Notes under the pieces: generated by a model
The model's database searches: none
Told to the model about the DNA's origin: nothing
The model's input: only the letters and a program-made list of their open reading frames with translations
Position numbers and translations under genes: made by a program
Source of the DNA: Candidatus Poribacteria bacterium
GTDB lineage: Bacteria; Poribacteria; WGA-4E; WGA-3G
Length of the DNA stretch: 64,000 bases
Reading direction: 5' to 3'
Assembly: GCA_964291315.2 (NCBI GenBank)
Contig: OZ219753.1
Location: forward strand, 768,001 to 832,000
Shown here: positions 1 through 64,000 of the stretch, one piece after another
How positions within the stretch are numbered: position 1 is the stretch's first letter
How the letters are laid out: each line of letters begins with the position of its first letter

Positions 1-749
1 GTATAGCTGGTTTCGTTAAATCGCAGCGGAATAGGTGATCCCGAGTACCGGATCGGGTAATTAGTGCCATCAATTGCCTGTGGTCTGTGCAGGTGTCCTA
101 ATGCGACGTAGTCGATGCCCTCGGGGAAATCGGTGGCGCGGATAGCAGTTGCGCCGCCGATTTGGATATTTCGTTCGGAATCTGTCACTGCTCCGCCTTG
201 AACGAAGAGGTGTCCCATCAAAATTTTGGGGAGATGGTTTGGCATTGCAAGGGCGCATTGGGCGTAGAACGTTTTGAGTTTTTCTCGGTATCTTTCGTTT
301 CGTTCCCCTTGTGTTTGATAGGCGAGGTATCGGAGGTCGCTTTCTAGTATGTATGGGACGGCGGCGACTGCGACTCGGGGAGCGTTGGGTGGAAATAGGA
401 AGAGACACTCGGTGGGTTCGGGGGGCGGACCGATGACGTGAATTCTGCCCATTTTTAGGAACTCACGTGGTGCTTCCAAGTGTTGTGCTGAGTCGTGATT
501 GCCTGCGGTGATGAGTGCATAGGTTTGGGTTTCATCAAAAAGGCGGTAGAGGAAACGGTAATAGAGTTCGGTTGCTTCTGCTGACGGTAGGGAGGTGTCG
601 AAAATATCGCCTGAGACTAGGAGGAGTTCGACATTCTGCTTCTGGATTGTTTCGAGGAGCCAATCGAGGAATTGTTTGTGTTCGTCAAGTCGGGAACGTT
701 CGTGGAGTCGTTGTCCAATATGCCAATCGGCGGTGTGTATAATTTTCAT
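1..749 (-). CDS. sbcD: Exonuclease SbcCD subunit D (runs off the window start)
   Basis: Not in the ORF track. Manual translation from ATG at 749 gives MKIIHTADWHIGQRLH...MGHLFVQGG..DSERNIQIGG...DYVALGHLHRPQ...IRYSGSPIPLRFNE, which are the SbcD/Mre11 metallophosphoesterase motifs. Confidence 0.92.
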   Translation of the reverse strand, partial: MKIIHTADWHIGQRLHERSRLDEHKQFLDWLLETIQKQNVELLLVSGDIFDTSLPSAEATELYYRFLYRLFDETQTYALITAGNHDSAQHLEAPREFLKMGRIHVIGPPPEPTECLFLFPPNAPRVAVAAVPYILESDLRYLAYQTQGERNERYREKLKTFYAQCALAMPNHLPKILMGHLFVQGGAVTDSERNIQIGGATAIRATDFPEGIDYVALGHLHRPQAIDGTNYPIRYSGSPIPLRFNETSY

Positions 750-906
750 AGAGTTTCGGAAGTTATGATAGTGTTTTGCGTATGCGGTTATTCCTAATCT
801 GGAAACTTCTCATCGGTGATTAAAGCGGTGTAACGGAATTATGATAACAGGTTTCAGATATATTTTCAAACAGATTCTGCGATAATTTTCATGTTGGTTG
901 TGTTCA

Positions 907-1740
907 TTAGCTGTTTTTAGTGGATTCTGTGGGTCTATTTGATATTTTCCAGATTCCGAGTATCGCTAGCAGCGATAGGTTTGGGAAGAGGAGTGGTGCT
1001 AGCAGCGGTGCTCCGTAGAGGAATCTGTCGATTTGGCGCGTTGCGGGGATTTGCAAATCTGCGATGAGGTGGAAGAGGGATCCGGTGATTCCGACGAAAA
1101 AGTTAAGTGTGAAGATGGCGATTCCGTATGTTGAGGCTGCTGTTTGATTGGTTTTCCAGTCGTGTGTTAGGAGGTATCCGACGGCGAGTGCGCTGGTTAT
1201 GACGGGTATCCATTCTGTTGGTACAAAGAATCCGTTTTGTGCGTGGTCTATAGCTGAGAGCAGGAAGTTGCCGCACCAGCCGGCGCCTGCTAGGAATGTG
1301 ATCCATTCTGCCCAGTGGCGTTCGGTATCTGGGATTATTTGGTTTGTAATGAGGAGCATGCCGATTCCTGTATAGGCGAGTGGTGCGACGAAGGGTGCTG
1401 CGTAGACGAGGCTTTTTAGGGTGAGTGCTGTGAAAAAACCGCTGCTTAGGTGAAGTAGCATCCCGGTGATTCCGACGGCTATGGCTAATCCGCCGATACT
1501 GAGTCTGCACCATTTTCGGTAGTACGGGTTTTTGCTGAACATGATGGGTGTCATTAGAAGTGCGGCTGCTAGAGAGAAATAGAAAGGGATCCATTCGGCG
1601 GGGCTGGCAAAGGCGTTGATAGAATGAGCGATGAACACGTCAAGTCCCAAGAATGTGAGGTTTACAAGGATGTAAAGGTCTAGGAGTGTTGCTGCGAACC
1701 CGTTATTGTTTCGCAGCTTTTGCTCGAAGTTCTGCAGCAA
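907..1740 (-). CDS. Polytopic membrane protein with an internal two-fold repeat; probable partner of the octaheme cytochrome
   Basis: About 8 hydrophobic segments; the motif H-x4-F-x3-EWIP...HL...Y-x-AP-x2-APL occurs twice; overlaps the 3' end of the cytochrome gene; start uncertain. Confidence 0.75.
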   Translation of the reverse strand: MLQNFEQKLRNNNGFAATLLDLYILVNLTFLGLDVFIAHSINAFASPAEWIPFYFSLAAALLMTPIMFSKNPYYRKWCRLSIGGLAIAVGITGMLLHLSSGFFTALTLKSLVYAAPFVAPLAYTGIGMLLITNQIIPDTERHWAEWITFLAGAGWCGNFLLSAIDHAQNGFFVPTEWIPVITSALAVGYLLTHDWKTNQTAASTYGIAIFTLNFFVGITGSLFHLIADLQIPATRQIDRFLYGAPLLAPLLFPNLSLLAILGIWKISNRPTESTKNS

Positions 1741-2944
1741 TGTTCTTCATCTCCGTAGTTTTTCGTAGGAGTTCATAATTTCCGTGCCATTGCACGAAGT
1801 CTGCGCCGCCCATAAAAGCCCCGTGTTTTGCTGTTCGTCCGTAGTAGTGCCAGAGGTCGAAGAATAGGAATTCGATTGGTTCATCAAAAGGTTCTTCGGT
1901 GAGTAGTCCTTCTGTGCGGAGTTGGGTCATTAGTGCTTGTGCTTCAGCGATTTTCTGGTTGGTATCTGTGACGACTTCTTCGGCTTCTTGGTAGTATGTT
2001 TCGACGTGTGATCGGGCGTGGCATTTTAGGCATGTTTCTTTCATAGCGTCTTGTGCTTGCTGATAGGTGGGTCGTTTCTCGGAGACGGCTGCGAAGAGCC
2101 AATAAGAGAGTCTCGTTGTGGTATCGTGTGTCACGTCCAATCCGTCTAATCCGCTGAGGTGGCATGTGGCGCAGGTGGGCACGGGCATATCTGCTGTTGT
2201 GAGATTTGCGGGCGGTGTGTTGAGGTTCATTTGAGATTTTTGTGCGTTGTAAAGCACGCCGTGCTTGGATTCGTGGAAGATTTCGAGCTGTGAATGGTCG
2301 GGTCCCATGTGGCATTGCCCGCAGGTTTCTGGTTGTCGTGCCAATGCGATAGAGGTTGAGTGGCGAGCGTGGCATGCGGTGCATGTGCCGATAGATCCGT
2401 CGGGGTTGGGTTTGCCGATGTCGTGGCATCCGAGGCATCCGACGTTGATGGCGCTTTGGCCTTTGAGGGTGGCCAATCGATTTGCTGGGCGATCGACAGC
2501 ACCTTTGTGGTATTTTTCTGAGAATGCGATCTGCTCGGTGGTAAAGTCTTTTGCGCCGGTAACTGCGGCCCAGGCTGGTGCTGCGTGCCGGCTTCTTAGA
2601 AATTGCCGGTACTCTGTGGTGTGACAGGTGCTGCAATTTTTTGCTGTCAGCTGCTTGGCGATTGTAAATCCACGGTGTGCGAGCGTCTCTTGTCCTTCGA
2701 CGGCGTGATGGCAATCTAAGCAGCTGACCCCGTGTTTCGCGTGTCCGCTTGTTTCAAATTGATGTACAACTGCGGCTGTTTCCCTGCGGTGGCAGGCGGC
2801 GCATTTTCCTGTTGCTAGGACGAATTCACGGTTGGGTTGCTGCTTTTCGGTTGCTGGGCGACTTGCGTGGAAGATCACGACGAGACAGACCAAGGTTGCT
2901 CCGAGGGCAATAGATATAAAAATTGTTTTTACTAGCATTTTCAC
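1703..2944 (-). CDS. Octaheme cytochrome c, hydroxylamine oxidoreductase (HAO)-like family
   Basis: N-terminal membrane anchor and eight CxxCH motifs (CAACH, CLDCH, CSTCH, CLGCH, CTACH, CGQCH, CATCH, CLKCH); HAO-family signature CGQCHMGPDH...ESKHG. Confidence 0.88.
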   Translation of the reverse strand: MKMLVKTIFISIALGATLVCLVVIFHASRPATEKQQPNREFVLATGKCAACHRRETAAVVHQFETSGHAKHGVSCLDCHHAVEGQETLAHRGFTIAKQLTAKNCSTCHTTEYRQFLRSRHAAPAWAAVTGAKDFTTEQIAFSEKYHKGAVDRPANRLATLKGQSAINVGCLGCHDIGKPNPDGSIGTCTACHARHSTSIALARQPETCGQCHMGPDHSQLEIFHESKHGVLYNAQKSQMNLNTPPANLTTADMPVPTCATCHLSGLDGLDVTHDTTTRLSYWLFAAVSEKRPTYQQAQDAMKETCLKCHARSHVETYYQEAEEVVTDTNQKIAEAQALMTQLRTEGLLTEEPFDEPIEFLFFDLWHYYGRTAKHGAFMGGADFVQWHGNYELLRKTTEMKNIAAELRAKAAKQ

Positions 2945-3109
2945 TGGTTCCTTGTTTGTGGCAGGCGCATGAACTGCTCGGAAGCCCGGGGTTTCTGCTC
3001 AGGTATCCCAGCACAATCGAAGGGGTTCGGCTCCGAAAAAGCGCTACTTAGAGAATGCTCCCCTGATACTCAATAATGTTTTGAAAAAACAAAAACTGAT
3101 TCTAATATA

Positions 3110-3163
3110 GGCGGTGACAAGGTGGCTGTGATTGTTTGATCTCCGGGCCACCGTGTCGCCGCC
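3110..3163 (-). terminator. GC-rich hairpin downstream of the sigma factor gene
   Basis: GGCGGTGACAAGGTGGC...GCCACCGTGTCGCCGCC imperfect inverted repeat; weak U tail. Confidence 0.5.
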
Positions 3164-3218
3164 TTAGGTTTGCATATGCGTTGTTTAGTAGTCGGTTACG
3201 GATTGTTTTGGGTCCCTC

Positions 3219-3854
3219 TTAAGCATTACAGCTTAGCCACGACGTGTATGCTTTTCGGAGTTTTGTGCGGGCGCGTTTGAGGAGTTGGCTAACGCGTCCG
3301 TGAGATACCCCGAGTGTTTTGGCGATCTCGGTGCCTGTAGCGTCGCTGAAATATTTCAATCTGATAGCGATTTTTTCGGGGTCTGTCAGGCGTAGGAAGA
3401 GTGCCGGGAGTGCGGCTTGGAACTGCTGGGTCTCCAAGTCGTCTATCACGTTGTCTTCGAGGCTCTCTGTGGAGCATGCGGCGTTGCGTAAATGGGCAGC
3501 GAGGGGCGTGGGTTCTTCTGTCGCGGTTTCTTCTTCCTCGGATGCGACATCGCCGCACAGCAGATATTTAAGGACCTCCCGCCGTTGCTGCCAGAGGGCG
3601 CAACAGACTTTAGATTTGATAAAGGTGATAAAACTCGCGCCGCTGGGGTGATCGGGGTCATACTTCGGAGTCGCTTCTATCACCGTCAGAAAGGCGGTCT
3701 GTTTAAAGTCTTCGGATTGATCCTTCAAAGTTGCGTTCTGGCTCGTCACACATTTAACGCAGTGTGCGATAGAGTCCGTGGCAGATAAAGGGTCTTCAGG
3801 GAGAACATGAAACGGGCATTTTGCTGAGAAATGCGGTCCACGGTGTGTGTTCAT
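3219..3854 (-). CDS. Sigma-70 family sigma factor (regions 2 and 4)
   Basis: AAGGAGG precedes the ATG at 3854, so this start is preferred over 3938. Region 2 is KYDPDHPSGASFITF; the region 4 HTH is EIAKTLGVSHGRVSQLLKRARTKLR. Confidence 0.85.
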   Translation of the reverse strand: MNTHRGPHFSAKCPFHVLPEDPLSATDSIAHCVKCVTSQNATLKDQSEDFKQTAFLTVIEATPKYDPDHPSGASFITFIKSKVCCALWQQRREVLKYLLCGDVASEEEETATEEPTPLAAHLRNAACSTESLEDNVIDDLETQQFQAALPALFLRLTDPEKIAIRLKYFSDATGTEIAKTLGVSHGRVSQLLKRARTKLRKAYTSWLSCNA

Positions 3855-4178
3855 CAGGGACCTCCTTGTGAAACCTCGGAGGGCAAGGGTGCCGCCTTGC
3901 GTCCTGAGACACTGCGGAGGGGCCGGCACGCCCCTCATCGCCCTGCTTTGTTTATAAGCAGTGTTCCAAAGAAAAAGGTTTGGTTTTTTTGTTCGCGGGC
4001 CCTATTATCTATGTGATATCCACAACGGCTAAATCCGTGTGCTTCTTATTGTTGTTTAGTCGACTGACTTGATCTGAAGTGCTGGAACCGGGGCCCTTAT
4101 TGACCTACGGGAATACCGTCGCCCCGGCTACAGGGTTGAATAATCACTCCTGTATTTTGTTATTAGTTTCTATAAGAG

Positions 4179-4207
4179 AGTATAGCATGTTCTGTTGCCC
4201 GAGTCAA
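4179..4207 (-). promoter_or_regulatory. Sigma70-type promoter for the sigma factor gene
   Basis: TTGACT-N17-TATACT on the minus strand. Confidence 0.6.
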
Positions 4208-4557
4208 AATTTTGTGAGTAAATGGAATTTGATCCAAACGCAGAGGTTTGGGGTGTTAAGAAGTCCGTTCAGCGGCTCTATTAAATCTAAAATTTTGGTG
4301 CGTGTTGGCTTGTTCCTCGCTGGTATCTTCCGCCTGAGGCTTGCGGTTGTTGTGTATATATTATATACGTTTGGCTGGAAAAAGTTTAGTTTTTTTTCTC
4401 GGAGAGTGAAAGGGCAGGAGACGTGTAAGGTTTCGGCATCTGGGAGTGTATTCTACGGTGAGAGAAAGAGAGAGTGTTTTGCTAAGAAAGTACAATTGTG
4501 ATAAATTCCTTAATTCGTGCTTCTATAAAGTAATCTTATACTTGTAACGTGAGCAGG

Positions 4558-4614
4558 AAACTGGCAGTCTATACTACAAGAACTGAAGTGGCCCAGACTG
4601 ACAGTCTATGCTAT
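4558..4614 (-). repeat. Two copies of a GTAG-type REP-like palindromic element
   Basis: Minus strand GTAGTATAGACTGCCAGTTT and ATAGCATAGACTGTCAGTCTG; a related copy lies at 43824. Confidence 0.5.
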
Positions 4615-4637
4615 AGGCACTTTTAAAAACAGTGTGC

Positions 4638-4666
4638 TTGACACATTGGATGTTTTATGATATACT
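4638..4666 (+). promoter_or_regulatory. Sigma70-type promoter of FGE paralog 1
   Basis: TTGACA-N17-TATACT. Confidence 0.7.
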
Positions 4667-4704
4667 ATTAAAGAAAGTATAGTCCTTAGGAAGAGAAATA
4701 ATCC

Positions 4705-4890
4705 GTGAAAGTTTTAGACGCTTCTACTCCTGTTGAGATGTCTAGAGGATTTAGCGAAGATTCCTGTGTGTGGTGTTCTGGGTATCGGCTAGGTTCTGTT
4801 GTCGGGTTATTTTTTACTAAGCATCCCCCCTTCCCTTTAACTTCACAAGCAACACGTAATAAACAGATTTCTGTGTGTTTTCACAGATAA
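4705..4890 (+). CDS. Putative leader ORF (61 aa) upstream of FGE paralog 1
   Basis: Purine-rich RBS-like sequence and GTG just after the promoter; homologous to 7013-7209; translation unproven. Confidence 0.35.
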   Translation: MKVLDASTPVEMSRGFSEDSCVWCSGYRLGSVVGLFFTKHPPFPLTSQATRNKQISVCFHR

Positions 4891-4903
4891 AAGGAGGCAT
4901 AAA

Positions 4904-6697
4904 ATGAAAAGAACAGTAGTGGTTCTCTGCATGCTTGCCGCGTTCCTGTTTACCAACGTCCCGTTCGCGGCGGCAGAATGGCAAGAGAACATGGTAACCA
5001 ATAACACGCTTGAAGAGATCTATGTGATCAAGAGCACCTGGCAGGCAGCGGCTGCGGGCAAAGGCATTCCCGCAGGGTTCTGGACGCGTGGCTCTTACCG
5101 GCTTGCTCCTGGGAAGTCCAAAGTGTTCTATTCCTGGGACACTAACAACATCTATTTCCGTATTTCAAATGCAGATAGTGCGATAAAAGCGAACAGCGGC
5201 ACGACGGCTTTTGCGTTCTGGGCTCATCCGGATCGCTCCTTCCGCGTTGTCTCACAGACGTTCGATGCCTCTGTGACAACGGGTCAGCTGCTTTACTCTG
5301 ATCGTTCGCCGGATCAGTTGGCTCGATTGGAGGGATTTGTCAGCTATACGGGCGGCTCGGCAGTGGTTGTCACTCCGGGGTGGGTATTGCTAGGTGGAGA
5401 GCCGACTGCTCCGCCAAATGACGAGCTCGGAGACGATGGCGGTCGGCCTGTTGAAGATGTTGCTCCGCCTGCGTGGGTAGAGAACGTTGTAAGAAATGAG
5501 CGGGAAGAAGATATATACGTGGTCTTTGCGACTTGGAAGGTTGAGAGGCAGAGGAAGGGGTTGCCTGAAGGGTTTCGGACGCGGGGCACTTATCGTATTC
5601 GTCCCGGTAGGGGCAGAGTGTTTCATTCGTGGGCGGATAATGAGGCGTATTTCCGTATATCAAACGCGGATGGTGCGTTAAAACCGGAGAGCAGCAGTGG
5701 CACGTTCGAGTTCTGGGTTCATCCGAATAAGAACTTTCGTGTTGTGTCGGGTCGTTTCGACAATGGTGTAATGAAGTCGGAGCTGCTGTATTCGGATCGT
5801 GCCAAGGAGGCGTTAGCGCACTCGGACGGCTTTATGGTATATGAGACCGGGAATGGGCTTGAAGTGAGTGTCACTTCAAGTTGGGTGCCGGTGTCTACTG
5901 CTCCGCCGCCGCCAGTTTCTGCTGTTCCTGCAGGTATGGTTTTGATTCCTGCAGGCACTTTCGAGATGGGCAGTGACAGTGCCCATGTGGATGAAAGTCC
6001 TATTCACACAGTGTCTTTAGATGCGTTTTATATGGATACGCATGAAGTGACGAACGCAGAATACGCGGCGTTTCTCAATGCAAAGGGGAAACATACCGAT
6101 GCGGGTAATACCTGGGTCTATTTCAACGATGCTAGTGATCTGGTAAAGATTAGTTTATCAGACGGTAGGTATACGCCGGTGCCGGCCTATGCGAATTATC
6201 CTGTCACTTATGTGACTTGGTATGGTGCGATGGCTTATGCTGCGTGGGCGGGCAAGCGGCTGCCGACGGAGGCGGAGTGGGAGTATGCTGCGCGCGGTGG
6301 GCTCTCCGGTAAGAAATATCCGTGGGGCGACACGATAGACAAGACGCGGGCGAGATACGGCAGAAAGACCCTTAGGCCGACAGCAGTAGGGAGTTATGCG
6401 GCGAATGGGTATGGTCTGTATGATATGGTAGGTAATGTCTGGGAGTGGTGTCTGGATGCGTATGATAGGGGGTTCTATGCGACTTCTCCTGTCCGGAATC
6501 CGTTGTCTGGTGCGTCCAGTATTCAGTGGTTATTAGATAACTACATAGAAACGGGTGATTCTGTGTCCCGCGTGTTGCGTGGCGGTTCTTGGCTCAATAC
6601 AGCTCAGGTTGTGCGTGTCACCTACCGCCTCTTCGTTCCGCCCTCGGTCACGAACGGCACCTACGGGTTTCGTTGTGTGAAGCCTGTTTCTCCTTGA
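4904..6697 (+). CDS. Secreted protein: two DUF1036-like domains plus a C-terminal FGE-sulfatase/SUMF1 (CLec-fold) domain
   Basis: AAGGAGG RBS; signal peptide; duplicated ~140-aa domain; FGE motifs F-x-MG, HEVTN, RLPTEAEWEYAARGG, NGYGLYDMVGNVWEW, RGGSW, GFRC. Confidence 0.9.
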   Translation: MKRTVVVLCMLAAFLFTNVPFAAAEWQENMVTNNTLEEIYVIKSTWQAAAAGKGIPAGFWTRGSYRLAPGKSKVFYSWDTNNIYFRISNADSAIKANSGTTAFAFWAHPDRSFRVVSQTFDASVTTGQLLYSDRSPDQLARLEGFVSYTGGSAVVVTPGWVLLGGEPTAPPNDELGDDGGRPVEDVAPPAWVENVVRNEREEDIYVVFATWKVERQRKGLPEGFRTRGTYRIRPGRGRVFHSWADNEAYFRISNADGALKPESSSGTFEFWVHPNKNFRVVSGRFDNGVMKSELLYSDRAKEALAHSDGFMVYETGNGLEVSVTSSWVPVSTAPPPPVSAVPAGMVLIPAGTFEMGSDSAHVDESPIHTVSLDAFYMDTHEVTNAEYAAFLNAKGKHTDAGNTWVYFNDASDLVKISLSDGRYTPVPAYANYPVTYVTWYGAMAYAAWAGKRLPTEAEWEYAARGGLSGKKYPWGDTIDKTRARYGRKTLRPTAVGSYAANGYGLYDMVGNVWEWCLDAYDRGFYATSPVRNPLSGASSIQWLLDNYIETGDSVSRVLRGGSWLNTAQVVRVTYRLFVPPSVTNGTYGFRCVKPVSP

Positions 6698-6914
6698 AAC
6701 TTTATTGCCGAATGCGTTTTATCTTGAGATAAATCGCTGAAAGGCGTTGAATCTACAAACTAGGGCGTGATAGCGGTTAGGCTTTTGCTGACAGCTTTCA
6801 CGCCCATTTTTATTTCTGGATATGCCAAATCAGTATAGCGAATTATAGGTAAGGTTAGATGAGTCTCAGCGCTGGCTGGGGATGATACGATCGGTGACAT
6901 GCAGCTGCTGGACA
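6698..6914 (+). repeat. 217-bp 3' flank, direct repeat copy 1 (copy 2 at 9130-9346)
   Basis: About 6 mismatches by manual alignment. Confidence 0.9.
6763..6815 (+). terminator. Intrinsic terminator-like hairpin
   Basis: GGGCGTGA...TCACGCCC stem followed by ATTTTTATTT. Confidence 0.65.
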
Positions 6915-6946
6915 CGGGGCTTTTAGAAGTGGCGGATCGTTTTAAC

Positions 6947-6975
6947 TTGACAAACTCGATATTTTATTATATACT
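6947..6975 (+). promoter_or_regulatory. Sigma70-type promoter of FGE paralog 2
   Basis: TTGACA-N17-TATACT, in the same position as in paralog 1. Confidence 0.7.
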
Positions 6976-7012
6976 ATTAATAGAGTATGAAAATGAGGGA
7001 AGGAAGTAATCT

Positions 7013-7147
7013 ATGAAAGTTTTAGGCACTTATACTTCTGTTGGAATGTCGAGAGGATTTAGCGAAGATTCCTGTGTGTGGTGTTCTGGGTATCGGCTAG
7101 GTTCTGTTGTCGGGTTATTTTTTACTAAGCATCACCCCCCCCGTTAA
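7013..7147 (+). CDS. Putative leader ORF (44 aa) ending just after a C8 tract
   Basis: MKVLGTYTSVGMSRGFSEDSCVWCSGYRLGSVVGLFFTKHHPPR*, homologous to 4705-4890. Confidence 0.3.
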   Translation: MKVLGTYTSVGMSRGFSEDSCVWCSGYRLGSVVGLFFTKHHPPR

Positions 7148-7209
7148 CTTCACAAAAAATAAGTGATAAACATCCGTCTGTGTATCTTCACAGAGAAAAG
7201 AGCGAAAAA

Positions 7210-9129
7210 ATGAAAAGAACAGTAGTGGTTCTGTCCACACTCGCCGCACTCGTATTTGCGCTTGTCCCGTTCGCGACGGCAGAATGGCAAGAGAACCTGG
7301 TAACCAATAACACGCTCGAAGAGATCTATGTGATCAAGAGCACCTGGCAGGCAGCGGATGATAACAAAGGTATCCCCGTAGGGTTCCGGACCCGCGGCTC
7401 ATACCGCATCCCGCCCGGGATGTCCAGGATTTTCCATTCCTGGGACACCAACAGCATGTATTTCCGTATTTCAAACGCTGCGGGTGCGATAAAAGCGAAC
7501 AGCGGCACCACCGCTTTTGCGTTCTGGGCTCATCCGAAGCGCTCCTTCCGCGTTGTCTCACAGACGCTCGATGCCTCTGTGACAACGGATCAGCTGCTTT
7601 ACACTGATCGTTCGCCGGGTCAGTTGGTTCAATTAGAGGGGTTTGTCAGCTATACGGGCGGCTCGGCAGTGGTTGTCACTCCGGCGTGGGTGTTGCTAGA
7701 TGGGCAGCCGACTGCTCCGCCAAATGACGAGCTCGGAAACGATGGGGGTCCGCCCGGTGGCGATGTTGCGCCGCCTGCGTGGGTAGCGAGCGTGATAACA
7801 AATGCCACGGAAGCCGATCTATATGTAGTCTACGCGACGTGGAAGTTGGAGAACCTGAAAAAGGGGTATCCGGAGGGGTTTCGGACGCGCGGCACGTATC
7901 GCATTCGTTCAGGGAAGGGGCGCGTATTTCATGCCTGGGCGGATAACGAGATCTATTTTCGGATTGCCAATGCTGCGGGAGCGTTAAAACCGGAGGCGAG
8001 TTCGGAGACGTTTGGGTTCTGGTTGCATCCGCGTCGTTCGTTTCGGCTGGTCTCGGATCAGGTCGCTGCGACAGTAGAGCAGTCGGGTCTGAGTTACTCG
8101 GATCGTTCGGTGTCGAAGTTAGAGCGTTCGGATGGTTTTATGGTATATGAGAGCGGTTCTGACGTGACGGTGACTGCTGATTGGGTGCCGGTCTCTCCTA
8201 TAGATGACAGGAATGATGATAACGGGAATGACGATGTCACTCCAGTACCGCCTGAAACGCCAGTGCCTCCGGTAAACCCGCCAGCTCCTGCCGTTCCTGA
8301 AGGCATGGTCTTGATCCCCGCTGGCACCTTCCAGATGGGCAGCGACAGTGGTAAAATCCGTGAAAAACCCGTTCATTCTGTGTCTTTAGATGCGTTTTAT
8401 ATAGATACACACGAGGTGACGAACACTGAATACGCGGTGTTTCTCAATGCGAAGGGCAAACACGCCGATGCGGGTCAGATATGGTTGAATATCGGGGATG
8501 TTCATGCGCACATTGCGTTAGTAGACGGTGTGTATAGTGCGACGTCGGGGTATGCGAATCATCCTGTTGTTGAGGTGAGTTGGTATGGTGCGATGGCGTA
8601 TGCGGAGTGGGCAGGCAAGCGGCTACCCACCGAGGCCGAGTGGGAATATGCTGCACGCGGCGGCAAGTCGGGTAAGGAATATCCCTGGGGTAACAGGATT
8701 GATAGCACGCGGGCGAACTACTACCGCAGTAATGTCGGTGATACGACTTCTCACGAGACGCTTGAAGCATATCTGTCCGTGAAGGCGAACTACGACCGCA
8801 GTAATGTCGGTGATACGACAGCCGTTGGCAGTTATCCCGCGAATGGTTATGGTCTGTATGATGTCGCGGGGAATGTCTGGGAGTGGTGTCTGGATGAGTA
8901 TAGTGGTAACTTTTATACCATCTCGGCTTTCCATAACCCGTTGTCAGGTGCTCCGAACATTAAGTGGCTGTTGGATAACTATATGGAAGTTAATTCATCC
9001 CGTGTCTTGCGTGGCAGCTCCTGGACCGGTGGGGCACGGAGCGTGCGGGTCGCCAACCGCGTCCGCGATTCGCCTAAGAGCTCGTTCCGCAACGTCGGTT
9101 TTCGTTGTGTGAAGTCAGTTTCTCCTTGA
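7210..9129 (+). CDS. Secreted protein: two DUF1036-like domains plus FGE-sulfatase (CLec-fold) domain, paralog 2
   Basis: The ATG at 7210 matches paralog 1 (MKRTVVVL); same architecture and motifs. Confidence 0.9.
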   Translation: MKRTVVVLSTLAALVFALVPFATAEWQENLVTNNTLEEIYVIKSTWQAADDNKGIPVGFRTRGSYRIPPGMSRIFHSWDTNSMYFRISNAAGAIKANSGTTAFAFWAHPKRSFRVVSQTLDASVTTDQLLYTDRSPGQLVQLEGFVSYTGGSAVVVTPAWVLLDGQPTAPPNDELGNDGGPPGGDVAPPAWVASVITNATEADLYVVYATWKLENLKKGYPEGFRTRGTYRIRSGKGRVFHAWADNEIYFRIANAAGALKPEASSETFGFWLHPRRSFRLVSDQVAATVEQSGLSYSDRSVSKLERSDGFMVYESGSDVTVTADWVPVSPIDDRNDDNGNDDVTPVPPETPVPPVNPPAPAVPEGMVLIPAGTFQMGSDSGKIREKPVHSVSLDAFYIDTHEVTNTEYAVFLNAKGKHADAGQIWLNIGDVHAHIALVDGVYSATSGYANHPVVEVSWYGAMAYAEWAGKRLPTEAEWEYAARGGKSGKEYPWGNRIDSTRANYYRSNVGDTTSHETLEAYLSVKANYDRSNVGDTTAVGSYPANGYGLYDVAGNVWEWCLDEYSGNFYTISAFHNPLSGAPNIKWLLDNYMEVNSSRVLRGSSWTGGARSVRVANRVRDSPKSSFRNVGFRCVKSVSP

Positions 9130-9346
9130 AGCTTTATTGCTGAATGCGTTTTATCTTGAGATAAATTGCTGAAAGGCGTTGAAGCTACAAACTAGGGCGT
9201 GATAGCGGTTAGGCTTTTGCTGACAGCTTTCACGCCCATTTTTATTTCTGGATATGCCAAATCAGTATAGCGAATTATAGGTAAGGTTAGATGAGTCTCA
9301 GCGCTGGCTGGGGATGATACGCTCGGTAACATGCAGCTGCTGGACA
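9130..9346 (+). repeat. 217-bp 3' flank, direct repeat copy 2
   Basis: Near-identical to 6698-6914. Confidence 0.9.
9195..9247 (+). terminator. Intrinsic terminator-like hairpin
   Basis: Identical to 6763-6815. Confidence 0.65.
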
Positions 9347-9522
9347 GCTTCTGGATCCGGGGCTTGCAGAAGTGGGGGCGTTGATTGAGAGACGGTTTAT
9401 TAGGATTTCACAGATTTTTAGGGTTGCTTTTGACGGCCTTTGGCCGATGAGCGGCGGGATTTTTTAGGGTGTCATCAAGGTCTTGTGCGCGATAGGCGGC
9501 TGGATGTTCGTTTTTTCTGTGT

Positions 9523-9551
9523 TTGACACTCCGTTACTTTTGTGGTATAAT
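9523..9551 (+). promoter_or_regulatory. Consensus sigma70 promoter upstream of the multicopper oxidase
   Basis: TTGACA-N17-TATAAT with an extended -10 TG. Confidence 0.75.
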
Positions 9552-9635
9552 TGTCTAAATTTTAAGTTTAACCTGTAAAGGTTTTTAATAAGGAAGATAT
9601 GAAGATAGTTTTGGCGCTGCTTTAACATCTTTTAT

Positions 9636-10739
9636 TTGAAAATGAGTCTCAAATTCAGAAATGTGTTTCTGTTTCTAAGCGTTGCTTATCGGTTATACCG
9701 TTTTTTGGACGTAACTTTTTACAAAGGGATTGCATTCGTGAGCATTCTGTTATGCTCTTGCGCTGTGTGTGTGGAAGCGGCGACTCGAGAGTATTGGATT
9801 GCTGCTGAGAGGGTCGAATGGAATTATGCGCCGAGCGGTCAAAACCTCATTCGCCCCTCGATGGGTTTAGACGTTTGGGGCAAGGCGCTTATCTATGAGA
9901 AATATCGTTACATTCAGTACAGTGATGGCACCTACACGGCGCGAGTCGAGCAGCCTGTATGGATGGGTATTCTCGGGCCGCAGATTCATGCGGTAGAAGG
10001 GGATAATGTGAGGGTTCACTTTCTCAATCGTGCGGATAAGCCGCTCAGCATGCATGTTCATGGGTTGCAGTATGATGAAGAAAACGAAGGGGCGGATATG
10101 AAAGGTTCTGGTGCTGCGGTAAAGCCGGGTAGTAGCTTCACTTATCAGTGGAAGGCAGATAGCGATGCTGCGCCGGGCCCGAACGATCCGTCTTCTATTG
10201 TGTGGATTTATCATTCACATGTTGATGCGGTTACGGAAGTCTACGACGGCTTAATCGGAAGCATCGTTGTGACTAAAAAAGGGATGGAACGTTCTACAGC
10301 GGATCCGCGTCCGAGGGACATTGACAAGGCTTTTACTACGTTGTTTCTTGTTTTTGATGAGAATGGTCGTGAGATCGTCAAAGGTGGTCAGCGTGAGGCG
10401 TATGCATCCGTTGAAGAAGCGGAGGAGGGAAACCTCAAGCATGCCATCAACGGTTTTATTTTCGGTAATTTGCAAGGTTTGGAGGTTGAGGAGCAGGATA
10501 GGGTGCGTTGGTATCTTATTGGATTGGGCACTGAAGTTGACATGCACACTGCGCATTGGCATGGTCAAACGGTGCTGAATTCGGGGAAGCGCACTGACGT
10601 TGTAGAGCTGCTCCCTGGCACTATGGTGACGGTGGACATGACAGCGAAAACGCTTGGTAACTGGCTTTACCATTGCCATGTTGCTGACCATATCACAGCG
10701 GGCATGAGCACGCGCTGGCGGGTGCTACCGAAGCGTTAG
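9636..10739 (+). CDS. Two-domain multicopper oxidase (ceruloplasmin-like); start uncertain
   Basis: Copper motifs HVH, YHSH, HTAHWH, HCHVADHITAGM; ceruloplasmin-like REYWIAAE..WNYAP and GILGP. Confidence 0.88.
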   Translation: MKMSLKFRNVFLFLSVAYRLYRFLDVTFYKGIAFVSILLCSCAVCVEAATREYWIAAERVEWNYAPSGQNLIRPSMGLDVWGKALIYEKYRYIQYSDGTYTARVEQPVWMGILGPQIHAVEGDNVRVHFLNRADKPLSMHVHGLQYDEENEGADMKGSGAAVKPGSSFTYQWKADSDAAPGPNDPSSIVWIYHSHVDAVTEVYDGLIGSIVVTKKGMERSTADPRPRDIDKAFTTLFLVFDENGREIVKGGQREAYASVEEAEEGNLKHAINGFIFGNLQGLEVEEQDRVRWYLIGLGTEVDMHTAHWHGQTVLNSGKRTDVVELLPGTMVTVDMTAKTLGNWLYHCHVADHITAGMSTRWRVLPKR

Positions 10740-10864
10740 GTGCTTGCCATGCTGTGCGTCTATTTGTCCTAATTAATTCCGAACTTATTGCGGCTGCGTT
10801 TGACAAAAGAGATAACGTTTTTTATTTGTATAGATATAGCATATAGGTTTTAAAAGGAGATATT

Positions 10865-11887
10865 ATGTTTAAGAATCGATTTGGCTTGTTCAATTGCGTT
10901 GTGATGTTTTTGTTGGTTTTCACGGGTATCGTTTCGCTTGTGGTGTCGAGTCACGGTGAAACGTTGACGGTTTATTCTGGGCGCAGCAAGAGTCTTGTTG
11001 AACCGATCCTCAGACAGTTTGAGGAGGCGACTGGCATCCAAGTGAAGGCGAATTATGGTGGTACGACTCAGTTAGCGGCTGCGCTGCTGACAGAGGGGTC
11101 GAGGAGTCCTGCGGCGCTTTTTTGGGCTCAGGATGCAGGTGCGCTTGGTGCGGTTAGCAAAAAGGAACTGTTTGAGACGTTACCGGAGTCGATACTCACG
11201 AAAGTGCCTTCAAGTTTCCGTGATGTGGCGGGTCGGTGGGTTGCGACGAGCGGTAGGGCGCGCGTCCTCGCGTATTCTCCGGAGCGTGTGAAAGTGGAAG
11301 AACTGCCACAAAGTCTCTTTGATTTAACGCAGCCGATGTGGAGAGGTAGAGTGGGTTGGGCGCCGACGAATGGTTCTTTCCAGGCGTTTGTAACGGCGTT
11401 GCGGGTCCAGATCGGTGAGGCGAAGACAGTAGAGTGGTTGCGTGGCATGAAAGCGAATGGTGTGAAGAAGTATGCGAAGAATACGCCGATCATTGAGGCG
11501 CTCGCTGCGGGTGAGATTGATTTGGGTTTGCCGAATCACTACTACCTTCTCCGTTTCAAAAAGACGGATTCGGAGTATCCTGTTGCCCAAACGTTTTTTA
11601 AGGCGGGCGATCCGGGGAATTTGGTTAACATTGCCGGGGTCGGCGTGCTGAAGAGTGCAAAGGACAAGGAGGTAGCCTTGAAATTTGTAGAATTTTTGTT
11701 ATCTGCTGAAGCCCAGCAGTATTTTACGAGCGATGTTTTTGAATATCCGGTTATTGAAGGTGTAACGCGGAATGCGGATCTGTTGCCGTTATCCGATTTG
11801 ATTCGGGTTGCTCCGGTATTTAACCTCAATGATATGGACGATCTTGAAGGCACGGTTAAGCTGCTGCAAAAGCTTGAGATTTTATAA
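10865..11887 (+). CDS. Fe(III) ABC transporter substrate-binding protein (FbpA/FutA family)
   Basis: Signal peptide; LTVYSGR, SGRARVLAY and NHYY (iron-binding Tyr pair); AAAGGAG RBS. Confidence 0.9.
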   Translation: MFKNRFGLFNCVVMFLLVFTGIVSLVVSSHGETLTVYSGRSKSLVEPILRQFEEATGIQVKANYGGTTQLAAALLTEGSRSPAALFWAQDAGALGAVSKKELFETLPESILTKVPSSFRDVAGRWVATSGRARVLAYSPERVKVEELPQSLFDLTQPMWRGRVGWAPTNGSFQAFVTALRVQIGEAKTVEWLRGMKANGVKKYAKNTPIIEALAAGEIDLGLPNHYYLLRFKKTDSEYPVAQTFFKAGDPGNLVNIAGVGVLKSAKDKEVALKFVEFLLSAEAQQYFTSDVFEYPVIEGVTRNADLLPLSDLIRVAPVFNLNDMDDLEGTVKLLQKLEIL

Positions 11888-11893
11888 TCCAGG

Positions 11894-13480
11894 ATGTTGA
11901 GGCTACAGAGATTGGGTGCCGAGGCGCGCGCGTTAGGTTTGTCCCGGTATTTTTTTATTCCTGTGTTTGTGGTAGGTTTGGGTGGCCTTATCCCGTTGGG
12001 CTATCTGCTCACGAAAGCGTTTTCGGCGGAGGGTGCGGCTCTTTTGGAGGTAGTTTTCCGCTGGCGCAACGCAAAGCTCTTTCTCAACACACTCTTTCTG
12101 ACAATCGGTGTTCTCCTCCTGAACGTGCTAGTAGCGACTCCTGCTGCGTGGTTAACGAGCCGTACGGATCTGAAGTACAAGCGTCTGTTTACTGTGTTGA
12201 GTGCGCTGCCGTTAGCGATTCCGGGCTACGTAATGGCCTATGGGTTTTTGGCCCTCGGCGGCAATACTGGTATTGTTGCGGAGTTGTTCGGTCGGAGCAT
12301 TCCTCGTTTAAGTGGTTATTGGGGTGCTCTTCTTGCGCTTAGTGCCTATACGAGCCCGTATCTTTTTTTGAATCTACGTGCCGCGTTGCGCGGGCTTGAT
12401 CCGAGTGTTGAGGAATCGGCGCAAAATCTGGGTTATCGGTATCCTGAGGTTTTCTGGCGGGTTATCCTGCCGCAATTGCGTCCTGCTTTTTATGCGAGCG
12501 GATTGATCATCAGTCTACATGTACTTGGTGACTTCGGTGTTGTGTCGTTGATGCGTTATGAAACGTTTAGTTACGCGTTGTACATTGAGTATACGTTCTC
12601 ATTTGAGCATATTTATGCGGCGTGGCTTGCTCTGATGCTTCTTGGTTTTACTGTGGGGCTGCTCTATGTTGAGACGCGTTTCTTAAAGCGGGTGGAGCTT
12701 CACCGGGCTGGGCGTGGTACTTCTCGTCAGTCGTCCATCGTACCGTTGGGGAGCTGGAGCGTTCTAGCGTATACCTACCTGTGCGTATTGGCGTTCATCA
12801 CAGTGATTATTCCTGCTGGTGCGGTATTTCTCTGGATTTTCAGAGGTTTTGATCTGTCCGCTTTGCATGGACTTATAGGGGCGTTGACAGGTTCGCTCTC
12901 GGTGGCGTTACCGGTGGGGTTTTTGTGTGCGTTTTTGGCGATTCCGTTGGCTTATATTGAGGTGCGTCATTCTTCGCGGTTGTCGAGCGTAGTGGGGCGT
13001 GTTGCTTATATTGTGTATGCTATTCCTCCGCTGGCGTTTGCTTTGTCGCTCATTTTTTTTGTTTTACACACTTTGCCGTTGATTTATAAGACGTTACCGG
13101 TGTTGATTTACGCTTGCACGTTGCATTTTTTGGCGGAGGCGATTGGTCCGATTAGGAGTTCGCTCTATCAAGCTTCGCCGCATTTAGAGGAGGCGGCGCG
13201 ATCTTTGGGCTACCCGCCGCTCCAGGCGTTTTTGCGGGTCCTATTGCCGGTTCTGCTTCGTGCTGTGTTAACAGCTACCGCTTTGGTTTTTGTTGCGACG
13301 ATGAAGGAATTGCCTTTTACGTTTCTCTTATCACCTGCTGGTTATGAGACGCTTTCTCTCAATGTTTGGAGTTATACGTCAGAGGCGATGTTCGCTGAAG
13401 CGGCGCCGTATGCATTGGCAATTCTGTTTTTCTCGGGGATATTTGTTGGTTTCCTGATCCGTCAGGAGGGTGAGGTTTAA
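11894..13480 (+). CDS. Fe(III) ABC transporter permease (FbpB family)
   Basis: Two EAA loops (EESAQNLG, EEAARSLG) and about 12 TM segments. Confidence 0.9.
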   Translation: MLRLQRLGAEARALGLSRYFFIPVFVVGLGGLIPLGYLLTKAFSAEGAALLEVVFRWRNAKLFLNTLFLTIGVLLLNVLVATPAAWLTSRTDLKYKRLFTVLSALPLAIPGYVMAYGFLALGGNTGIVAELFGRSIPRLSGYWGALLALSAYTSPYLFLNLRAALRGLDPSVEESAQNLGYRYPEVFWRVILPQLRPAFYASGLIISLHVLGDFGVVSLMRYETFSYALYIEYTFSFEHIYAAWLALMLLGFTVGLLYVETRFLKRVELHRAGRGTSRQSSIVPLGSWSVLAYTYLCVLAFITVIIPAGAVFLWIFRGFDLSALHGLIGALTGSLSVALPVGFLCAFLAIPLAYIEVRHSSRLSSVVGRVAYIVYAIPPLAFALSLIFFVLHTLPLIYKTLPVLIYACTLHFLAEAIGPIRSSLYQASPHLEEAARSLGYPPLQAFLRVLLPVLLRAVLTATALVFVATMKELPFTFLLSPAGYETLSLNVWSYTSEAMFAEAAPYALAILFFSGIFVGFLIRQEGEV

Positions 13481-13508
13481 GACAGTTCTAAGGTAGGGGA
13501 GACAGGTC

Positions 13509-13946
13509 ATGAGATGTGAAAAGAAGCTTTTCCATATTGTTGTTTTCGTATGTGCATTGTTTCTATCGTCAAATTTGAGCTGTCTCCCTGTGGTGACGCA
13601 AAGTAGCGTTCGCGTTGATGATGGGATGAGAGAGATATACGAGATATCGGAGAGCGGTCTGGGGTCAATCTACAAGTGGGTACTGCCTGAAAAGCGGACT
13701 ATCAGTCGGATTGAGATCTATTTTGATTCGATTGAGCCTTTAAAAAATATGACGGTTTACGCTCGGATGGGTGAAGGCCGTTGGCGTGTTGTCAAAACTT
13801 TCAAGACTCCGATTCGACAGTCGCCGTATAGTATTCGCACGCTTCTTGTTACGGATGCTATTCGTATTGTCTTGTCATCGGCATTGGGTAATATTGATCA
13901 GATGCGTCTCTATGGGTCTTCACCGGGGAGATCGTCTGAAGATTGA
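13509..13946 (+). CDS. Exported hypothetical protein
   Basis: GGGGAG RBS; N-terminal hydrophobic segment; co-oriented with its neighbours. Confidence 0.6.
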   Translation: MRCEKKLFHIVVFVCALFLSSNLSCLPVVTQSSVRVDDGMREIYEISESGLGSIYKWVLPEKRTISRIEIYFDSIEPLKNMTVYARMGEGRWRVVKTFKTPIRQSPYSIRTLLVTDAIRIVLSSALGNIDQMRLYGSSPGRSSED

Positions 13947-14105
13947 TAATTTTGAGTGGTATCGGCTGGCTGTAGTGCGGTTTTTGTTCGGAAACAGTTT
14001 ATTAATGCGGTTTGTTGCACAATTTTCCAACAATTTCTCCACAAGTTTGTCAAATTATGGTAGGTTATTTCTAAATTTTTGTGATGAGAGATTGGAACGA
14101 ACGTA

Positions 14106-14756
14106 TTGTTTGATTTTTTAACTTTTCCATCGCTTTTAACATTGGGTGCGGATGCACTGAGGGTGCTGCTTGCGTTTGTGCTGGGTGTTTTTATTGTTAA
14201 CATTTATCGGTGGACGCATGCGGAGATTCCGCAGAAGTCGTTTACGGATACGCTCATTATTTTGTGCATGCTGATTTCGGTTGTGATGGTGATTATCGGT
14301 GATAGCATTGCGCGAGCGTTTAGTTTGGTAGGTGCGTTGTCTATTATCCGTTTTCGTACGGCTATCCAAGATCCGCGTGATATCGGTTTTGTGTTTTATG
14401 CGTTGGCTATAGGGATGGCGGTTGGTGCTGGGAATCCGTCTGTTGCGGTTTCAGCGGCTGTGCTTATCGGTATTATTATATTGGGTATCTACCAGTGGCA
14501 TGAACACTTCGGCAATAGCAATGAATTTAGCTTGGGGTTTTGTCTTCCGCCGGATCCGGGTTTAGAAGCGCTCTATCGTCCTGTTTTCGAGAGGTATCTG
14601 ATTTATGAGCGGTTACTTGAAAAACGGATAAAAAGGAGCGGTGTGGTCGAGTTGAATTTCCGAATTAAACTAACGGATCCACAAAGGTGGATCGAATTTT
14701 TTAACGAGCTATCGGGTATTGAAAAAGTGACAGAGGTAAAGCTGGATAAAGAGTGA
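14106..14756 (+). CDS. DUF4956 family membrane protein
   Basis: IGDSIARAFSLVGALSIIRFRT...RDIGFVF...AIGMAVG signature; start uncertain. Confidence 0.85.
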   Translation: MFDFLTFPSLLTLGADALRVLLAFVLGVFIVNIYRWTHAEIPQKSFTDTLIILCMLISVVMVIIGDSIARAFSLVGALSIIRFRTAIQDPRDIGFVFYALAIGMAVGAGNPSVAVSAAVLIGIIILGIYQWHEHFGNSNEFSLGFCLPPDPGLEALYRPVFERYLIYERLLEKRIKRSGVVELNFRIKLTDPQRWIEFFNELSGIEKVTEVKLDKE

Positions 14757-14823
14757 GCACACCGGTTGGAAATCTGGGTTTTTCTATACGAGATAGGTCT
14801 ACACAATTTAGGAGGAGAATACG

Positions 14824-17271
14824 GTGAAACAATTTAGATCGGTAATGTTGATTGTTCTGATAATGGTTGGGTGTGTGTTAGGGGCAGATGTTGAAAGCGA
14901 TCAAAAAGCGTCGGCGTTATCGTCGGAGGAAAATCGGTTCGATCTCAACAGAGACGGTGAGCTGAGTGCTGAAGAAGATGGGCTTATGTTTCGGGTTACA
15001 AGTCTGGAGGCGCTCATCGGGGATACCCTCAGTTCTGAAGAGATTGCGCGGATGGAGGTTACGGGTCAGCCGGAGGGAGGCTTTGGTGGCAGGGGTCGTG
15101 GTCGGGGTCCTAGGCTTGCAGAGAAGCTGGTTGAACGGTTCGATAAAGATAGTGATGGAAAATTAACGGGTGCTGAGCGCCAGGCTGCGTTGGATGCGCG
15201 TGAGGGTGGCACTGCTACGCTGCTGAGTGCGTCCAGATTGAATGAGGGTGTTCAGAACGATGTGCAGGCGAGTCTAACTTCTGTGCCGGAAGGTTCCCCG
15301 CTGCTCTACGATGCGGAGACGGTCCGGACGCTCTATCTCCGGTTTCATCATGAGGATTGGTATCAGCAGATGAACGCGTTTTATCGCACGGATATTGAGG
15401 TTCCGGCTGAATTAATTGTGGATGGGGAGGTCTACTCGGACGTAGGGGTGCATTTTCGGGGCACTTCCTCCTATTTCACGGTTGATTCGGAAAAGAAGTC
15501 CTTTAATATTGCGGTTGATTACGGTGAAGCTGGTCAGCGTCTCTATGGTTACAAGACGCTGAACCTGCTGAACGGGCATGTTGATGCTTCTTTTCTGCGC
15601 GAGGTTCTCTACAATCGGATATCCCGCGCGTATATGCCGGCGATGAAAACGAACTTTGTGAAATTGGTCGTTAATGGTGAAAACTGGGGTGTTTATATCA
15701 ATCTTCAGCAGTATAATAAAGATTTTCTTGCGGAGTGGTTTGGCACAAAAGGTGGTGTGCGTTGGAAAGTGGGTCCTGGTAGCGGTGGTGCGTTGAATTA
15801 TAACGGTGAGGATCCTGCAGCGTATCGAGAGACGTACCAGCTGAAGACGCGCAATGTTGAGGATCCCTGGTCGGGTCTCATCGCGCTCTGTCGAATGCTG
15901 AGCGATGAAACGTCTGATGAGGTGCTGGTGCAGGGTCTTCCGTCTTTACTGAACGTGGATCAGGTGTTGTGGCAGCTTGCTGTATCAAATGTGTTCATGG
16001 ATGATGATGGTTACATCCACAAGGGCGGGGATTACGCGATTTATCAGGATGTGAAGGGTAGGTTCCATCTTATACCGCATGACAACAATGAGAGTATCAG
16101 GTTCGCGCGTGGGGGTCGCGGTGGTCCTGGTGGTCGCGGTGGTCGCGGCGGTCCGGGTAACTGGTCTTGGGGCGAGCTCACGGATGGCATGATCTCGCCG
16201 GTGACGCATGAAGGCGACTCAGCTCGTCCTCTTATTAAACGGCTGCTTTCACATCCGGAGTGGCGGGCCCGTTATCTTGCGCATGTGCGCACTGTTGTAG
16301 ATGAATGGCTTGATTGGGAAGTACTGGGTCCGGTTGTTGAAGGATACATGGCGCTCATAGATGCGGATGTCGAAAAAGACGATAAAAAACTTTACGGATA
16401 CGAGGAGTTTGCCGGTCAGGCGTTGCCGGGTCTTAGGGATTTTATCACTCGTCGTCGTGAATATCTGTTGGGTCATCCGGAGTTGAATAGGCCGACCCTG
16501 AAAATTCTCTCAGTGGCTGTCGAACCTGAAACCGCTCCGATAGCGGATACGTCTGTGCGCGTTAGGGCAGTTCTTGACGAGTCTGTTGGGGTTGACTCGG
16601 TTTTGTTGCATTACAGTGCTCAACGGTATTCTGTTTTTAATCGTGTGCGGATGACACAGTTGAGCGATAAGAGTTTTGTTGGTACAATCCCTGCGTTTTC
16701 AGCGGGAACGCTGGTTTACTATTATGTTGAGGCGAATGCGGTGGGGACTCATGGCACCTCGGTTTTTTCGCCGGTGCGTGCGGAGTTGGGTGCTGCGCAG
16801 TATCGGGCGCGTGTGCCTATGGCGGTAAAGGGGCCTGTTGTCATCAATGAGCTGATGGCGGCTAACACGGGTAGCGTGACGGATCCGCAGGGGCAATACG
16901 AGGATTGGCTTGAGCTGTACAACGTGACGGACGCTGTTGTAAGTCTGTCTGGGATGTATTTAACGGATAAAATGGACAATCCGAAAAAGTGGGCGTTTCC
17001 GGAGGGTACGGCGATTCCTGCGCGGGGGTATCTGCTTGTGTGGTTAGATGAGGACGGTAGAGCTGAAGCTGGTCTCCATGCGAATTTTAAGTTGTCGCGT
17101 GGCGGTGAAACTGTGGCTCTCATTGATAGCGATACACGCGGTAATCAGGTGCTTGATAGTGTGACGTTTGAAAAGCAGGAGGCGGATGTTGCTCTCGGCA
17201 GGTGGCCGAATGGGAGCGGGGAGCTGAGACGTGTGGAGACTACCCCCGGTAAGGAAAATAGGTATCGTTAA
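14824..17271 (+). CDS. CotH kinase family protein with EF-hand-like motifs and a C-terminal lamin-tail domain
   Basis: GVHFRGTSS..KKSF, FLREVL, VNGENWGVY and IPHDNN; DLNRDGELS and DKDSDGKLT; VVINELMA..DWLELYN..NFKLSRGGE. Confidence 0.88.
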   Translation: MKQFRSVMLIVLIMVGCVLGADVESDQKASALSSEENRFDLNRDGELSAEEDGLMFRVTSLEALIGDTLSSEEIARMEVTGQPEGGFGGRGRGRGPRLAEKLVERFDKDSDGKLTGAERQAALDAREGGTATLLSASRLNEGVQNDVQASLTSVPEGSPLLYDAETVRTLYLRFHHEDWYQQMNAFYRTDIEVPAELIVDGEVYSDVGVHFRGTSSYFTVDSEKKSFNIAVDYGEAGQRLYGYKTLNLLNGHVDASFLREVLYNRISRAYMPAMKTNFVKLVVNGENWGVYINLQQYNKDFLAEWFGTKGGVRWKVGPGSGGALNYNGEDPAAYRETYQLKTRNVEDPWSGLIALCRMLSDETSDEVLVQGLPSLLNVDQVLWQLAVSNVFMDDDGYIHKGGDYAIYQDVKGRFHLIPHDNNESIRFARGGRGGPGGRGGRGGPGNWSWGELTDGMISPVTHEGDSARPLIKRLLSHPEWRARYLAHVRTVVDEWLDWEVLGPVVEGYMALIDADVEKDDKKLYGYEEFAGQALPGLRDFITRRREYLLGHPELNRPTLKILSVAVEPETAPIADTSVRVRAVLDESVGVDSVLLHYSAQRYSVFNRVRMTQLSDKSFVGTIPAFSAGTLVYYYVEANAVGTHGTSVFSPVRAELGAAQYRARVPMAVKGPVVINELMAANTGSVTDPQGQYEDWLELYNVTDAVVSLSGMYLTDKMDNPKKWAFPEGTAIPARGYLLVWLDEDGRAEAGLHANFKLSRGGETVALIDSDTRGNQVLDSVTFEKQEADVALGRWPNGSGELRRVETTPGKENRYR

Positions 17272-17276
17272 AAACC

Positions 17277-17303
17277 GAACCTTTTGTTTTCTGTTTAGTC
17301 TAA
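17277..17303 (+). promoter_or_regulatory. ECF (RpoE-like) promoter, probably autoregulatory
   Basis: GAACCT-N16-TCTAA upstream of the ECF sigma gene. Confidence 0.5.
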
Positions 17304-17454
17304 TGAAGTAGCGGGTGGTTTATCGGTTATCGGCGGTTGTTTAAGGGTTTGTAGTGGCTGGTAAAGACGATTGGCGCTGGGATACCGGTACGGCCTCCTG
17401 CTAATTGAGGTATGACATTTATAGAGAGCATTTTTTTATATTTGGAGAAAAAGT

Positions 17455-18075
17455 ATGTCCGTTGCAACACTTACAGCTGCTATGGAAAATTGTACGGAGA
17501 TGGGAGACACAGCAGAATTAGATCGGGTGCAAGAGCAAGAGTTGGTTTTGCGCTGTCAGCAGGGCGATGTTGATGCGATGGAAATTCTTGTTGTTCGTTA
17601 TCAAGATTGGGTTTACAACATTGCGTATGGTCTTTTGGGTCATCACCATGATGCGGAGGATGTTTCGCAGGATGTGTTTCTTTCTGTGTGGGAGAATATA
17701 GGGAAATTTGAGTTTCGTTCTCGTTTTTCCACGTGGCTTTACCGCGTTGTGAAAAACAAGTGTCTTAATCAGATGGATCGGTATCAGCGTCGGAAAACGG
17801 ATCCGATGGAGATTGATGATTCGCAGTCGTGGGTTCCGCTGGATATGTTGAGTCCTGAGAAGGCGGCGCTGCGTTCGGAAGAGAGAGATATTGTTCATAG
17901 GGCCTTAGGGAAGCTTAAAGAGAGTCACAGAGAGATACTGGTGTTGCGTGAGCTGCGGGAGCACACTTACGAAGAGATTTCTGAAATTTTGGGTTGTACG
18001 CTTGGTCGGGTCAAGTCTCGGTTGCATGAGGCTCGGCAGGCGCTGAAAACAGAATTGGAGCGGTTTGAGTGGTAG
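17455..18075 (+). CDS. ECF RNA polymerase sigma factor (RpoE-like)
   Basis: DAEDVSQDVF, FSTWLYRV, YEEISEILGCTLGRVKSRLHEAR. Confidence 0.92.
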   Translation: MSVATLTAAMENCTEMGDTAELDRVQEQELVLRCQQGDVDAMEILVVRYQDWVYNIAYGLLGHHHDAEDVSQDVFLSVWENIGKFEFRSRFSTWLYRVVKNKCLNQMDRYQRRKTDPMEIDDSQSWVPLDMLSPEKAALRSEERDIVHRALGKLKESHREILVLRELREHTYEEISEILGCTLGRVKSRLHEARQALKTELERFEW

Positions 18076-18107
18076 TTCCGTTTTGCTGCCACGTTGGATT
18101 TGAAGAC

Positions 18108-18881
18108 ATGGATCATCAAAGTATTGAGAAGGAATTATCGGCTTATTTAGATGGGGAATTAGCGCCTGTGGTGCGTGAGCGGTTGGAAGCGCATGTGGGT
18201 TCTTGCGTTGAGTGTGCTGATATGCTGTCGGTGTTGGAAAAGAATCGTCGGTTGATTGCTGGTCTCTCAAGTGCTGTGCCGTCGAGGTTGAAGGATAGCG
18301 TGATGGCGGAGATCCATGCGCGGTTTCAAGATGAATTATCGGCTTATTTAGATGGGGAATTAGCGCCTGTGGTGCGTGAGCGATTGGAAGCGCATCTCCG
18401 CTGCTGCGATGCATGTTCTGCGCAGCTTGCTGGTTTTCGGCGGAATCGTGAGCGGATCAAAGGGCTTGAGCGTCGTGCGCCGTCATCTATTCAGAGGGGC
18501 GTAATGGCGCGTATAGGTGATCAGGTGCCGGGTGTGAGCGGGGAGGTGGCTGTTCGTCTTTTACGGCTGCCGGCTATTGGTGGCCGGCTATTGGATATTG
18601 GGCGCTGGTTCCTCCGTCCTGTTACGGCGGGTGCGACCGGTATCTTGACGCTTGCGCTGGTTTTAGGTGCGTTCTACTTTTATCCGTCCGGTTCTCACTA
18701 TGAAGAGACGCTGGATTTTTACTTTGGTCTTCATACGGAACAGATAGGTAGCCCGTTTTCAGATGATGAGGCAGCGCCGTTGCCGTTGCCTGGACAGGAC
18801 GGGGATACCGAGATGTTTCTGAATCTGTATCTGGAAAATGTGGGCATTGGCAATTTTTCCCAACAGTTAACTGGTAGATGA
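18108..18881 (+). CDS. Anti-sigma factor with two zinc-finger (zf-HC2/ZAS) domains and one TM helix
   Basis: Two ELSAYLDGEL...HxxxCxxC units; 63-bp near-identical repeat at 18132-18194 and 18333-18395. Confidence 0.85.
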   Translation: MDHQSIEKELSAYLDGELAPVVRERLEAHVGSCVECADMLSVLEKNRRLIAGLSSAVPSRLKDSVMAEIHARFQDELSAYLDGELAPVVRERLEAHLRCCDACSAQLAGFRRNRERIKGLERRAPSSIQRGVMARIGDQVPGVSGEVAVRLLRLPAIGGRLLDIGRWFLRPVTAGATGILTLALVLGAFYFYPSGSHYEETLDFYFGLHTEQIGSPFSDDEAAPLPLPGQDGDTEMFLNLYLENVGIGNFSQQLTGR

Positions 18882-18885
18882 ATCG

Positions 18886-19971
18886 ATGCGAATTTATAGC
18901 TATTCAATTTTGTATTATAAAAATTTGAGCGTTTCGTTGTCTCTACTCTTTAGTTTGATGTGTGTGCCGGCTGTGCTTTTTGCGGATTTCGGTACGCTTG
19001 AACGGCTTGCGGAGGCTGAGCGTAAGGTTAGCTATGTAGGTGTGCGCTTGAAGACGGTTAATTCGTCGAGAGGTGTAGGGACCTATGAAGAGATGGTTAT
19101 TCATCAACCGCCGGGTGTTGCGTATGGGATGGAGCTATCTGCGGTGGGCAAGCGTAAGTCGTTTAGGGGTTCCCATGGCGATGAATTGAGTGGTAGTCGT
19201 GGAAGCGATCGGTGGCGTGAGCGTGGCGTCGGTCGCGGGCATATTCGTGAAAAACGGTTGGAGGGTCGTAAGTGGCGCAGGGTCAGGGGTCTATTTTCAG
19301 AGAAGGAGATTGGACTTATTGCGGAGAACTATGATCTAGCGACCTCGGTGTCGACGGAGAAGATAGCGAGTCATGAGACTGATATTTTAACGATTACCCC
19401 GAAGTTTGCTGGCAGGCCGATGCATCGTATTTTTTTTGCGCGCGAAAATGGGGTGATTTTGCGGGTTGAGACCTTTGATGCTGATGATGTTCTCCGGGCG
19501 ATTCTTGTGTATACTCGGATTAGTTTTGATTCTGCGGCTGTGGAGCGTAAATGGCAGTTAGTTCAAGGAGAGCTAATGCCGGAGCGTGAGCAGGGTTACG
19601 CGATTTCGCTTTCTGAGGCGGGTAAAATCCTTGAGACTGCGCCTATTCAACCTGCATACCTGCCGCCCGGTTTTCAGCTGCAAGAGATTCATCGCGTAAA
19701 CAATAGAAAGAAGACGATCCATCTGATTTATACGGATGGGTTATTGGGTTTCTCCATATTTGAAACGACCGATAAGCCGCGTCGTCGTAGCAATAGGCGC
19801 AGAGAAGAGCCGAGGGTGATTGAGGGTACGCGCGTGTATACGCATCAGCGTGGTCGGACTCGGACGTTTAGCTGGAGCAGTGCGGATATCCGTTTCTTCT
19901 TGTTCGGTGCGATGCCGGCCGTTGAGATGGAAAAGGTTGTGAGATCTATACTTCAGAACAGAGAGAAATAG
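18886..19971 (+). CDS. MucB/RseB-like periplasmic sigma-E regulator
   Basis: Position after the anti-sigma; ENYDL, YLPPGF and YTDGLLGFSIFE motifs. Confidence 0.75.
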   Translation: MRIYSYSILYYKNLSVSLSLLFSLMCVPAVLFADFGTLERLAEAERKVSYVGVRLKTVNSSRGVGTYEEMVIHQPPGVAYGMELSAVGKRKSFRGSHGDELSGSRGSDRWRERGVGRGHIREKRLEGRKWRRVRGLFSEKEIGLIAENYDLATSVSTEKIASHETDILTITPKFAGRPMHRIFFARENGVILRVETFDADDVLRAILVYTRISFDSAAVERKWQLVQGELMPEREQGYAISLSEAGKILETAPIQPAYLPPGFQLQEIHRVNNRKKTIHLIYTDGLLGFSIFETTDKPRRRSNRRREEPRVIEGTRVYTHQRGRTRTFSWSSADIRFFLFGAMPAVEMEKVVRSILQNREK

Positions 19972-19981
19972 GGAGTGAAAA

Positions 19982-20791
19982 ATGCAGATATTCAATGCTG
20001 TTATGTTGGGTGTTATTTTGACAGGGTTGTTCACGGTTAACAGTGTGGGTGCTGACAGTGCGAAGGCGGCTCTTGAAGCGTCGCCGCGCCACGGCGAGTG
20101 GGTGAAAGTGCCGGGTGCGGATGGGCGTGTCGTCAACGCGTTTGTGGTTTACCCGGAAGTGAAGGAGCCCGCAACGGCTATTATTGTTATTCATGAGATA
20201 TTTGGACTGACAGACTGGATACGGCTCGTAGCCGATAGACTGGCTGCGGAAGGTTTCGTTGCAATTTGTCCCGACCTGCTTTCTGGTATGGGGCCTGAGG
20301 GTAGCGGCACTGATGGTTTTGCGTCGGGCGATGATGTTCGTCGGTCTATCCGAGAGCTTTCCTCTGCTCAGGTTATGTCGGATCTGGACGCGGTTCAGCG
20401 GTATGCGCGGGAGCTGCCTTCAACAAACGACACAGTAGCGGTTTCGGGGTTCTGTTGGGGCGGTGGTCAAACTTTCAGTTATGCCGTCACGTCTGATACA
20501 ATTGCTGCGGGTTTTGTGTTCTATGGGCGTGCTCCGGCGGTAGCGGATGTGCCTAAGATATCTGTGCCGGTGTATGGTTTCTACGGTGAAAGCGACAACC
20601 GCATCAATGCCACGATTGACGCAACAAAAGCAGCAGCCGATGCTGCAAAGGTCACCTATGAGCCTGTGATCTACGAAGGCGTTGGACACGCTTTCTTGAG
20701 GCGCGGTATGGGAACGGATGCCGACGAAGCACAGAAAACGGCTACTAAGGCAGCGTGGAAACGGTGGGTTTCTCTCCTGAGGGGGCTTTGA
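19982..20791 (+). CDS. Dienelactone hydrolase family protein
   Basis: HEIFGL, GFCWGG nucleophile motif, GHAF; signal peptide. Confidence 0.92.
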   Translation: MQIFNAVMLGVILTGLFTVNSVGADSAKAALEASPRHGEWVKVPGADGRVVNAFVVYPEVKEPATAIIVIHEIFGLTDWIRLVADRLAAEGFVAICPDLLSGMGPEGSGTDGFASGDDVRRSIRELSSAQVMSDLDAVQRYARELPSTNDTVAVSGFCWGGGQTFSYAVTSDTIAAGFVFYGRAPAVADVPKISVPVYGFYGESDNRINATIDATKAAADAAKVTYEPVIYEGVGHAFLRRGMGTDADEAQKTATKAAWKRWVSLLRGL

Positions 20792-20838
20792 ACTTGCGGT
20801 GTCGTGCGTGCGCAGCTGTCTAGATGATTATCGGGTGT

Positions 20839-23646
20839 TCAAGTTGTAGGAGTTACTTCGGATGGGAGGTTCTCAATGATTTTGGCGGATTCAACGCTCA
20901 TATAGACGATGCGTTCTATGGCGGTGATGAGGTCGCGGGGGTTGTCAAACCAACCGTTTGGGTCGTTGAGAATGCGGTTGTTGTTTTCTGGGAGCTTAAT
21001 GAGATACCGGTTCATAAACCACTCTAGCGGTGTTCTGCCGTTAACGACATATTGGTGTGCCTCTTTTGGGATCCCGGCTAATTGGAGATGCTCGTTGATG
21101 ATGAGCGTCTTCTTTGTTTTTTTGTCGGCAAACCGCATCGCGCGTGTGCCTAACCGAAAATGCTTTGGCTGCTCCGCTCCCGGAAGGAGGGAGGGCGTGA
21201 CGGGTTCAACTTTAATATTAGGATACCTTTTGCACGTTTCATAATTGAGGTGCAGTTTTGCGAGTGCTTTCCCCGCTTCAGCAAAAGCACGGAAGTCTGG
21301 GGCATACGGGATGCGCGGCAGCATTTTGGATAAATCGTTTGCGAATCGTTCGGAATAATTGCGTGCATGCAGAATGCCGTAGGCGTAGTCGAAGATGTCG
21401 TCTTTTGTGAGCGTATCGTCTTTGTAATGCTGCTGAAAGGCGTGCAGGGCGGTGTCTGAAATGTTGTCTACGCGCTCGGGTTGGCATGCGCCTGTTATCT
21501 GCTGTGTCTCTGAGGGTTTTGGGTATCGCCACCGTGGGAAACATTGCGTTCCGGCTTCGTTAAGGTTAAGGTCTGTCATTACATCGGTTATTAGAACGGA
21601 AAAGTGGGTTTTCCATCCCTTGCCGGGGACACAAATGACCCGGTTTTCACTTGAATCTTCGGGGAACATTCTATCTATTTGCCCTTTTACAGTAATAAAG
21701 GTGTAATCCGCGTAAAAATGAGTGGCAATGAAAGGGCGATACATACATCTCCTGATATACTTAGCATCGAAGGCGGTTTCTGTCTGCCTTTTCAAGTTAT
21801 TCTTGAGTTCTCTATTCCATTTGACATTTTCTGTGTAGTGTTCCACCACTTGATCTACTGTGCGTTGGGGGTTCTCCGAAAATTCGCGAAGCGCGGATAG
21901 ATAGTCTTGTGTCATCTGCAGCGCGTTTTTGGCGAGAGTATCGCGTGAAAAATTGTAGACGTATGCGTCTCGGTTTGTTGACACCCCTAACGAATACATT
22001 TGAAATATAGCATTATCTGCTTTCCCTTTTTTTGCTTCCTCAGTGCCCATCGGATAGAATTCAGTAAATACGTCGTTGCGTTGTCGGATCCAATCGTGGT
22101 GTGCGTCGGGTTTGATAAGTTGCCAATCCGTAAATCCTGATATTGATTTTGCCTGTTGCAGTTTCTCCAATTTTTCTTTACGTTTGAGGTTCCGGCCTAT
22201 ATCTCGGTAATAGATACGGCATTCGTTATTTGGGGCGTTTGCGTTCTTAATCAGGATTGTAATTGCAACGGGCGATTGGGTTGCGCCTCCAAAGACTCCT
22301 TCTCCTTCGTGTTGCCCCTGCTGTCCATATACTGTGGCATCCCCGAGTAGGTTCAAAGCGTAAATAGAGCTGAATTCCTTTGGTAAGTATGCACGGAATC
22401 CTTGACTTGTGGGTCTGTCGATCCAGGAAGCAGGTGTAACGAATGCGACAATTCCATTTTTCTGTTCATGAATTCTATCGGAAGCCCATCGGATTGCCAT
22501 CTTATATAAGTTATAGAGGTGTCTAACAAGTTTTGTGTTAGCGTGAGCTGCATAGGTTGATTTGATTCGTTCTTCAAGCTCAGGGTATCTAGCATTAGGG
22601 TTATCGTCCGCGGCATTTTTTTGTCCTGCTGACCAGGGCGGATTGCCGATGATCACTTGGATGGGGAGCTGCTGTTGGTGCTCGGCGCGCTGGTTGTTTT
22701 CTGCCATAAGGTCTTTCGGGAAGAGAGTGGGGTCTTCTGTTTTGTTTAGGTTGAAGGTGTCGGTCAGCACAATGCCGTCAAAAGGTTCGTAGCGGCTATC
22801 GCCGCCGCGCTGTGTGCGGAAGGCTTCTTCGATGTTGACAGAGGCGATGTAGTAGGCGAGCAGGAGGATTTCGTTTGCGTGGAGTTCTGTGCGGTATTTG
22901 CGTTCCAGATCTTGTGGCTGGATGAGCCCGGATTGCAGCAGCTGCACCAGGAAGGTGCCGGTGCCGGTGAACGGGTCGAGGATATGCACGCCTTCGTCGC
23001 TGATCGTTTTTCCGAATTCTGTTTTTAGTACCTCATTGACGGTATGCAGGACGAAATCCACAACGGGTATGGGTGTGTAGGCGATCCCGAGTCGTTCAGA
23101 CTCTTTTTTGAGTGCCTTCTTGAAAAGTTGTTCGTAGAGGTCTGATAAGACGGTTTGTCGTCCTGCGGTGCTGTTGAGTCCGCTGACGCGGGTTCGGACG
23201 CTGTCATAGAAGGGTTGCAAGTCTTGTGTTTCGCTGCCGAGTCCGAATGTTGCGAACTGCTTTTCTAGGGCGTCTAGGGTCTGAGCGACGGGGTTGCCTG
23301 CTGAGAAGTCGTAGTCTACGAAAAGTGCGTCGAAGACGGGACTGGTTAGGATGTGCTGCGCGATCATATCGATGGCGTTTTCGCGGGTAATTGCGGTGTT
23401 AATGGTCTCTTTAAGTTCTGTATAGAAGTTTTCGAATTGTTGGTTGAGGGTGCTATTTTCGGGGTTTTTCAGGAGGTTCACGATTCGGTCGACGAGTCGG
23501 GTGAAGATGTGTGCGACATCCTTTTCTGATATGCCGAAGCTAGCGGCTTTGTAGTCGGCGAGTTCCCCGAGTTCAACTTGGAAGCCGGGGCTGGTCTGCT
23601 GACTTCTGGTTTGGAGGTCTAGATAGTTTTGTGTTGCGTTTGGCAT
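20839..23646 (-). CDS. Type ISP-derived N6-adenine methyltransferase plus TRD lacking nuclease and helicase (deletion derivative)
   Basis: DPFTGTG, NPPW and Type ISP C-terminal domain; the N-terminus is stitched from three pieces of the upstream copy. Confidence 0.85.
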   Translation of the reverse strand: MPNATQNYLDLQTRSQQTSPGFQVELGELADYKAASFGISEKDVAHIFTRLVDRIVNLLKNPENSTLNQQFENFYTELKETINTAITRENAIDMIAQHILTSPVFDALFVDYDFSAGNPVAQTLDALEKQFATFGLGSETQDLQPFYDSVRTRVSGLNSTAGRQTVLSDLYEQLFKKALKKESERLGIAYTPIPVVDFVLHTVNEVLKTEFGKTISDEGVHILDPFTGTGTFLVQLLQSGLIQPQDLERKYRTELHANEILLLAYYIASVNIEEAFRTQRGGDSRYEPFDGIVLTDTFNLNKTEDPTLFPKDLMAENNQRAEHQQQLPIQVIIGNPPWSAGQKNAADDNPNARYPELEERIKSTYAAHANTKLVRHLYNLYKMAIRWASDRIHEQKNGIVAFVTPASWIDRPTSQGFRAYLPKEFSSIYALNLLGDATVYGQQGQHEGEGVFGGATQSPVAITILIKNANAPNNECRIYYRDIGRNLKRKEKLEKLQQAKSISGFTDWQLIKPDAHHDWIRQRNDVFTEFYPMGTEEAKKGKADNAIFQMYSLGVSTNRDAYVYNFSRDTLAKNALQMTQDYLSALREFSENPQRTVDQVVEHYTENVKWNRELKNNLKRQTETAFDAKYIRRCMYRPFIATHFYADYTFITVKGQIDRMFPEDSSENRVICVPGKGWKTHFSVLITDVMTDLNLNEAGTQCFPRWRYPKPSETQQITGACQPERVDNISDTALHAFQQHYKDDTLTKDDIFDYAYGILHARNYSERFANDLSKMLPRIPYAPDFRAFAEAGKALAKLHLNYETCKRYPNIKVEPVTPSLLPGAEQPKHFRLGTRAMRFADKKTKKTLIINEHLQLAGIPKEAHQYVVNGRTPLEWFMNRYLIKLPENNNRILNDPNGWFDNPRDLITAIERIVYMSVESAKIIENLPSEVTPTT

Positions 23647-23709
23647 AGCGGGTTTTCACTTTCCCTGCGGTGCCGCACATCCGCAGCTGTCTAGATGATT
23701 ATCGGGTGT

Positions 23710-26343
23710 TCAAGTTGTAGGAGTTACTTCGGATGGGAGGTTCTCAATAATTTTGGCGGATTCAACGCTCATATAGACGATGCGTCTTATGGCGGTGATG
23801 AGGTCGCCGGGGTCCTCAAACCAACCGTTTGCGTCGTTAACGATTCCGCTGTCGCGGTCCCGTTTGATGCGATACCGGTCAATAAACCACTCTAGCGGTG
23901 TTCTGCCGTTAACGACATATTGGTGTGCCTCTTTTGGGATCCTGGCTAATTGGATGTATTCGTTGATGATGAGCGTGTGCTTTGTTTTTTTATCGGCAAA
24001 CCGCATCGCGCGCGTTCCGAGTAGAAAGTGCTCGGGTTTTACTCCGTAGAATAGAGAAAGGTCCCGGGGCTGGACTTTAAGCCCTTGATACTTTTGACAG
24101 GTTTCATAATTGAGGTGCAGTTTTGCGAGTGCTTTCCCAGCTTCAGCAAAGGCGCGAAAGTCTGGTGCGAATGGGATGCGCGGCAGCATTTTGGATAAAT
24201 CGTTTGCGAATCGTTCGGAATAACTGGGTGCATGCAGAATGCCGTAGACGTAGTCGAAGATGTCGTCTTTTGTGAGCGCCTCATCTTTGTAATGCTGCTG
24301 AAAGGCGCGCAGGGCGGTGTCTGAAATGTTGTCTACGCGCTCGGGTTGGCATGCGCCCGTTATCTGCTGTGTCTCTGAGGGTTTCGGATATCGCCACCGT
24401 GGGAAACATTGCGTTCCGGCTTCGTTAAGGTTAAGGTCTGCCATTACATCGGTTATTAGAACGGAAAAGTGGGTCTTCCATCCCTTGCCGGGGACACAAA
24501 TGACACGGTTTTCACTTGAATCTTCGGGGAACATTCTATCTATCAGTCCTTTTCTAGTAATAAAGGTGTAATCCGCGTAAAAATGAGTGGCAATGAAAGG
24601 GCGATACATACATCTTCTGATATACTTAGCATCGAAGGCGGTTTCTGTCTTCTTTTTCAAGTTATCCTTGAGTTCTTTATTCCATTTGACGTTTTTTGTG
24701 TAGTGTCCCGCCACTTGATCTGCTGTGCGTTGAGGGTTCTCCGAAAATTCGCGAAGTGCGGATAGATAGTCTTGTGTCATCTGTAGCGCGTTTTTGGCAA
24801 GAGTATCCCGTGAAAAATTGTAGACGTATGCGTCTTTGCCTGTTGACATTCCTGGCGAATACAGTTGAAGAATGGCATCATCCGTCTGACCTGCTTTTGT
24901 TTCTTTTGTACCGATCGGATAGAACGTAGCGAACGCATCGGTGCGCTGCTTAATCCAATCGTGGTGTCTATCGGGCGCGATGGTTTCCCAACCTGTGAAA
25001 CCTTTTATAGAGCCCGCTTCTTCTAGTGCTGCCAGCTTCTGCTCGCGGGTCAGATAATCGCCGATGTCTCGGTAGTGGATTTTGCATTCGTTGTGTGCTG
25101 CGTTTGAGTTCTTAACGAGGATTGTGATGGCCACGGGTGCGCGTGAACCGCTGCCAAATATCTTTCCACCCTCCCGACGTGATCTTTCCCCTTGCGTCCG
25201 CTGATCTCCGCGCAGATGCAGGACGTGGATTGAGCTGAATTCCTCTGCCAAGCACGCCCGAACGCCTGAATTCGACGTTCCTTCAATCCATGAGCCGTTG
25301 GTGACAAATGCGACGATGCCGTGTTGATTATTAATTCTATCGGAGGCCCAGCGGATTGCCATTTTGTAGGTATCGTAGAGGCTATTTTTCAGCTGTGCCG
25401 TGGAGCGCGCAGTATAAGTTTCCCTGACCCGCTCCCCAAGTTCGGGATATGCCACGTTTGGGTTGTTGTCTGCGGAACTGCGTTGTCCTGCTGACCAGGG
25501 CGGATTGCCGATGATCACTTGAATGGGGAGCTGCTGTTGCTGCTCGGCGCGCTGGTTGTTTTCTGCCATAAGGTCTTTCGGGAAGAGAGTGGGGTCTTCT
25601 GTTTTGTTCAGGTTGAAGGTGTCGGTCAGCACAATGCCGTCAAAGGGTTCGTAGCGGCTATCTCCGCCGCGCTGTGTGCGGAAGGCTTCTTCGATGTTGA
25701 CAGAGGCGATGTAGTAGGCGAGCAGGAGGATTTCGTTTGCGTGGAGCTCCTCGCGGTATTTGCGCTCAAGATCTTCTGGTTGGATGAGCCCGGATTGCAG
25801 CAGCTGCACCAGGAAAGTGCCGGTGCCGGTGAACGGGTCGAGGATATGCACGCCTTCGTCGCTGATAGATTTTCCGAATTCTGCTTGTAGTACCTCATTG
25901 ACGGTATGCAGGACGAAATCCACAACGGGTATGGGGGTGTAGGCGATCCCGAGTCGTTCAGACTCTTTTTTGAGTGCCTTCTTGAAAAATTGTTCGTAGA
26001 GGTCTGATAAGACGGTTTGTCGTCCTGCGGTGCTGTTGAGTCCGCTGACGCGGGTTCGGACGCTGTGATAGAAGGGTTGCAGGTCGCGTGTTTCGCTGCC
26101 GAGTCCGAATGTTGCGAACTGCTTTTCCAGGGCGTCTAGGGTCTGAGCGACGGGGTTGCCTGCTGAGAAGTCGTAGTCTACGAAAAGCGCGTCGAAGACG
26201 GGGCTGGTCAGGATGTGCTGTGCGATCATATCGATGGCGTTTTCGCGGGTAATTGAGGCGTTAATGGTCTCTTTAAGTTCTGCGTAGAAGCTTTCAAATC
26301 GTTGGTTGAGGGCGCTATTTTCGGGGTTTTTCAGGAGGTTCAC
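23710..26343 (-). CDS. Type ISP R-M enzyme, C-terminal part (coupler, MTase, TRD)
   Basis: LGIAYTP, DPFTGTG, HANEILLLAYY, GNPPWS; in frame with 26398-28518. Confidence 0.75.
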   Translation of the reverse strand: MNLLKNPENSALNQRFESFYAELKETINASITRENAIDMIAQHILTSPVFDALFVDYDFSAGNPVAQTLDALEKQFATFGLGSETRDLQPFYHSVRTRVSGLNSTAGRQTVLSDLYEQFFKKALKKESERLGIAYTPIPVVDFVLHTVNEVLQAEFGKSISDEGVHILDPFTGTGTFLVQLLQSGLIQPEDLERKYREELHANEILLLAYYIASVNIEEAFRTQRGGDSRYEPFDGIVLTDTFNLNKTEDPTLFPKDLMAENNQRAEQQQQLPIQVIIGNPPWSAGQRSSADNNPNVAYPELGERVRETYTARSTAQLKNSLYDTYKMAIRWASDRINNQHGIVAFVTNGSWIEGTSNSGVRACLAEEFSSIHVLHLRGDQRTQGERSRREGGKIFGSGSRAPVAITILVKNSNAAHNECKIHYRDIGDYLTREQKLAALEEAGSIKGFTGWETIAPDRHHDWIKQRTDAFATFYPIGTKETKAGQTDDAILQLYSPGMSTGKDAYVYNFSRDTLAKNALQMTQDYLSALREFSENPQRTADQVAGHYTKNVKWNKELKDNLKKKTETAFDAKYIRRCMYRPFIATHFYADYTFITRKGLIDRMFPEDSSENRVICVPGKGWKTHFSVLITDVMADLNLNEAGTQCFPRWRYPKPSETQQITGACQPERVDNISDTALRAFQQHYKDEALTKDDIFDYVYGILHAPSYSERFANDLSKMLPRIPFAPDFRAFAEAGKALAKLHLNYETCQKYQGLKVQPRDLSLFYGVKPEHFLLGTRAMRFADKKTKHTLIINEYIQLARIPKEAHQYVVNGRTPLEWFIDRYRIKRDRDSGIVNDANGWFEDPGDLITAIRRIVYMSVESAKIIENLPSEVTPTT

Positions 26344-26397
26344 GATTCGGTCGACGAGTCGGTTGAAGATGTGTGCGACGTCCTTTGCCCAGTTTTC

Positions 26398-28518
26398 TCA
26401 GTATCGTTTGTCGCCGCATTTTTCCACTATTTTTGAGAGGATGGCTTCTGCGGGAATTTCGATGGGTAAGAGAGTGAGTTGTTTGCCGGGCCATGCGGGG
26501 TCTTCGTCGCCTTTCCCGCCGATCACGATGGATTCGGGGAGCTGTTTATTGAGGTCGATGCTGTTAATTTTTGCGTCGAATCTGTCGTCGTGTGATCGGA
26601 GTGCGTTGAGGACGCTCCAGACGTTAGAGAATCGTTCGTTGTCGTTGAGGGCTTTTGCGGGGTCGGTATCGTCGGGTATAGCGACGGGCAGAATGACGTA
26701 TCCGTATTGCTTTCCTGGTGCTTTTCGCATGACGCGTCCGACTGCTTGCACAACGTCTATGTGGGATTTTCGGGGTTTATAGAAGATGACGGCGTCGAGT
26801 GCTGGGATGTCGATTCCTTCGGAGAGACATCTGGCATTTGAGAGGATTCTGCAGACGCTGTCGTCTTCATCTTCGCTCTTGAGCCAATCGAGGCGTATTT
26901 TTCTGTTGAGTGCGTGGTCTGTTCCGTCGACGTGCTTGGTTTCGCAGTGGAAGTTGTTGGGCTGTTCTTCTTCTGGGAGTTTTTCGAGGGCATCTTCAAC
27001 GACAGCGTTCCAATAATTGGCGAGTGCCTTTGATTCGCTAATTTTGTTTGTGAATGCGATAACGCGTCTGAGGGGTCTCAGCGTTTGGTCATCAGTGTGC
27101 TTGTTCTCGGGATTTTGTAAGGCGCGCCAGCATCCGATAATTCGGGTGGCGTCGTTGATATTAATTTCGCTGCTGTATTTGCCGGTATCGCCGCTGAGTT
27201 TATCGGTGACTTCATTTTCTGATATGCCGAAGATAGCGACTTTGTAGTCGGCGAGTTCCCCGATTTCGACGGCTTTGGAGAATCGGAGTCGGTGGAATTC
27301 GGGTCCATATTTTTCTTGGTCGTCCATAGAGAAGACTTCTGCGTTATAGTCTGCGGCTTTTTTCTTGGTGGTATCGGCATGAATTCTGGGCGTGGCGGTC
27401 ATATAGAGGCGTTTATTTGCGTGAATTCGGTTGGCATCGTGGACGAGAATAAAGGGCGAGGTTTTGTCGCCGGGTGTATCAATACCGGTGGTTCTGTGTG
27501 CTTCATCACAGAAAATTATATCAAAAGGTGGTGCGCCTTCGGCTTGTGCGGTTTCAATTAGCGGTAGCGACTGATAGGTGCAGAAAACGACTTTCATTTT
27601 ATCGCTGTCAGCGTGCTGCAGTACCTCGGAGATTGCGGCTGGGTCTGTGGTAACGGGGATTTTCAGTTCTTGGATAGACGAGTCCTCGGCGGTGTTTCCT
27701 GCGCGTGTATCGGAGCAGATGCCGATGTAGCTGTGGGGGCGTCCGCGTTGTTCTGAGAATTCACGCATTGCTTGTGAGAGCAGGCTGATAGAGGGGACGA
27801 GGTATAGCACGCTGCCGCCGGCTCCGGCGATGTATTCAGCGATGTTGAGGGCGGTGAAGGTTTTGCCGGTGCCGCATGCCATGATAAGTTTGCCGCGGTC
27901 GGCTTGTTTGAAGCCGTTGATAACGTCATCAAACGCCTCTCGCTGATGGTCCTTTAGGTGGAATCGTTTCTGTTTGTAGGTGAGCTGCTCTGGCTCCTGG
28001 AGGCTCAGATCGGGCCATTCGAAGGGGCTGTTTTCAAGGTCGCTGAATCGGATGATTCGGAATGTCTCTTTTAGGGGTGCGATTGTTCGGAGGGCGTTTT
28101 GTCCTATTTCGCCGCCTGTATGGACGAGGATTTGTGAGTTAAAGAGGTCGCTTGCGGAGGCGGAGATGAATGAGTCGATATCAGGTTTTGAGATGCGTGT
28201 GGTTTCTTCGTAGCATTTGCATTGAATGGCGCAGCGTCCGCCGTCGTGTTTTTCTGCGACGAGGTCGATGCCGATATCTGTGCCGTCGAACTCTGATCGT
28301 TGTGCTGCCCATTCTTTCCAGAGGTAGACTTCGGAGAATTGTTCTTTATAGTCTGGGTCTTCGGTGAAATATTTCTGCATCAAGCGTTCGAAGAGTTCGC
28401 CCTTTTTTCTTTCGGATTGGGCTTTCTCGCGGATATACTCAAGGACTTTTTGGAAGCCGGTGTTGGTCTGCTGACTTCTGGTTTGGCGGTCTAGATAGTT
28501 TTGTGTTGCGTTTGGCAT
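26398..28518 (-). CDS. Type ISP R-M enzyme, N-terminal part (Mrr-like nuclease plus SF2 helicase/ATPase)
   Basis: DIGIDLVA..AIQCK; MACGTGKT, DEAH, MTATP, QAVGRVMR. Confidence 0.8.
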   Translation of the reverse strand: MPNATQNYLDRQTRSQQTNTGFQKVLEYIREKAQSERKKGELFERLMQKYFTEDPDYKEQFSEVYLWKEWAAQRSEFDGTDIGIDLVAEKHDGGRCAIQCKCYEETTRISKPDIDSFISASASDLFNSQILVHTGGEIGQNALRTIAPLKETFRIIRFSDLENSPFEWPDLSLQEPEQLTYKQKRFHLKDHQREAFDDVINGFKQADRGKLIMACGTGKTFTALNIAEYIAGAGGSVLYLVPSISLLSQAMREFSEQRGRPHSYIGICSDTRAGNTAEDSSIQELKIPVTTDPAAISEVLQHADSDKMKVVFCTYQSLPLIETAQAEGAPPFDIIFCDEAHRTTGIDTPGDKTSPFILVHDANRIHANKRLYMTATPRIHADTTKKKAADYNAEVFSMDDQEKYGPEFHRLRFSKAVEIGELADYKVAIFGISENEVTDKLSGDTGKYSSEININDATRIIGCWRALQNPENKHTDDQTLRPLRRVIAFTNKISESKALANYWNAVVEDALEKLPEEEQPNNFHCETKHVDGTDHALNRKIRLDWLKSEDEDDSVCRILSNARCLSEGIDIPALDAVIFYKPRKSHIDVVQAVGRVMRKAPGKQYGYVILPVAIPDDTDPAKALNDNERFSNVWSVLNALRSHDDRFDAKINSIDLNKQLPESIVIGGKGDEDPAWPGKQLTLLPIEIPAEAILSKIVEKCGDKRY

Positions 28519-28793
28519 AGCGGGTTTTCACTTTCCCTGTAAATGTGACAGGATATGAATACGGATAACGCGGGTTTGATAAATATGGGGCTTATCTTTG
28601 ATAAAAACCCCTTGCACAACCTAAAATATAGGTATAGTGAGAGAATGTAGGTATATTTTAGCATTTATTAGGGTAACTTGCAAGTGTGAAGTTTGTGAAA
28701 AATAAATGTGGCAAGGAAGGGTCAAGGCTGCTATAATTATCTTAAAGTTCTTTTTATTAGTTTTAACGTTACAAATAGATAAAGAAAAAATAG

Positions 28794-30206
28794 ATGAGGA
28801 GGAACAGCAATTTGCACTACCGAAAACCGAATGTGTGGAGCGGTTTGCCAATCAAAACTGGGTATTCAGAAATTGGGAGGTTTGGGAGCCGAAATTTGCT
28901 ATTCAAAGGTGGGTTATTTATCTGGCTTGTTCTGCTTGCATTTCCGCTTCAGGCGCTTGCGGGCGATTGGCCAAGCTGGCGTGGCCCGAATCAAGATGGT
29001 ACTTCTGCTGAGACTGGGTTGATCTCGGATTGGTCGGTTGAAGGCGAAAACCTGCTGTGGAAGACAGCATTTGTAGGGCGTTCTACGCCGGTGGTCCTTA
29101 ACGGCCGGGTATACGTCATGGGTCGCGTCGGCAAGGATATTACTGAGCAGGAGCGGGTGGCTTGTTTCGATGCGGAGACCGGTGAGCTGCTTTGGAATTA
29201 TCAGTTCAACGTTTTTCACACCACAATCACTTTCAATCGGGTTGGTTGGACGAGTCTTGTGGGCGATCCGGAGACGGGTCATATCTATGCGCATGGTGTG
29301 CAGGGGCTCTTTTTCTGTTTCGACAAGGACGGGCGTGTTCTGTGGTCTCGTTCGCTCACAGAAGAATATGGGCGGATATCGGGTTACGGCGGTCGCGTTC
29401 ATACGCCTATTCTTGCGGGTGATCTCGTTGTGATTAGCTTTCTCAATGCGGGTTGGGGTGATCAAGCGGTTACTCGGCATCGTTATTTCGCTTTCGACAA
29501 ACGGACGGGTGAGCTTATCTGGATTTCAACGCCGGGTGGTAGGCCCTTAGACACGACTTATTCTACCCCGGTTGTGGCTGACATTAACGGTCAGCGGCTG
29601 ATCATCGGTGGGAACGCTGATGGCGGCATCTACGGTATGCAGCAGAGTACGGGTGCGATGGTTTGGGGATTTAAATTGAGTCAGCGGGGCATTAACACGT
29701 CTGTGGTGGTTTCGGGATCGAAGGTCTACGCCTCACACAGCGAAGAAAATATAGACAATACTGAGATGGGTCGCGTTGTGTGTATAGATGCGACGGGTGC
29801 TGGGGATGTCACTGAAACGCATGAAGTTTGGCGGTATGATGGTATTAATGTTGGTTATGCGTCGCCTGCGCTTCAGGGTGGGCGGCTCTATGTTGTGGAT
29901 AATTCTGCCAACGTTCATGCGTTTAATGCTGATACGGGGGAGCGGCTCTGGTTACATAACATCGGTAAAGTCGGGAAGGGTTCGCCTGTTTGGGCAGACG
30001 GTAAGCTCTATGTTCCGGAAGTCAACGGGGTATTTGTTATTCTGCGGCCTGGTGAGACGAGCTGCGAGACGCTCAGCAGCGAGGAGATAGATCGGACAGC
30101 CGAGGATCATTACGTTGAAATTTTCGGTTCGCCGGCTATAGCGAACGGACGGATTTACTTTACTACAGAAGAGCACCTCTATTGTCTTGGGAGGAAGACG
30201 GACTGA
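28794..30206 (+). CDS. PQQ-like (BamB-like) beta-propeller protein; start uncertain
   Basis: DWPSWRG after the signal peptide; repeated DxxTGxxxW and SP motifs. Confidence 0.85.
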   Translation: MRRNSNLHYRKPNVWSGLPIKTGYSEIGRFGSRNLLFKGGLFIWLVLLAFPLQALAGDWPSWRGPNQDGTSAETGLISDWSVEGENLLWKTAFVGRSTPVVLNGRVYVMGRVGKDITEQERVACFDAETGELLWNYQFNVFHTTITFNRVGWTSLVGDPETGHIYAHGVQGLFFCFDKDGRVLWSRSLTEEYGRISGYGGRVHTPILAGDLVVISFLNAGWGDQAVTRHRYFAFDKRTGELIWISTPGGRPLDTTYSTPVVADINGQRLIIGGNADGGIYGMQQSTGAMVWGFKLSQRGINTSVVVSGSKVYASHSEENIDNTEMGRVVCIDATGAGDVTETHEVWRYDGINVGYASPALQGGRLYVVDNSANVHAFNADTGERLWLHNIGKVGKGSPVWADGKLYVPEVNGVFVILRPGETSCETLSSEEIDRTAEDHYVEIFGSPAIANGRIYFTTEEHLYCLGRKTD

Positions 30207-31126
30207 TGCGAATTTCTATTCTGATTTATGGGTTGTTGATTGTATGTGTGCTTGCCGTGGGTTGCGCGAAGAAAGAGATACTCCCCGAGCCCGTGGCGCT
30301 GTCGACGGCTCCTGCTGTTTCACTTCTGATTACGCCGGCTGAGGCGCTTACTTCTGGTGAGCCGGTTGAATTCAGTGTTATCGGTTTTGATGCGAACGGC
30401 GAGCGGACGAGTGGTTTGGTTGCGTTGGCGTGGACGCAAACGGGTTTAAGCGGTATCTTGCGAGACAGTGAATTTACCCCGGCTGCGGGTTCGGTTGCGC
30501 ATGCGGGCGAGGTTACCGTGCAATCGGGTGCTATGAAGGCGATGGCGCGGGTTCGGGTCATTCCGTCTCTTCCGTGGACGGAGGATTTTGAGGCGGTTGC
30601 GCTGGAAAAGATTCCGACGCATTGGATTGGTGCGGCTGGCAAATTCTTTGTGCGTGAGAGAGATGGGAACAAAGTCTTGGTCAAAACGCCTGCGAGGGTC
30701 GGTTTAGACCGGTCTAATGTGTATATTGGTCCTGCGACGATGACGGGTTATCAGATTCAAATTGATCTGATGGGTACAAAGAACAGGCGTAAGTTGCCGG
30801 ATATGGGTCTCATAGCAAATCGTTACACGTTGGATATGCAGGGTAGGCATCAACGTTTGCAGATTCGTTCTTGGGCGTCGGACTTACGGATGGCAGAGAC
30901 GATTGATTTTTCTTGGGAGACGGATGTCTGGTACACAATGAAAATGATGGTAGAAATTACGGATGACAAGGCGTTGATTCGTGGCAAGGTCTGGCGGCGC
31001 GGTGATCCTGAGCCGGGTGAGTGGACGATCACAGCTGAGGATCCGTTGCCGAATCGCGAGGGGAGTCCGGGTATCTATGGTTATTCTCCGGCGAATATCT
31101 ATTATGACAATCTTAAAGTATGGTAG
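30206..31126 (+). CDS. Lipoprotein with Ig-like and concanavalin-like beta-sandwich domains, unknown function
   Basis: TGATG stop/start overlap; lipobox LAVGC; WTEDFE...WYTMK...GKVW...YYDNL. Confidence 0.7.
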   Translation: MRISILIYGLLIVCVLAVGCAKKEILPEPVALSTAPAVSLLITPAEALTSGEPVEFSVIGFDANGERTSGLVALAWTQTGLSGILRDSEFTPAAGSVAHAGEVTVQSGAMKAMARVRVIPSLPWTEDFEAVALEKIPTHWIGAAGKFFVRERDGNKVLVKTPARVGLDRSNVYIGPATMTGYQIQIDLMGTKNRRKLPDMGLIANRYTLDMQGRHQRLQIRSWASDLRMAETIDFSWETDVWYTMKMMVEITDDKALIRGKVWRRGDPEPGEWTITAEDPLPNREGSPGIYGYSPANIYYDNLKVW

Positions 31127-31172
31127 CACTAGATAATAGTGTGCGTAATATGAAGACAAAGGAGTTGTTGAA

Positions 31173-32627
31173 TTGAATTTTTTTTGGAAATCACGATGTG
31201 CTGGCATCATAAAGCTTGTGGTTCTTTTTAGTTTTGCGGTAGCTGCGGCTTCGGCAGAGGAAGAGATTGCGTTGTGGGGTGGCACGTTGAGTCGTAACAT
31301 GGTCTCTGAGGAAGAGGGTATCGCGGCGAGTTGGGATTTAGCGAGCGGTGAGAATATTAAGTGGATGGCGGAGCTCGGTTCACAAAGTTATGCGGGGCCG
31401 CTCATCATTGGTGGCAAAGTTTTTGTTGGTACGAACAATAAGGCGCTCCGCAATCCGAAGTTGACGGGTGACCGCGGGGTCATCAAGGCCTTTAACGAGT
31501 CGGATGGCAAATTTCTGTGGCAGTCGACGCACACGAAATTGACCTCTGGGCGGGTTAATGACTGGCCGCTGCAAGGCATCTGTTCGACGCCGTTTATTGA
31601 GGGCGATCGGCTCTATTACGTTTCTAATCGTTGCGAAGTTGTCTGTATTGACACAGAAGGGTTTTTGGATGGTGAGAACGATGGTCCATTTACTGAAGAG
31701 GCTGAAACGAGCGAGATAGATGCGGACATTATCTGGGTTTATGATATGATGGCGGAGTTGGATGTTTTCCCACATAATCTTGCTACGTGTTCCCCGTTGG
31801 CTGTCGGCGATCTTCTGTTTTTGGAAACAAGTAACGGGGTTGATGAGGGGCATATCCATATTCCTTCCCCGGATGCGCCGTCTTTCATCGCTTTGAATAA
31901 GCAGACGGGGGAGCTTGTGTGGGAGGATGCTTCGCCGGGAGAAAATATACTGCATGGGCAGTGGTCAAACCCGGCTTATGGTGTCATCAATGGTGTTCCG
32001 CAGGTTATTATCCCGGGTGGTGATGGCTGGGTTTATGCGTTTGTGCCTGAAACCGGTGCCATCATTTGGAAGTTTGATTGTAATCCGAAAGATTCTGTTT
32101 GGAAACTTGGAGGGCGTGGGACACGCAACAATGTTATTTCAACGCCTGTTATCTATGATGGGAAGGTGTTTGTTGCTGTGGGTCAGGATCCTGAGCATGG
32201 CGAAGGGGTAGGGCACCTCTGGTGTATTGACGCATCACAGACGGGTGATATTACTGAGACAGGTGCGGTCTGGCACTTCGGTGATGAGCAGTTCAATCGT
32301 ACGATGTCCACTGTAGCGATTGCTGATGGTCTCTTGTATGTGTCGGATCTGAGTGGTTTTCTCTACTGTTTAGATGTAAACACGGGTGATCTTTACTGGA
32401 AGCATGACACTTTTGCGGCTATCTGGGGTTCGCCTTACGTTGTAGATGGTAAAGTTTATCTTGGCGATGAAGACGGTGATGTGGTTGTGCTCAAAGCGGG
32501 AAAAACGAAGCAGTTGCTCTTTGAAACGAACATGAGTAGTGCTGTCTATACGACTCCGGTTGCAAAGGATGGTGTGCTCTACATTGTTACTCGTAATACA
32601 CTGATTGCGATAGAGGAGAAGAGATAA
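31173..32627 (+). CDS. PQQ-like beta-propeller protein
   Basis: WGGTLSRN, NIKW, ELGSQSY, VGTNN and repeated TG..W motifs. Confidence 0.85.
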   Translation: MNFFWKSRCAGIIKLVVLFSFAVAAASAEEEIALWGGTLSRNMVSEEEGIAASWDLASGENIKWMAELGSQSYAGPLIIGGKVFVGTNNKALRNPKLTGDRGVIKAFNESDGKFLWQSTHTKLTSGRVNDWPLQGICSTPFIEGDRLYYVSNRCEVVCIDTEGFLDGENDGPFTEEAETSEIDADIIWVYDMMAELDVFPHNLATCSPLAVGDLLFLETSNGVDEGHIHIPSPDAPSFIALNKQTGELVWEDASPGENILHGQWSNPAYGVINGVPQVIIPGGDGWVYAFVPETGAIIWKFDCNPKDSVWKLGGRGTRNNVISTPVIYDGKVFVAVGQDPEHGEGVGHLWCIDASQTGDITETGAVWHFGDEQFNRTMSTVAIADGLLYVSDLSGFLYCLDVNTGDLYWKHDTFAAIWGSPYVVDGKVYLGDEDGDVVVLKAGKTKQLLFETNMSSAVYTTPVAKDGVLYIVTRNTLIAIEEKR

Positions 32628-32710
32628 GGTCGTTAATTTGAGTGAACGGTTCAGAGAGTCGGTTATGACTTGACAAGTGCCAGGTAGATGGCGCTGTGTA
32701 AAAGGTTTTT

Positions 32711-33790
32711 ATGCAAATGAAATTGCTTCGAAAAGTTGCTGATGCCCAAAAGGCGCTTGATGCTCATGTGAGGGAGATGGTCAAATGGCACTTTAGTCCA
32801 AAGACTGGTTCTCCGTTCTGGTTGGCATTCGCGGAGAGGCTTGACTTCAATCCGAGAAAAGAGATTAGGGGTTACGCTGATCTCAAGTGTCTTGGGCATT
32901 TCCAAGATGAATGGCTTCGTGGGGGTCCTGTTCGGCAGTGGGTGCCTAAGGCTTATGCGGATGAACCAATTTACGTTTTTGAGACGGGTGGTTCGACGGG
33001 TGTTCCTAAAACTCGGACTAGTGTTCGAGATTTTCAGATCGATTATGAATTGTTTAGCGAAACGTTGTCCGGTGTGGGTTTTCCGCTGGGTGGTGATTGG
33101 CTGATGTTGGGACCGACGGGCCCGCGCCGCTTGCGTCTGGCTGTTGAGCATCTTGCTCAGCATCGGGGCGGTATCTGTTTCCATGTGGATGTGGATCCGC
33201 GTTGGGTGAACCAGCTTGTGCGTTACGGGAGAAATGAGGAGTTGGCGGCGTATAAAAACCATGTTGTATCACAGGCGCTCAACGTGCTGCGTGCGCATGA
33301 AAACGTTCGGTGTCTTTTCACAACGCCGAAGCTATTGGAGGCGTTGTGTGAGAAGATCTCATTGCCAAAAGTGGGTATCAGCGGTATTTTCTGTGGTGGC
33401 ACTGAGATGGATGCGCAGTTTCATCGCTTTGCGCGTGAGGAGCTTGTGCCGGGGATAGATTTTGTCCCGACGTATGGCAACACGTTGATGGGGTTGGCGA
33501 CTTGCAAACCGTTTGATCCGGCGGATAACTATGCGATTATCTACTATCCGCCGCAGCCGCGGGCTGTCATTGAGTTGGTTAACCCGGAAAATCCGGAGGA
33601 GTCTGTGGCTTACGGTGAAACGGGCCGCGTCATGTTGACGACATTGACGAAGGAATTTTTCATGCCGCGTTTTTTGGAGCGTGATGAGGCTGAGCGTGCT
33701 GAGCCGATTCTGGAGTATCCGTGGGACGGTGTTGAGAGTCTGCGTCTCCTCACTGAACTCCAGGAGAGCGTTGTCGTAGGGGTTTATTAA
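32711..33790 (+). CDS. EhpF/LuxE-like truncated adenylate-forming enzyme
   Basis: WHF..TGSPFW, ETGGSTGVPK P-loop, YGNT, GETGRV, ERD; lacks the C-terminal lid of full-length CoA ligases. Confidence 0.75.
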   Translation: MQMKLLRKVADAQKALDAHVREMVKWHFSPKTGSPFWLAFAERLDFNPRKEIRGYADLKCLGHFQDEWLRGGPVRQWVPKAYADEPIYVFETGGSTGVPKTRTSVRDFQIDYELFSETLSGVGFPLGGDWLMLGPTGPRRLRLAVEHLAQHRGGICFHVDVDPRWVNQLVRYGRNEELAAYKNHVVSQALNVLRAHENVRCLFTTPKLLEALCEKISLPKVGISGIFCGGTEMDAQFHRFAREELVPGIDFVPTYGNTLMGLATCKPFDPADNYAIIYYPPQPRAVIELVNPENPEESVAYGETGRVMLTTLTKEFFMPRFLERDEAERAEPILEYPWDGVESLRLLTELQESVVVGVY

Positions 33791-33899
33791 CCGGGTATAG
33801 ATTCACACGAGTGGTCTGCTCCGATTCAATGGGCTCTTGTCTGAAAAACCTAACGGGTTTCGCAAAGACTTATAATCCCCCAAGAGGTGTTTAAATAGT

Positions 33900-34601
33900 A
33901 TGTTGGCAAAGATTGAAAAAGTTTTCCGTTCTCCCTATTCGGTGCCGAACGGTCTGCAATTGACAGACGCGGGTTTGTGGGTTGTTGACCAGATGAGTGA
34001 TAGAGTTGCCTTAGTTGAAGTCACTTCGGATGCGGACTATGCTGTGCCGAGGCTCATTCGCGATATTCCGAGTGAATCTTCGAACACGAGTGGCATGACG
34101 TATGGAGATGGTGTGCTTTGGTTGGCTGCAAACGGTTCTGGAGAGCGCTGGCGTCCGGTTCGATCGACAGATGCGCAGCCGGGTGCGGGTGAGATTTTCA
34201 AAGTTGATTCTGAGACCGGTGAGACCCTTGGCCGCTACCCGATCCCGGATGGTGGTGGCACCCACGGTGTCGAGTATGACAATTATGATGTGGGGCATTT
34301 GTGGGTTCAGACGCTTAAGAATCAGGTCACACATAAGGTTAGGATTTCGGATTGGTCTGTGCAGAAAACGCTCCCGTTGCCGTATGGGCGTGGGCACGGT
34401 ATGGTTCGGGTTGAAGATGGGCTTTGGGTGACCCACACGGCTGACAGGCTTATCGTCAAGCTTGATTTAGATGATGGTGTGGAGCTTGATGTGATCGAGG
34501 TATCTGAAGAGTATCCTGAGCCGCACGGTTTATCCATCTACGGTAGCGGTTTCCTCTATTGCGATGCGGCTTCTGGATGGATAGCAAAGATTACATGGTA
34601 G
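33900..34601 (+). CDS. Small beta-propeller protein (glutaminyl cyclase/Vgb-like), unknown function
   Basis: Repeats PNGL..LWV, SGMTY..LW, HGVEY..LW, HGM..LW, PHGL. Confidence 0.7.
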   Translation: MLAKIEKVFRSPYSVPNGLQLTDAGLWVVDQMSDRVALVEVTSDADYAVPRLIRDIPSESSNTSGMTYGDGVLWLAANGSGERWRPVRSTDAQPGAGEIFKVDSETGETLGRYPIPDGGGTHGVEYDNYDVGHLWVQTLKNQVTHKVRISDWSVQKTLPLPYGRGHGMVRVEDGLWVTHTADRLIVKLDLDDGVELDVIEVSEEYPEPHGLSIYGSGFLYCDAASGWIAKITW

Positions 34602-34665
34602 TTGGGTTTTTAGGGAGCCTGCTTGCGGTTTTCTCCGCTGTTATGGTTTAGCTGAGCATTAGACG

Positions 34666-36072
34666 ATGATACATATTCCAATTCTACGCGCTGGACATCT
34701 TTACAAAAGTTTGAACACCGTCAGGGTGTCGCATATTAGAACGGGTGATCCCTTCGTTGAGGTGAGCCAAGCTAATCGTGGATTGATAGCGAAGGATCTC
34801 GTTGAGAGCGATCGCCTAAGAAAAGTGCTTGGACAACGTTCTGTTGCTGAGTTGATTACTTTCTGTAAGGAGGCGTCGCGTTTTTTCGCAAGATCGACGT
34901 TGCCTCTTGATGGTGCTGAGCAGTCTCCGACAGACTATATCCGGCAGGTTTCTGGGACAACGGGGTTACCGGAGGTTCTCTGCCGGCAGAATCTCGTCAA
35001 GATTCAGGGCGTTTTGGAGAACATGGATGCTGTTTTGGATGGGCTCACCTGTGGCTTGGATCTAAGCGTGCTTGATAACGGTTGGGGCCTCCAAAACGGT
35101 CGGATGTTGAGTTATGTCTGTGAGACAGACGCTTTGGGTGCTGTGTTGCCGAGCAATTCGCCGGGTGTGCATTCGTTGTGGTTGCCGTCGATTCCTTTGA
35201 AAGTTCCTCTTATTTTAAAACCGGGGCGCGAGGATCCGTGGACTCCGTATCGTATCGCCCAGGCGTTTATAGCGGCGGGTGTTTCTCCGGAGGGGTTCAG
35301 TTTCTATCCGACCGATTATGCTGGTGCCAGCGAAATTCTGTCGCGTTGTGGGCGTTCTCTGCTTTTTGGTGGTGGTTCGACCGTTGCTCCATGGTTAAAC
35401 AGGCCTGGCGTTGAAATCCATGGACCGGGTCGGAGCAAAATTATCATCCACGAAGGCGAAGCTAACGATTGGAGGCGGCACCTTGATCTCATTGTAGAAT
35501 CGGTTGCGAAAAACGGTGGCAGGTCCTGTATTAATGCTTCTGGTGTATGGGTGACAGCATGTGGTCGCGAGATTGCTGAAGCGTTGGCATGCCGCTTAGC
35601 GGTTATTGAGCCGAAACCGCTGGATGCCCCAGGTGCGGGGATCGCAGCGTGGGCGAATCCGAAAGCTGCGCACGGCATTTCATCGCTCATTGATCGACAT
35701 TTGAAAGAGCCTGGTGCGACAGAATTGACAACCGGAGATCGAGTTGTGGAATTAGATGGATGTACTTTCCTCAGGCCGACTGTTATCTGGTGTGAGGATG
35801 TGGAGCATCCGTTAGCGAACATTGAATTCCCGTTCCCGTTTGTGAGTGTTGTGGAGGTGTCGCGAAGAGAATTAGTCAGGTCTATTGGTGAAACCCTTGT
35901 TGTCACTGCGATCACTGAAGATGCTTCATTAAGAGGTGAGCTTGTTTCTACGCCGCTGATTGATCGACTCAATTTGGGTGCTGTTCCGACGAACCAGATC
36001 TCTTGGGACGCTCCGCATGAGGGCAATTTGTTCGAGCATCTCTATAGACAACGAGCATTTCAACTTGGGTAG
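34666..36072 (+). CDS. ALDH-superfamily, LuxC-like acyl reductase
   Basis: PSNSP, LKPG, FGG, HGPGRSK, NGGRSC (catalytic Cys), EFPFP. Confidence 0.8.
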   Translation: MIHIPILRAGHLYKSLNTVRVSHIRTGDPFVEVSQANRGLIAKDLVESDRLRKVLGQRSVAELITFCKEASRFFARSTLPLDGAEQSPTDYIRQVSGTTGLPEVLCRQNLVKIQGVLENMDAVLDGLTCGLDLSVLDNGWGLQNGRMLSYVCETDALGAVLPSNSPGVHSLWLPSIPLKVPLILKPGREDPWTPYRIAQAFIAAGVSPEGFSFYPTDYAGASEILSRCGRSLLFGGGSTVAPWLNRPGVEIHGPGRSKIIIHEGEANDWRRHLDLIVESVAKNGGRSCINASGVWVTACGREIAEALACRLAVIEPKPLDAPGAGIAAWANPKAAHGISSLIDRHLKEPGATELTTGDRVVELDGCTFLRPTVIWCEDVEHPLANIEFPFPFVSVVEVSRRELVRSIGETLVVTAITEDASLRGELVSTPLIDRLNLGAVPTNQISWDAPHEGNLFEHLYRQRAFQLG

Positions 36073-36167
36073 TCCCTGAAACAGCAGGATGCGTGTCTCA
36101 GAAATATCTCCGGCTTGCAATTCATGATTTTTTTAATTCCGATCCCGATATATTTAAGGAACACACT

Positions 36168-37256
36168 ATGCTAATTATTGATGCGCATCTTGATCTGTCT
36201 ATGAACGCCTTACAAGGGAACCGGGATTTGCTAAGTTCTGTCTACACGATTCGGACCCAAGAGGCGCGGATGTCTGGTAAAGGACGTGCTCAAGGTACTG
36301 TGGCGCTTCCTGAGATGCGTCGTGGGCGCATTGCGTTGAGTTTTGTTACACTTTTTGCTCGTTCGACTGGCAGTCCTTCTCCTCATTCTGATTATGCTAC
36401 CTCTGCTCAGTCTTACGGCATTGCCCGGGGGCAGCTTGCTTACTACCGTGCCTTAGAAGACATGGGCTACGTTCGTATCATCACGAACAAGGAGAACTTG
36501 GACAGACACATCGACGGTTGGCGGAGATGGGAAAGCTCGGCAATAGGCGATGCTAGCGATTACGATAACACGCCCCCGTTGGGGTTTGTGATTGGTATGG
36601 AAGGTGCTGATCCGATTCTGACTCCGGCTCAGTTAGGATCGTGGGTTGATGGTGGTTTACGCTTGTTGGGATTGACACACTACGGTCGGGGACGCTATGC
36701 TGGTGGGACAGGCACAGAAAACGGTCTCACTGAACTGGGTCGTCCGCTGCTTGCTGAGATGGATCGGTTAGGTGTTGTTTTGGATCTCACGCATTGCTCG
36801 GATCAGTCGTTCTGGCAGGCATTGGATCACTACGCCGGTTTAGTCCACGCGAGTCACAACAACTGTCGTGCGCTTGTTCCGCATCAACGGCAATTCAGTG
36901 ATGAGCAATTAAGGGCGATTTTTGAGCGTGGCGGTGTGATTGGTGCTGCTTTCGATGCGTGGATGCTCCAAGCCGGCTGGATTACTGGTGAGGCTTCCAA
37001 CGCGGAGGTTACTTTGAACAGTGTGGTGGATCATATTGATTATGTCTGTCAGCTTGCGGGTAACAACCTGCATGCTGCTATCGGTACAGATTTAGACGGG
37101 GGATATGGACGTGAGCAGTCTCCGAGCGATTTGGACACTATCGCTGACTTACAGAAGATACCGGATTTGCTGGCTGCCCGGGGTTATAGTGATTCGGACG
37201 TTGCTGCTATCATGCACGGTAACTGGCTGCGGTTTTTACATGAGGCCTGGGGATAA
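36168..37256 (+). CDS. Membrane dipeptidase (peptidase M19) family
   Basis: IIDAHLD, MEGAD, DLTH, ASHNN, IGTDLDG, HGNW. Confidence 0.9.
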   Translation: MLIIDAHLDLSMNALQGNRDLLSSVYTIRTQEARMSGKGRAQGTVALPEMRRGRIALSFVTLFARSTGSPSPHSDYATSAQSYGIARGQLAYYRALEDMGYVRIITNKENLDRHIDGWRRWESSAIGDASDYDNTPPLGFVIGMEGADPILTPAQLGSWVDGGLRLLGLTHYGRGRYAGGTGTENGLTELGRPLLAEMDRLGVVLDLTHCSDQSFWQALDHYAGLVHASHNNCRALVPHQRQFSDEQLRAIFERGGVIGAAFDAWMLQAGWITGEASNAEVTLNSVVDHIDYVCQLAGNNLHAAIGTDLDGGYGREQSPSDLDTIADLQKIPDLLAARGYSDSDVAAIMHGNWLRFLHEAWG

Positions 37257-37345
37257 GTTGTCTGTTTGCGTCGGAACTTCATAGGGGTTAGGTATTTGAC
37301 TCCTCCGACTGTTTTCTGAAGGTTGGTGGCGTTTCCGTGTTGCTG

Positions 37346-38098
37346 TTATGGTGCGTTTCTGCGGAGTTGTGCAAGCTCTGCTTGGAGGTCTGCGAGCTCT
37401 GTCTCTGCTTGTTCGGCTCGTGCCTCGGCTTGTTGGGCTTGTTCTTCTGCCTGCTGGCGTGCGCGGGTTTCCTGTTCGGCTCGTGCCTCGGCTGCCTCTT
37501 CTGGCATGAGCAGCCACTGCTGCGTGGTGGGGACATAAAACCGTAAGCCTCCAGCCGGGAGCAGGTATAACTCCAGACCTAGCGCGAAGGACGGCACGCC
37601 GCCGTCAGTCGTCTGCTGCGCCGCATGATAGCTGCCTCCGTCTAAGGTCCATCCCATGAGGGGTGTAGGGAGGTAGAGCCCTTCTATATCACATAAGAAG
37701 TAATCGGTAACTCCTAGGCTGGCATAAAGCTGCTTTTTCTCGCCCAGGTCCCGCTCATAAGTTGTTTCACTTGCTAACTCCATGACGAAGTCCGGGGGTT
37801 TGCCCTCTTCCCAGACGCGATAGGTCTGACGATGCTTCTGACCTATGCCGAAGGAGACCAGCACATCTGGCGAGACGACTTTCCGCGGGTCTCCGTGCAC
37901 ATAGTACATCAGGATATCTCCGGAGACATACACCTCTGGTTTATCGGTAAAGAAAGTTTCGAGGGCTCGGAGTATCCGTATGAGTGTGTGTCTATGCTTA
38001 TCGCTTGCGGCCATGGGTTTTCCGTCCGTTTCTGGATAGAGTTGGTATTCGTGTGTAGGGGCGGCGGACGTTTGCGGCGTTGTTTCATAAATCGCCAT
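37346..38098 (-). CDS. Uma2 family (PD-(D/E)XK) endonuclease with coiled-coil tail
   Basis: AAGGAG RBS before the ATG at 38098; YPETDGKPM, VSPDV, EGKPPDFVMELAS, KKQLY; AEARAEQ repeats. Confidence 0.88.
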   Translation of the reverse strand: MAIYETTPQTSAAPTHEYQLYPETDGKPMAASDKHRHTLIRILRALETFFTDKPEVYVSGDILMYYVHGDPRKVVSPDVLVSFGIGQKHRQTYRVWEEGKPPDFVMELASETTYERDLGEKKQLYASLGVTDYFLCDIEGLYLPTPLMGWTLDGGSYHAAQQTTDGGVPSFALGLELYLLPAGGLRFYVPTTQQWLLMPEEAAEARAEQETRARQQAEEQAQQAEARAEQAETELADLQAELAQLRRNAP

Positions 38099-38427
38099 AT
38101 TGGTTTCTCCTTCTCTATGTGTGAAATTATCAGGCTTAAATTCCAATTTTCTCCAACCTTTGTTATTCAAGTGTTTGCGGTGTTCATGGTAAGACTGCGT
38201 ATCATCAGTATGCCTTATTTTCAGCACATTACAGACAAACATTATACCGTATTTTTTGTCGAAATGCCAATCTGTTTTCCACTTGATTCGCCGCCATTTT
38301 ATTGGCAATGGCTTGTGAATCTTTTCTAGCTTGACTTTGTTGTTCCGCTTTTGGTATCATATAAAAAATAGAGTAGGACGATGTGAAATGGAAAGCCGCC
38401 ATGTTAATTAAATCGTAAAACAGGGAT

Positions 38428-39552
38428 ATGCAAGCTTTTGAGACCGAGTTAACACAGAGCGTTATTTTCGGTAAAAACAGTATTGAGAAATTAGGTAAGT
38501 TGACTCGGATGCTGGGGGCTGGCTGCGTCTTTATTGTGACCGACCGCGGCATCGAAAAAGCGGGTATTCTTGCGAGGGCTGTATTGGCGTTGCAAAGTGA
38601 AGGGATTGGTGTATCTATTTTTGCTGATGTTATGTCGAACCCGACGACTGAAGATGTGGAGGCTGCTGTTGCGGCTGCGAAGACGGATGCCCCGGTAGAT
38701 CTTATCATCGGGCTTGGTGGCGGTAGTCCGATGGATTGCGCGAAAGGGGTGAACTTCCTGCTCACAAATGGCGGCAAAATGGAGGATTACTGGGGCATCA
38801 ACAGAGCGTCTCTGCCGATGCTACCGTCTATAGGCATTCCGACGACTATCGGCACTGGAAGCGAGGCCCAATCTTTCGCGCTCATCGCGCAGCGCGAGAC
38901 ACATATCAAGATGGCGTGTGGAGACATCAAAGCGAAATTTGGGACGGTCATTTTGGATGCTACTCTGGCTGAGACTTTACCGAGCTCCGTGGTAGCTGTG
39001 ACAGGTATAGATGCGGTCGCGCATGCGGTTGAGAGTTCGGTTTCAACTAGGCGTAATCTGATGTCTCAGATGTTTTCACAACACGCTTGGCGGTTGTTAG
39101 AGGCGAATTTTGAATCAGCCTTGGCCCCTGAAAGCACTGTGGCACGGAGTCATATGTTATTCGGTGCTTACCTTGCTGGACTTGCGATCGAAAATTCAAT
39201 GTTAGGTGCGGCACACGCTTGCGCGAATCCATTAACAGCGAGATACGGTATTACGCACGGTGTTGCAGTTGCGTTGATGTTACCCCATGTGATTCGATTT
39301 AACGAGACGGTTGTGGGTGACTGCTATCGTCAACTTCACCCAGGTGGAGATTTGGCGGATAGGGTTGCTGAATTAAAAGATGTTGGTAATTTACCGAACA
39401 CGTTGCAGGCGTGCGGTGTCCAATATCCTATACCGAGTACGGACTTACCGATATTAGCCAAAGAAGCGTCAGCGCAGTGGACGGCGCAGTTTAATCCGCG
39501 TCCGCTGAGCCCACAAGATTTGATGACCCTTTATGAAGCGATCTATTATTAA
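38428..39552 (+). CDS. Iron-containing alcohol dehydrogenase
   Basis: GLGGGSPMDCAK, PTTIGTGSE, GIDAVAHAVES, AHA, HG. Confidence 0.92.
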   Translation: MQAFETELTQSVIFGKNSIEKLGKLTRMLGAGCVFIVTDRGIEKAGILARAVLALQSEGIGVSIFADVMSNPTTEDVEAAVAAAKTDAPVDLIIGLGGGSPMDCAKGVNFLLTNGGKMEDYWGINRASLPMLPSIGIPTTIGTGSEAQSFALIAQRETHIKMACGDIKAKFGTVILDATLAETLPSSVVAVTGIDAVAHAVESSVSTRRNLMSQMFSQHAWRLLEANFESALAPESTVARSHMLFGAYLAGLAIENSMLGAAHACANPLTARYGITHGVAVALMLPHVIRFNETVVGDCYRQLHPGGDLADRVAELKDVGNLPNTLQACGVQYPIPSTDLPILAKEASAQWTAQFNPRPLSPQDLMTLYEAIYY

Positions 39553-40693
39553 TACAGGCTGTTCTCTATACCGGCTGCTTATAAAAAGTGTGTTATTTTT
39601 ACTGCTTTTCATTGGGCAGACCACTTTTGCGAATTGGGCGAGCTTTCGCGGTAACGCGCAATTGACCGGTGTTGCTGACACGGGTCTCCCGGAAAATCTG
39701 CGATTGCGTTGGACTTTTCAGGCCGGAGATATGATTGAATCTACTGCAGCGGTTGTTGATGGTACTGTATATATTGGAGCATTAGACGGTTCGTTGTATG
39801 CCATTGCTGCTGAAACTGGAGAAAAGCGGTGGGGTTTCCAAGCGAAGGGTTCCATTAAAGCGTCTCCTTCTGTCTACAATGGAGTTATCTACTTTGGCGA
39901 TGGTGAAGGGGTGTTCTATGCGGTAGATATTAGCACTCGGGAGATAAAATGGCAATTTCAGACAGAGGGCGAAATTATATCATCAGCGAATTTTGCGGGG
40001 GAGGGTGTGTTATTTGGTTCGTATGATGGATTCCTCTACTGTCTGAACCGGGAAGACGGGAAGCTGGCGTGGAAATTTGAGACAGAAGGGTATGTCCATG
40101 GCACCCCTGGTATCTGGACACGAACTGTGAAGGGGGTTGATCGGGATGAGAGCTTTGTTATCGTCACGGGATGTGACAGTTACCTTCGTGTTCTCACTGC
40201 TGACGGCGGTGCACAAATACGTCAGGTTAATCTTGGTGCGTATGTAGGTGCGAGTGCTGCGGTGTTAGGGGATCATGTCTATTGTGGCACGTACGGTAAT
40301 GAAATATTGGGTGTTAATTTAGAGTTGGGTGAGATCGCATGGCGGTATCGGCATCCGAAGCGGGGGTTTCCATTTTTCGCCTCAGCTGCGCTCACTGATG
40401 GCTTAGTTATTATCGGTGGGCGAGACAAGATGGTACACGCGCTTTCGCCGGAGACCGGGGATCCGTTATGGACTTATACGGCGAGATCCCGGATCGAGTC
40501 GTCTGCTGTTATTGTAGGTGCGCGCGTTTTCTTTGGAACGACTCGGGGTTTGTTTGTTGCTTTAGATGTATCTAGTGGCGAATCAGTGTGGGAATTTGCA
40601 ACGGGTTCATCAATTGTTGCTTCCCCGAGTGTTGCCGATGGCAGGATTTACATTGGAACTGATGATGGAATTCTGTATTGTTTTGGAAATTAG
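39533..40693 (+). CDS. PQQ-like (BamB-like) beta-propeller protein
   Basis: WASFRGN and about 8 W-x-F..S-[SA]..DG..Y repeats. Confidence 0.88.
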   Translation: MKRSIINTGCSLYRLLIKSVLFLLLFIGQTTFANWASFRGNAQLTGVADTGLPENLRLRWTFQAGDMIESTAAVVDGTVYIGALDGSLYAIAAETGEKRWGFQAKGSIKASPSVYNGVIYFGDGEGVFYAVDISTREIKWQFQTEGEIISSANFAGEGVLFGSYDGFLYCLNREDGKLAWKFETEGYVHGTPGIWTRTVKGVDRDESFVIVTGCDSYLRVLTADGGAQIRQVNLGAYVGASAAVLGDHVYCGTYGNEILGVNLELGEIAWRYRHPKRGFPFFASAALTDGLVIIGGRDKMVHALSPETGDPLWTYTARSRIESSAVIVGARVFFGTTRGLFVALDVSSGESVWEFATGSSIVASPSVADGRIYIGTDDGILYCFGN

Positions 40694-40824
40694 TTTTTAA
40701 AGATTGACCTATCAGAGATAAATTTCTCAGCAACGGTAGGAGGTTAGACCTGCCTTGTGTGTTACATTGTATGCCGCGGGATTTAAAAGGGGTCAAAACA
40801 TATCCAAGGAAGAGGATCACAATA

Positions 40825-42165
40825 ATGCCTGAAACAAAACCTGAACCGGCGACGGGTGGTATAGATTCGAAACAGACGACCGTTGGGAGCGTCTTTGTCT
40901 CGAACTACCCGCCGTATTCTGCATGGGGTGACTTAGATGTCCCGGAAGTGGAGCGGGTGCTTGGTGAGCGCCGGTGTCCTGATGCCCCGTTTGGTCTCTA
41001 TCTTCACATCCCGTTTTGCCGGAAACGGTGTAAATTCTGTTATTTTCGGGTCTATACCGATAAGAATAGTGCGGAAATTGAGACATATCTGAACGCTCTC
41101 GTCAAGGAGATCGAGCTTTACAGCAGACAACCGGCTATTGCAGGTAGACCTCTGAGATTCGTTTACTTTGGCGGTGGTACTCCGTCCTATATCAGCGTGA
41201 AGCATCTCACAACGCTTGTTGGCAGGGTAAAACGTGTGGTTCCGTGGGATGCTGCTGAGGAGGTCGCGTTTGAGTGTGAACCCGGGACGTTAACAGAAAA
41301 GAAGGTAGAGGCCATCAAAGGGATCGGTGTGACCCGCTTGAGTTTGGGTGTTGAAAATCTGAACGACGAAATCCTTGCTGAAAATGGGAGGGCACATCTT
41401 TCGAAAGAGGTTTATCGCATTGTGCCGTGGATAAAGTCGTTAGCATTTGACCAGGTTAACATTGATCTGATCTCGGGTATGATCGGTGAAACTTGGGAGA
41501 GTTGGCGTGAAACCGTCAGCAAAACGCTTGAGCTTGAGCCGGACAGTGTCACTATCTATCAGTTGGAATTGCCGTTCAACACCGTCTATTCCAAGGGCAT
41601 TCTTGGTGGTAACGCCCTTCCTGTAGCAGATTGGAAGCTTAAACGTGAATGGCACCAATACGCTTTTGAAGAGTTTGTGTGTGCCGGTTACGTGCAATCG
41701 AGCGCGTATACAGTTGTTAAGAAAGATAAGCCGTGTGAGTTCGTTTATCGTGATGCGGTATGGCAGGGCAGCGATATGATAGGTACCGGGGTAGCTTCTT
41801 TTTCGCATCTCGGCGGAATTCATTTTCAGAATGCACCTGCGTGGGGAAATTACCTCGGCTGTCTTGAGGGCGGCGGTTTCCCAATTTATAGAGCGTTCAA
41901 GCCGACGGCGGCGGAACGGTTGACGCGGGAGATGATCCTCCAGCTCAAACTTGGGAAAATTAGACCTTCTTATTTCAAGGCAAAATTTGATGCGGATATC
42001 CTTACGTTTTACGCTGATGCGTATGATAAACTCCAGAACGATGGGATGCTGCTCGTCGATGCGGAGTTAGACGAGATTCGGTTGACAGAACGCGGTTTGC
42101 TCCGCGTCGATAGTCTGCTGCCTGCTTTCTATGCTCCGGAATACCAGAACACGCGATACACTTAA
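40825..42165 (+). CDS. HemN/HemW-like radical SAM enzyme
   Basis: YLHIPFCRKRCKFCYF, YFGGGTPS, RLSLGV, NIDLI; GGAAGAGG upstream of the ATG at 40825. Confidence 0.88.
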   Translation: MPETKPEPATGGIDSKQTTVGSVFVSNYPPYSAWGDLDVPEVERVLGERRCPDAPFGLYLHIPFCRKRCKFCYFRVYTDKNSAEIETYLNALVKEIELYSRQPAIAGRPLRFVYFGGGTPSYISVKHLTTLVGRVKRVVPWDAAEEVAFECEPGTLTEKKVEAIKGIGVTRLSLGVENLNDEILAENGRAHLSKEVYRIVPWIKSLAFDQVNIDLISGMIGETWESWRETVSKTLELEPDSVTIYQLELPFNTVYSKGILGGNALPVADWKLKREWHQYAFEEFVCAGYVQSSAYTVVKKDKPCEFVYRDAVWQGSDMIGTGVASFSHLGGIHFQNAPAWGNYLGCLEGGGFPIYRAFKPTAAERLTREMILQLKLGKIRPSYFKAKFDADILTFYADAYDKLQNDGMLLVDAELDEIRLTERGLLRVDSLLPAFYAPEYQNTRYT

Positions 42166-42168
42166 GAT

Positions 42169-43446
42169 ATGAGTATGGATACACAATTATGTCGTCTGCG
42201 CGAGATGCTGGCTTCGGTGTTAGCGACAAATACCTTCTATCGGCGAAAGCTTATGAATGCTGGGATTACGCGTTCAAGCGATGTACAGACGTTGCGTGAT
42301 TATGGGCGTTTGCCTTTTACAACGAAGGAAGAGCTGAGTGCGGATCAGGTGTTGCATCCGCCGTATGGTACCAATCTAACTTTTCCGTTGGAGCGTTATA
42401 CTTGTGTGCATCGCACTTCGGGTACAACTGGTTCCCCTTTACGGTGGTTGGATACGTCGGAGTCTTGGCGGTGGTGGGGTAAATGTTGGCGGTCGGTTTA
42501 CGCTGCTGCGGGCGTGACATCGGCGGATCGGCTTCTGCCTGCTTTTTCGTTTGGTCCGTTTATCGGTTTCTGGAGTGCCTACCAGGGTGCGCAGCAGCTT
42601 GGTGCTCTTACAATTGCGAATGGTGGTTTCACTTCTGAGCAGCGTATTCGTGCGATTCTCAGTAACGATGTGACGGTGTTAATTTGTACTCCGACGTATG
42701 CGTTGCGGCTTGCCGAGGTTGCGGCGCAATCGGGCATTAATCTTCGTGAAGAATCTTCGGTGCGGGTAACTCTGCATGCGGGTGAGCCTGGGGCGAGTCT
42801 ACCTGCAACGAAACAACGGATTGAGCGCTGTTGGGGTGCGCGTGCTTATGACCATGCTGGTGCCACAGAGGTGGGTGCGTGGGGCGTTATGTGTGAACCG
42901 CAGGCGGGTGTGCATCTCAACGAAGACGAATTTATTTGTGAGGTGCTTGATCCGAAAACTGGGACCCCGTCGGCTGCGGGGGAATTGGTCATCACGAATT
43001 TAGGGCGAATTGGCATGCCGGTTATCCGCTACAAGACAGGCGACTATGTTAATCTCAAATCGGTGCCGTGTGCATGTGGAAGAAAGAGTCGGGTTCTTGA
43101 GGGTGGCGTTATTGGCAGACTGGATGACGTGCTGATCATCCGCGGTCTGAATGTTTATCCGGCCACGATCGAAAATATTATTCTCAAGTTTTCAGAGATT
43201 CGCGAATTCGCTGTGCGTGTCTACAGTACCGAAACGTTTGATGAAATTGAAATTCAGGTTGAGTCCACAGCTCCGAACCCTATTGCGACTGTGAATTCGG
43301 TAACAGAGGCTATCCGAGATGCGTTAGGTTTGCGTGCGGTGGTAAAATCGGTGCCACTTGGAACACTACCAAGGTATGAGCTCAAGGCGAGGCGATTCAT
43401 TGATCAGAGAAAACGGGTTGGAGCTCCAGCTATACAACCGATGTAA
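42169..43446 (+). CDS. Phenylacetate-CoA ligase (PaaK/FtsA) family adenylate-forming enzyme
   Basis: LPFTTKEEL, TSGTTG, GEPG, GATE, RYKTGD, GRLDD, GLNVYP. Confidence 0.9.
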   Translation: MSMDTQLCRLREMLASVLATNTFYRRKLMNAGITRSSDVQTLRDYGRLPFTTKEELSADQVLHPPYGTNLTFPLERYTCVHRTSGTTGSPLRWLDTSESWRWWGKCWRSVYAAAGVTSADRLLPAFSFGPFIGFWSAYQGAQQLGALTIANGGFTSEQRIRAILSNDVTVLICTPTYALRLAEVAAQSGINLREESSVRVTLHAGEPGASLPATKQRIERCWGARAYDHAGATEVGAWGVMCEPQAGVHLNEDEFICEVLDPKTGTPSAAGELVITNLGRIGMPVIRYKTGDYVNLKSVPCACGRKSRVLEGGVIGRLDDVLIIRGLNVYPATIENIILKFSEIREFAVRVYSTETFDEIEIQVESTAPNPIATVNSVTEAIRDALGLRAVVKSVPLGTLPRYELKARRFIDQRKRVGAPAIQPM

Positions 43447-43482
43447 TCGGTAGACAGAGGGATATCTGCTGCCAAGCGAAAT

Positions 43483-43776
43483 ATGATGGAGCCTAATGTT
43501 GAGCACAATGCTCGCGATTCCTACGGTAACACTGCGTTGCGTTATGCCGTATTGCTGGAGCGTTCGCGAGTAGTGGAGCTATTGCTGGCGCATCCTAAAT
43601 CGTAGTCAATGTTTTGGATGGTGGGGGGACCAGCGGAGTTAGCTCCCAGGTTGGGACAGGTGAAGATGGCAAGGCTTATCGAGGCACATCCGACTGCCAA
43701 GATACCGCCGTTGCGTATTGTGCCTACGATGCGTCATTTGACGGCAACTTGGGCGGAAGTGAAACGCAGGCGATGA
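43483..43776 (+). pseudogene. Decayed ankyrin-repeat gene fragment
   Basis: MMEPNVEHNARDSYGNTALRYAVLLERSRVVELLLAHPKS*, then a degenerate second repeat and IVPTMRHLTATWAEVKRRR*. Confidence 0.65.
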
Positions 43777-43822
43777 GTCTCCCGATGCCACCCGCTAGCA
43801 GGGACTGTGGCAGCTCGTCCGT

Positions 43823-43893
43823 CGTAGCATAGACTGTCTGTGTGTGCCAGATAGGTTTTGGCGTGCGGGCACAATCTAACAGGTGATGCTACG
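43823..43893. repeat. Inverted pair of GTAG-type REP-like elements overlapping the Rpn stop codon
   Basis: CGTAGCATAGACTGTCTGTGTGTGCC...GGCACAATCTAACAGGTGATGCTACG. Confidence 0.5.
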
Positions 43894-44884
43894 AGGCCGA
43901 GGCGTTTCCGTTGGTGTCTCGGTTTGTGTCCAACGCCTCTTGGAATGCTGCGAGACTCGCTGTCTGCAGTGCCTCACGGCGGAGTGCCTTGAGGCGCAGT
44001 AGAGACTGAATACGCCGCAGGGCAGATGCCACCTGTGATAAGGCGCTATCATTGAAACGCAGTTCCAAGATCTCAAGGATGCCTTCTATGAGGCTCTCTC
44101 GGGCACCCCGCTCTATGCCTTGTTCAAGGCCCTCCTCTCTACCGCGTTCTATGCCTTGCTCAAGGCCGCGTTCTATGCCTTGCTGAAGAAAATGTTGAAT
44201 AACCGATGACTCTTGCATGATCGCCTCCATTATCGTCTCACGAATCGACGAATACTCAAATATCAAGCCACTCAATATCGCTAAATCTGTCAAATACTCA
44301 CCTTTTGACGCGCTTTCCACATATACTGACTCCGCAACCGATACGCACCGCCGAAGCCACGCATCGCCCGACGACGCATCTGCCGAGGGACGCATCAACG
44401 GCGTAAACGGGATCAAACCTTTCACACCCGAATCCAGAAAATGAGAACCCTCTATATCATACAGACGGATCACCTTGTAGCCGATGCGCACCTCATACCC
44501 AGGAGCCGATTGGACATACGCCCCCGGATCCCGCCGTCCCGCACGCGGATGCAAGTAGATCACGTGTGAGTAAATCGGCAGTTGAAACTGCTCTATGCCC
44601 CTGCCGATGTAGCCCGCCATCCGATACTGCATCGGCACTGCTCCGCTGTCCCGCGTCTGTATCTCAAGATGCACAATAGCGGTTTCTCCAGCGAGGTTCA
44701 CCTCTATGAAGCTATCGGCTCTGTTTGATTGGACGGTCGGCTGCTCGGTCTCTAAGACGCGGATTGCCTCCACATCCGCTGTGCCGAGGGCGAACTCTAT
44801 CCAGTCCTGTGGGTTTTGATGGATAATCGCTTTTGAGACGGTATCGTATTGGCTGTGCCGCTTAGATTCTTGTTGATCTCGCAT
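43889..44884 (-). CDS. Rpn/YhgA-like recombination-promoting nuclease (putative transposase)
   Basis: YD..K, RADS, HLEIQ (PD-(D/E)XQ type), MQYRM; EQGIERG repeats near the C-terminus. Confidence 0.82.
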   Translation of the reverse strand: MRDQQESKRHSQYDTVSKAIIHQNPQDWIEFALGTADVEAIRVLETEQPTVQSNRADSFIEVNLAGETAIVHLEIQTRDSGAVPMQYRMAGYIGRGIEQFQLPIYSHVIYLHPRAGRRDPGAYVQSAPGYEVRIGYKVIRLYDIEGSHFLDSGVKGLIPFTPLMRPSADASSGDAWLRRCVSVAESVYVESASKGEYLTDLAILSGLIFEYSSIRETIMEAIMQESSVIQHFLQQGIERGLEQGIERGREEGLEQGIERGARESLIEGILEILELRFNDSALSQVASALRRIQSLLRLKALRREALQTASLAAFQEALDTNRDTNGNASAS

Positions 44885-45164
44885 AGTGGCTGCACTGGCT
44901 GAATGCTAGTAATGCTTGTGCGCTCCGTTTCGGTGTTATTAGTTATCATTAGAGAGTTAATCGTATAGTCTACCACATATGGACTGCGGAAGTCAAATCG
45001 AAAACAAAATATCTTTATGGCAAAGTATAGCAGATATAACCGGAAAAATCACACCGATATTCGCTCTCTTAAGGAAGTGTGTATCAAACTCCGGTTATTA
45101 TATTATTATACCAAAGGGGTTCTCTTTGGGGAAAGAAAAGAGTGAACTATTTATCAAACTCCCG

Positions 45165-46325
45165 TTATGTCAGAGTTGTTACGACACCGAATCCGATTCG
45201 GATGCCCATTTTCTTCACCTCAAACCGAGTGCCGATCTCCATCACCAGGGGCGTGTCAAGTTCGACTTTGACATGTGCGTAAGTGCCTGGTGTGATGAGT
45301 GAAAGTTCAGGTGGGAGGTGGAGGCGTGATGGTATATCAACACTCCATAGGTGTATGTGGGGTCTATCGTTTTCGATAAGCGGTATATGTGTGCCGCTCT
45401 CTTCAGATGTCAGTAGATAGATGAGTGCGTTAAACTCAGAGTGGGATTTGAGGGTTTTGGGTGTACAAAGTACCTGCCCGATGGACAGCCAGCCGGGTTC
45501 AGATTCGACGGATACTTCGTCTTCTTTAATACCGGTAACCCGCGTTTTGATTCTGTCCCCGTTACCGACAACGTCTACTGCTTGTCCGACGGCGAGTTGT
45601 CCGTGTATAATTTCGCCCCGGACAGATACGTAGTGTTTTGTTTCCTCGGTAATCTCATAAATTGGCATGATAAGGGGTAAGCGTTGTCTGTTCACAGGTG
45701 GTGGCATTGTGCTATTCATGGTGGCGATCAGGTCAACGATCGGTTGCCATTGATCAGAAGTAATCTTATCTTTTTTATAGTTTAGTGCCTTACGTGCGTC
45801 CCCGACGACGATAGGTGCTATTTTTTTTGTTTCTCCATAGGTATTTAAGAGTTCATTCATCTCTTGTTTGCAGATGTCCACGATTTCGTCGTCTCCGGGA
45901 AGTCCTGCTGTATTAAGAAAAGAGATTATCTGTGGTAGGTTCAGCTGTTTGGCGAGTTGGAGATGTGCTTCGGAGTCGGGTGTGACACCCTGAATAGCGT
46001 TGACTACCCAGATTGCTGCGTGGATTTTCGGAGAGCCGCTGATCAGCATTTTGACAATATCAGTGGACGTTTCGCAGTCGATTTGTGTATAAAATTTGCC
46101 GCTGGTTTCATAGGCGATGGCGCGGTAGGTGATGCCGACGCCCTCTCGGATTGGGTGATGAGTTGGGTTCTGTGCGTTAAAATCGGTGTCTCTGTCTGTG
46201 TGGATTGCTCCGATTCTTGCGATAACTTTCGTCATTGCCGCGGTCAGCGTTGTTTTACCGTGTCCATCTGCGCCGAGGGTACAGATGGGCAGTCTGTTAT
46301 GTGTATATTGGTTTTTTTCTGTCAT
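45165..46325 (-). CDS. Divergent EF-Tu paralog with degenerate GTPase motifs
   Basis: Collinear with EF-Tu over three domains (GHGKTTLTAA, YET, IDC, GQVL..P, Y.L..EE.G.H.P, PG, GTRF, G.GVV), but G2, G3 and G4 are altered. Confidence 0.85.
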   Translation of the reverse strand: MTEKNQYTHNRLPICTLGADGHGKTTLTAAMTKVIARIGAIHTDRDTDFNAQNPTHHPIREGVGITYRAIAYETSGKFYTQIDCETSTDIVKMLISGSPKIHAAIWVVNAIQGVTPDSEAHLQLAKQLNLPQIISFLNTAGLPGDDEIVDICKQEMNELLNTYGETKKIAPIVVGDARKALNYKKDKITSDQWQPIVDLIATMNSTMPPPVNRQRLPLIMPIYEITEETKHYVSVRGEIIHGQLAVGQAVDVVGNGDRIKTRVTGIKEDEVSVESEPGWLSIGQVLCTPKTLKSHSEFNALIYLLTSEESGTHIPLIENDRPHIHLWSVDIPSRLHLPPELSLITPGTYAHVKVELDTPLVMEIGTRFEVKKMGIRIGFGVVTTLT

Positions 46326-46620
46326 TTTTTTTCTCCTGTTACGTGGAATTTTTCACTTGAGGAATGGTTCACATTATAGCAAAAAGTTGGCAATCGTGCA
46401 ATGCAGAAAAACTTGCGAAACGCTGAGAGGCATGCTAAACTATTTTCGTTATTGAATCCGTGCTGCCATGTCATTGGCAGGGAGTGTTTCGACTGTTAGG
46501 GATTCTCCATGCTCCAGAGTGGTTGAGCGTAATCATGAACCACCGTGAATCAGGTTACTTATGGGTGGGTGTACTGAAAAACTTTGTGGAAGGTTGAGCA
46601 GGTGTGCCTGTTAGGGGAAA

Positions 46621-47127
46621 ATGTCAAGTCAAAAAATTTATGGCCGCGGCCGACTTGCGTGTATTCTTGAGTGCGCGAAATCAGAGGGTGCGGTTATTGT
46701 TACGACTAACGGCTGTTTTGATGTGTTGCATTTAGGGCATCTCCGCTACCTGGAAGCAGCGCGTCGACTCGGTGATTTGCTTGTGGTGGCGGTTAATAGT
46801 GACAGCTCGGTTCGTCGGCTTAAAGGCGAAAATCGTCCACTTGTTCCTGAGGCGGAGCGTGCGGAGATGCTTGCTGGTTTGGCGTGTGTCAGTTATGTCG
46901 TCATCTTTCCGGAGTTAACGCCGGTCGATCTGCTTTCTGAGCTCAAGCCGGATGTCCACGTTAAAGGTGGGGATTATAGAGTGGAGCAGCTGGTTGAAAA
47001 GGATATCGTTGAAGCAAACGGTGGTAAGGTTATTGTTGGTTTGAACGTTCCTGGTAAATCGACAACCAACCTTATCGAAGTGATACGTGAACGGTATAGA
47101 GACACGAGTCTTGAAGAGGCGTTGTAA
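46621..47127 (+). CDS. rfaE2: D-glycero-beta-D-manno-heptose 1-phosphate adenylyltransferase (HldE domain II)
   Basis: TNGCFDVLHLGH, VNSDSSVRRLKG..RP, KGGDY, STT. Confidence 0.9.
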   Translation: MSSQKIYGRGRLACILECAKSEGAVIVTTNGCFDVLHLGHLRYLEAARRLGDLLVVAVNSDSSVRRLKGENRPLVPEAERAEMLAGLACVSYVVIFPELTPVDLLSELKPDVHVKGGDYRVEQLVEKDIVEANGGKVIVGLNVPGKSTTNLIEVIRERYRDTSLEEAL

Positions 47128-47163
47128 TGCGGTTTTAGTAGACTGAGGAGGCACCTGTAGTAG

Positions 47164-48534
47164 ATGCAGATAGACTATTCTTTTGGTATTGCTGACCTGA
47201 AGTCTCAGATTGAGAATCTTTTTGAATGTTCAGGTCGAAAGATTTTAGCGATTGAGGACACGTGGTCGCCTGAGAGGGGCACGCCGGTGTTCACTGTTGC
47301 GGGTACGTATACGACCCGTGGTTGGACGGAGTGGACACAAGGTTTCCAATTTGGTTCAGCTATTCTTCAATTTGATGCTACAGGTGATGAGCGGTTCCTT
47401 GAAATCGGTAGGCGGAACACGATTGAAAAAATGGCCCCGCATGTCACACACATGGGTGTGCATGACCATGGTTTTAACAATGTTTCAACTTACGGTAACC
47501 TCCGTCGCCTGATGCGGGAGAGATTGATTCCGTGGGATGGCAGCGAGATGGATTTCTATGAGCTGGCGCTAAAGGCTTCCGCTGCTGTGCAGGCGAGTCG
47601 GTGGACTCGGATTAGAGATGGAATGGGATATATTGCCTCCTTTAATGGTGGGCATTCGCTTTTTTCAGACACTATCCGTTCTTTACGGGCGTTGGCGCTG
47701 GGCCATACGCTTGGTGCAGTGCTTATGGGTGAAGGAGATGTTGCCATTAGTCTCTTGGAGCGTCTGCTCCAGCATTCACAGACGACAGCAGCGTACAATG
47801 TCTACTATGGTGAGGGGCGTGATGTTTTTGATTTGCGTGGACGGGTGGTGCATGAATCTATCTTCAATACGGCCGATGGCAACTATCGTTGTCCGAGTAC
47901 GCAGCAGGGCTATTCACCTTTTACGACTTGGACGCGTGGTTTGGCCTGGATCATCACGGGCTATGCCGAGCAGCTGGAATTTTTTGACACACTTTCTGGA
48001 GAAGACCTTGAGCCTTACGGTGGGTATGCGCTTGCAACGGCGCACATGCGCAAAGCTGCGGAAGCTACTGCTGATTTTTACATTGAGAATACCGCGCAGG
48101 ACGGGATTCCGTATTGGGATACGGGTGCCCCTGGGTTAGCGAAGCTGGGTGATTATTTGTCTGTGCCTGCGGATCCGTTTAACGACCTTGAACCGGTGGA
48201 TAGCTCTGCCGCAGCGATCGCTGCACAAGGGTTGATTCGTCTCGGTAATTACCTCCAAAAACATGGTGAATCAGACGCAGGAGCTTCCTATTACCAAGCT
48301 GGGTTAACAGTAGCGAGGACTCTTTTCGCTGAACCGTATCTGTCTGAATCTGCGGCAGATCAGGGGTTATTGTTGCATTCGGTGTATCATCGTCCGAATG
48401 GCTGGGATTATGTGCCGGAGGGTCGGAAGATTCCGTGTGGTGAGGCTTCTATGTGGGGGGATTACCATGCTCGCGAACTTGCGGTGCTGTTATGGCGGGA
48501 GATAACTGGTAGGCCGTATTTGACGTTTTTCTAG
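47164..48534 (+). CDS. Glycoside hydrolase family 88-like protein
   Basis: WTQGF, HDHGF, QGYS..TTWTRGLAW, PYWD, DSSAAAIAA, WGDY. Confidence 0.85.
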   Translation: MQIDYSFGIADLKSQIENLFECSGRKILAIEDTWSPERGTPVFTVAGTYTTRGWTEWTQGFQFGSAILQFDATGDERFLEIGRRNTIEKMAPHVTHMGVHDHGFNNVSTYGNLRRLMRERLIPWDGSEMDFYELALKASAAVQASRWTRIRDGMGYIASFNGGHSLFSDTIRSLRALALGHTLGAVLMGEGDVAISLLERLLQHSQTTAAYNVYYGEGRDVFDLRGRVVHESIFNTADGNYRCPSTQQGYSPFTTWTRGLAWIITGYAEQLEFFDTLSGEDLEPYGGYALATAHMRKAAEATADFYIENTAQDGIPYWDTGAPGLAKLGDYLSVPADPFNDLEPVDSSAAAIAAQGLIRLGNYLQKHGESDAGASYYQAGLTVARTLFAEPYLSESAADQGLLLHSVYHRPNGWDYVPEGRKIPCGEASMWGDYHARELAVLLWREITGRPYLTFF

Positions 48535-48542
48535 CGTGGGCG

Positions 48543-48606
48543 TTCTTCCTTCCTGATATTCTTCATCTTTGACGTTCTTCATTTTTGGCATTCTTCATGC
48601 TTGGAT
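48543..48606. repeat. Four degenerate 16-bp tandem repeats between convergent genes
   Basis: TTCTTC starts at 48543, 48559, 48575 and 48591. Confidence 0.55.
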
Positions 48607-48609
48607 TCG

Positions 48610-49569
48610 CTATTCTCTGACGTGTTCAACTTGTCCAGTTTCCAATGATCGATTCGCAGCGAGTGTGACGGCAAGCGTCTTGACGGCGTCGGCGTAGGAA
48701 GAAAGGACTCTGTCTGGTTCGTTTGCCTCGACGGTTTTGATGAACTGCTCAACCTGCCGGAAGTATCCTGCTTCTGTGCCGGTATAGTCGATTGATTCTT
48801 CGCCGATTTGTCCTTGCAATTTGAGATCGTGTGTGAGTTTGAGATAGAGGGTATCGCCTACTAGTTCGGTTGCGAAGTTGTCATGTGCGCGGGCGATGCA
48901 TGTGCTGGTGATGCTTCCGACTGCTCCGTTCTCAAACTGCATATTGCAAACGGTGCATTCCTCAAAGTCTGCGATACCTTTGGAGACTCTCTTAATACCG
49001 TATGCGTGAACATTGGCTACGTCGCCGAGAAAATAGCGGATGAGGTCGAAAACGTGTGTTGTCTGTTCTACGATTTGTCCGCGCGATACCTGGTATTTTC
49101 CCCACCATGGATGGTTAGTCCCCATACGGGTGAGAAACCGTCCGATTCCCATAGCGAGTTGTTGTTCTCCGACTAACGCCTTTGCTTTTGCTGTGATGTC
49201 GCTGTATCGTGCCATGTAGCCGACTTGAGTGATGACTCCTGCGGTGTCAATTACCTCGCGGGTGCGTTGTGCGGTTTCCAAATCTGGTGCAACGGGTTTA
49301 GCGACAAAGAGGGCGGTGCCGGATGTTGCTGCGTCAGCAACTTGGGTGGTATGTGCGCCTGGTGGAATGCAGATGAACACGACATCTGGTTTTTCTTTGT
49401 GTAGCATCTCATTGGGGTTGGTGTATGGGTTTGCTTTTTCTTGAGCGGCGGTAGCTGCGGCGCGTTCAGGGTTTATGTCGCAGACTGCGGCGATGGGACG
49501 TTGAAGTTGCCTCAGGCTTTGGCGGTAATTTCTGGCGATGCCGCCGGCACCGATAAAGGTAATTTTCAT
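48610..49569 (-). CDS. Gfo/Idh/MocA family oxidoreductase
   Basis: FIGAGGIA, IPPGAH, AKP (EKP variant), EQTTHVFD. Confidence 0.9.
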   Translation of the reverse strand: MKITFIGAGGIARNYRQSLRQLQRPIAAVCDINPERAAATAAQEKANPYTNPNEMLHKEKPDVVFICIPPGAHTTQVADAATSGTALFVAKPVAPDLETAQRTREVIDTAGVITQVGYMARYSDITAKAKALVGEQQLAMGIGRFLTRMGTNHPWWGKYQVSRGQIVEQTTHVFDLIRYFLGDVANVHAYGIKRVSKGIADFEECTVCNMQFENGAVGSITSTCIARAHDNFATELVGDTLYLKLTHDLKLQGQIGEESIDYTGTEAGYFRQVEQFIKTVEANEPDRVLSSYADAVKTLAVTLAANRSLETGQVEHVRE

Positions 49570-49642
49570 ATTTCTGTTCCTATTTTTTTGAGTGTAGAAG
49601 CGAGATTGATTGGGATTCAGGCATTTGGCTTCGGTGCTTTGG

Positions 49643-52600
49643 TTAATCGTCAGCGGGGGTTGCGGATGCGAACAAATCCTCGTCTGAGATGGTTCGGAAA
49701 CGTTCTTCTGGATTTCTCAGGAAGAGTTTTCGTATATCTGTTGTGATTGCGTAGAGGGCGGGCATGACGAGTAGGGTCATCGTTGTTGCGAAGGAAAGTC
49801 CGAAGATAATTGTATATGCCATGGGCATCCAGATCGGTGATTTGCCACCCAAGCCAATGGCCATGGGGATGAGTCCAAAGATCGTGGTCAGTGAGGTAAG
49901 GATGATGGGCCGCAATCGGATGCTTCCGCCTTTCAGAATTGCGTACCATTTGTTATAGCCTCTTTCGCGGTATTTGTTGATAAAGTCGATAAGAACGATG
50001 GAATCATTGACGACAACTCCGGAGAGTGCGACGATACCAAACATTGCGATGATGCTAAGTGTTGCGTTGGAAAGGAGGAGTCCTACCATGGCGCCTATCA
50101 TTCCGAATGGGACGGCAAACATGATGATAATTGGTTGTAGGAACGATTTGAATTGTGCGCCTAGTACGACGTAGATTAGGAGGAGTCCAACAACGAATAG
50201 TTTCCAGAGCTCGGAGAAGGATTCTATGATTTCGTCAAAGATTCCTCGGAAGTCGAGCTGGTATCCTGGGTAGAGTGCTTCTACATCGGTGAAAGCGCTA
50301 ATGAGTGTCTGATTCACTTTAAAAGCGGTTGTTTTGGTGGTGTCTACGGAGGCGTAAACTGTGATGGCTCGTTCTCCGTCGAATCGGCGAATATCGGAGT
50401 ATCCCTTTTCTTCTGTAATATCGGCGACGTCTTTGAGTGGGACAATCGCCCCGGTGGGGGTTGCGATTAAGAGGTTACTCAGCTGTGTGAGGTTTGCAAG
50501 GTTATCTTCCTGATATTTGACTACAACATCAATTGCTTCGTCTGCTTCGCGATAGGTTGTGGCCTTAGCTCCTTCAATAGCAGTGCGCACTGTTTGTGCG
50601 ACTTGGAATGTAGTTAGCCCGTATTGATGTGCTTTTTCCGGTTTTAGGTAGATCCGGAGTTCGGATTTTCCTGTCCGAAAGTCATCGCGGATGTCGTAAA
50701 CCCCGTCTATCTGAAGGAGCGCTGCTTTAAGGACCTCGGAGAGTTCTGTGAGTTGATTGAACCTTGGTCCTTTTACCTTGACTTCAACGTCTGCGCCTTG
50801 TGGTGGTCCGCCTTCTTGTGTGATGAAATTCAGTTGTTCGATTCCACTGACTGTTGCGGTTTTGGTTCTCAGTTCTGCGATGATGTCATCAACGCTGCGT
50901 TTCCGTTTTTGCTTTGGTTCGAGTTCGATAATAACTTCTCCGAAATTTGAGCCGTAGGAAACACCTTCAAACAACCCGGAAGTAGGTGTATGTAGTCCGA
51001 TGTTGCTGACGATTGCTGCGACTTCACTTGAGGGCAGCGTTTTCGCGGCAGTTTCGATTTGGGCGATTACAGCGGTTGTCTCTTGGATGCCGTAGGAGGG
51101 TGGCATTTCGGCTTTGACATAAAATTGTGGAAAATCTTCTCCGGGGAAAAGTTCCTTGTCGAGCACTACAAATGCGCTAACGCATGCAACTAAGCCGATA
51201 AGGAGTACAGATCCGACAAAGGCGTATCGGTGTCGGATTGTCATTTTCAAAATTCTAACGTATCGGTTTCGGATGCGGTCAAACACGGTGCCAAATCCAT
51301 GTAAAAAGGCGACGATGGCGGCACTTAAGGTAGCGGTATTCGTAGGGTTGTTTTGGTTTCCCTGAGGTCTAGTGTTTGGGTTTCGGTGTTTTGGTTTCCC
51401 CCATTCTGCGACGTGTGCGGGTAAGATGGCGAAGACTTCGAATAGCGATGCCACGAGGACGAGGATAGCCATAATTGGGACGACTCGCATGAACTGACCA
51501 GAAACACCGGACATGAACATTAAGGGTCCAAAAGCACAGATCGTCGTTAAGCTTGCTGCGAGAACTGGCCAGCCGACTTCCTCTGCTCCGCGTATTGCGG
51601 CGACCTTTGGTGATGCGCCTAATTCGATATGTCGGTAGATATTTTCCACAACGACGATAGCGTCGTCTACAACGATGCCGACTACCAAAATGAGCCCAAA
51701 CAAGGAAACGCCGCTGAGTGTGTATCCTCCGAGGAACATGAAGCAAAATGTTGCCATGAATGCGACGGGTATGCCTAGTGCGGCGAACATTGCGTTTCGC
51801 CACCCGATAAAGAGGAAGAGCATTAGTACGACGAGCGCTAAACCGAAGAGTGCGTTTGTTTCAAGTATTCCCAATCTTTCCTTGAGTATAACGGAGTAGT
51901 CGTTAACAGCGGTTAGCTGTGCTCCTTCGGGCAGGTCGGTTTTTCGTTTTTTTACGAGTTCGCGGAGTTGAGCAACTAGGGCGATTGTATTTCCTTCGGT
52001 CTTTTTTTGAACGCTCAAACTAATAGAAGGTTCGCCGTTAATTCGTGAGAGGGTTCGCGGGTCTTCGTAAGTGTCTGAAATGGTTGCAACGTCCTTTAGT
52101 CGTAAGGGAGTACCTGTGGGTTGAACGGCGACAATGGTTTCCGCGATTGCGTCGGGGTCTGCAAATTCGCCCATTGTGCGCACCATGAATTCGGTGTTTC
52201 CGAGTTCCATTGTGCCTGCAGGCAGGTTCAAGTTGCTGGCACCGAGTACAGCGACGACATTTGCGATTGGGATCTGATAGGCCCTCAATCGATCAGGGTC
52301 CATCTCAATCCAGATTTCCCTTTCACGGAGTCCTGCTATCCGGACAGATGCAATGTTTTTGATGTCTAAGATTTCATCTTTGAGGTTTTCGGCAATAGTC
52401 CGCATCTGTCGTTCGGAAATGTCTCCGCCAACAACGATTGTCAACATAGGGAATCCGGATGAGACATCGAGTTCTTCGACGATAGGGTCGTCTAAAATTT
52501 CTTCGGGTAATTCGTCTACTCGTTCGACAGCGGTGCGTAGGTTTTCGATTTCCTTGTCGTAATCTCGGTTCCCCATTTCTTCAAAATCGACCGAGATCAC

Positions 52601-52870
52601 GGATCGTCCTTCTGAAGAGATAGAGAGCAATAGGTTGATTTTCCCGACGTTTTCTTCAATAGCGTCTTCGATAGGGGCAGTGACGAGTTTTTCAACTTCT
52701 TCTGGGGAGGCGCCTGGGTATAGGGTTGTGACGGTTGCGCTCTGTAGTTCGATTTCTGGTGTGAGTTCTCGTGGCAGGTTTATCCATGCGTAGACCCCAA
52801 AAACGGTGATGATAATCATCAACATGTTTGCTAAAACAGGGTTATTCACGGATATTTTCGGAATGGACAT
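49643..52870 (-). CDS. RND efflux permease (AcrB/AcrD/AcrF family)
   Basis: YPGASPEEVE, GIVVDDAIVVVENI, GVVVNDSIVL, RLRPIILTSLTT; AAGGAG RBS. Confidence 0.93.
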   Translation of the reverse strand: MSIPKISVNNPVLANMLMIIITVFGVYAWINLPRELTPEIELQSATVTTLYPGASPEEVEKLVTAPIEDAIEENVGKINLLLSISSEGRSVISVDFEEMGNRDYDKEIENLRTAVERVDELPEEILDDPIVEELDVSSGFPMLTIVVGGDISERQMRTIAENLKDEILDIKNIASVRIAGLREREIWIEMDPDRLRAYQIPIANVVAVLGASNLNLPAGTMELGNTEFMVRTMGEFADPDAIAETIVAVQPTGTPLRLKDVATISDTYEDPRTLSRINGEPSISLSVQKKTEGNTIALVAQLRELVKKRKTDLPEGAQLTAVNDYSVILKERLGILETNALFGLALVVLMLFLFIGWRNAMFAALGIPVAFMATFCFMFLGGYTLSGVSLFGLILVVGIVVDDAIVVVENIYRHIELGASPKVAAIRGAEEVGWPVLAASLTTICAFGPLMFMSGVSGQFMRVVPIMAILVLVASLFEVFAILPAHVAEWGKPKHRNPNTRPQGNQNNPTNTATLSAAIVAFLHGFGTVFDRIRNRYVRILKMTIRHRYAFVGSVLLIGLVACVSAFVVLDKELFPGEDFPQFYVKAEMPPSYGIQETTAVIAQIETAAKTLPSSEVAAIVSNIGLHTPTSGLFEGVSYGSNFGEVIIELEPKQKRKRSVDDIIAELRTKTATVSGIEQLNFITQEGGPPQGADVEVKVKGPRFNQLTELSEVLKAALLQIDGVYDIRDDFRTGKSELRIYLKPEKAHQYGLTTFQVAQTVRTAIEGAKATTYREADEAIDVVVKYQEDNLANLTQLSNLLIATPTGAIVPLKDVADITEEKGYSDIRRFDGERAITVYASVDTTKTTAFKVNQTLISAFTDVEALYPGYQLDFRGIFDEIIESFSELWKLFVVGLLLIYVVLGAQFKSFLQPIIIMFAVPFGMIGAMVGLLLSNATLSIIAMFGIVALSGVVVNDSIVLIDFINKYRERGYNKWYAILKGGSIRLRPIILTSLTTIFGLIPMAIGLGGKSPIWMPMAYTIIFGLSFATTMTLLVMPALYAITTDIRKLFLRNPEERFRTISDEDLFASATPADD

Positions 52871-52918
52871 GAGGGTAGAAGGTCTCCTTCTTTTTTGTAG
52901 TCTAACGGGAGTTCTGGG

Positions 52919-53698
52919 TTACCGATTTACTTTGAGGTCTGCCCATGTGACTGCCAATTTTCCTGTTGGTTCAACGTTTAATCCGCCCAGGGCATCTGCT
53001 AGTCCGTGTTCTATGATGGTCATTATGTCGTCTTCGGTGAGTACTGTGTTGAAGATAGCGGCTTCGTCAATAATACCGACGAAGTATGATCCGTCGCCCC
53101 ATCTCCCGATTTCGACGGGGTTTAGTGTAGCGGCGGTTTTTCCTGGGCGTGTGCTGGTGCCTGCTTTTTCCCCGTTTACATAGACGGTGAGTTGTTCGTT
53201 TTTTTCGTTGGCGTTGTAAGTTGCGGCGAAGTGGGTCCAGGTGTCTTCGTCTGGGACGTTTGCAGAGGCTCTGGGTTCCCAGCTGCCGCCTGGTTTAACA
53301 AATGCGGACATTTTATTGCCTTCTTGGGGTGGGTCGATGCGCAAGAGATATTCGTCACTTTTAGCGATGATTTGTCTCCATGTGGAAATATCGGTGGCGT
53401 AGAACCAAGCTAGCATGGTGAGTTCTTCGCCGAGTTGCAGTTGTGGTGTTGATTCGATTGACACCCATTGTGCGCCGTCAAATTCGAGTGCTTTTCCGAT
53501 TTTCCCGTCTTTCCACTTGGCTCCATTGATTGTGCCTTCGTGTCCGAGTCCTGAAGAATCTTTGGTTGTTTTGCCGGTGCCTTCATCGAGGAGCCAGACG
53601 CCGACGGCTGTTTCTGGGTCAATTTTAGCGTGGCAGATTTGTCCGGGTGTTGAAGCGATGTAACAGATGATTCCTAGAGCTAATATTGATTTTCGCAT
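52919..53698 (-). CDS. Secreted LamG-like jellyroll protein with C-terminal 'KLAxTWxxLK' motif
   Basis: WLLDEG.G..TKDSSG, GKIGKALEFDG, WTHFAATY, F.GIIDE; ends VEPTGKLAVTWADLKVNR. Confidence 0.88.
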   Translation of the reverse strand: MRKSILALGIICYIASTPGQICHAKIDPETAVGVWLLDEGTGKTTKDSSGLGHEGTINGAKWKDGKIGKALEFDGAQWVSIESTPQLQLGEELTMLAWFYATDISTWRQIIAKSDEYLLRIDPPQEGNKMSAFVKPGGSWEPRASANVPDEDTWTHFAATYNANEKNEQLTVYVNGEKAGTSTRPGKTAATLNPVEIGRWGDGSYFVGIIDEAAIFNTVLTEDDIMTIIEHGLADALGGLNVEPTGKLAVTWADLKVNR

Positions 53699-54052
53699 TT
53701 TGTCTCCTTCGTCTATTCATATGTCTCATATGTGTGGAAAATTTCTTTTTACTTGCGTACTGGTTGGCTGTACCAGATACTACGATTTAAGTGAGTTTGA
53801 TAGTTATTTGGTAGATCTTTGGATAAAGCGAGATCTTGCACAGTCGAGCAGGTTGTGCTACAAAAGAGCCGTCTCTAAATCTTTTCCAAACTCGCGTTAC
53901 AATTATAACATATTCTGCAGTAGTTTACCAGATAAAGAAAAAACGTTAGGTGCCTAGGCGCTATTTCTGATTGGACATTCCGCTAAAATTGTGGTAGACT
54001 TAAGGATAATGAGAATTAAAACTGCTCTGTGGGAGGTTGAAAGAGATAGACT

Positions 54053-55489
54053 ATGGATGGAAAAGAACAGCTTGTTGTTGAGCTCTCCACGCTTTTGGGT
54101 TGTGAAAATGTTCTCACAGATGCGACTGCGCTATCGGTGTATGAATGTGATGCTGCGCCCTCCTTTAAGGCGGTGCCGGATGTTGTTGTCTTTGTAGATA
54201 CAGCGGCTCAGGTATCGGATGTGGTAAAGTTGGCGAATAGGTACGGTGTGCCGTTCGTTGCTCGCGGTGGCGGTACTGGTTTAAGTGGCGGCATGCTCTC
54301 TATTCGAGGTGGTATTATTATTGCCTTGAATCGTATGGATCGTATCTTAGAGATAGATATTGAAAACGAACAGGCGGTGGTTGAGCCTGGGGTTGTTAAT
54401 CTATTGCTGACCCAATCGGTTCAGAGCGATGGTTATCATTATGCGCCGGATCCGTCGAGTCAGCAGGCGTGTACGATTGGTGGCAATATTGCGGAGAATT
54501 CTGGTGGTCCGCATACCTTGAAGTACGGTGTCACGTCTGATCATGTGCTTGGTCTAGAGGTAGTTTTACCGGATGGCGAGATTATTGAGCTGGGTGGTAG
54601 TGTTGAGGAGGTTCTCGGTTATGATCTTCGTGGGGTGATGATCGGTTCGGAGGGTACTTTTGGGATAGTGACTAAAGCGGTGGTTCGTCTCACTCGTAAT
54701 CCGGAGGCGTATCAGACTGCTCTTGCGGTTTTTGAAAGGATGGATGATGCTTCAAATGCGGTGTCGACAATTATTGGTGCGGGTATTATTCCTGCGGCGC
54801 TTGAGATGATGGATCGTCTGGTGATTCGTGCTTTGGAAGAAGCTTTCCATTTTGGTTTTCCGCTTGATGCTGAGGCTATTTTGATTGTGGAACTCGACGG
54901 TATTGATGCGGGCATGCAAAAGCAAGCGGATCGGATTTTGCAGATATTCGGGCAGCATAATGCGCGGGATGTGAGTTATGCGAAAGATGAGTTGGAGCGT
55001 CAGGAGCTTTGGAAGGCTCGGAAAAGTGCGTTTGGTTCGTTCGGGCGGCTTGCTCCGAACTATATCACTCAAGATGGGGTTGTTCCGAGGACGACGCTGC
55101 CGAAGGTGTTGCGGCGTATCTCCGAGATCTCTGAGAAATATCAGATTCCGATTGCCAATGTGTTCCATGCTGGTGATGGTAACATCCACCCGATTGTTCT
55201 GTTCAACGAACGCGATGCGGATCAGTGTGAGCGTGTAGAGCTGGTCAATAAGGAGATCTTGATGGTATGTGCTGAAGTTGGTGGAACAATTACTGGTGAA
55301 CACGGTGTTGGTGTTGAGAAGATGGATTATATGCCGTTAATTTTTAGTGCTGCGGATTTGCAGGTGATGGCGACAGTGAAGGGCATTTTTGACTCCAAGG
55401 GTCTCTGTAATCCGGGGAAGATTTTCCCGACTGCTGAATCTTATGAGAAGCTAGGTGTGCAGTCTGATGTAAGCTGTGTTGCTTCTTGA
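54053..55489 (+). CDS. glcD: Glycolate oxidase subunit GlcD (FAD-linked)
   Basis: ARGGGTGLSGG, PDPSSQ.ACTIGGN.AENSGG, HAGDGNIHP, GEHGVG. Confidence 0.88.
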   Translation: MDGKEQLVVELSTLLGCENVLTDATALSVYECDAAPSFKAVPDVVVFVDTAAQVSDVVKLANRYGVPFVARGGGTGLSGGMLSIRGGIIIALNRMDRILEIDIENEQAVVEPGVVNLLLTQSVQSDGYHYAPDPSSQQACTIGGNIAENSGGPHTLKYGVTSDHVLGLEVVLPDGEIIELGGSVEEVLGYDLRGVMIGSEGTFGIVTKAVVRLTRNPEAYQTALAVFERMDDASNAVSTIIGAGIIPAALEMMDRLVIRALEEAFHFGFPLDAEAILIVELDGIDAGMQKQADRILQIFGQHNARDVSYAKDELERQELWKARKSAFGSFGRLAPNYITQDGVVPRTTLPKVLRRISEISEKYQIPIANVFHAGDGNIHPIVLFNERDADQCERVELVNKEILMVCAEVGGTITGEHGVGVEKMDYMPLIFSAADLQVMATVKGIFDSKGLCNPGKIFPTAESYEKLGVQSDVSCVAS

Positions 55490-55573
55490 GTATCATGCCG
55501 GTTTTTGTAGGTGTTTGCGGTCCGTGGCGTTCACAGAAAATTATTGCGCACTAATGAGAGAAAAAGAGAACAG

Positions 55574-56926
55574 ATGGGAAATTCATGTACTTTGCACGAT
55601 GAGCTTAGAGAGATTGTTGGGGGTTCAGGCCTCCTTTCAGATGGGTCATGTGGTTCTTATGTTGTTGATGGATACAGACCGAGGGCGGTGATCTCGCCAA
55701 CATGTGTCCGAGAAATACAAGCGGTGCTTCGCTTTGCTGCAAAACGGGGGCTTTCGGTTATTCCTGCGGGGTCGGGCACGAAGCTTGGTATCGGCAACCT
55801 TCCGCGGAGAGTGGATGTGGTTCTGACGACGGCGCGTCTGAATAGTGTTGTTGAGTATGAACCTGCGGATCTGACTGTGACTGTAGAGGCAGGTATTCGT
55901 TTGCGGGAGCTGCAAACGGTGTTAGGGCGACATCGGCAGTTTTTGGCTATGAATCCGCCTTATGCGGAACACTGTACGCTTGGTGGGATTGTGGCATCAA
56001 ATGCAAGTGGTTTCCTCCGCCTGCGATATGGAACTGCGCGAAGCCAGGTGCTGGGGATGCGGGTTGTTCAGGCGGACGGGACTGTTGTAAAAAGTGGTGG
56101 GAAAGTGGTAAAGAATGTTGCTGGGTATGATCTTAACAAACTTTATATAGGTGCCTACGGAACGTTGGGCATTATTACTGAAGTCTCGCTCAAATTGTCG
56201 CCTATACCGGCACAGCAGGCGATACTCAAAGCAGTGTTTCGAGATATTCGCTCTGCAGTCAGCACAGGTTTAGCGATTGTTCGCTCTCAGATCTTACCGA
56301 TGTTTGTAAATTTGTTTATTAATTTCGATCCGATGTGTGCGCAAACGGAGTGTCTCGGATCAGAGAGACCGGATAACAGAAGGTTCATGTTGTTAGCTGG
56401 GTTTGGCGGGGATTCTGAGGCTGTATCGTGGCAGTTGGCGCGAAGTCAGGAGATTTTGGAACAAAACGGTGCAATAGGTGTAACAACTGTAGCGGGTGTA
56501 TCGCAACGCCGTCTTCAAGAGGGTATTCAGGAATTCCCTGCAAATGACGTGGAGACTGGGCCTGTAATTGTGAAGATACACTTGAAACGGACTGATATGG
56601 CTGCGTTTTCTGATCAGATTATGGGTGCGAGTTGGGCTGCGGCTGTGCAAGTGATGGGTTTACTTGGGAGCGGTGTATTGTATCTCAGAATAGCTTCGGT
56701 AACAGAAACTGATTGGCAGGATCTTGCGGATGTGCTAACTCGTCTGCGTCAGGCTGCCTTGAGGTTAGAAGGGAATCTGATCATAGAGACGGCGCCGCCT
56801 GAGCTCAAACGGCTTATTGACGTTTGGGGGCCAGTCGGAGACACACTTCATTTAATGAAACAGGTTAAAGCTAAATTCGATGTGGATGGTTTGCTGAGTC
56901 CGGGGAGGTTCATTGCGAGTATTTAG
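55574..56926 (+). CDS. glcE: Glycolate oxidase subunit GlcE (FAD-binding)
   Basis: EYEPADLTVTVEAG, TLGG, GGKVVKNVAGYDL; follows glcD. Confidence 0.82.
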   Translation: MGNSCTLHDELREIVGGSGLLSDGSCGSYVVDGYRPRAVISPTCVREIQAVLRFAAKRGLSVIPAGSGTKLGIGNLPRRVDVVLTTARLNSVVEYEPADLTVTVEAGIRLRELQTVLGRHRQFLAMNPPYAEHCTLGGIVASNASGFLRLRYGTARSQVLGMRVVQADGTVVKSGGKVVKNVAGYDLNKLYIGAYGTLGIITEVSLKLSPIPAQQAILKAVFRDIRSAVSTGLAIVRSQILPMFVNLFINFDPMCAQTECLGSERPDNRRFMLLAGFGGDSEAVSWQLARSQEILEQNGAIGVTTVAGVSQRRLQEGIQEFPANDVETGPVIVKIHLKRTDMAAFSDQIMGASWAAAVQVMGLLGSGVLYLRIASVTETDWQDLADVLTRLRQAALRLEGNLIIETAPPELKRLIDVWGPVGDTLHLMKQVKAKFDVDGLLSPGRFIASI

Positions 56927-57093
56927 ATTCTGTTTCGCTCACTAGAATACCGTGGCGGACTTTTCTGCGCTTCATGGGGAGCTTCACAACTACTCACCTC
57001 GGAAAAATCGGGCAGGCAATAGTGCAGATGTCTTAAGATATAAGATGGCGTGTGACATAATTGCAAGCCTATATTGCAAGAGGGGTATATAAT

Positions 57094-58761
57094 ATGAGAA
57101 AGAAGAGAGGGAGGGTTTTGTGGATTGATAGTGAGGTTTCTAATGCTGGGGGCTCAAACGCTGAGGCGGGAGCTCGGTATTCTGAAGAGCAGGTAGATAT
57201 AAGGTTAGAACCTTATCTTTCCTTTTTAGCGTCTGAGGGTTACGATGTGTCGGTAGCAAATGGGGTTCCATGCGGCATTAAGTTGCTCAAGGATGGGACG
57301 TATGATGCTGCGTTGTTGCATTATGGTGGGTCGGCGCGAGAGGAGAATCTACTTGCGCATATCCGAAACTTAGATGCGCATATTCCTATTCTACTTTTAA
57401 CGTGTGAAGAGGGGGATGAAGTAAGAGGAGAGGCGATTTTTCATGGTGTTACCAACATCTTTATGATGCCGGCGGGTCGGGTGGATGAGTCTTTAGAGAA
57501 GATATTGTGCAAACAATTGGGGGCTTCTCTCGCTTTTCTGACTGAAAAGCAGGCGGTGCGCGAGGCGTATGTGCCTCGGGCTTATGTCCAGAATTTCAAT
57601 AGCGGGTACCACTCGGATCCAACGATGCTAAAACCTAACTACGGCAGCAGTTGGCAAGGGTGGATTGATACTTATCTTGATCTCATCAAGTGGGATCTAC
57701 AGCTTGACACGCTGCGTAACGTAGATGAGCTGAAAGTCATTCATGCGATGCGAAAAGAGGAGGCGAACGCTGCGTTTGCCGATTATATTCAAGACAACTA
57801 CGGTAAGTGGTTTGCGAGTGAAGAATCGCCTATCTTATCGGTGGATGTGGTTTATAGGTATGTAATCCCTGAGATTCAAGCTGGGAAACAGGTGTTGTTT
57901 GTTGTAATGGATTGCATGCGCTTGGATCAGTGGTTGAAGATTGAGCCACTGCTTTACCCGATGTTTGAGATAACGACGCACTATTACTATTCGATTCTAC
58001 CGACGGCGACTCGTTATGCGCGAAATGCGATTTTTAGTGGTTTGTTTCCGCTTGAGTTGGCTGATCGGTATCCGCATCTATATGCGGAGCCGGACAAAGT
58101 GCATACGAGCATCAATCGGCATGAGAAAGAGTTGATGCGTTTGCAGCTTGAGCGTCATGGTATTGCGTTGAAGCCGCCGATGCATTATTTTAAGATTTTT
58201 GACACGCAGGGGGAGGAGCAATATTTACAGTGGCTGAGTATGGCTAACCGGATTAGCTTGGAGGCGATTGTTGTTGATTTATTGGATATGCTGACTCACA
58301 CCCGTTATGAGGCGGATTTACTTCGGCAGTTGATTCCGGATGAGGCGGCCTTCCGGACGCTTGTGCATGCGTGGTTTCAGCATTCTTGGGTGTATAAGAT
58401 ATTGAAAATGGTAGCGGATCGCGGCATAACGGTAGTTTTAACGTCAGATCATGGTTCTATCCTCTGTCAGAATGCGGCGAAGATATCGAGTCAAACTGCC
58501 TTGACTAACGGGTTACGGTTTAAGGAGGGGAAGCGTATGGTCTGTGATCCTGATGCGGGTTACCTCATAAGGGATCCGGAGACGCATCGTCTGCCGGGTA
58601 GTGCGGCGGGGAAGAGCTATGTTATCGCTAAAGAGGACTACTATTTTGTTTATGAAAGACAGTTTGATATTTACAAAGATCTCTTCTATGGTAGTTTCCA
58701 ACATGGTGGCATTTCGCTTGAAGAGATGATTCTCCCGTGTGTTGTGCTTGAACCGAGATAA
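57094..58761 (+). CDS. PorX-like protein: degenerate receiver domain plus PglZ (alkaline phosphatase fold) domain
   Basis: VMDCMRLDQW, SILPTATRYARNAIFSG, TSDHG, FQHGGISLEEM. Confidence 0.85.
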   Translation: MRKKRGRVLWIDSEVSNAGGSNAEAGARYSEEQVDIRLEPYLSFLASEGYDVSVANGVPCGIKLLKDGTYDAALLHYGGSAREENLLAHIRNLDAHIPILLLTCEEGDEVRGEAIFHGVTNIFMMPAGRVDESLEKILCKQLGASLAFLTEKQAVREAYVPRAYVQNFNSGYHSDPTMLKPNYGSSWQGWIDTYLDLIKWDLQLDTLRNVDELKVIHAMRKEEANAAFADYIQDNYGKWFASEESPILSVDVVYRYVIPEIQAGKQVLFVVMDCMRLDQWLKIEPLLYPMFEITTHYYYSILPTATRYARNAIFSGLFPLELADRYPHLYAEPDKVHTSINRHEKELMRLQLERHGIALKPPMHYFKIFDTQGEEQYLQWLSMANRISLEAIVVDLLDMLTHTRYEADLLRQLIPDEAAFRTLVHAWFQHSWVYKILKMVADRGITVVLTSDHGSILCQNAAKISSQTALTNGLRFKEGKRMVCDPDAGYLIRDPETHRLPGSAAGKSYVIAKEDYYFVYERQFDIYKDLFYGSFQHGGISLEEMILPCVVLEPR

Positions 58762-58778
58762 TAGAGGGTTGCTGGTGT

Positions 58779-60629
58779 ATGTTAAGAAATTTTAGACTGC
58801 ATAGATCACTTTTCGGTTTGCTGCTAATGTTCATTGTGATAGTGTTTCCGAGTTGCGTCTTTGCACAGCTGGCAGACTTCGGTTTTCCTGAAAAGCGCTC
58901 TGTGGAGAAACTTTCTGCGAGAGGTTACTTGTCGGTTGACAAAGTGCATCCAGGGAGTCAATTCCAAATTGCGGTTGTTGTGGAGATTAGTGAAGGGTGG
59001 CATGTCAACGCGAATCCGGCGGGTGAAGGGCTTATTGCTACTGAAGTAATTCTTCCGGATACTCCATATCTCACGTTTGAGGAGGCAGTGTATCCGGTAG
59101 GCGAAGTGTTAAAACTGGGTTCAATCGGAGAGGCTCCGGTCTACCATGATACCGTTACTATTGGCATTCAAGTCGATTCGAGTCGGGATGTACCCATTGA
59201 ACCGATAGTATTGGACGTGCAGTTGCGTTATCAAGCTTGCAACGACGATCAGTGTCTGCTTCCTGAGACGCTTGCTATTGCTATCCCGGTTGAAATTGTG
59301 GGTATGACGGGGACGGTTCGGCCGATCAACAAAGCGGTTTTCGCCGGCATTGAGTTTGGAGCTGCGTCTGCGTCAGGTAGCGGTGGTGGCACCCTTGCAC
59401 GTGCACTTTCTGGCGGGCAGGTATGGTTGGCGTTTCTGCTTGTGTTTGTTGGCGGCATTTTGACGAGTCTGACCCCGTGCGTCTATCCACTTATCCCGAT
59501 CACTGTCTCTATTTTTGGTGCGAACGAGTCTACGGGACTTTTCAAATCTTTCCTACTTTCCTTTGTATATGTGCTGGGCATCGTTATCACGTATTCGATT
59601 TTAGGAGTAGCGGTGGCGTCAACGGGTGCGGTTTTTGGTCAGATCATGGCGAATCCCTGGGTTGTGGGATTTATCAGTTTGATTCTGGTGTCCTTAGGTC
59701 TGTCCATGTTCGGTGTATTTGAAATTCGGTTGCCGTATGCGGTGCAGAACCGTCTGAACGCCGTTGGTGGTACGGGATTCGCTGGTGCGTTTGCTATGGG
59801 AACGGTTGCGGGCGTGATTGCTGCGCCGTGTACGGGTCCTGCGTTGGCGGTTGTGCTGACGTATATTGCAACGACGGGCAGCTTGTTTCTCGGTTTCTGG
59901 CTTATGTTCACGTATGCTTTCGGGATGGGTCTTCTGTTTATCGGGATTGGCACTTTCTCGGGTCTGCTGGCTGCGTTGCCGCGTTCTGGTGGCTGGATGT
60001 ATGTGTTAGAAAATGTTTTCGGTATTGCTATCATTACGATGGCGCTTTACTTCCTCAAAGATACTTTTCCGCCGTTGCAAGCGTTTCTTCAGAATTCGTT
60101 GCCGTTTTTCGTGGTTGCCGGGGGTTTACTGCTGGTTGGGGTGTGGCTCGGTAAGTTGACAGATCGCTTCAGGGGCATCCCGCGCCGTATGCAAGTCCAA
60201 AAAGCGTGTGGTCTCCTGTTGGCTATTTTCGGTGTCTATATGTTTGTTGGCGGTATTCAGGAGCCTGCGGGTCCTCATCTGGACTGGGTGTATGATGAAT
60301 CGGAGGGGTTTGAAATTGCGAAACGCGAGGGCAAGAGGGTAATGCTCGATTTCTACGCGTCGTGGTGTGCTGCTTGTAAGGAACTCGATCACAAGACTTT
60401 TGCTGATCCTGCTGTGGCGGAGAGGCTTGCTGACTATGTTAATGTTAAGCTTGACTTCACGCGTAGTTCTGAAGTTACTGAGGCTTTGACGGAGAAATAT
60501 CAAATTCCTGGGTTGCCGGTGGTTATTTTCATGGAGGCTGAAGGTAAGGTTCTGAAGCGATTGACAGGTTTTGTTGGGCCAGAGGAGATGTTGGGCATTC
60601 TTAACGAGATTGAGGGCGGGGCGTTATAG
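58779..60629 (+). CDS. dsbD: Protein-disulfide reductase DsbD
   Basis: QAC..QC in the N-domain, TPCV and APC in the TM domain, WCAAC thioredoxin motif. Confidence 0.9.
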   Translation: MLRNFRLHRSLFGLLLMFIVIVFPSCVFAQLADFGFPEKRSVEKLSARGYLSVDKVHPGSQFQIAVVVEISEGWHVNANPAGEGLIATEVILPDTPYLTFEEAVYPVGEVLKLGSIGEAPVYHDTVTIGIQVDSSRDVPIEPIVLDVQLRYQACNDDQCLLPETLAIAIPVEIVGMTGTVRPINKAVFAGIEFGAASASGSGGGTLARALSGGQVWLAFLLVFVGGILTSLTPCVYPLIPITVSIFGANESTGLFKSFLLSFVYVLGIVITYSILGVAVASTGAVFGQIMANPWVVGFISLILVSLGLSMFGVFEIRLPYAVQNRLNAVGGTGFAGAFAMGTVAGVIAAPCTGPALAVVLTYIATTGSLFLGFWLMFTYAFGMGLLFIGIGTFSGLLAALPRSGGWMYVLENVFGIAIITMALYFLKDTFPPLQAFLQNSLPFFVVAGGLLLVGVWLGKLTDRFRGIPRRMQVQKACGLLLAIFGVYMFVGGIQEPAGPHLDWVYDESEGFEIAKREGKRVMLDFYASWCAACKELDHKTFADPAVAERLADYVNVKLDFTRSSEVTEALTEKYQIPGLPVVIFMEAEGKVLKRLTGFVGPEEMLGILNEIEGGAL

Positions 60630-60645
60630 TATGCGGGGAGTTGAC

Positions 60646-61761
60646 ATGTCGTTTGATGTAAGATCTTTACTTTCCTTACGGAGTTGGCTGTTTTATGCGG
60701 AAGTGTTGGCGGTCCTTGGTTTTATTGTGCTTGCTGTTTTCTATATTCGGGGTGGGAGTGCGGAGTCTGAGGTGCCGGCTGTGGGTCAGATTTCCACTAT
60801 CATTGAGAGGGCGGATGCGCTTTTTGCGAAACAAGATCTTGCGGATGCTGCTCTGTTTTATTGGGAAGGTTTGCGAGCCTTAGAGGCGCTCGGGGATGCA
60901 GATAGTTTTTCGGTAGATGGTACGTCTTGGTCAACTGCGGAAGCGCGTCTGCATGCGAATCTGCGTATTGCGGAGATCTATTCACACAGTAATTGGTTGA
61001 AAGATGCGAAAGCGCGTTTGGAGCATGCTGCCCGCATTGATCCGGAACATAGCGGTGTTCGGCTTCTGCGCGGTAAATTGTTTCGAGATGAGGGCTTACT
61101 CAGTGAGGCGACAGAGGAATTTCTTAAAGTGCTGGATCATGATGCGTATCATGCGGAGGCACACTATCTGCTGGGTGTGCTCTATCAGGGTAGCCAGCAG
61201 CTGAAATCGGCTGCTGAATACTATAGGAGGGCTATCCAAAACGATCCGGAGTTGAGAGAGGTTTCCTCCGAAAAAGCGGCGATCGGTATTCTTGCTCGGC
61301 TTCAGCTATCTAGGACATATGCGAAGATGCTTCAGGCGTATCAGTTTCTCGATCGAGAATTTACCGATGCGGATCTGGTTGAGATTAGACGGCTTGAGTC
61401 GGAGTCAGTCCGTTTGCTGGAAGAGGCGCATGAGAAGCGTCCGGAGATGGACGAAGTGGTGAACGATCTGATTCGCTTGTTGTTCACTCGTGCAAGTGCG
61501 CTTGAACGGCTGGATATTGGGACGCGTCAGTACGCGGATGCGCTCCTGGTTTATGAACGGATTGTGGAGCTTGATCCAGAAGAGGTTCGGGCTCTGGAGC
61601 GGATGGGTGAGATTTATGCTAGTTTCCTTGGTGATAAGGCGGCAGCATTGGAGATGTACCGGAAGGTGTATGAGCTTGAGCCGCATCCGACTGTTTTAGC
61701 GAATGTCAAGTCGCTTGAGGAGGATGTTGCGGCTGAGCAGCGAGCTGCGGGAAATGAATAG
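60646..61761 (+). CDS. Membrane-anchored TPR protein
   Basis: N-terminal TM helix; AEAHYLLGVLY..Y..AI..DP-type TPRs; GGGGAG RBS. Confidence 0.82.
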   Translation: MSFDVRSLLSLRSWLFYAEVLAVLGFIVLAVFYIRGGSAESEVPAVGQISTIIERADALFAKQDLADAALFYWEGLRALEALGDADSFSVDGTSWSTAEARLHANLRIAEIYSHSNWLKDAKARLEHAARIDPEHSGVRLLRGKLFRDEGLLSEATEEFLKVLDHDAYHAEAHYLLGVLYQGSQQLKSAAEYYRRAIQNDPELREVSSEKAAIGILARLQLSRTYAKMLQAYQFLDREFTDADLVEIRRLESESVRLLEEAHEKRPEMDEVVNDLIRLLFTRASALERLDIGTRQYADALLVYERIVELDPEEVRALERMGEIYASFLGDKAAALEMYRKVYELEPHPTVLANVKSLEEDVAAEQRAAGNE

Positions 61762-61823
61762 TGGCTTGATTGTGGTTCGTTTGGCTTTAGATAGCGTGTT
61801 GAGGGTCGGATTATTAAACAAGG

Positions 61824-61895
61824 AGCCGATGAGAGGATTTGAACCTCCGACCTACTGATTACGAATCAGTTGCTCTTCCACTGAGCTACACCGGC
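61824..61895 (-). tRNA. tRNA-Thr(CGT)
   Basis: GCCGGTGTAGCTCAGTGG...ACTGA TT CGT AA TCAGT...GGTTCAAATCC...CATCGGCT; CCA not fully encoded. Confidence 0.95.
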
Positions 61896-61929
61896 TTAGC
61901 AAGGTATTAGAGTTGGAGAGAAAGAAAAA

Positions 61930-62002
<73 letters not shown>

Positions 62003-62015
62003 ATTAGGTTATATA

Positions 62016-62044
62016 ATAATAGCACAAAAGAGTGCTGTTGTCAA
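62016..62044 (-). promoter_or_regulatory. Sigma70-type promoter of the tRNA-Phe/tRNA-Thr pair
   Basis: TTGACA-N17-TATTAT, 13 nt upstream of tRNA-Phe. Confidence 0.75.
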
Positions 62045-62068
62045 GTTTTTTTCGAAAAACGTTTCGAT

Positions 62069-63925
62069 TTATTTTGGTGCGGGCTGTGTCAGGTCCCAGA
62101 GCAGCACTGTTCCATCCATACTGCCGCTTGCGAGCGTTTGTCCGTCGGGGCTAAACGCCACACTCTCGATCCACCCCGTATGTCCGGTGAATGTGCGGAG
62201 ATGTCTTCCTGTTGAAAAATCCCACAGCCGCACGGTGTTATCCCAACTGCCGCTTGCGAGTGTTTGTCCATCTGGGCTAAACGCCACGCTACCGACCGAC
62301 CCCGTATGTCCGGTGAGTGTGCGGAGATGTCTTCCTGTTGAAAAATCCCACAGTCGCCCGGTGTTATCAGAGCTACCACTTGCGAGTGTTTGCCCATCTG
62401 GGCTAAACGCTACGCTCTCGACTGAATCCGTATGTCCGGTGAGTGTGCGGAGATGCTCACCTGTCGTAGTGTTCCACAGCTGCAAGTTACCAAGACCGGC
62501 ACTCGCGAGTGTCTGCCCATTAGCACTGAAGGCTACGCTCTCGACCGACCTCGTATGTCCGGTGAGTGTACGGAGGTGCCTTCCCGTTGAGACCTCCCAC
62601 AGCCGCACGGTGTTATCCCAACTGCCACTTGCGAGTGTTTGCCCATCTGGGCTAAACGCTACGCTACTGACCCAATGCGTATGTTCTGCGATAGTGCGGA
62701 GGTGCCTTCCCGTTGAGACCTCCCACAGCCGCACGGTGTTATCCCAACTGCCGCTTGCGAGTGTTTGTCCATCTGGGCTAAACGCTACGCTACCGACAAA
62801 ATCCACATGTCCAATGAATGTGCGGAGTTGCTGCCCAGTTGTAGCGTTCCAGAGCCGGAGAGTAGTATCCGTACTGGCAGTTGTGAGTGTTTGCCCATCT
62901 GGGCTAAACACTACACTATTGACAACGCTCATATGTTCTGCGAGCGTGCGGAGGTACCGCCCTGTTGCGACCTCCCACAGGCGCACGGTGTCATATACAC
63001 TGGCAGTTGTGAGTGTTTGCCCATCTGGACTAAACGCTACGCCTACGACTGCCTCCATATCTCCAGCGAGCGTGCGGAGAGGCTGTCCTGTTGAAACGTC
63101 CCATAGGCGCACGGTTTTATCAAGACTACCAGTTGTGAGTGTTTGTCCATCTGGACTAAACGCTATGCTACTGACAAAATCCGTATGTCCTATGAGTGTT
63201 TGGATATTTTCACCTGTTGTGGCATTCCACAGGCGCACGGTGTTATCAGAGCCGCCACTTGCGAGCGTCTGTCCATCTGGACTAAACGCTACGCCTACGA
63301 CTCCTTCCATATCTCCATCCAGTGTTTGGATATTTCTCCCTGTTGAGACCTCCCACAGGCGCACAGTGTCATCATCACTGGCAGTTGTGAGTGTTTGTCC
63401 GCCCGGGCTAAATGCCACGCTATTGACAGACCCTGTATGTCCGGTGAGTGTGCGGAGATGCTCACCTGTTTTACTGTTCCAGAGCCGGAGAGTAGTATCC
63501 TTACTGGCAGTTGCGAGCGTTTGTCCATCTGGACTGAAGATTACGGTATAGACCGAACTCGTATGTCCGGTGATCGTGTGAAGGTGCTCACCTGTTGTAC
63601 TGTTCCATAGACGGACAGTCTTATCAGAGCCGCCACTCGCCAGTGTCTGCCCATTGGGACTGAAGGCTACGGTATAGACAGCACCCTTGTGTCCTGTGAT
63701 CAGGTCAAGTTCTTCGCCTGTATTTATGTCATAGAGCCAGATACCGATAGTGCTCACAACCGCTAAGCGGCTGCCGTCCGGAGAATAGGCAACTTCTCCT
63801 ATCGAGCCTTTGCCGAGGCGTCTCTTCGCACCTTCGGGCAGACCCTGTTGCGTCAAATCATCTTGTGCTGCACATGCAAAGATCACAGCTCCTATCGCAA
63901 TGAATGAAAAAAATCTGTTTCTCAT
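62069..63925 (-). CDS. Secreted WD40-repeat protein (14 repeats)
   Basis: AAAGGAG RBS, signal peptide, LPEGAKRRLGKG, then ~126-bp GH..V..VAFSPDGQTLAS.S.D.TVRLW repeats. Confidence 0.93.
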   Translation of the reverse strand: MRNRFFSFIAIGAVIFACAAQDDLTQQGLPEGAKRRLGKGSIGEVAYSPDGSRLAVVSTIGIWLYDINTGEELDLITGHKGAVYTVAFSPNGQTLASGGSDKTVRLWNSTTGEHLHTITGHTSSVYTVIFSPDGQTLATASKDTTLRLWNSKTGEHLRTLTGHTGSVNSVAFSPGGQTLTTASDDDTVRLWEVSTGRNIQTLDGDMEGVVGVAFSPDGQTLASGGSDNTVRLWNATTGENIQTLIGHTDFVSSIAFSPDGQTLTTGSLDKTVRLWDVSTGQPLRTLAGDMEAVVGVAFSPDGQTLTTASVYDTVRLWEVATGRYLRTLAEHMSVVNSVVFSPDGQTLTTASTDTTLRLWNATTGQQLRTFIGHVDFVGSVAFSPDGQTLASGSWDNTVRLWEVSTGRHLRTIAEHTHWVSSVAFSPDGQTLASGSWDNTVRLWEVSTGRHLRTLTGHTRSVESVAFSANGQTLASAGLGNLQLWNTTTGEHLRTLTGHTDSVESVAFSPDGQTLASGSSDNTGRLWDFSTGRHLRTLTGHTGSVGSVAFSPDGQTLASGSWDNTVRLWDFSTGRHLRTFTGHTGWIESVAFSPDGQTLASGSMDGTVLLWDLTQPAPK

Positions 63926-64000
63926 AAAAAAGTCTCCTTTTGCCACAAACGCGGGGGATGGATCCGCTTTTAGTTTGTGGGTTTGCTGCTTTTTCTTAGG

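What the first reader, a model, noticed from the sequence alone, without database searches (positions are those of the whole stretch)
45165..46325. Full-length EF-Tu paralog that has lost GTP-hydrolysis, guanine-binding and aminoacyl-tRNA motifs
Seen versus canonical EF-Tu: GHVDHGKT becomes GADGHGKT; RGITI becomes EGVGIT; DCPGH becomes DCETS (catalytic His lost); NKCD becomes NTAG; and the domain 2 segment EMFRK...GENVG..LRG of the aminoacyl pocket is largely deleted. The ORF is nevertheless intact (386 aa), has an AGGAG RBS and stands alone, away from ribosomal genes. Inference: a pseudo-GTPase under selection for a new role, such as EF-Ts sequestration, a decoy for EF-Tu-targeting toxins, or a scaffold.
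Basis: partly seen in the sequence, partly recalled or inferred. Interest (0 to 1): 0.7.

Follow-up and report, generated by a model that had tools for sequence, protein, structure and literature searches.

The report
Dead-switch EF-Tu copy in Poribacteria
This gene is a second, strongly conserved copy of the translation factor EF-Tu in sponge-associated Poribacteria that has lost its GTP switch and tRNA pocket yet is kept by selection, so it must do a new, still unknown job.

Summary
Window 45165-46325 (minus strand) encodes an intact 386-aa, three-domain EF-Tu homologue. It is 31% identical to the genome's own canonical tuf, which lies after fusA on another contig.

The motif changes are as described: GADGHGKT, DCETS, NTAG, GDAR, and a roughly 20-residue deletion in domain 2.

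It is not a decaying pseudogene:
- It is a single-copy, vertically inherited paralogue found in 156 of 159 genomes of one Poribacteria order.
- Two sister orders carry a less degenerate form; the rest of the phylum lacks it.
- dN/dS is about 0.09 in all three domains.
- The GTPase motifs decay stepwise across the clade. One subclade has even deleted the P-loop.
- A profile search of 1.84 billion representative proteins found no member outside this clade.

AlphaFold2 models it confidently in the open, EF-Tu·GDP-like shape. The canonical copy, modelled the same way but with low confidence, comes out in the closed GTP shape.

Best reading: a pseudo-GTPase that acts by binding rather than by a GTP cycle or aa-tRNA delivery. 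The partner is not identified. EF-Ts is the leading candidate at about 1 in 4. Gene neighbourhood, defence-system, phage and Balon searches gave no lead. I found no description in the literature searched.

The parts
45165..46325 (-). CDS of the EF-Tu-derived pseudo-GTPase paralogue (386 aa plus stop), protein P0001
   Evidence: ORF listing and translation. Pfam GTP_EFTU and GTP_EFTU_D3. Full-length but sub-threshold match to the NCBIfam EF-Tu models.
46333..46337 (-). AGGAG ribosome-binding site, 7 nt upstream of the ATG
   Evidence: Read directly from the sequence (CTCCT on the + strand at 46333-46337, then seven T, then CAT).
45711..46325 (-). Degenerate G domain (about residues 1-205)
   Evidence: Pfam GTP_EFTU 13-195. 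AF2 secondary structure. dN/dS 0.099 in the genus.
46251..46274 (-). Retained P-loop, G18-ADGHGKT25 (GxxxxGKT consensus intact)
   Evidence: GKT is present in 33 of 36 paralogue sequences aligned and deleted in the 3 of subclade f4b.
46065..46079 (-). Remnant of G3/switch II, D83-CETS87 (canonical DCPGH). The Asp is kept; Pro-Gly and His are lost.
   Evidence: Alignments.
45906..45917 (-). Remnant of G4, N137-TAG140 (canonical NKxD). The guanine-specificity Lys and Asp are lost.
   Evidence: Alignments.
45837..45899 (-). Helix D (about residues 143-163) with acidic residues D145, E147, E155, E158 and C152 invariant across the family
   Evidence: Invariant columns of alignment A1. Conservation map. 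Helix 146-163 in the AF2 model.
45453..45710 (-). Remodelled domain 2 (about residues 206-291). The roughly 20-residue deletion lies at K267/E268 (nt 45524/45525). Family-specific conserved motifs: QGxLAVGQxVDIVGKGDRIKTR, EPGW, PK.
   Evidence: Alignments. No Pfam D2 hit. dN/dS 0.106.
45168..45452 (-). Domain 3 (residues 292-386)
   Evidence: Pfam GTP_EFTU_D3 292-385. dN/dS 0.089.

Best explanation
The gene is an old duplicate of tuf that arose within the class holding this Poribacteria order. It has been inherited vertically ever since and is kept by purifying selection. It no longer works as a GTP-driven switch or as an aminoacyl-tRNA carrier.

Shown:
- It keeps the whole three-domain EF-Tu fold.
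- The switch elements (the G2 Thr and the Pro-Gly of G3) were lost first.
- Guanine recognition (G4, G5) was lost later and independently in different families.
- One subclade deleted the P-loop itself, yet the protein stays conserved there.

Inferred:
- Its function therefore does not depend on a nucleotide cycle.
- The protein sits permanently in an open, EF-Tu·GDP-like shape and acts by binding something.
- The most likely kind of partner is one that normally reads the GDP or nucleotide-free state of EF-Tu through the G-domain face formed by helices B, C and D.
- EF-Ts is the leading single candidate, at about 1 chance in 4. In that case the protein would form a complex that nucleotide cannot dissolve and would set how much EF-Ts is free to recycle EF-Tu.

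The partner identity is speculation. The loss of the switch and the selected, non-catalytic role are the supported part.
For: Homology and fold:
- Full-length EF-Tu match.
- AF2 model with pLDDT 89.8 and pTM 0.85.
- Foldseek TM 0.84-0.90 to solved EF-Tu structures.

Conservation:
- The paralogue is present in 111 of 112 genomes of family f1 (counting G000), 11 of 11 of f2, 28 of 29 of f3 (one split over contig ends) and 6 of 7 of f4.
- The 3 genomes without it are 86%, 94% (15% contaminated) and 85% complete.
- Each genome also holds one canonical tuf.

Selection:
- 210 pairs among 21 genus genomes give a median dN/dS of 0.094 (range 0.049-0.178). Canonical tuf in the same pairs gives 0.052.
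- By region: G domain 0.099, domain 2 0.106, domain 3 0.089, P-loop to switch I 0.072. Subclade f4b, which lacks the P-loop, gives 0.134 for one pair.

Phylogeny:
- 11 of 11 sampled paralogues form one clade (SH-aLRT 100).
- Together with 3 intermediate forms the support is 99.
- The branching follows the genome families.

Decay series:
- Sister-order forms: GHFGHGKT, SGIPI, DCVNH, NKID.
- f3: NKAE.
- f4a: NKAD or NEVD.
- f2: NQTE.
- f1: NT(A/G/D)x.
- f4b: GKT deleted.

aa-tRNA determinants changed (residue roles recalled from EF-Tu literature):
- ED of the amino-acid pocket becomes YE, RE or RK.
- The EMFRK...LRG segment is deleted.
- The Arg of ERGQV becomes I, V or P.
- GRxxPFF and YRPQFYFRT are remodelled.

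Shape:
- The paralogue model matches GDP/open EF-Tu structures (6mij, 1tui, 1efc, 1d8t, 8rdw; TM 0.86-0.90) and not the closed form (4lby, TM 0.53, rmsd 10.6).
- The genome's canonical tuf, modelled the same way, matches closed GTP-form structures (1exm, 1eft, 1ttt; TM 0.88-0.89) and not the open ones (0.46-0.54).

Partner face:
- Five of the 41 invariant columns of the family lie in helix D (D145, E147, C152, E155, E158).
- K92 (helix B) and L124 (helix C) are also invariant.
- EF-Ts is single-copy in 41 of 41 genomes examined.
Against: - No partner is shown. The EF-Ts co-fold gave no verdict and so counts neither way.
- Residues that I recall as central to the EF-Ts contact are not conserved in the family: the His of DCPGH and the His of helix C (TREH). 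The latter is H in f1 but Q in f2, f3 and f4a.
- Helix D is the least constrained segment tested within the genus (dN/dS 0.164). Its conserved residues could be structural.
- The P-loop, the G3 Asp and the G4 Asn are kept in 33 of 36 sequences. Most members, this one included, may therefore still bind a nucleotide or phosphate, and function could depend on that.
- The open-versus-closed contrast rests on one control model of low confidence: pLDDT 71.9, pTM 0.62, and residues 9-22 and 43-99 below 50. AlphaFold's choice of state is not a measurement.
- No neighbouring gene is conserved across families, so context gives no support for any role in translation.
- Expression is untested.
Confidence: 0.7

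Rival explanations
1. It is still a nucleotide-binding protein: a pseudo-GTPase that binds but does not hydrolyse, or an ATP or promiscuous-NTP binder. The bound nucleotide would be needed for folding or for partner binding in most of the clade, including this genome. This overlaps with the best explanation rather than excluding it.
For: GxxxxGKT is intact in 33 of 36 aligned paralogues. The G3 Asp and the G4 Asn are also kept. The P-loop to switch I segment has the lowest dN/dS of the regions tested, 0.072. Families f2 and f3 carry N-x-x-E in place of NKxD. I recall that form from the ATP-binding YchF/OLA1 proteins. Subclade f4a still has NKAD in one genome.
Against: The three f4b genomes deleted GKT and still keep the protein, with dN/dS 0.134 for one pair. 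A nucleotide is therefore dispensable for at least that version. In this window's protein the base-recognition residues are gone (NTAG, GDAR). The G4 remnant varies freely within the genus: NTAG, NTGG, NTIG, NTDS, NTDG, NTDD, NTSD.
Confidence: 0.3
2. It is a decoy or guard for agents that target EF-Tu, such as contact-dependent or type VI toxins, Doc-like kinases, phage proteins, or EF-Tu-binding antibiotics made in the sponge microbiome.
For: The model resembles the open EF-Tu seen in complexes with Tse6 (4zv4, TM 0.89) and CdiA/CdiI (7vmc, TM 0.86), but every GDP-form EF-Tu scores the same. From general knowledge, sponge microbiomes are dense and competitive.
Against: No PADLOC defence model matches. 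No defence or mobile-element neighbour is conserved. The gene is near-universal, single-copy and vertically inherited, and is under uniform purifying selection. Accessory defence genes are usually patchy and fast-evolving. At 31% identity to canonical EF-Tu most surface epitopes have changed. No relative was found in viral contigs.
Confidence: 0.08
3. It is a nucleotide-independent carrier or binder of a particular RNA, for example a deacylated or unusual tRNA, using domains 2 and 3.
For: Domains 2 and 3 are as constrained as the G domain. They carry family-specific invariant residues: EPGW, K290, H313, D320, L326-W327, K372. Specialised EF-Tu or SelB relatives for single tRNAs are known from the literature, such as MM1309 (PMC4329189, search listing and abstract only).
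Against: The canonical tRNA determinants are changed or deleted (roles recalled). The model is in the open form, in which the tRNA cleft of EF-Tu does not exist. No tRNA gene lies next to it in the loci checked: 0 genes in L007, L080 and L081.
Confidence: 0.08
4. It is the dedicated EF-Tu-like partner of a ribosome-hibernation factor of the Balon type, or is itself an occupant of the factor-binding site on idle ribosomes.
For: The model superposes on EF-Tu(GDP) bound with Balon on hibernating ribosomes (8rdw_H, TM 0.88; 8v9l_x, TM 0.87). Slow-growing symbionts would plausibly need hibernation; that is an inference.
Against: The own genome (95% complete) has no match to Host_attach (PF10116) or eRF1_3 (PF03465). 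My link of Balon to those Pfam families is recalled, not tested. All GDP-form EF-Tu structures score alike.
Confidence: 0.05
5. It is a decaying or non-functional gene copy, or an annotation artefact.
For: It scores below every curated EF-Tu cut-off. NCBI records name relatives 'hypothetical protein'.
Against: The frame is intact in all 36 orthologues aligned. It is present in 156 of 159 genomes of the order. dN/dS is about 0.09. The AF2 fold is confident.
Confidence: 0.01

Closest known systems
Canonical bacterial EF-Tu (tuf; NCBIfam TIGR00485)
   Same: Same three-domain architecture and length. Homologous over residues 3-385. Structural TM up to 0.90. P-loop consensus kept.
   Different: - Only 31% identical to the genome's own tuf.
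- 220.6 bits against a cut-off of 522.4.
- G2 Thr, G3 Pro-Gly(-His), G4 Lys and Asp, and G5 Ser-Ala-Leu are changed.
- A domain-2 segment is deleted.
- It is not in the fusA-tuf operon.
- It is modelled in the open state, whereas the canonical copy is modelled closed.
actEF-Tu / Streptomyces EF-Tu3-type divergent tuf paralogues
   Same: A lineage-restricted, clearly distinct EF-Tu-like subfamily that sits beside a canonical tuf. Atkinson 2015 (PMC4342817, passages read) calls actEF-Tu the only EF-Tu-like subfamily clearly distinct from EF-Tu.
   Different: According to that passage, those proteins are condition-specific working translation factors. From recall, they keep the GTPase motifs. The Poribacteria paralogue has lost them. 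I did not include actEF-Tu sequences in a tree.
Ski7 (eukaryotic eRF3/Hbs1-derived pseudo-GTPase) and the pseudoGTPase classes described for eukaryotic GTPase families
   Same: A translational-GTPase duplicate that kept the fold, lost catalysis and is retained for a binding or scaffolding role. This comparison is recalled; PMC2613156 and PMC12490416 were seen only as search listing and abstract.
   Different: It comes from a different parent (EF-Tu, bacterial) and has no extra domains. It also shows a within-clade series that ends in complete loss of the P-loop. The only paper with both 'EF-Tu' and 'pseudoGTPase' in the library is about septins.
Archaeal SelB-like proteins (aSelBL, MM1309)
   Same: An EF1-family paralogue with a divergent G domain and an unknown or unusual substrate (PMC3037878 and PMC4329189, search listing and abstract only).
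   Different: According to its abstract, MM1309 still binds GTP and a charged tRNA. P0001 scores only 38 bits to the SelB model and groups with EF-Tu.

Membership tests
EF-Tu (NCBIfam TIGR00485 / PRK00049, equivalog) | Whole-protein score above the curated cut-off | tested here: not met
   220.6 bits against 522.4 (TIGR00485) and 228.5 against 449 (PRK00049). The genome's canonical tuf scores 727.6.
EF-Tu (NCBIfam TIGR00485 / PRK00049, equivalog) | Three-domain architecture: G domain, beta-barrel domain 2, domain 3 | tested here: met
   Pfam GTP_EFTU and GTP_EFTU_D3. AF2 pLDDT 89.8. Foldseek TM 0.84-0.90 over about 390 columns to EF-Tu structures.
EF-Tu (NCBIfam TIGR00485 / PRK00049, equivalog) | G1 P-loop GxxxxGK[ST] | tested here: met
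   G18-ADGHGKT25. The His-Val-Asp of GHVDHGKT is replaced. The motif is deleted in 3 of 36 family members.
EF-Tu (NCBIfam TIGR00485 / PRK00049, equivalog) | G2 Thr (RGITI) and G3 DxxGH (DCPGH) | tested here: not met
   EGVGIT and DCETS. The nearby T66 is A or I in 4 of 21 genus sequences and absent in the other families. A D-x-x-G string occurs in only 1 of the 36 aligned paralogues (G036), and in the representative P0121.
EF-Tu (NCBIfam TIGR00485 / PRK00049, equivalog) | G4 NKxD and G5 SAL (guanine recognition) | tested here: not met
   NTAG and GDAR.
EF-Tu (NCBIfam TIGR00485 / PRK00049, equivalog) | Aminoacyl pocket and tRNA contacts in domains 2 and 3 | tested here: not met
   PIEDIF becomes PIYEIT, the EMFRK..LRG segment is deleted, and ERGQV becomes SIGQV. 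The functional roles of these residues are recalled from the EF-Tu literature.
EF-Tu (NCBIfam TIGR00485 / PRK00049, equivalog) | GTP binding, ribosome-stimulated hydrolysis, ternary complex formation | not testable with these tools
   Needs biochemistry.
Translational GTPase superfamily (homology only) | Significant similarity of the G domain plus domain 2 to trGTPases, nearest to EF-Tu | tested here: met
   EF-Tu models score 1e-65 to 1e-67. The next best are EF-1alpha 2.5e-14, SelB 6e-10 and EF-G 7e-9. In the tree it joins the EF-Tu sequences.
PseudoGTPase (a GTPase-fold protein that lacks catalytic G motifs yet is conserved) | One or more G motifs missing, with evidence of purifying selection | tested here: met
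   Motifs. dN/dS 0.094. Present in 156 of 159 genomes.
PseudoGTPase (a GTPase-fold protein that lacks catalytic G motifs yet is conserved) | Class assignment: whether it binds nucleotide or not | not testable with these tools
   An intact P-loop argues for possible phosphate binding. Loss of G4 and G5 argues against guanine specificity. This needs a binding assay.
Known anti-phage defence systems (PADLOC-DB) | Match to any defence-system protein model | tested here: not met
   0 families at E <= 1.
actEF-Tu (actinomycete EF-Tu-like subfamily) | Grouping with actinomycete EF-Tu3-type sequences | not tested
   No actEF-Tu sequence was available from a tool. The family here is confined to Poribacteria genomes.

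The most novel reading that the evidence does not exclude
Poribacteria carry a new kind of bacterial translation regulator: an EF-Tu mimic frozen in the GDP/apo shape. It would form a nucleotide-insensitive complex with EF-Ts, or with another reader of EF-Tu·GDP, and so set translation capacity in these slow-growing symbionts. The clade preserves the full evolutionary path from a working GTPase, to a switch-dead nucleotide binder, to a protein with no P-loop at all.
Probability: 0.2. Interest if true: 0.8.

Novelty: new variant of a known kind. Interest (0 to 1): 0.6.

Why it matters
EF-Tu is among the most conserved and abundant proteins in bacteria. Its duplicates are normally kept near-identical by gene conversion. 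The 2015 survey of translational GTPases that I read in passages (PMC4342817) knew only one clearly distinct EF-Tu-like subfamily.

This clade-wide EF-Tu duplicate has shed its switch, its base recognition and, in one branch, its P-loop. It remains under selection about as strong as that on many housekeeping genes. That makes it a natural experiment in how a core enzyme becomes a pseudoenzyme.

If its partner is EF-Ts or the ribosome, it would be a previously unknown layer of control over elongation. It is also a practical point for annotation. JGI records call relatives 'elongation factor Tu' and NCBI records call them 'hypothetical protein', and neither name fits.

Tried and rejected
- **EF-Ts co-fold.** I folded the paralogue (alignment A1) with the genome's EF-Ts (alignment A3). 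Scores were 0.27 and 0.12 against a mark of 0.32, so there is no verdict. It is not used as evidence either way.
- **Expression.** No RNA holder is listed for the stretch. The four holders come from one study and are of unknown kind. No reads were laid.
- **Proteome preprint.** The sponge holobiont proteome preprint (10.64898/2026.10.20.760564, passages read) mentions EF-Tu only generically. Its supplements are closed and could hold a peptide-level answer.
- **Gene neighbourhood.** I clustered the ORFs of 20 loci of about 17 kb plus the window. Only the EF-Tu-like gene itself recurs in all 21 (the paralogue in 20; locus L041 holds a canonical tuf). Neighbours are unrelated metabolic genes and are conserved only within a genus or family: cytidylyltransferase-like, AMP-ligase, ACCase alpha, PhyH, histidinol dehydrogenase, NamZ, HAD hydrolase and others.
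- **Defence and phage links.** PADLOC gave 0 hits. The viral-contig scan matched 36 patterns, but none was a relative.
- **Leader RNA, promoter and terminator.** Rfam gave only a chance-level lncRNA match (E 0.67). No sigma-70-like site lies in the upstream intergenic region.
- **Balon-type partner.** PF10116 and PF03465 gave 0 matches in the own genome, which is 95% complete.
- **Origin of the duplicate.** The position of the paralogue clade relative to canonical Poribacteria tuf is unresolved in the quick tree. Holding all 21 Poribacteria rows together costs 4.0 lnL, with p-AU 0.43. A within-phylum duplication is therefore not rejected, but it is not shown either.
- **Codon adaptation.** Paralogue 0.772 (82nd percentile of 747 crude ORFs), tuf 0.797, tsf 0.685. 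The genome's range is too narrow (5-95%: 0.695-0.791) to say much.
- **Other degenerate EF-Tu-like proteins.** Many of the top 150 profile hits lack DxPGH. The 13 that I put in the tree do not join the Poribacteria clade. The one I followed up, P0135, has a single close relative cluster, and after that only about 54%-identical proteins that sources name 'elongation factor Tu'. I do not claim a wider family.
- **Lifestyle link.** PMC8546597 (passages read) does not mention EF-Tu.
- **Literature.** Searches found no paper describing this protein. Subscription journals are not covered.
Full report
**What is there.** It lies on the minus strand at 45165..46325, starts with ATG and encodes 386 residues with no internal stop. 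An AGGAG sits 7 nt upstream of the start, at 46333-46337 (read).

Pfam finds the EF-Tu GTP-binding domain (residues 13-195, E 8e-21) and EF-Tu domain 3 (292-385, E 8e-14), but no domain-2 hit. Four NCBIfam EF-Tu models align over nearly the whole protein at 220-228 bits, less than half of their curated cut-offs of 449-522. All other translational GTPase models score far lower. The best solved structures by sequence are all EF-Tu (E about 1e-58).

A gap of about 20 columns stands where canonical EF-Tu has EMFRK...GDN.G..LRG. The same genome (4.4 Mb, 4 contigs, 95% complete) has a canonical tuf at C2:99428-100633. It scores 727.6 bits, lies directly after an EF-G match, and is 31% identical to the paralogue.

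**Who has it.** Named relatives come from 'Candidatus Poribacteria bacterium' records. NCBI calls them hypothetical proteins and JGI calls them elongation factor Tu.

A first scan covered 40 related genomes plus the window's own. It found a 70-80% identical orthologue in 23 of the 24 other genomes of the genus. In the other three families of the order it found orthologues of about 30-53% identity. Each genome also carried a canonical EF-Tu about 32% identical to P0001.

A profile built from 17 members (A1) was then run over 176 genomes of the phylum (gaps checked):

| Family | Genomes with the paralogue |
|---|---|
| f1 (counting the window's genome) | 111 of 112 |
| f2 | 11 of 11 |
| f3 (one copy split across two contig ends) | 28 of 29 |
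| f4 | 6 of 7 |
| Whole order | 156 of 159 |

The three genomes without it are 86%, 94% (15% contaminated) and 85% complete.

Two genomes of sister orders (f6, f7) carry a related, less degenerate form that scores 328-342 bits. In f8-f11, 9 of the 12 genomes showed a match at canonical level (E 5.5e-64 to 2.3e-80). I read two of these sequences (f8 G049 and f9 G057) and both are canonical tuf. The other three genomes of f8-f11 and the three of f5 gave nothing at E <= 1e-40.

The same profile was searched against 1.84 billion representative proteins. It returned only four family members: P0121 (638 bits), P0122 (363 bits), P0123 (350 bits) and the fragment P0133. The scores then dropped to 253 bits and below for canonical or unrelated divergent EF-Tu sequences. 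As far as these data reach, the family is confined to this part of the Poribacteria.

**It is selected, and inherited vertically.** I used Nei-Gojobori estimates on 210 pairs among 21 genomes of the genus. The paralogue has a median dN/dS of 0.094 (range 0.049-0.178). Canonical tuf in the same pairs has 0.052 (0.017-0.097). The paralogue's dN is roughly twice that of tuf.

The constraint is spread evenly over the protein:

| Region or pair | dN/dS |
|---|---|
| G domain | 0.099 |
| Domain 2 | 0.106 |
| Domain 3 | 0.089 |
| P-loop to switch I | 0.072 |
| Helix D | 0.164 |
| Pairs in f2 | 0.09-0.12 |
| The one usable pair in the P-loop-less subclade (dS 1.56, near saturation) | 0.134 |

A maximum-likelihood tree was built from 46 rows with LG+C20 and a quick search. 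All 11 sampled paralogues fall in one clade (SH-aLRT 100). The three intermediate forms join them (99). The 7 canonical Poribacteria tufs form a clade of their own (99). Branching inside the paralogue clade follows the genome families. Where the paralogue clade attaches is unresolved. A tree that holds all Poribacteria sequences together is not rejected (delta lnL 4.0, p-AU 0.43), so a duplication within the phylum is compatible with the data but not demonstrated.

**A stepwise decay of the GTPase.** Laid on the tree, the alignments read as a series:

| Lineage | G1 | G2 | G3 | G4 | G5 |
|---|---|---|---|---|---|
| Sister-order forms (f6, f7) | GHFGHGKT | SGIPI | DCVNH / DCVDH | NKID (intact) | GSAQ / GSAK |
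| f3 | GG(V/A)GHGKT | – | D(G/A)xSH | NKAE | – |
| f4a | – | – | – | NKAD or NEVD | – |
| f2 | GGAQAGKT | – | – | NQTE | – |
| f1 (the window's genus) | GA(D/H/L/T/P)GHGKT | – | DCE(T/M)(S/H/Y), DCDTY in one | NT + two variable residues | – |
| f4b (three genomes) | GKT deleted; about 10 residues inserted after helix B | – | – | – | – |

The earliest and universal losses are therefore the switch elements: the G2 Thr and the Pro-Gly of G3. Guanine recognition went later, and separately in different families. In one branch phosphate binding went as well, without the protein being given up.

The domain-2 segment missing in f1, f2 and f4a is replaced in f3 by an insert of about 20 residues that looks low in complexity. 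In the sister-order forms the insert is longer.

The canonical determinants of aa-tRNA binding are changed throughout. The roles of these residues are recalled from the EF-Tu literature and were not tested here. The His before VEYET, the Glu-Asp-x-Phe of PIEDIF, the Arg of ERGQV, the Asn of IKNM and much of GRxxPFFxGYRPQFYFRT are all altered.

**What is conserved instead.** Across the five subgroups of the family, 41 alignment columns are conserved and identical to canonical EF-Tu. Another 30 are conserved but different from it.

The first set includes the acidic residues of helix D, a Lys in helix B, a Leu in helix C and the strands of the core. In P0001 numbering, the helix D residues are D145, E147, E155 and E158, next to the family-specific C152. 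The helix B Lys is K92 and the helix C Leu is L124.

The second set includes C15, S75 (YETSG), W193 (W-Q/K-P-I), Q241/L244, G254/G256/R258 (VGKGDRIKTR), E276-P277-W279 (EPGW), K290, H313, D320, L326-W327 and K372. These family-specific invariants, many of them in domains 2 and 3, point to a new or remodelled binding surface. I had no model coordinates, so I could not check whether they cluster in space.

**Predicted shape.** AlphaFold2 with alignment A1 gives a confident model (pLDDT 89.8, pTM 0.85) with a strand at residues 55-60 in the former switch I.

Foldseek places it on EF-Tu structures in the GDP/open form at TM 0.86-0.90: 6mij, 1tui, 1efc, 1d8t, and EF-Tu(GDP) with Balon (8rdw). The closed form 4lby reaches only TM 0.53 with rmsd 10.6.

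As a control I modelled the genome's canonical tuf in the same way with 12 canonical sequences. That model matches the closed GTP-form structures at TM 0.88-0.89 (1exm, 1eft, the ternary complex 1ttt and 4lby). It matches the open ones at only 0.46-0.54. The control is of low confidence: pLDDT 71.9, pTM 0.62, and residues 9-22 and 43-99 below 50. AlphaFold's choice of state is not a measurement. I therefore take the contrast as a consistent hint that the paralogue is fixed in the open arrangement, in which EF-Tu has no tRNA cleft.

**How it most likely works.** The shown points are:
- a full EF-Tu fold;
- no switch II glycine, and no conserved G2 threonine;
- no guanine recognition in this genome;
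- no aminoacyl pocket;
- purifying selection on all domains;
- persistence after P-loop loss in one branch.

From these I infer a protein that works by binding rather than by a nucleotide cycle, and that does not deliver aa-tRNA. I put about 0.85 on that core.

As for what it binds, the retained helix B/C/D face and the open shape are what EF-Ts recognises in EF-Tu; this is recalled from the EF-Tu·EF-Ts structures. A version that nucleotide cannot release would hold EF-Ts in a dead-end complex. EF-Ts is single-copy in all 41 genomes examined.

This is my leading single candidate, at roughly 1 in 4. Against it:
- Two histidines that I recall as central to the EF-Ts contact are not conserved in the family.
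- Helix D is the least constrained segment within the genus.
- No computation here shows binding.

The main overlapping rival is that most members, this one included, still hold a nucleotide or phosphate in the intact P-loop. The N-x-x-E form of G4 in f2 and f3 recalls ATP-binding YchF-type proteins (from recall). The decoy, RNA-carrier and hibernation-partner readings have little or no support:
- no defence model matched;
- the family has no patchy distribution and no relative in viral contigs;
- no tRNA gene lies beside it;
- no Balon-like gene is in the genome.

**Context and other checks.** In f1-f3 the gene is flanked on both sides by genes on the opposite strand. No neighbour is conserved across families, and all the neighbours are ordinary metabolic genes. 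No known RNA family was found upstream, and no sigma-70-like site lies in the upstream intergenic region. No RNA run is listed for the stretch, so expression is untested.

[quoted passage not shown] My library searches for EF-Tu paralogues, pseudo-GTPases and Poribacteria EF-Tu found no description of this protein. Pseudo-GTPases derived from translational GTPases are known in eukaryotes (Ski7, from recall). I therefore rate this as a new variant of a known kind: a bacterial, EF-Tu-derived pseudo-GTPase family with an unusually complete record of its decay.

Noticed in passing
window 43889-44884 (-): A 331-aa ORF lies 280 bp downstream of the paralogue on the same strand. It has a repeated GIERGLEQGIERG-like stretch. 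Its only family hits are weak: Yae1_N and FliH models, all below cut-off. It is absent from the same position in the closest complete relative (L043), where the AMP-ligase-like gene directly abuts the paralogue, so it looks like an insertion in this genome.
   Followed up: partly
proteins P0130, P0135, P0136, P0140, P0149, P0153, P0163, P0165, P0166, P0171, P0193, P0263, P0264: Many of the top 150 representative hits are EF-Tu-length proteins of unknown origin that lack DxPGH but mostly keep NKxD and GSAL. These 13 do not group with the Poribacteria family. P0135 has only one close relative cluster (81% identity), and after that only proteins about 54% identical that sources name 'elongation factor Tu'. 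At least that one is a rare, isolated case.
   Followed up: partly
L031, L035-L038 (family f3) and L040, L042 (subclade f4b): Lineage-specific inserts in the paralogue. In f3 a stretch of about 20 residues that looks low in complexity sits at the site of the domain-2 deletion. In f4b about 10 residues (GAFGSSNRLAG-like) follow helix B, and about 5 residues sit in domain 3.
   Followed up: no
window 47164-48534 (+): A 456-aa ORF with no Pfam or NCBIfam family lies near the paralogue's upstream side, beyond the divergent 168-aa cytidylyltransferase-like gene. The same pair of neighbours recurs in the four other loci of the genus examined (clusters 1 and 2) but not in other families.
   Followed up: no
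G057:C394:3998-5179 (locus L083): The canonical tuf of this family-f9 genome is read through one in-frame TAA and appears as two ORFs. This could be an assembly error, a pseudogene, or something else.
   Followed up: no
G000:C4:744024-744614 (about 24 kb before the window): The single EF-Ts gene (197 aa, the short form) has an unusually low codon-adaptation value. It scores 0.685, the 3rd percentile of 747 crude ORFs, measured against ribosomal-protein genes. The paralogue (0.772) and tuf (0.797) score high. The genome's range is narrow, so this is weak.
   Followed up: no
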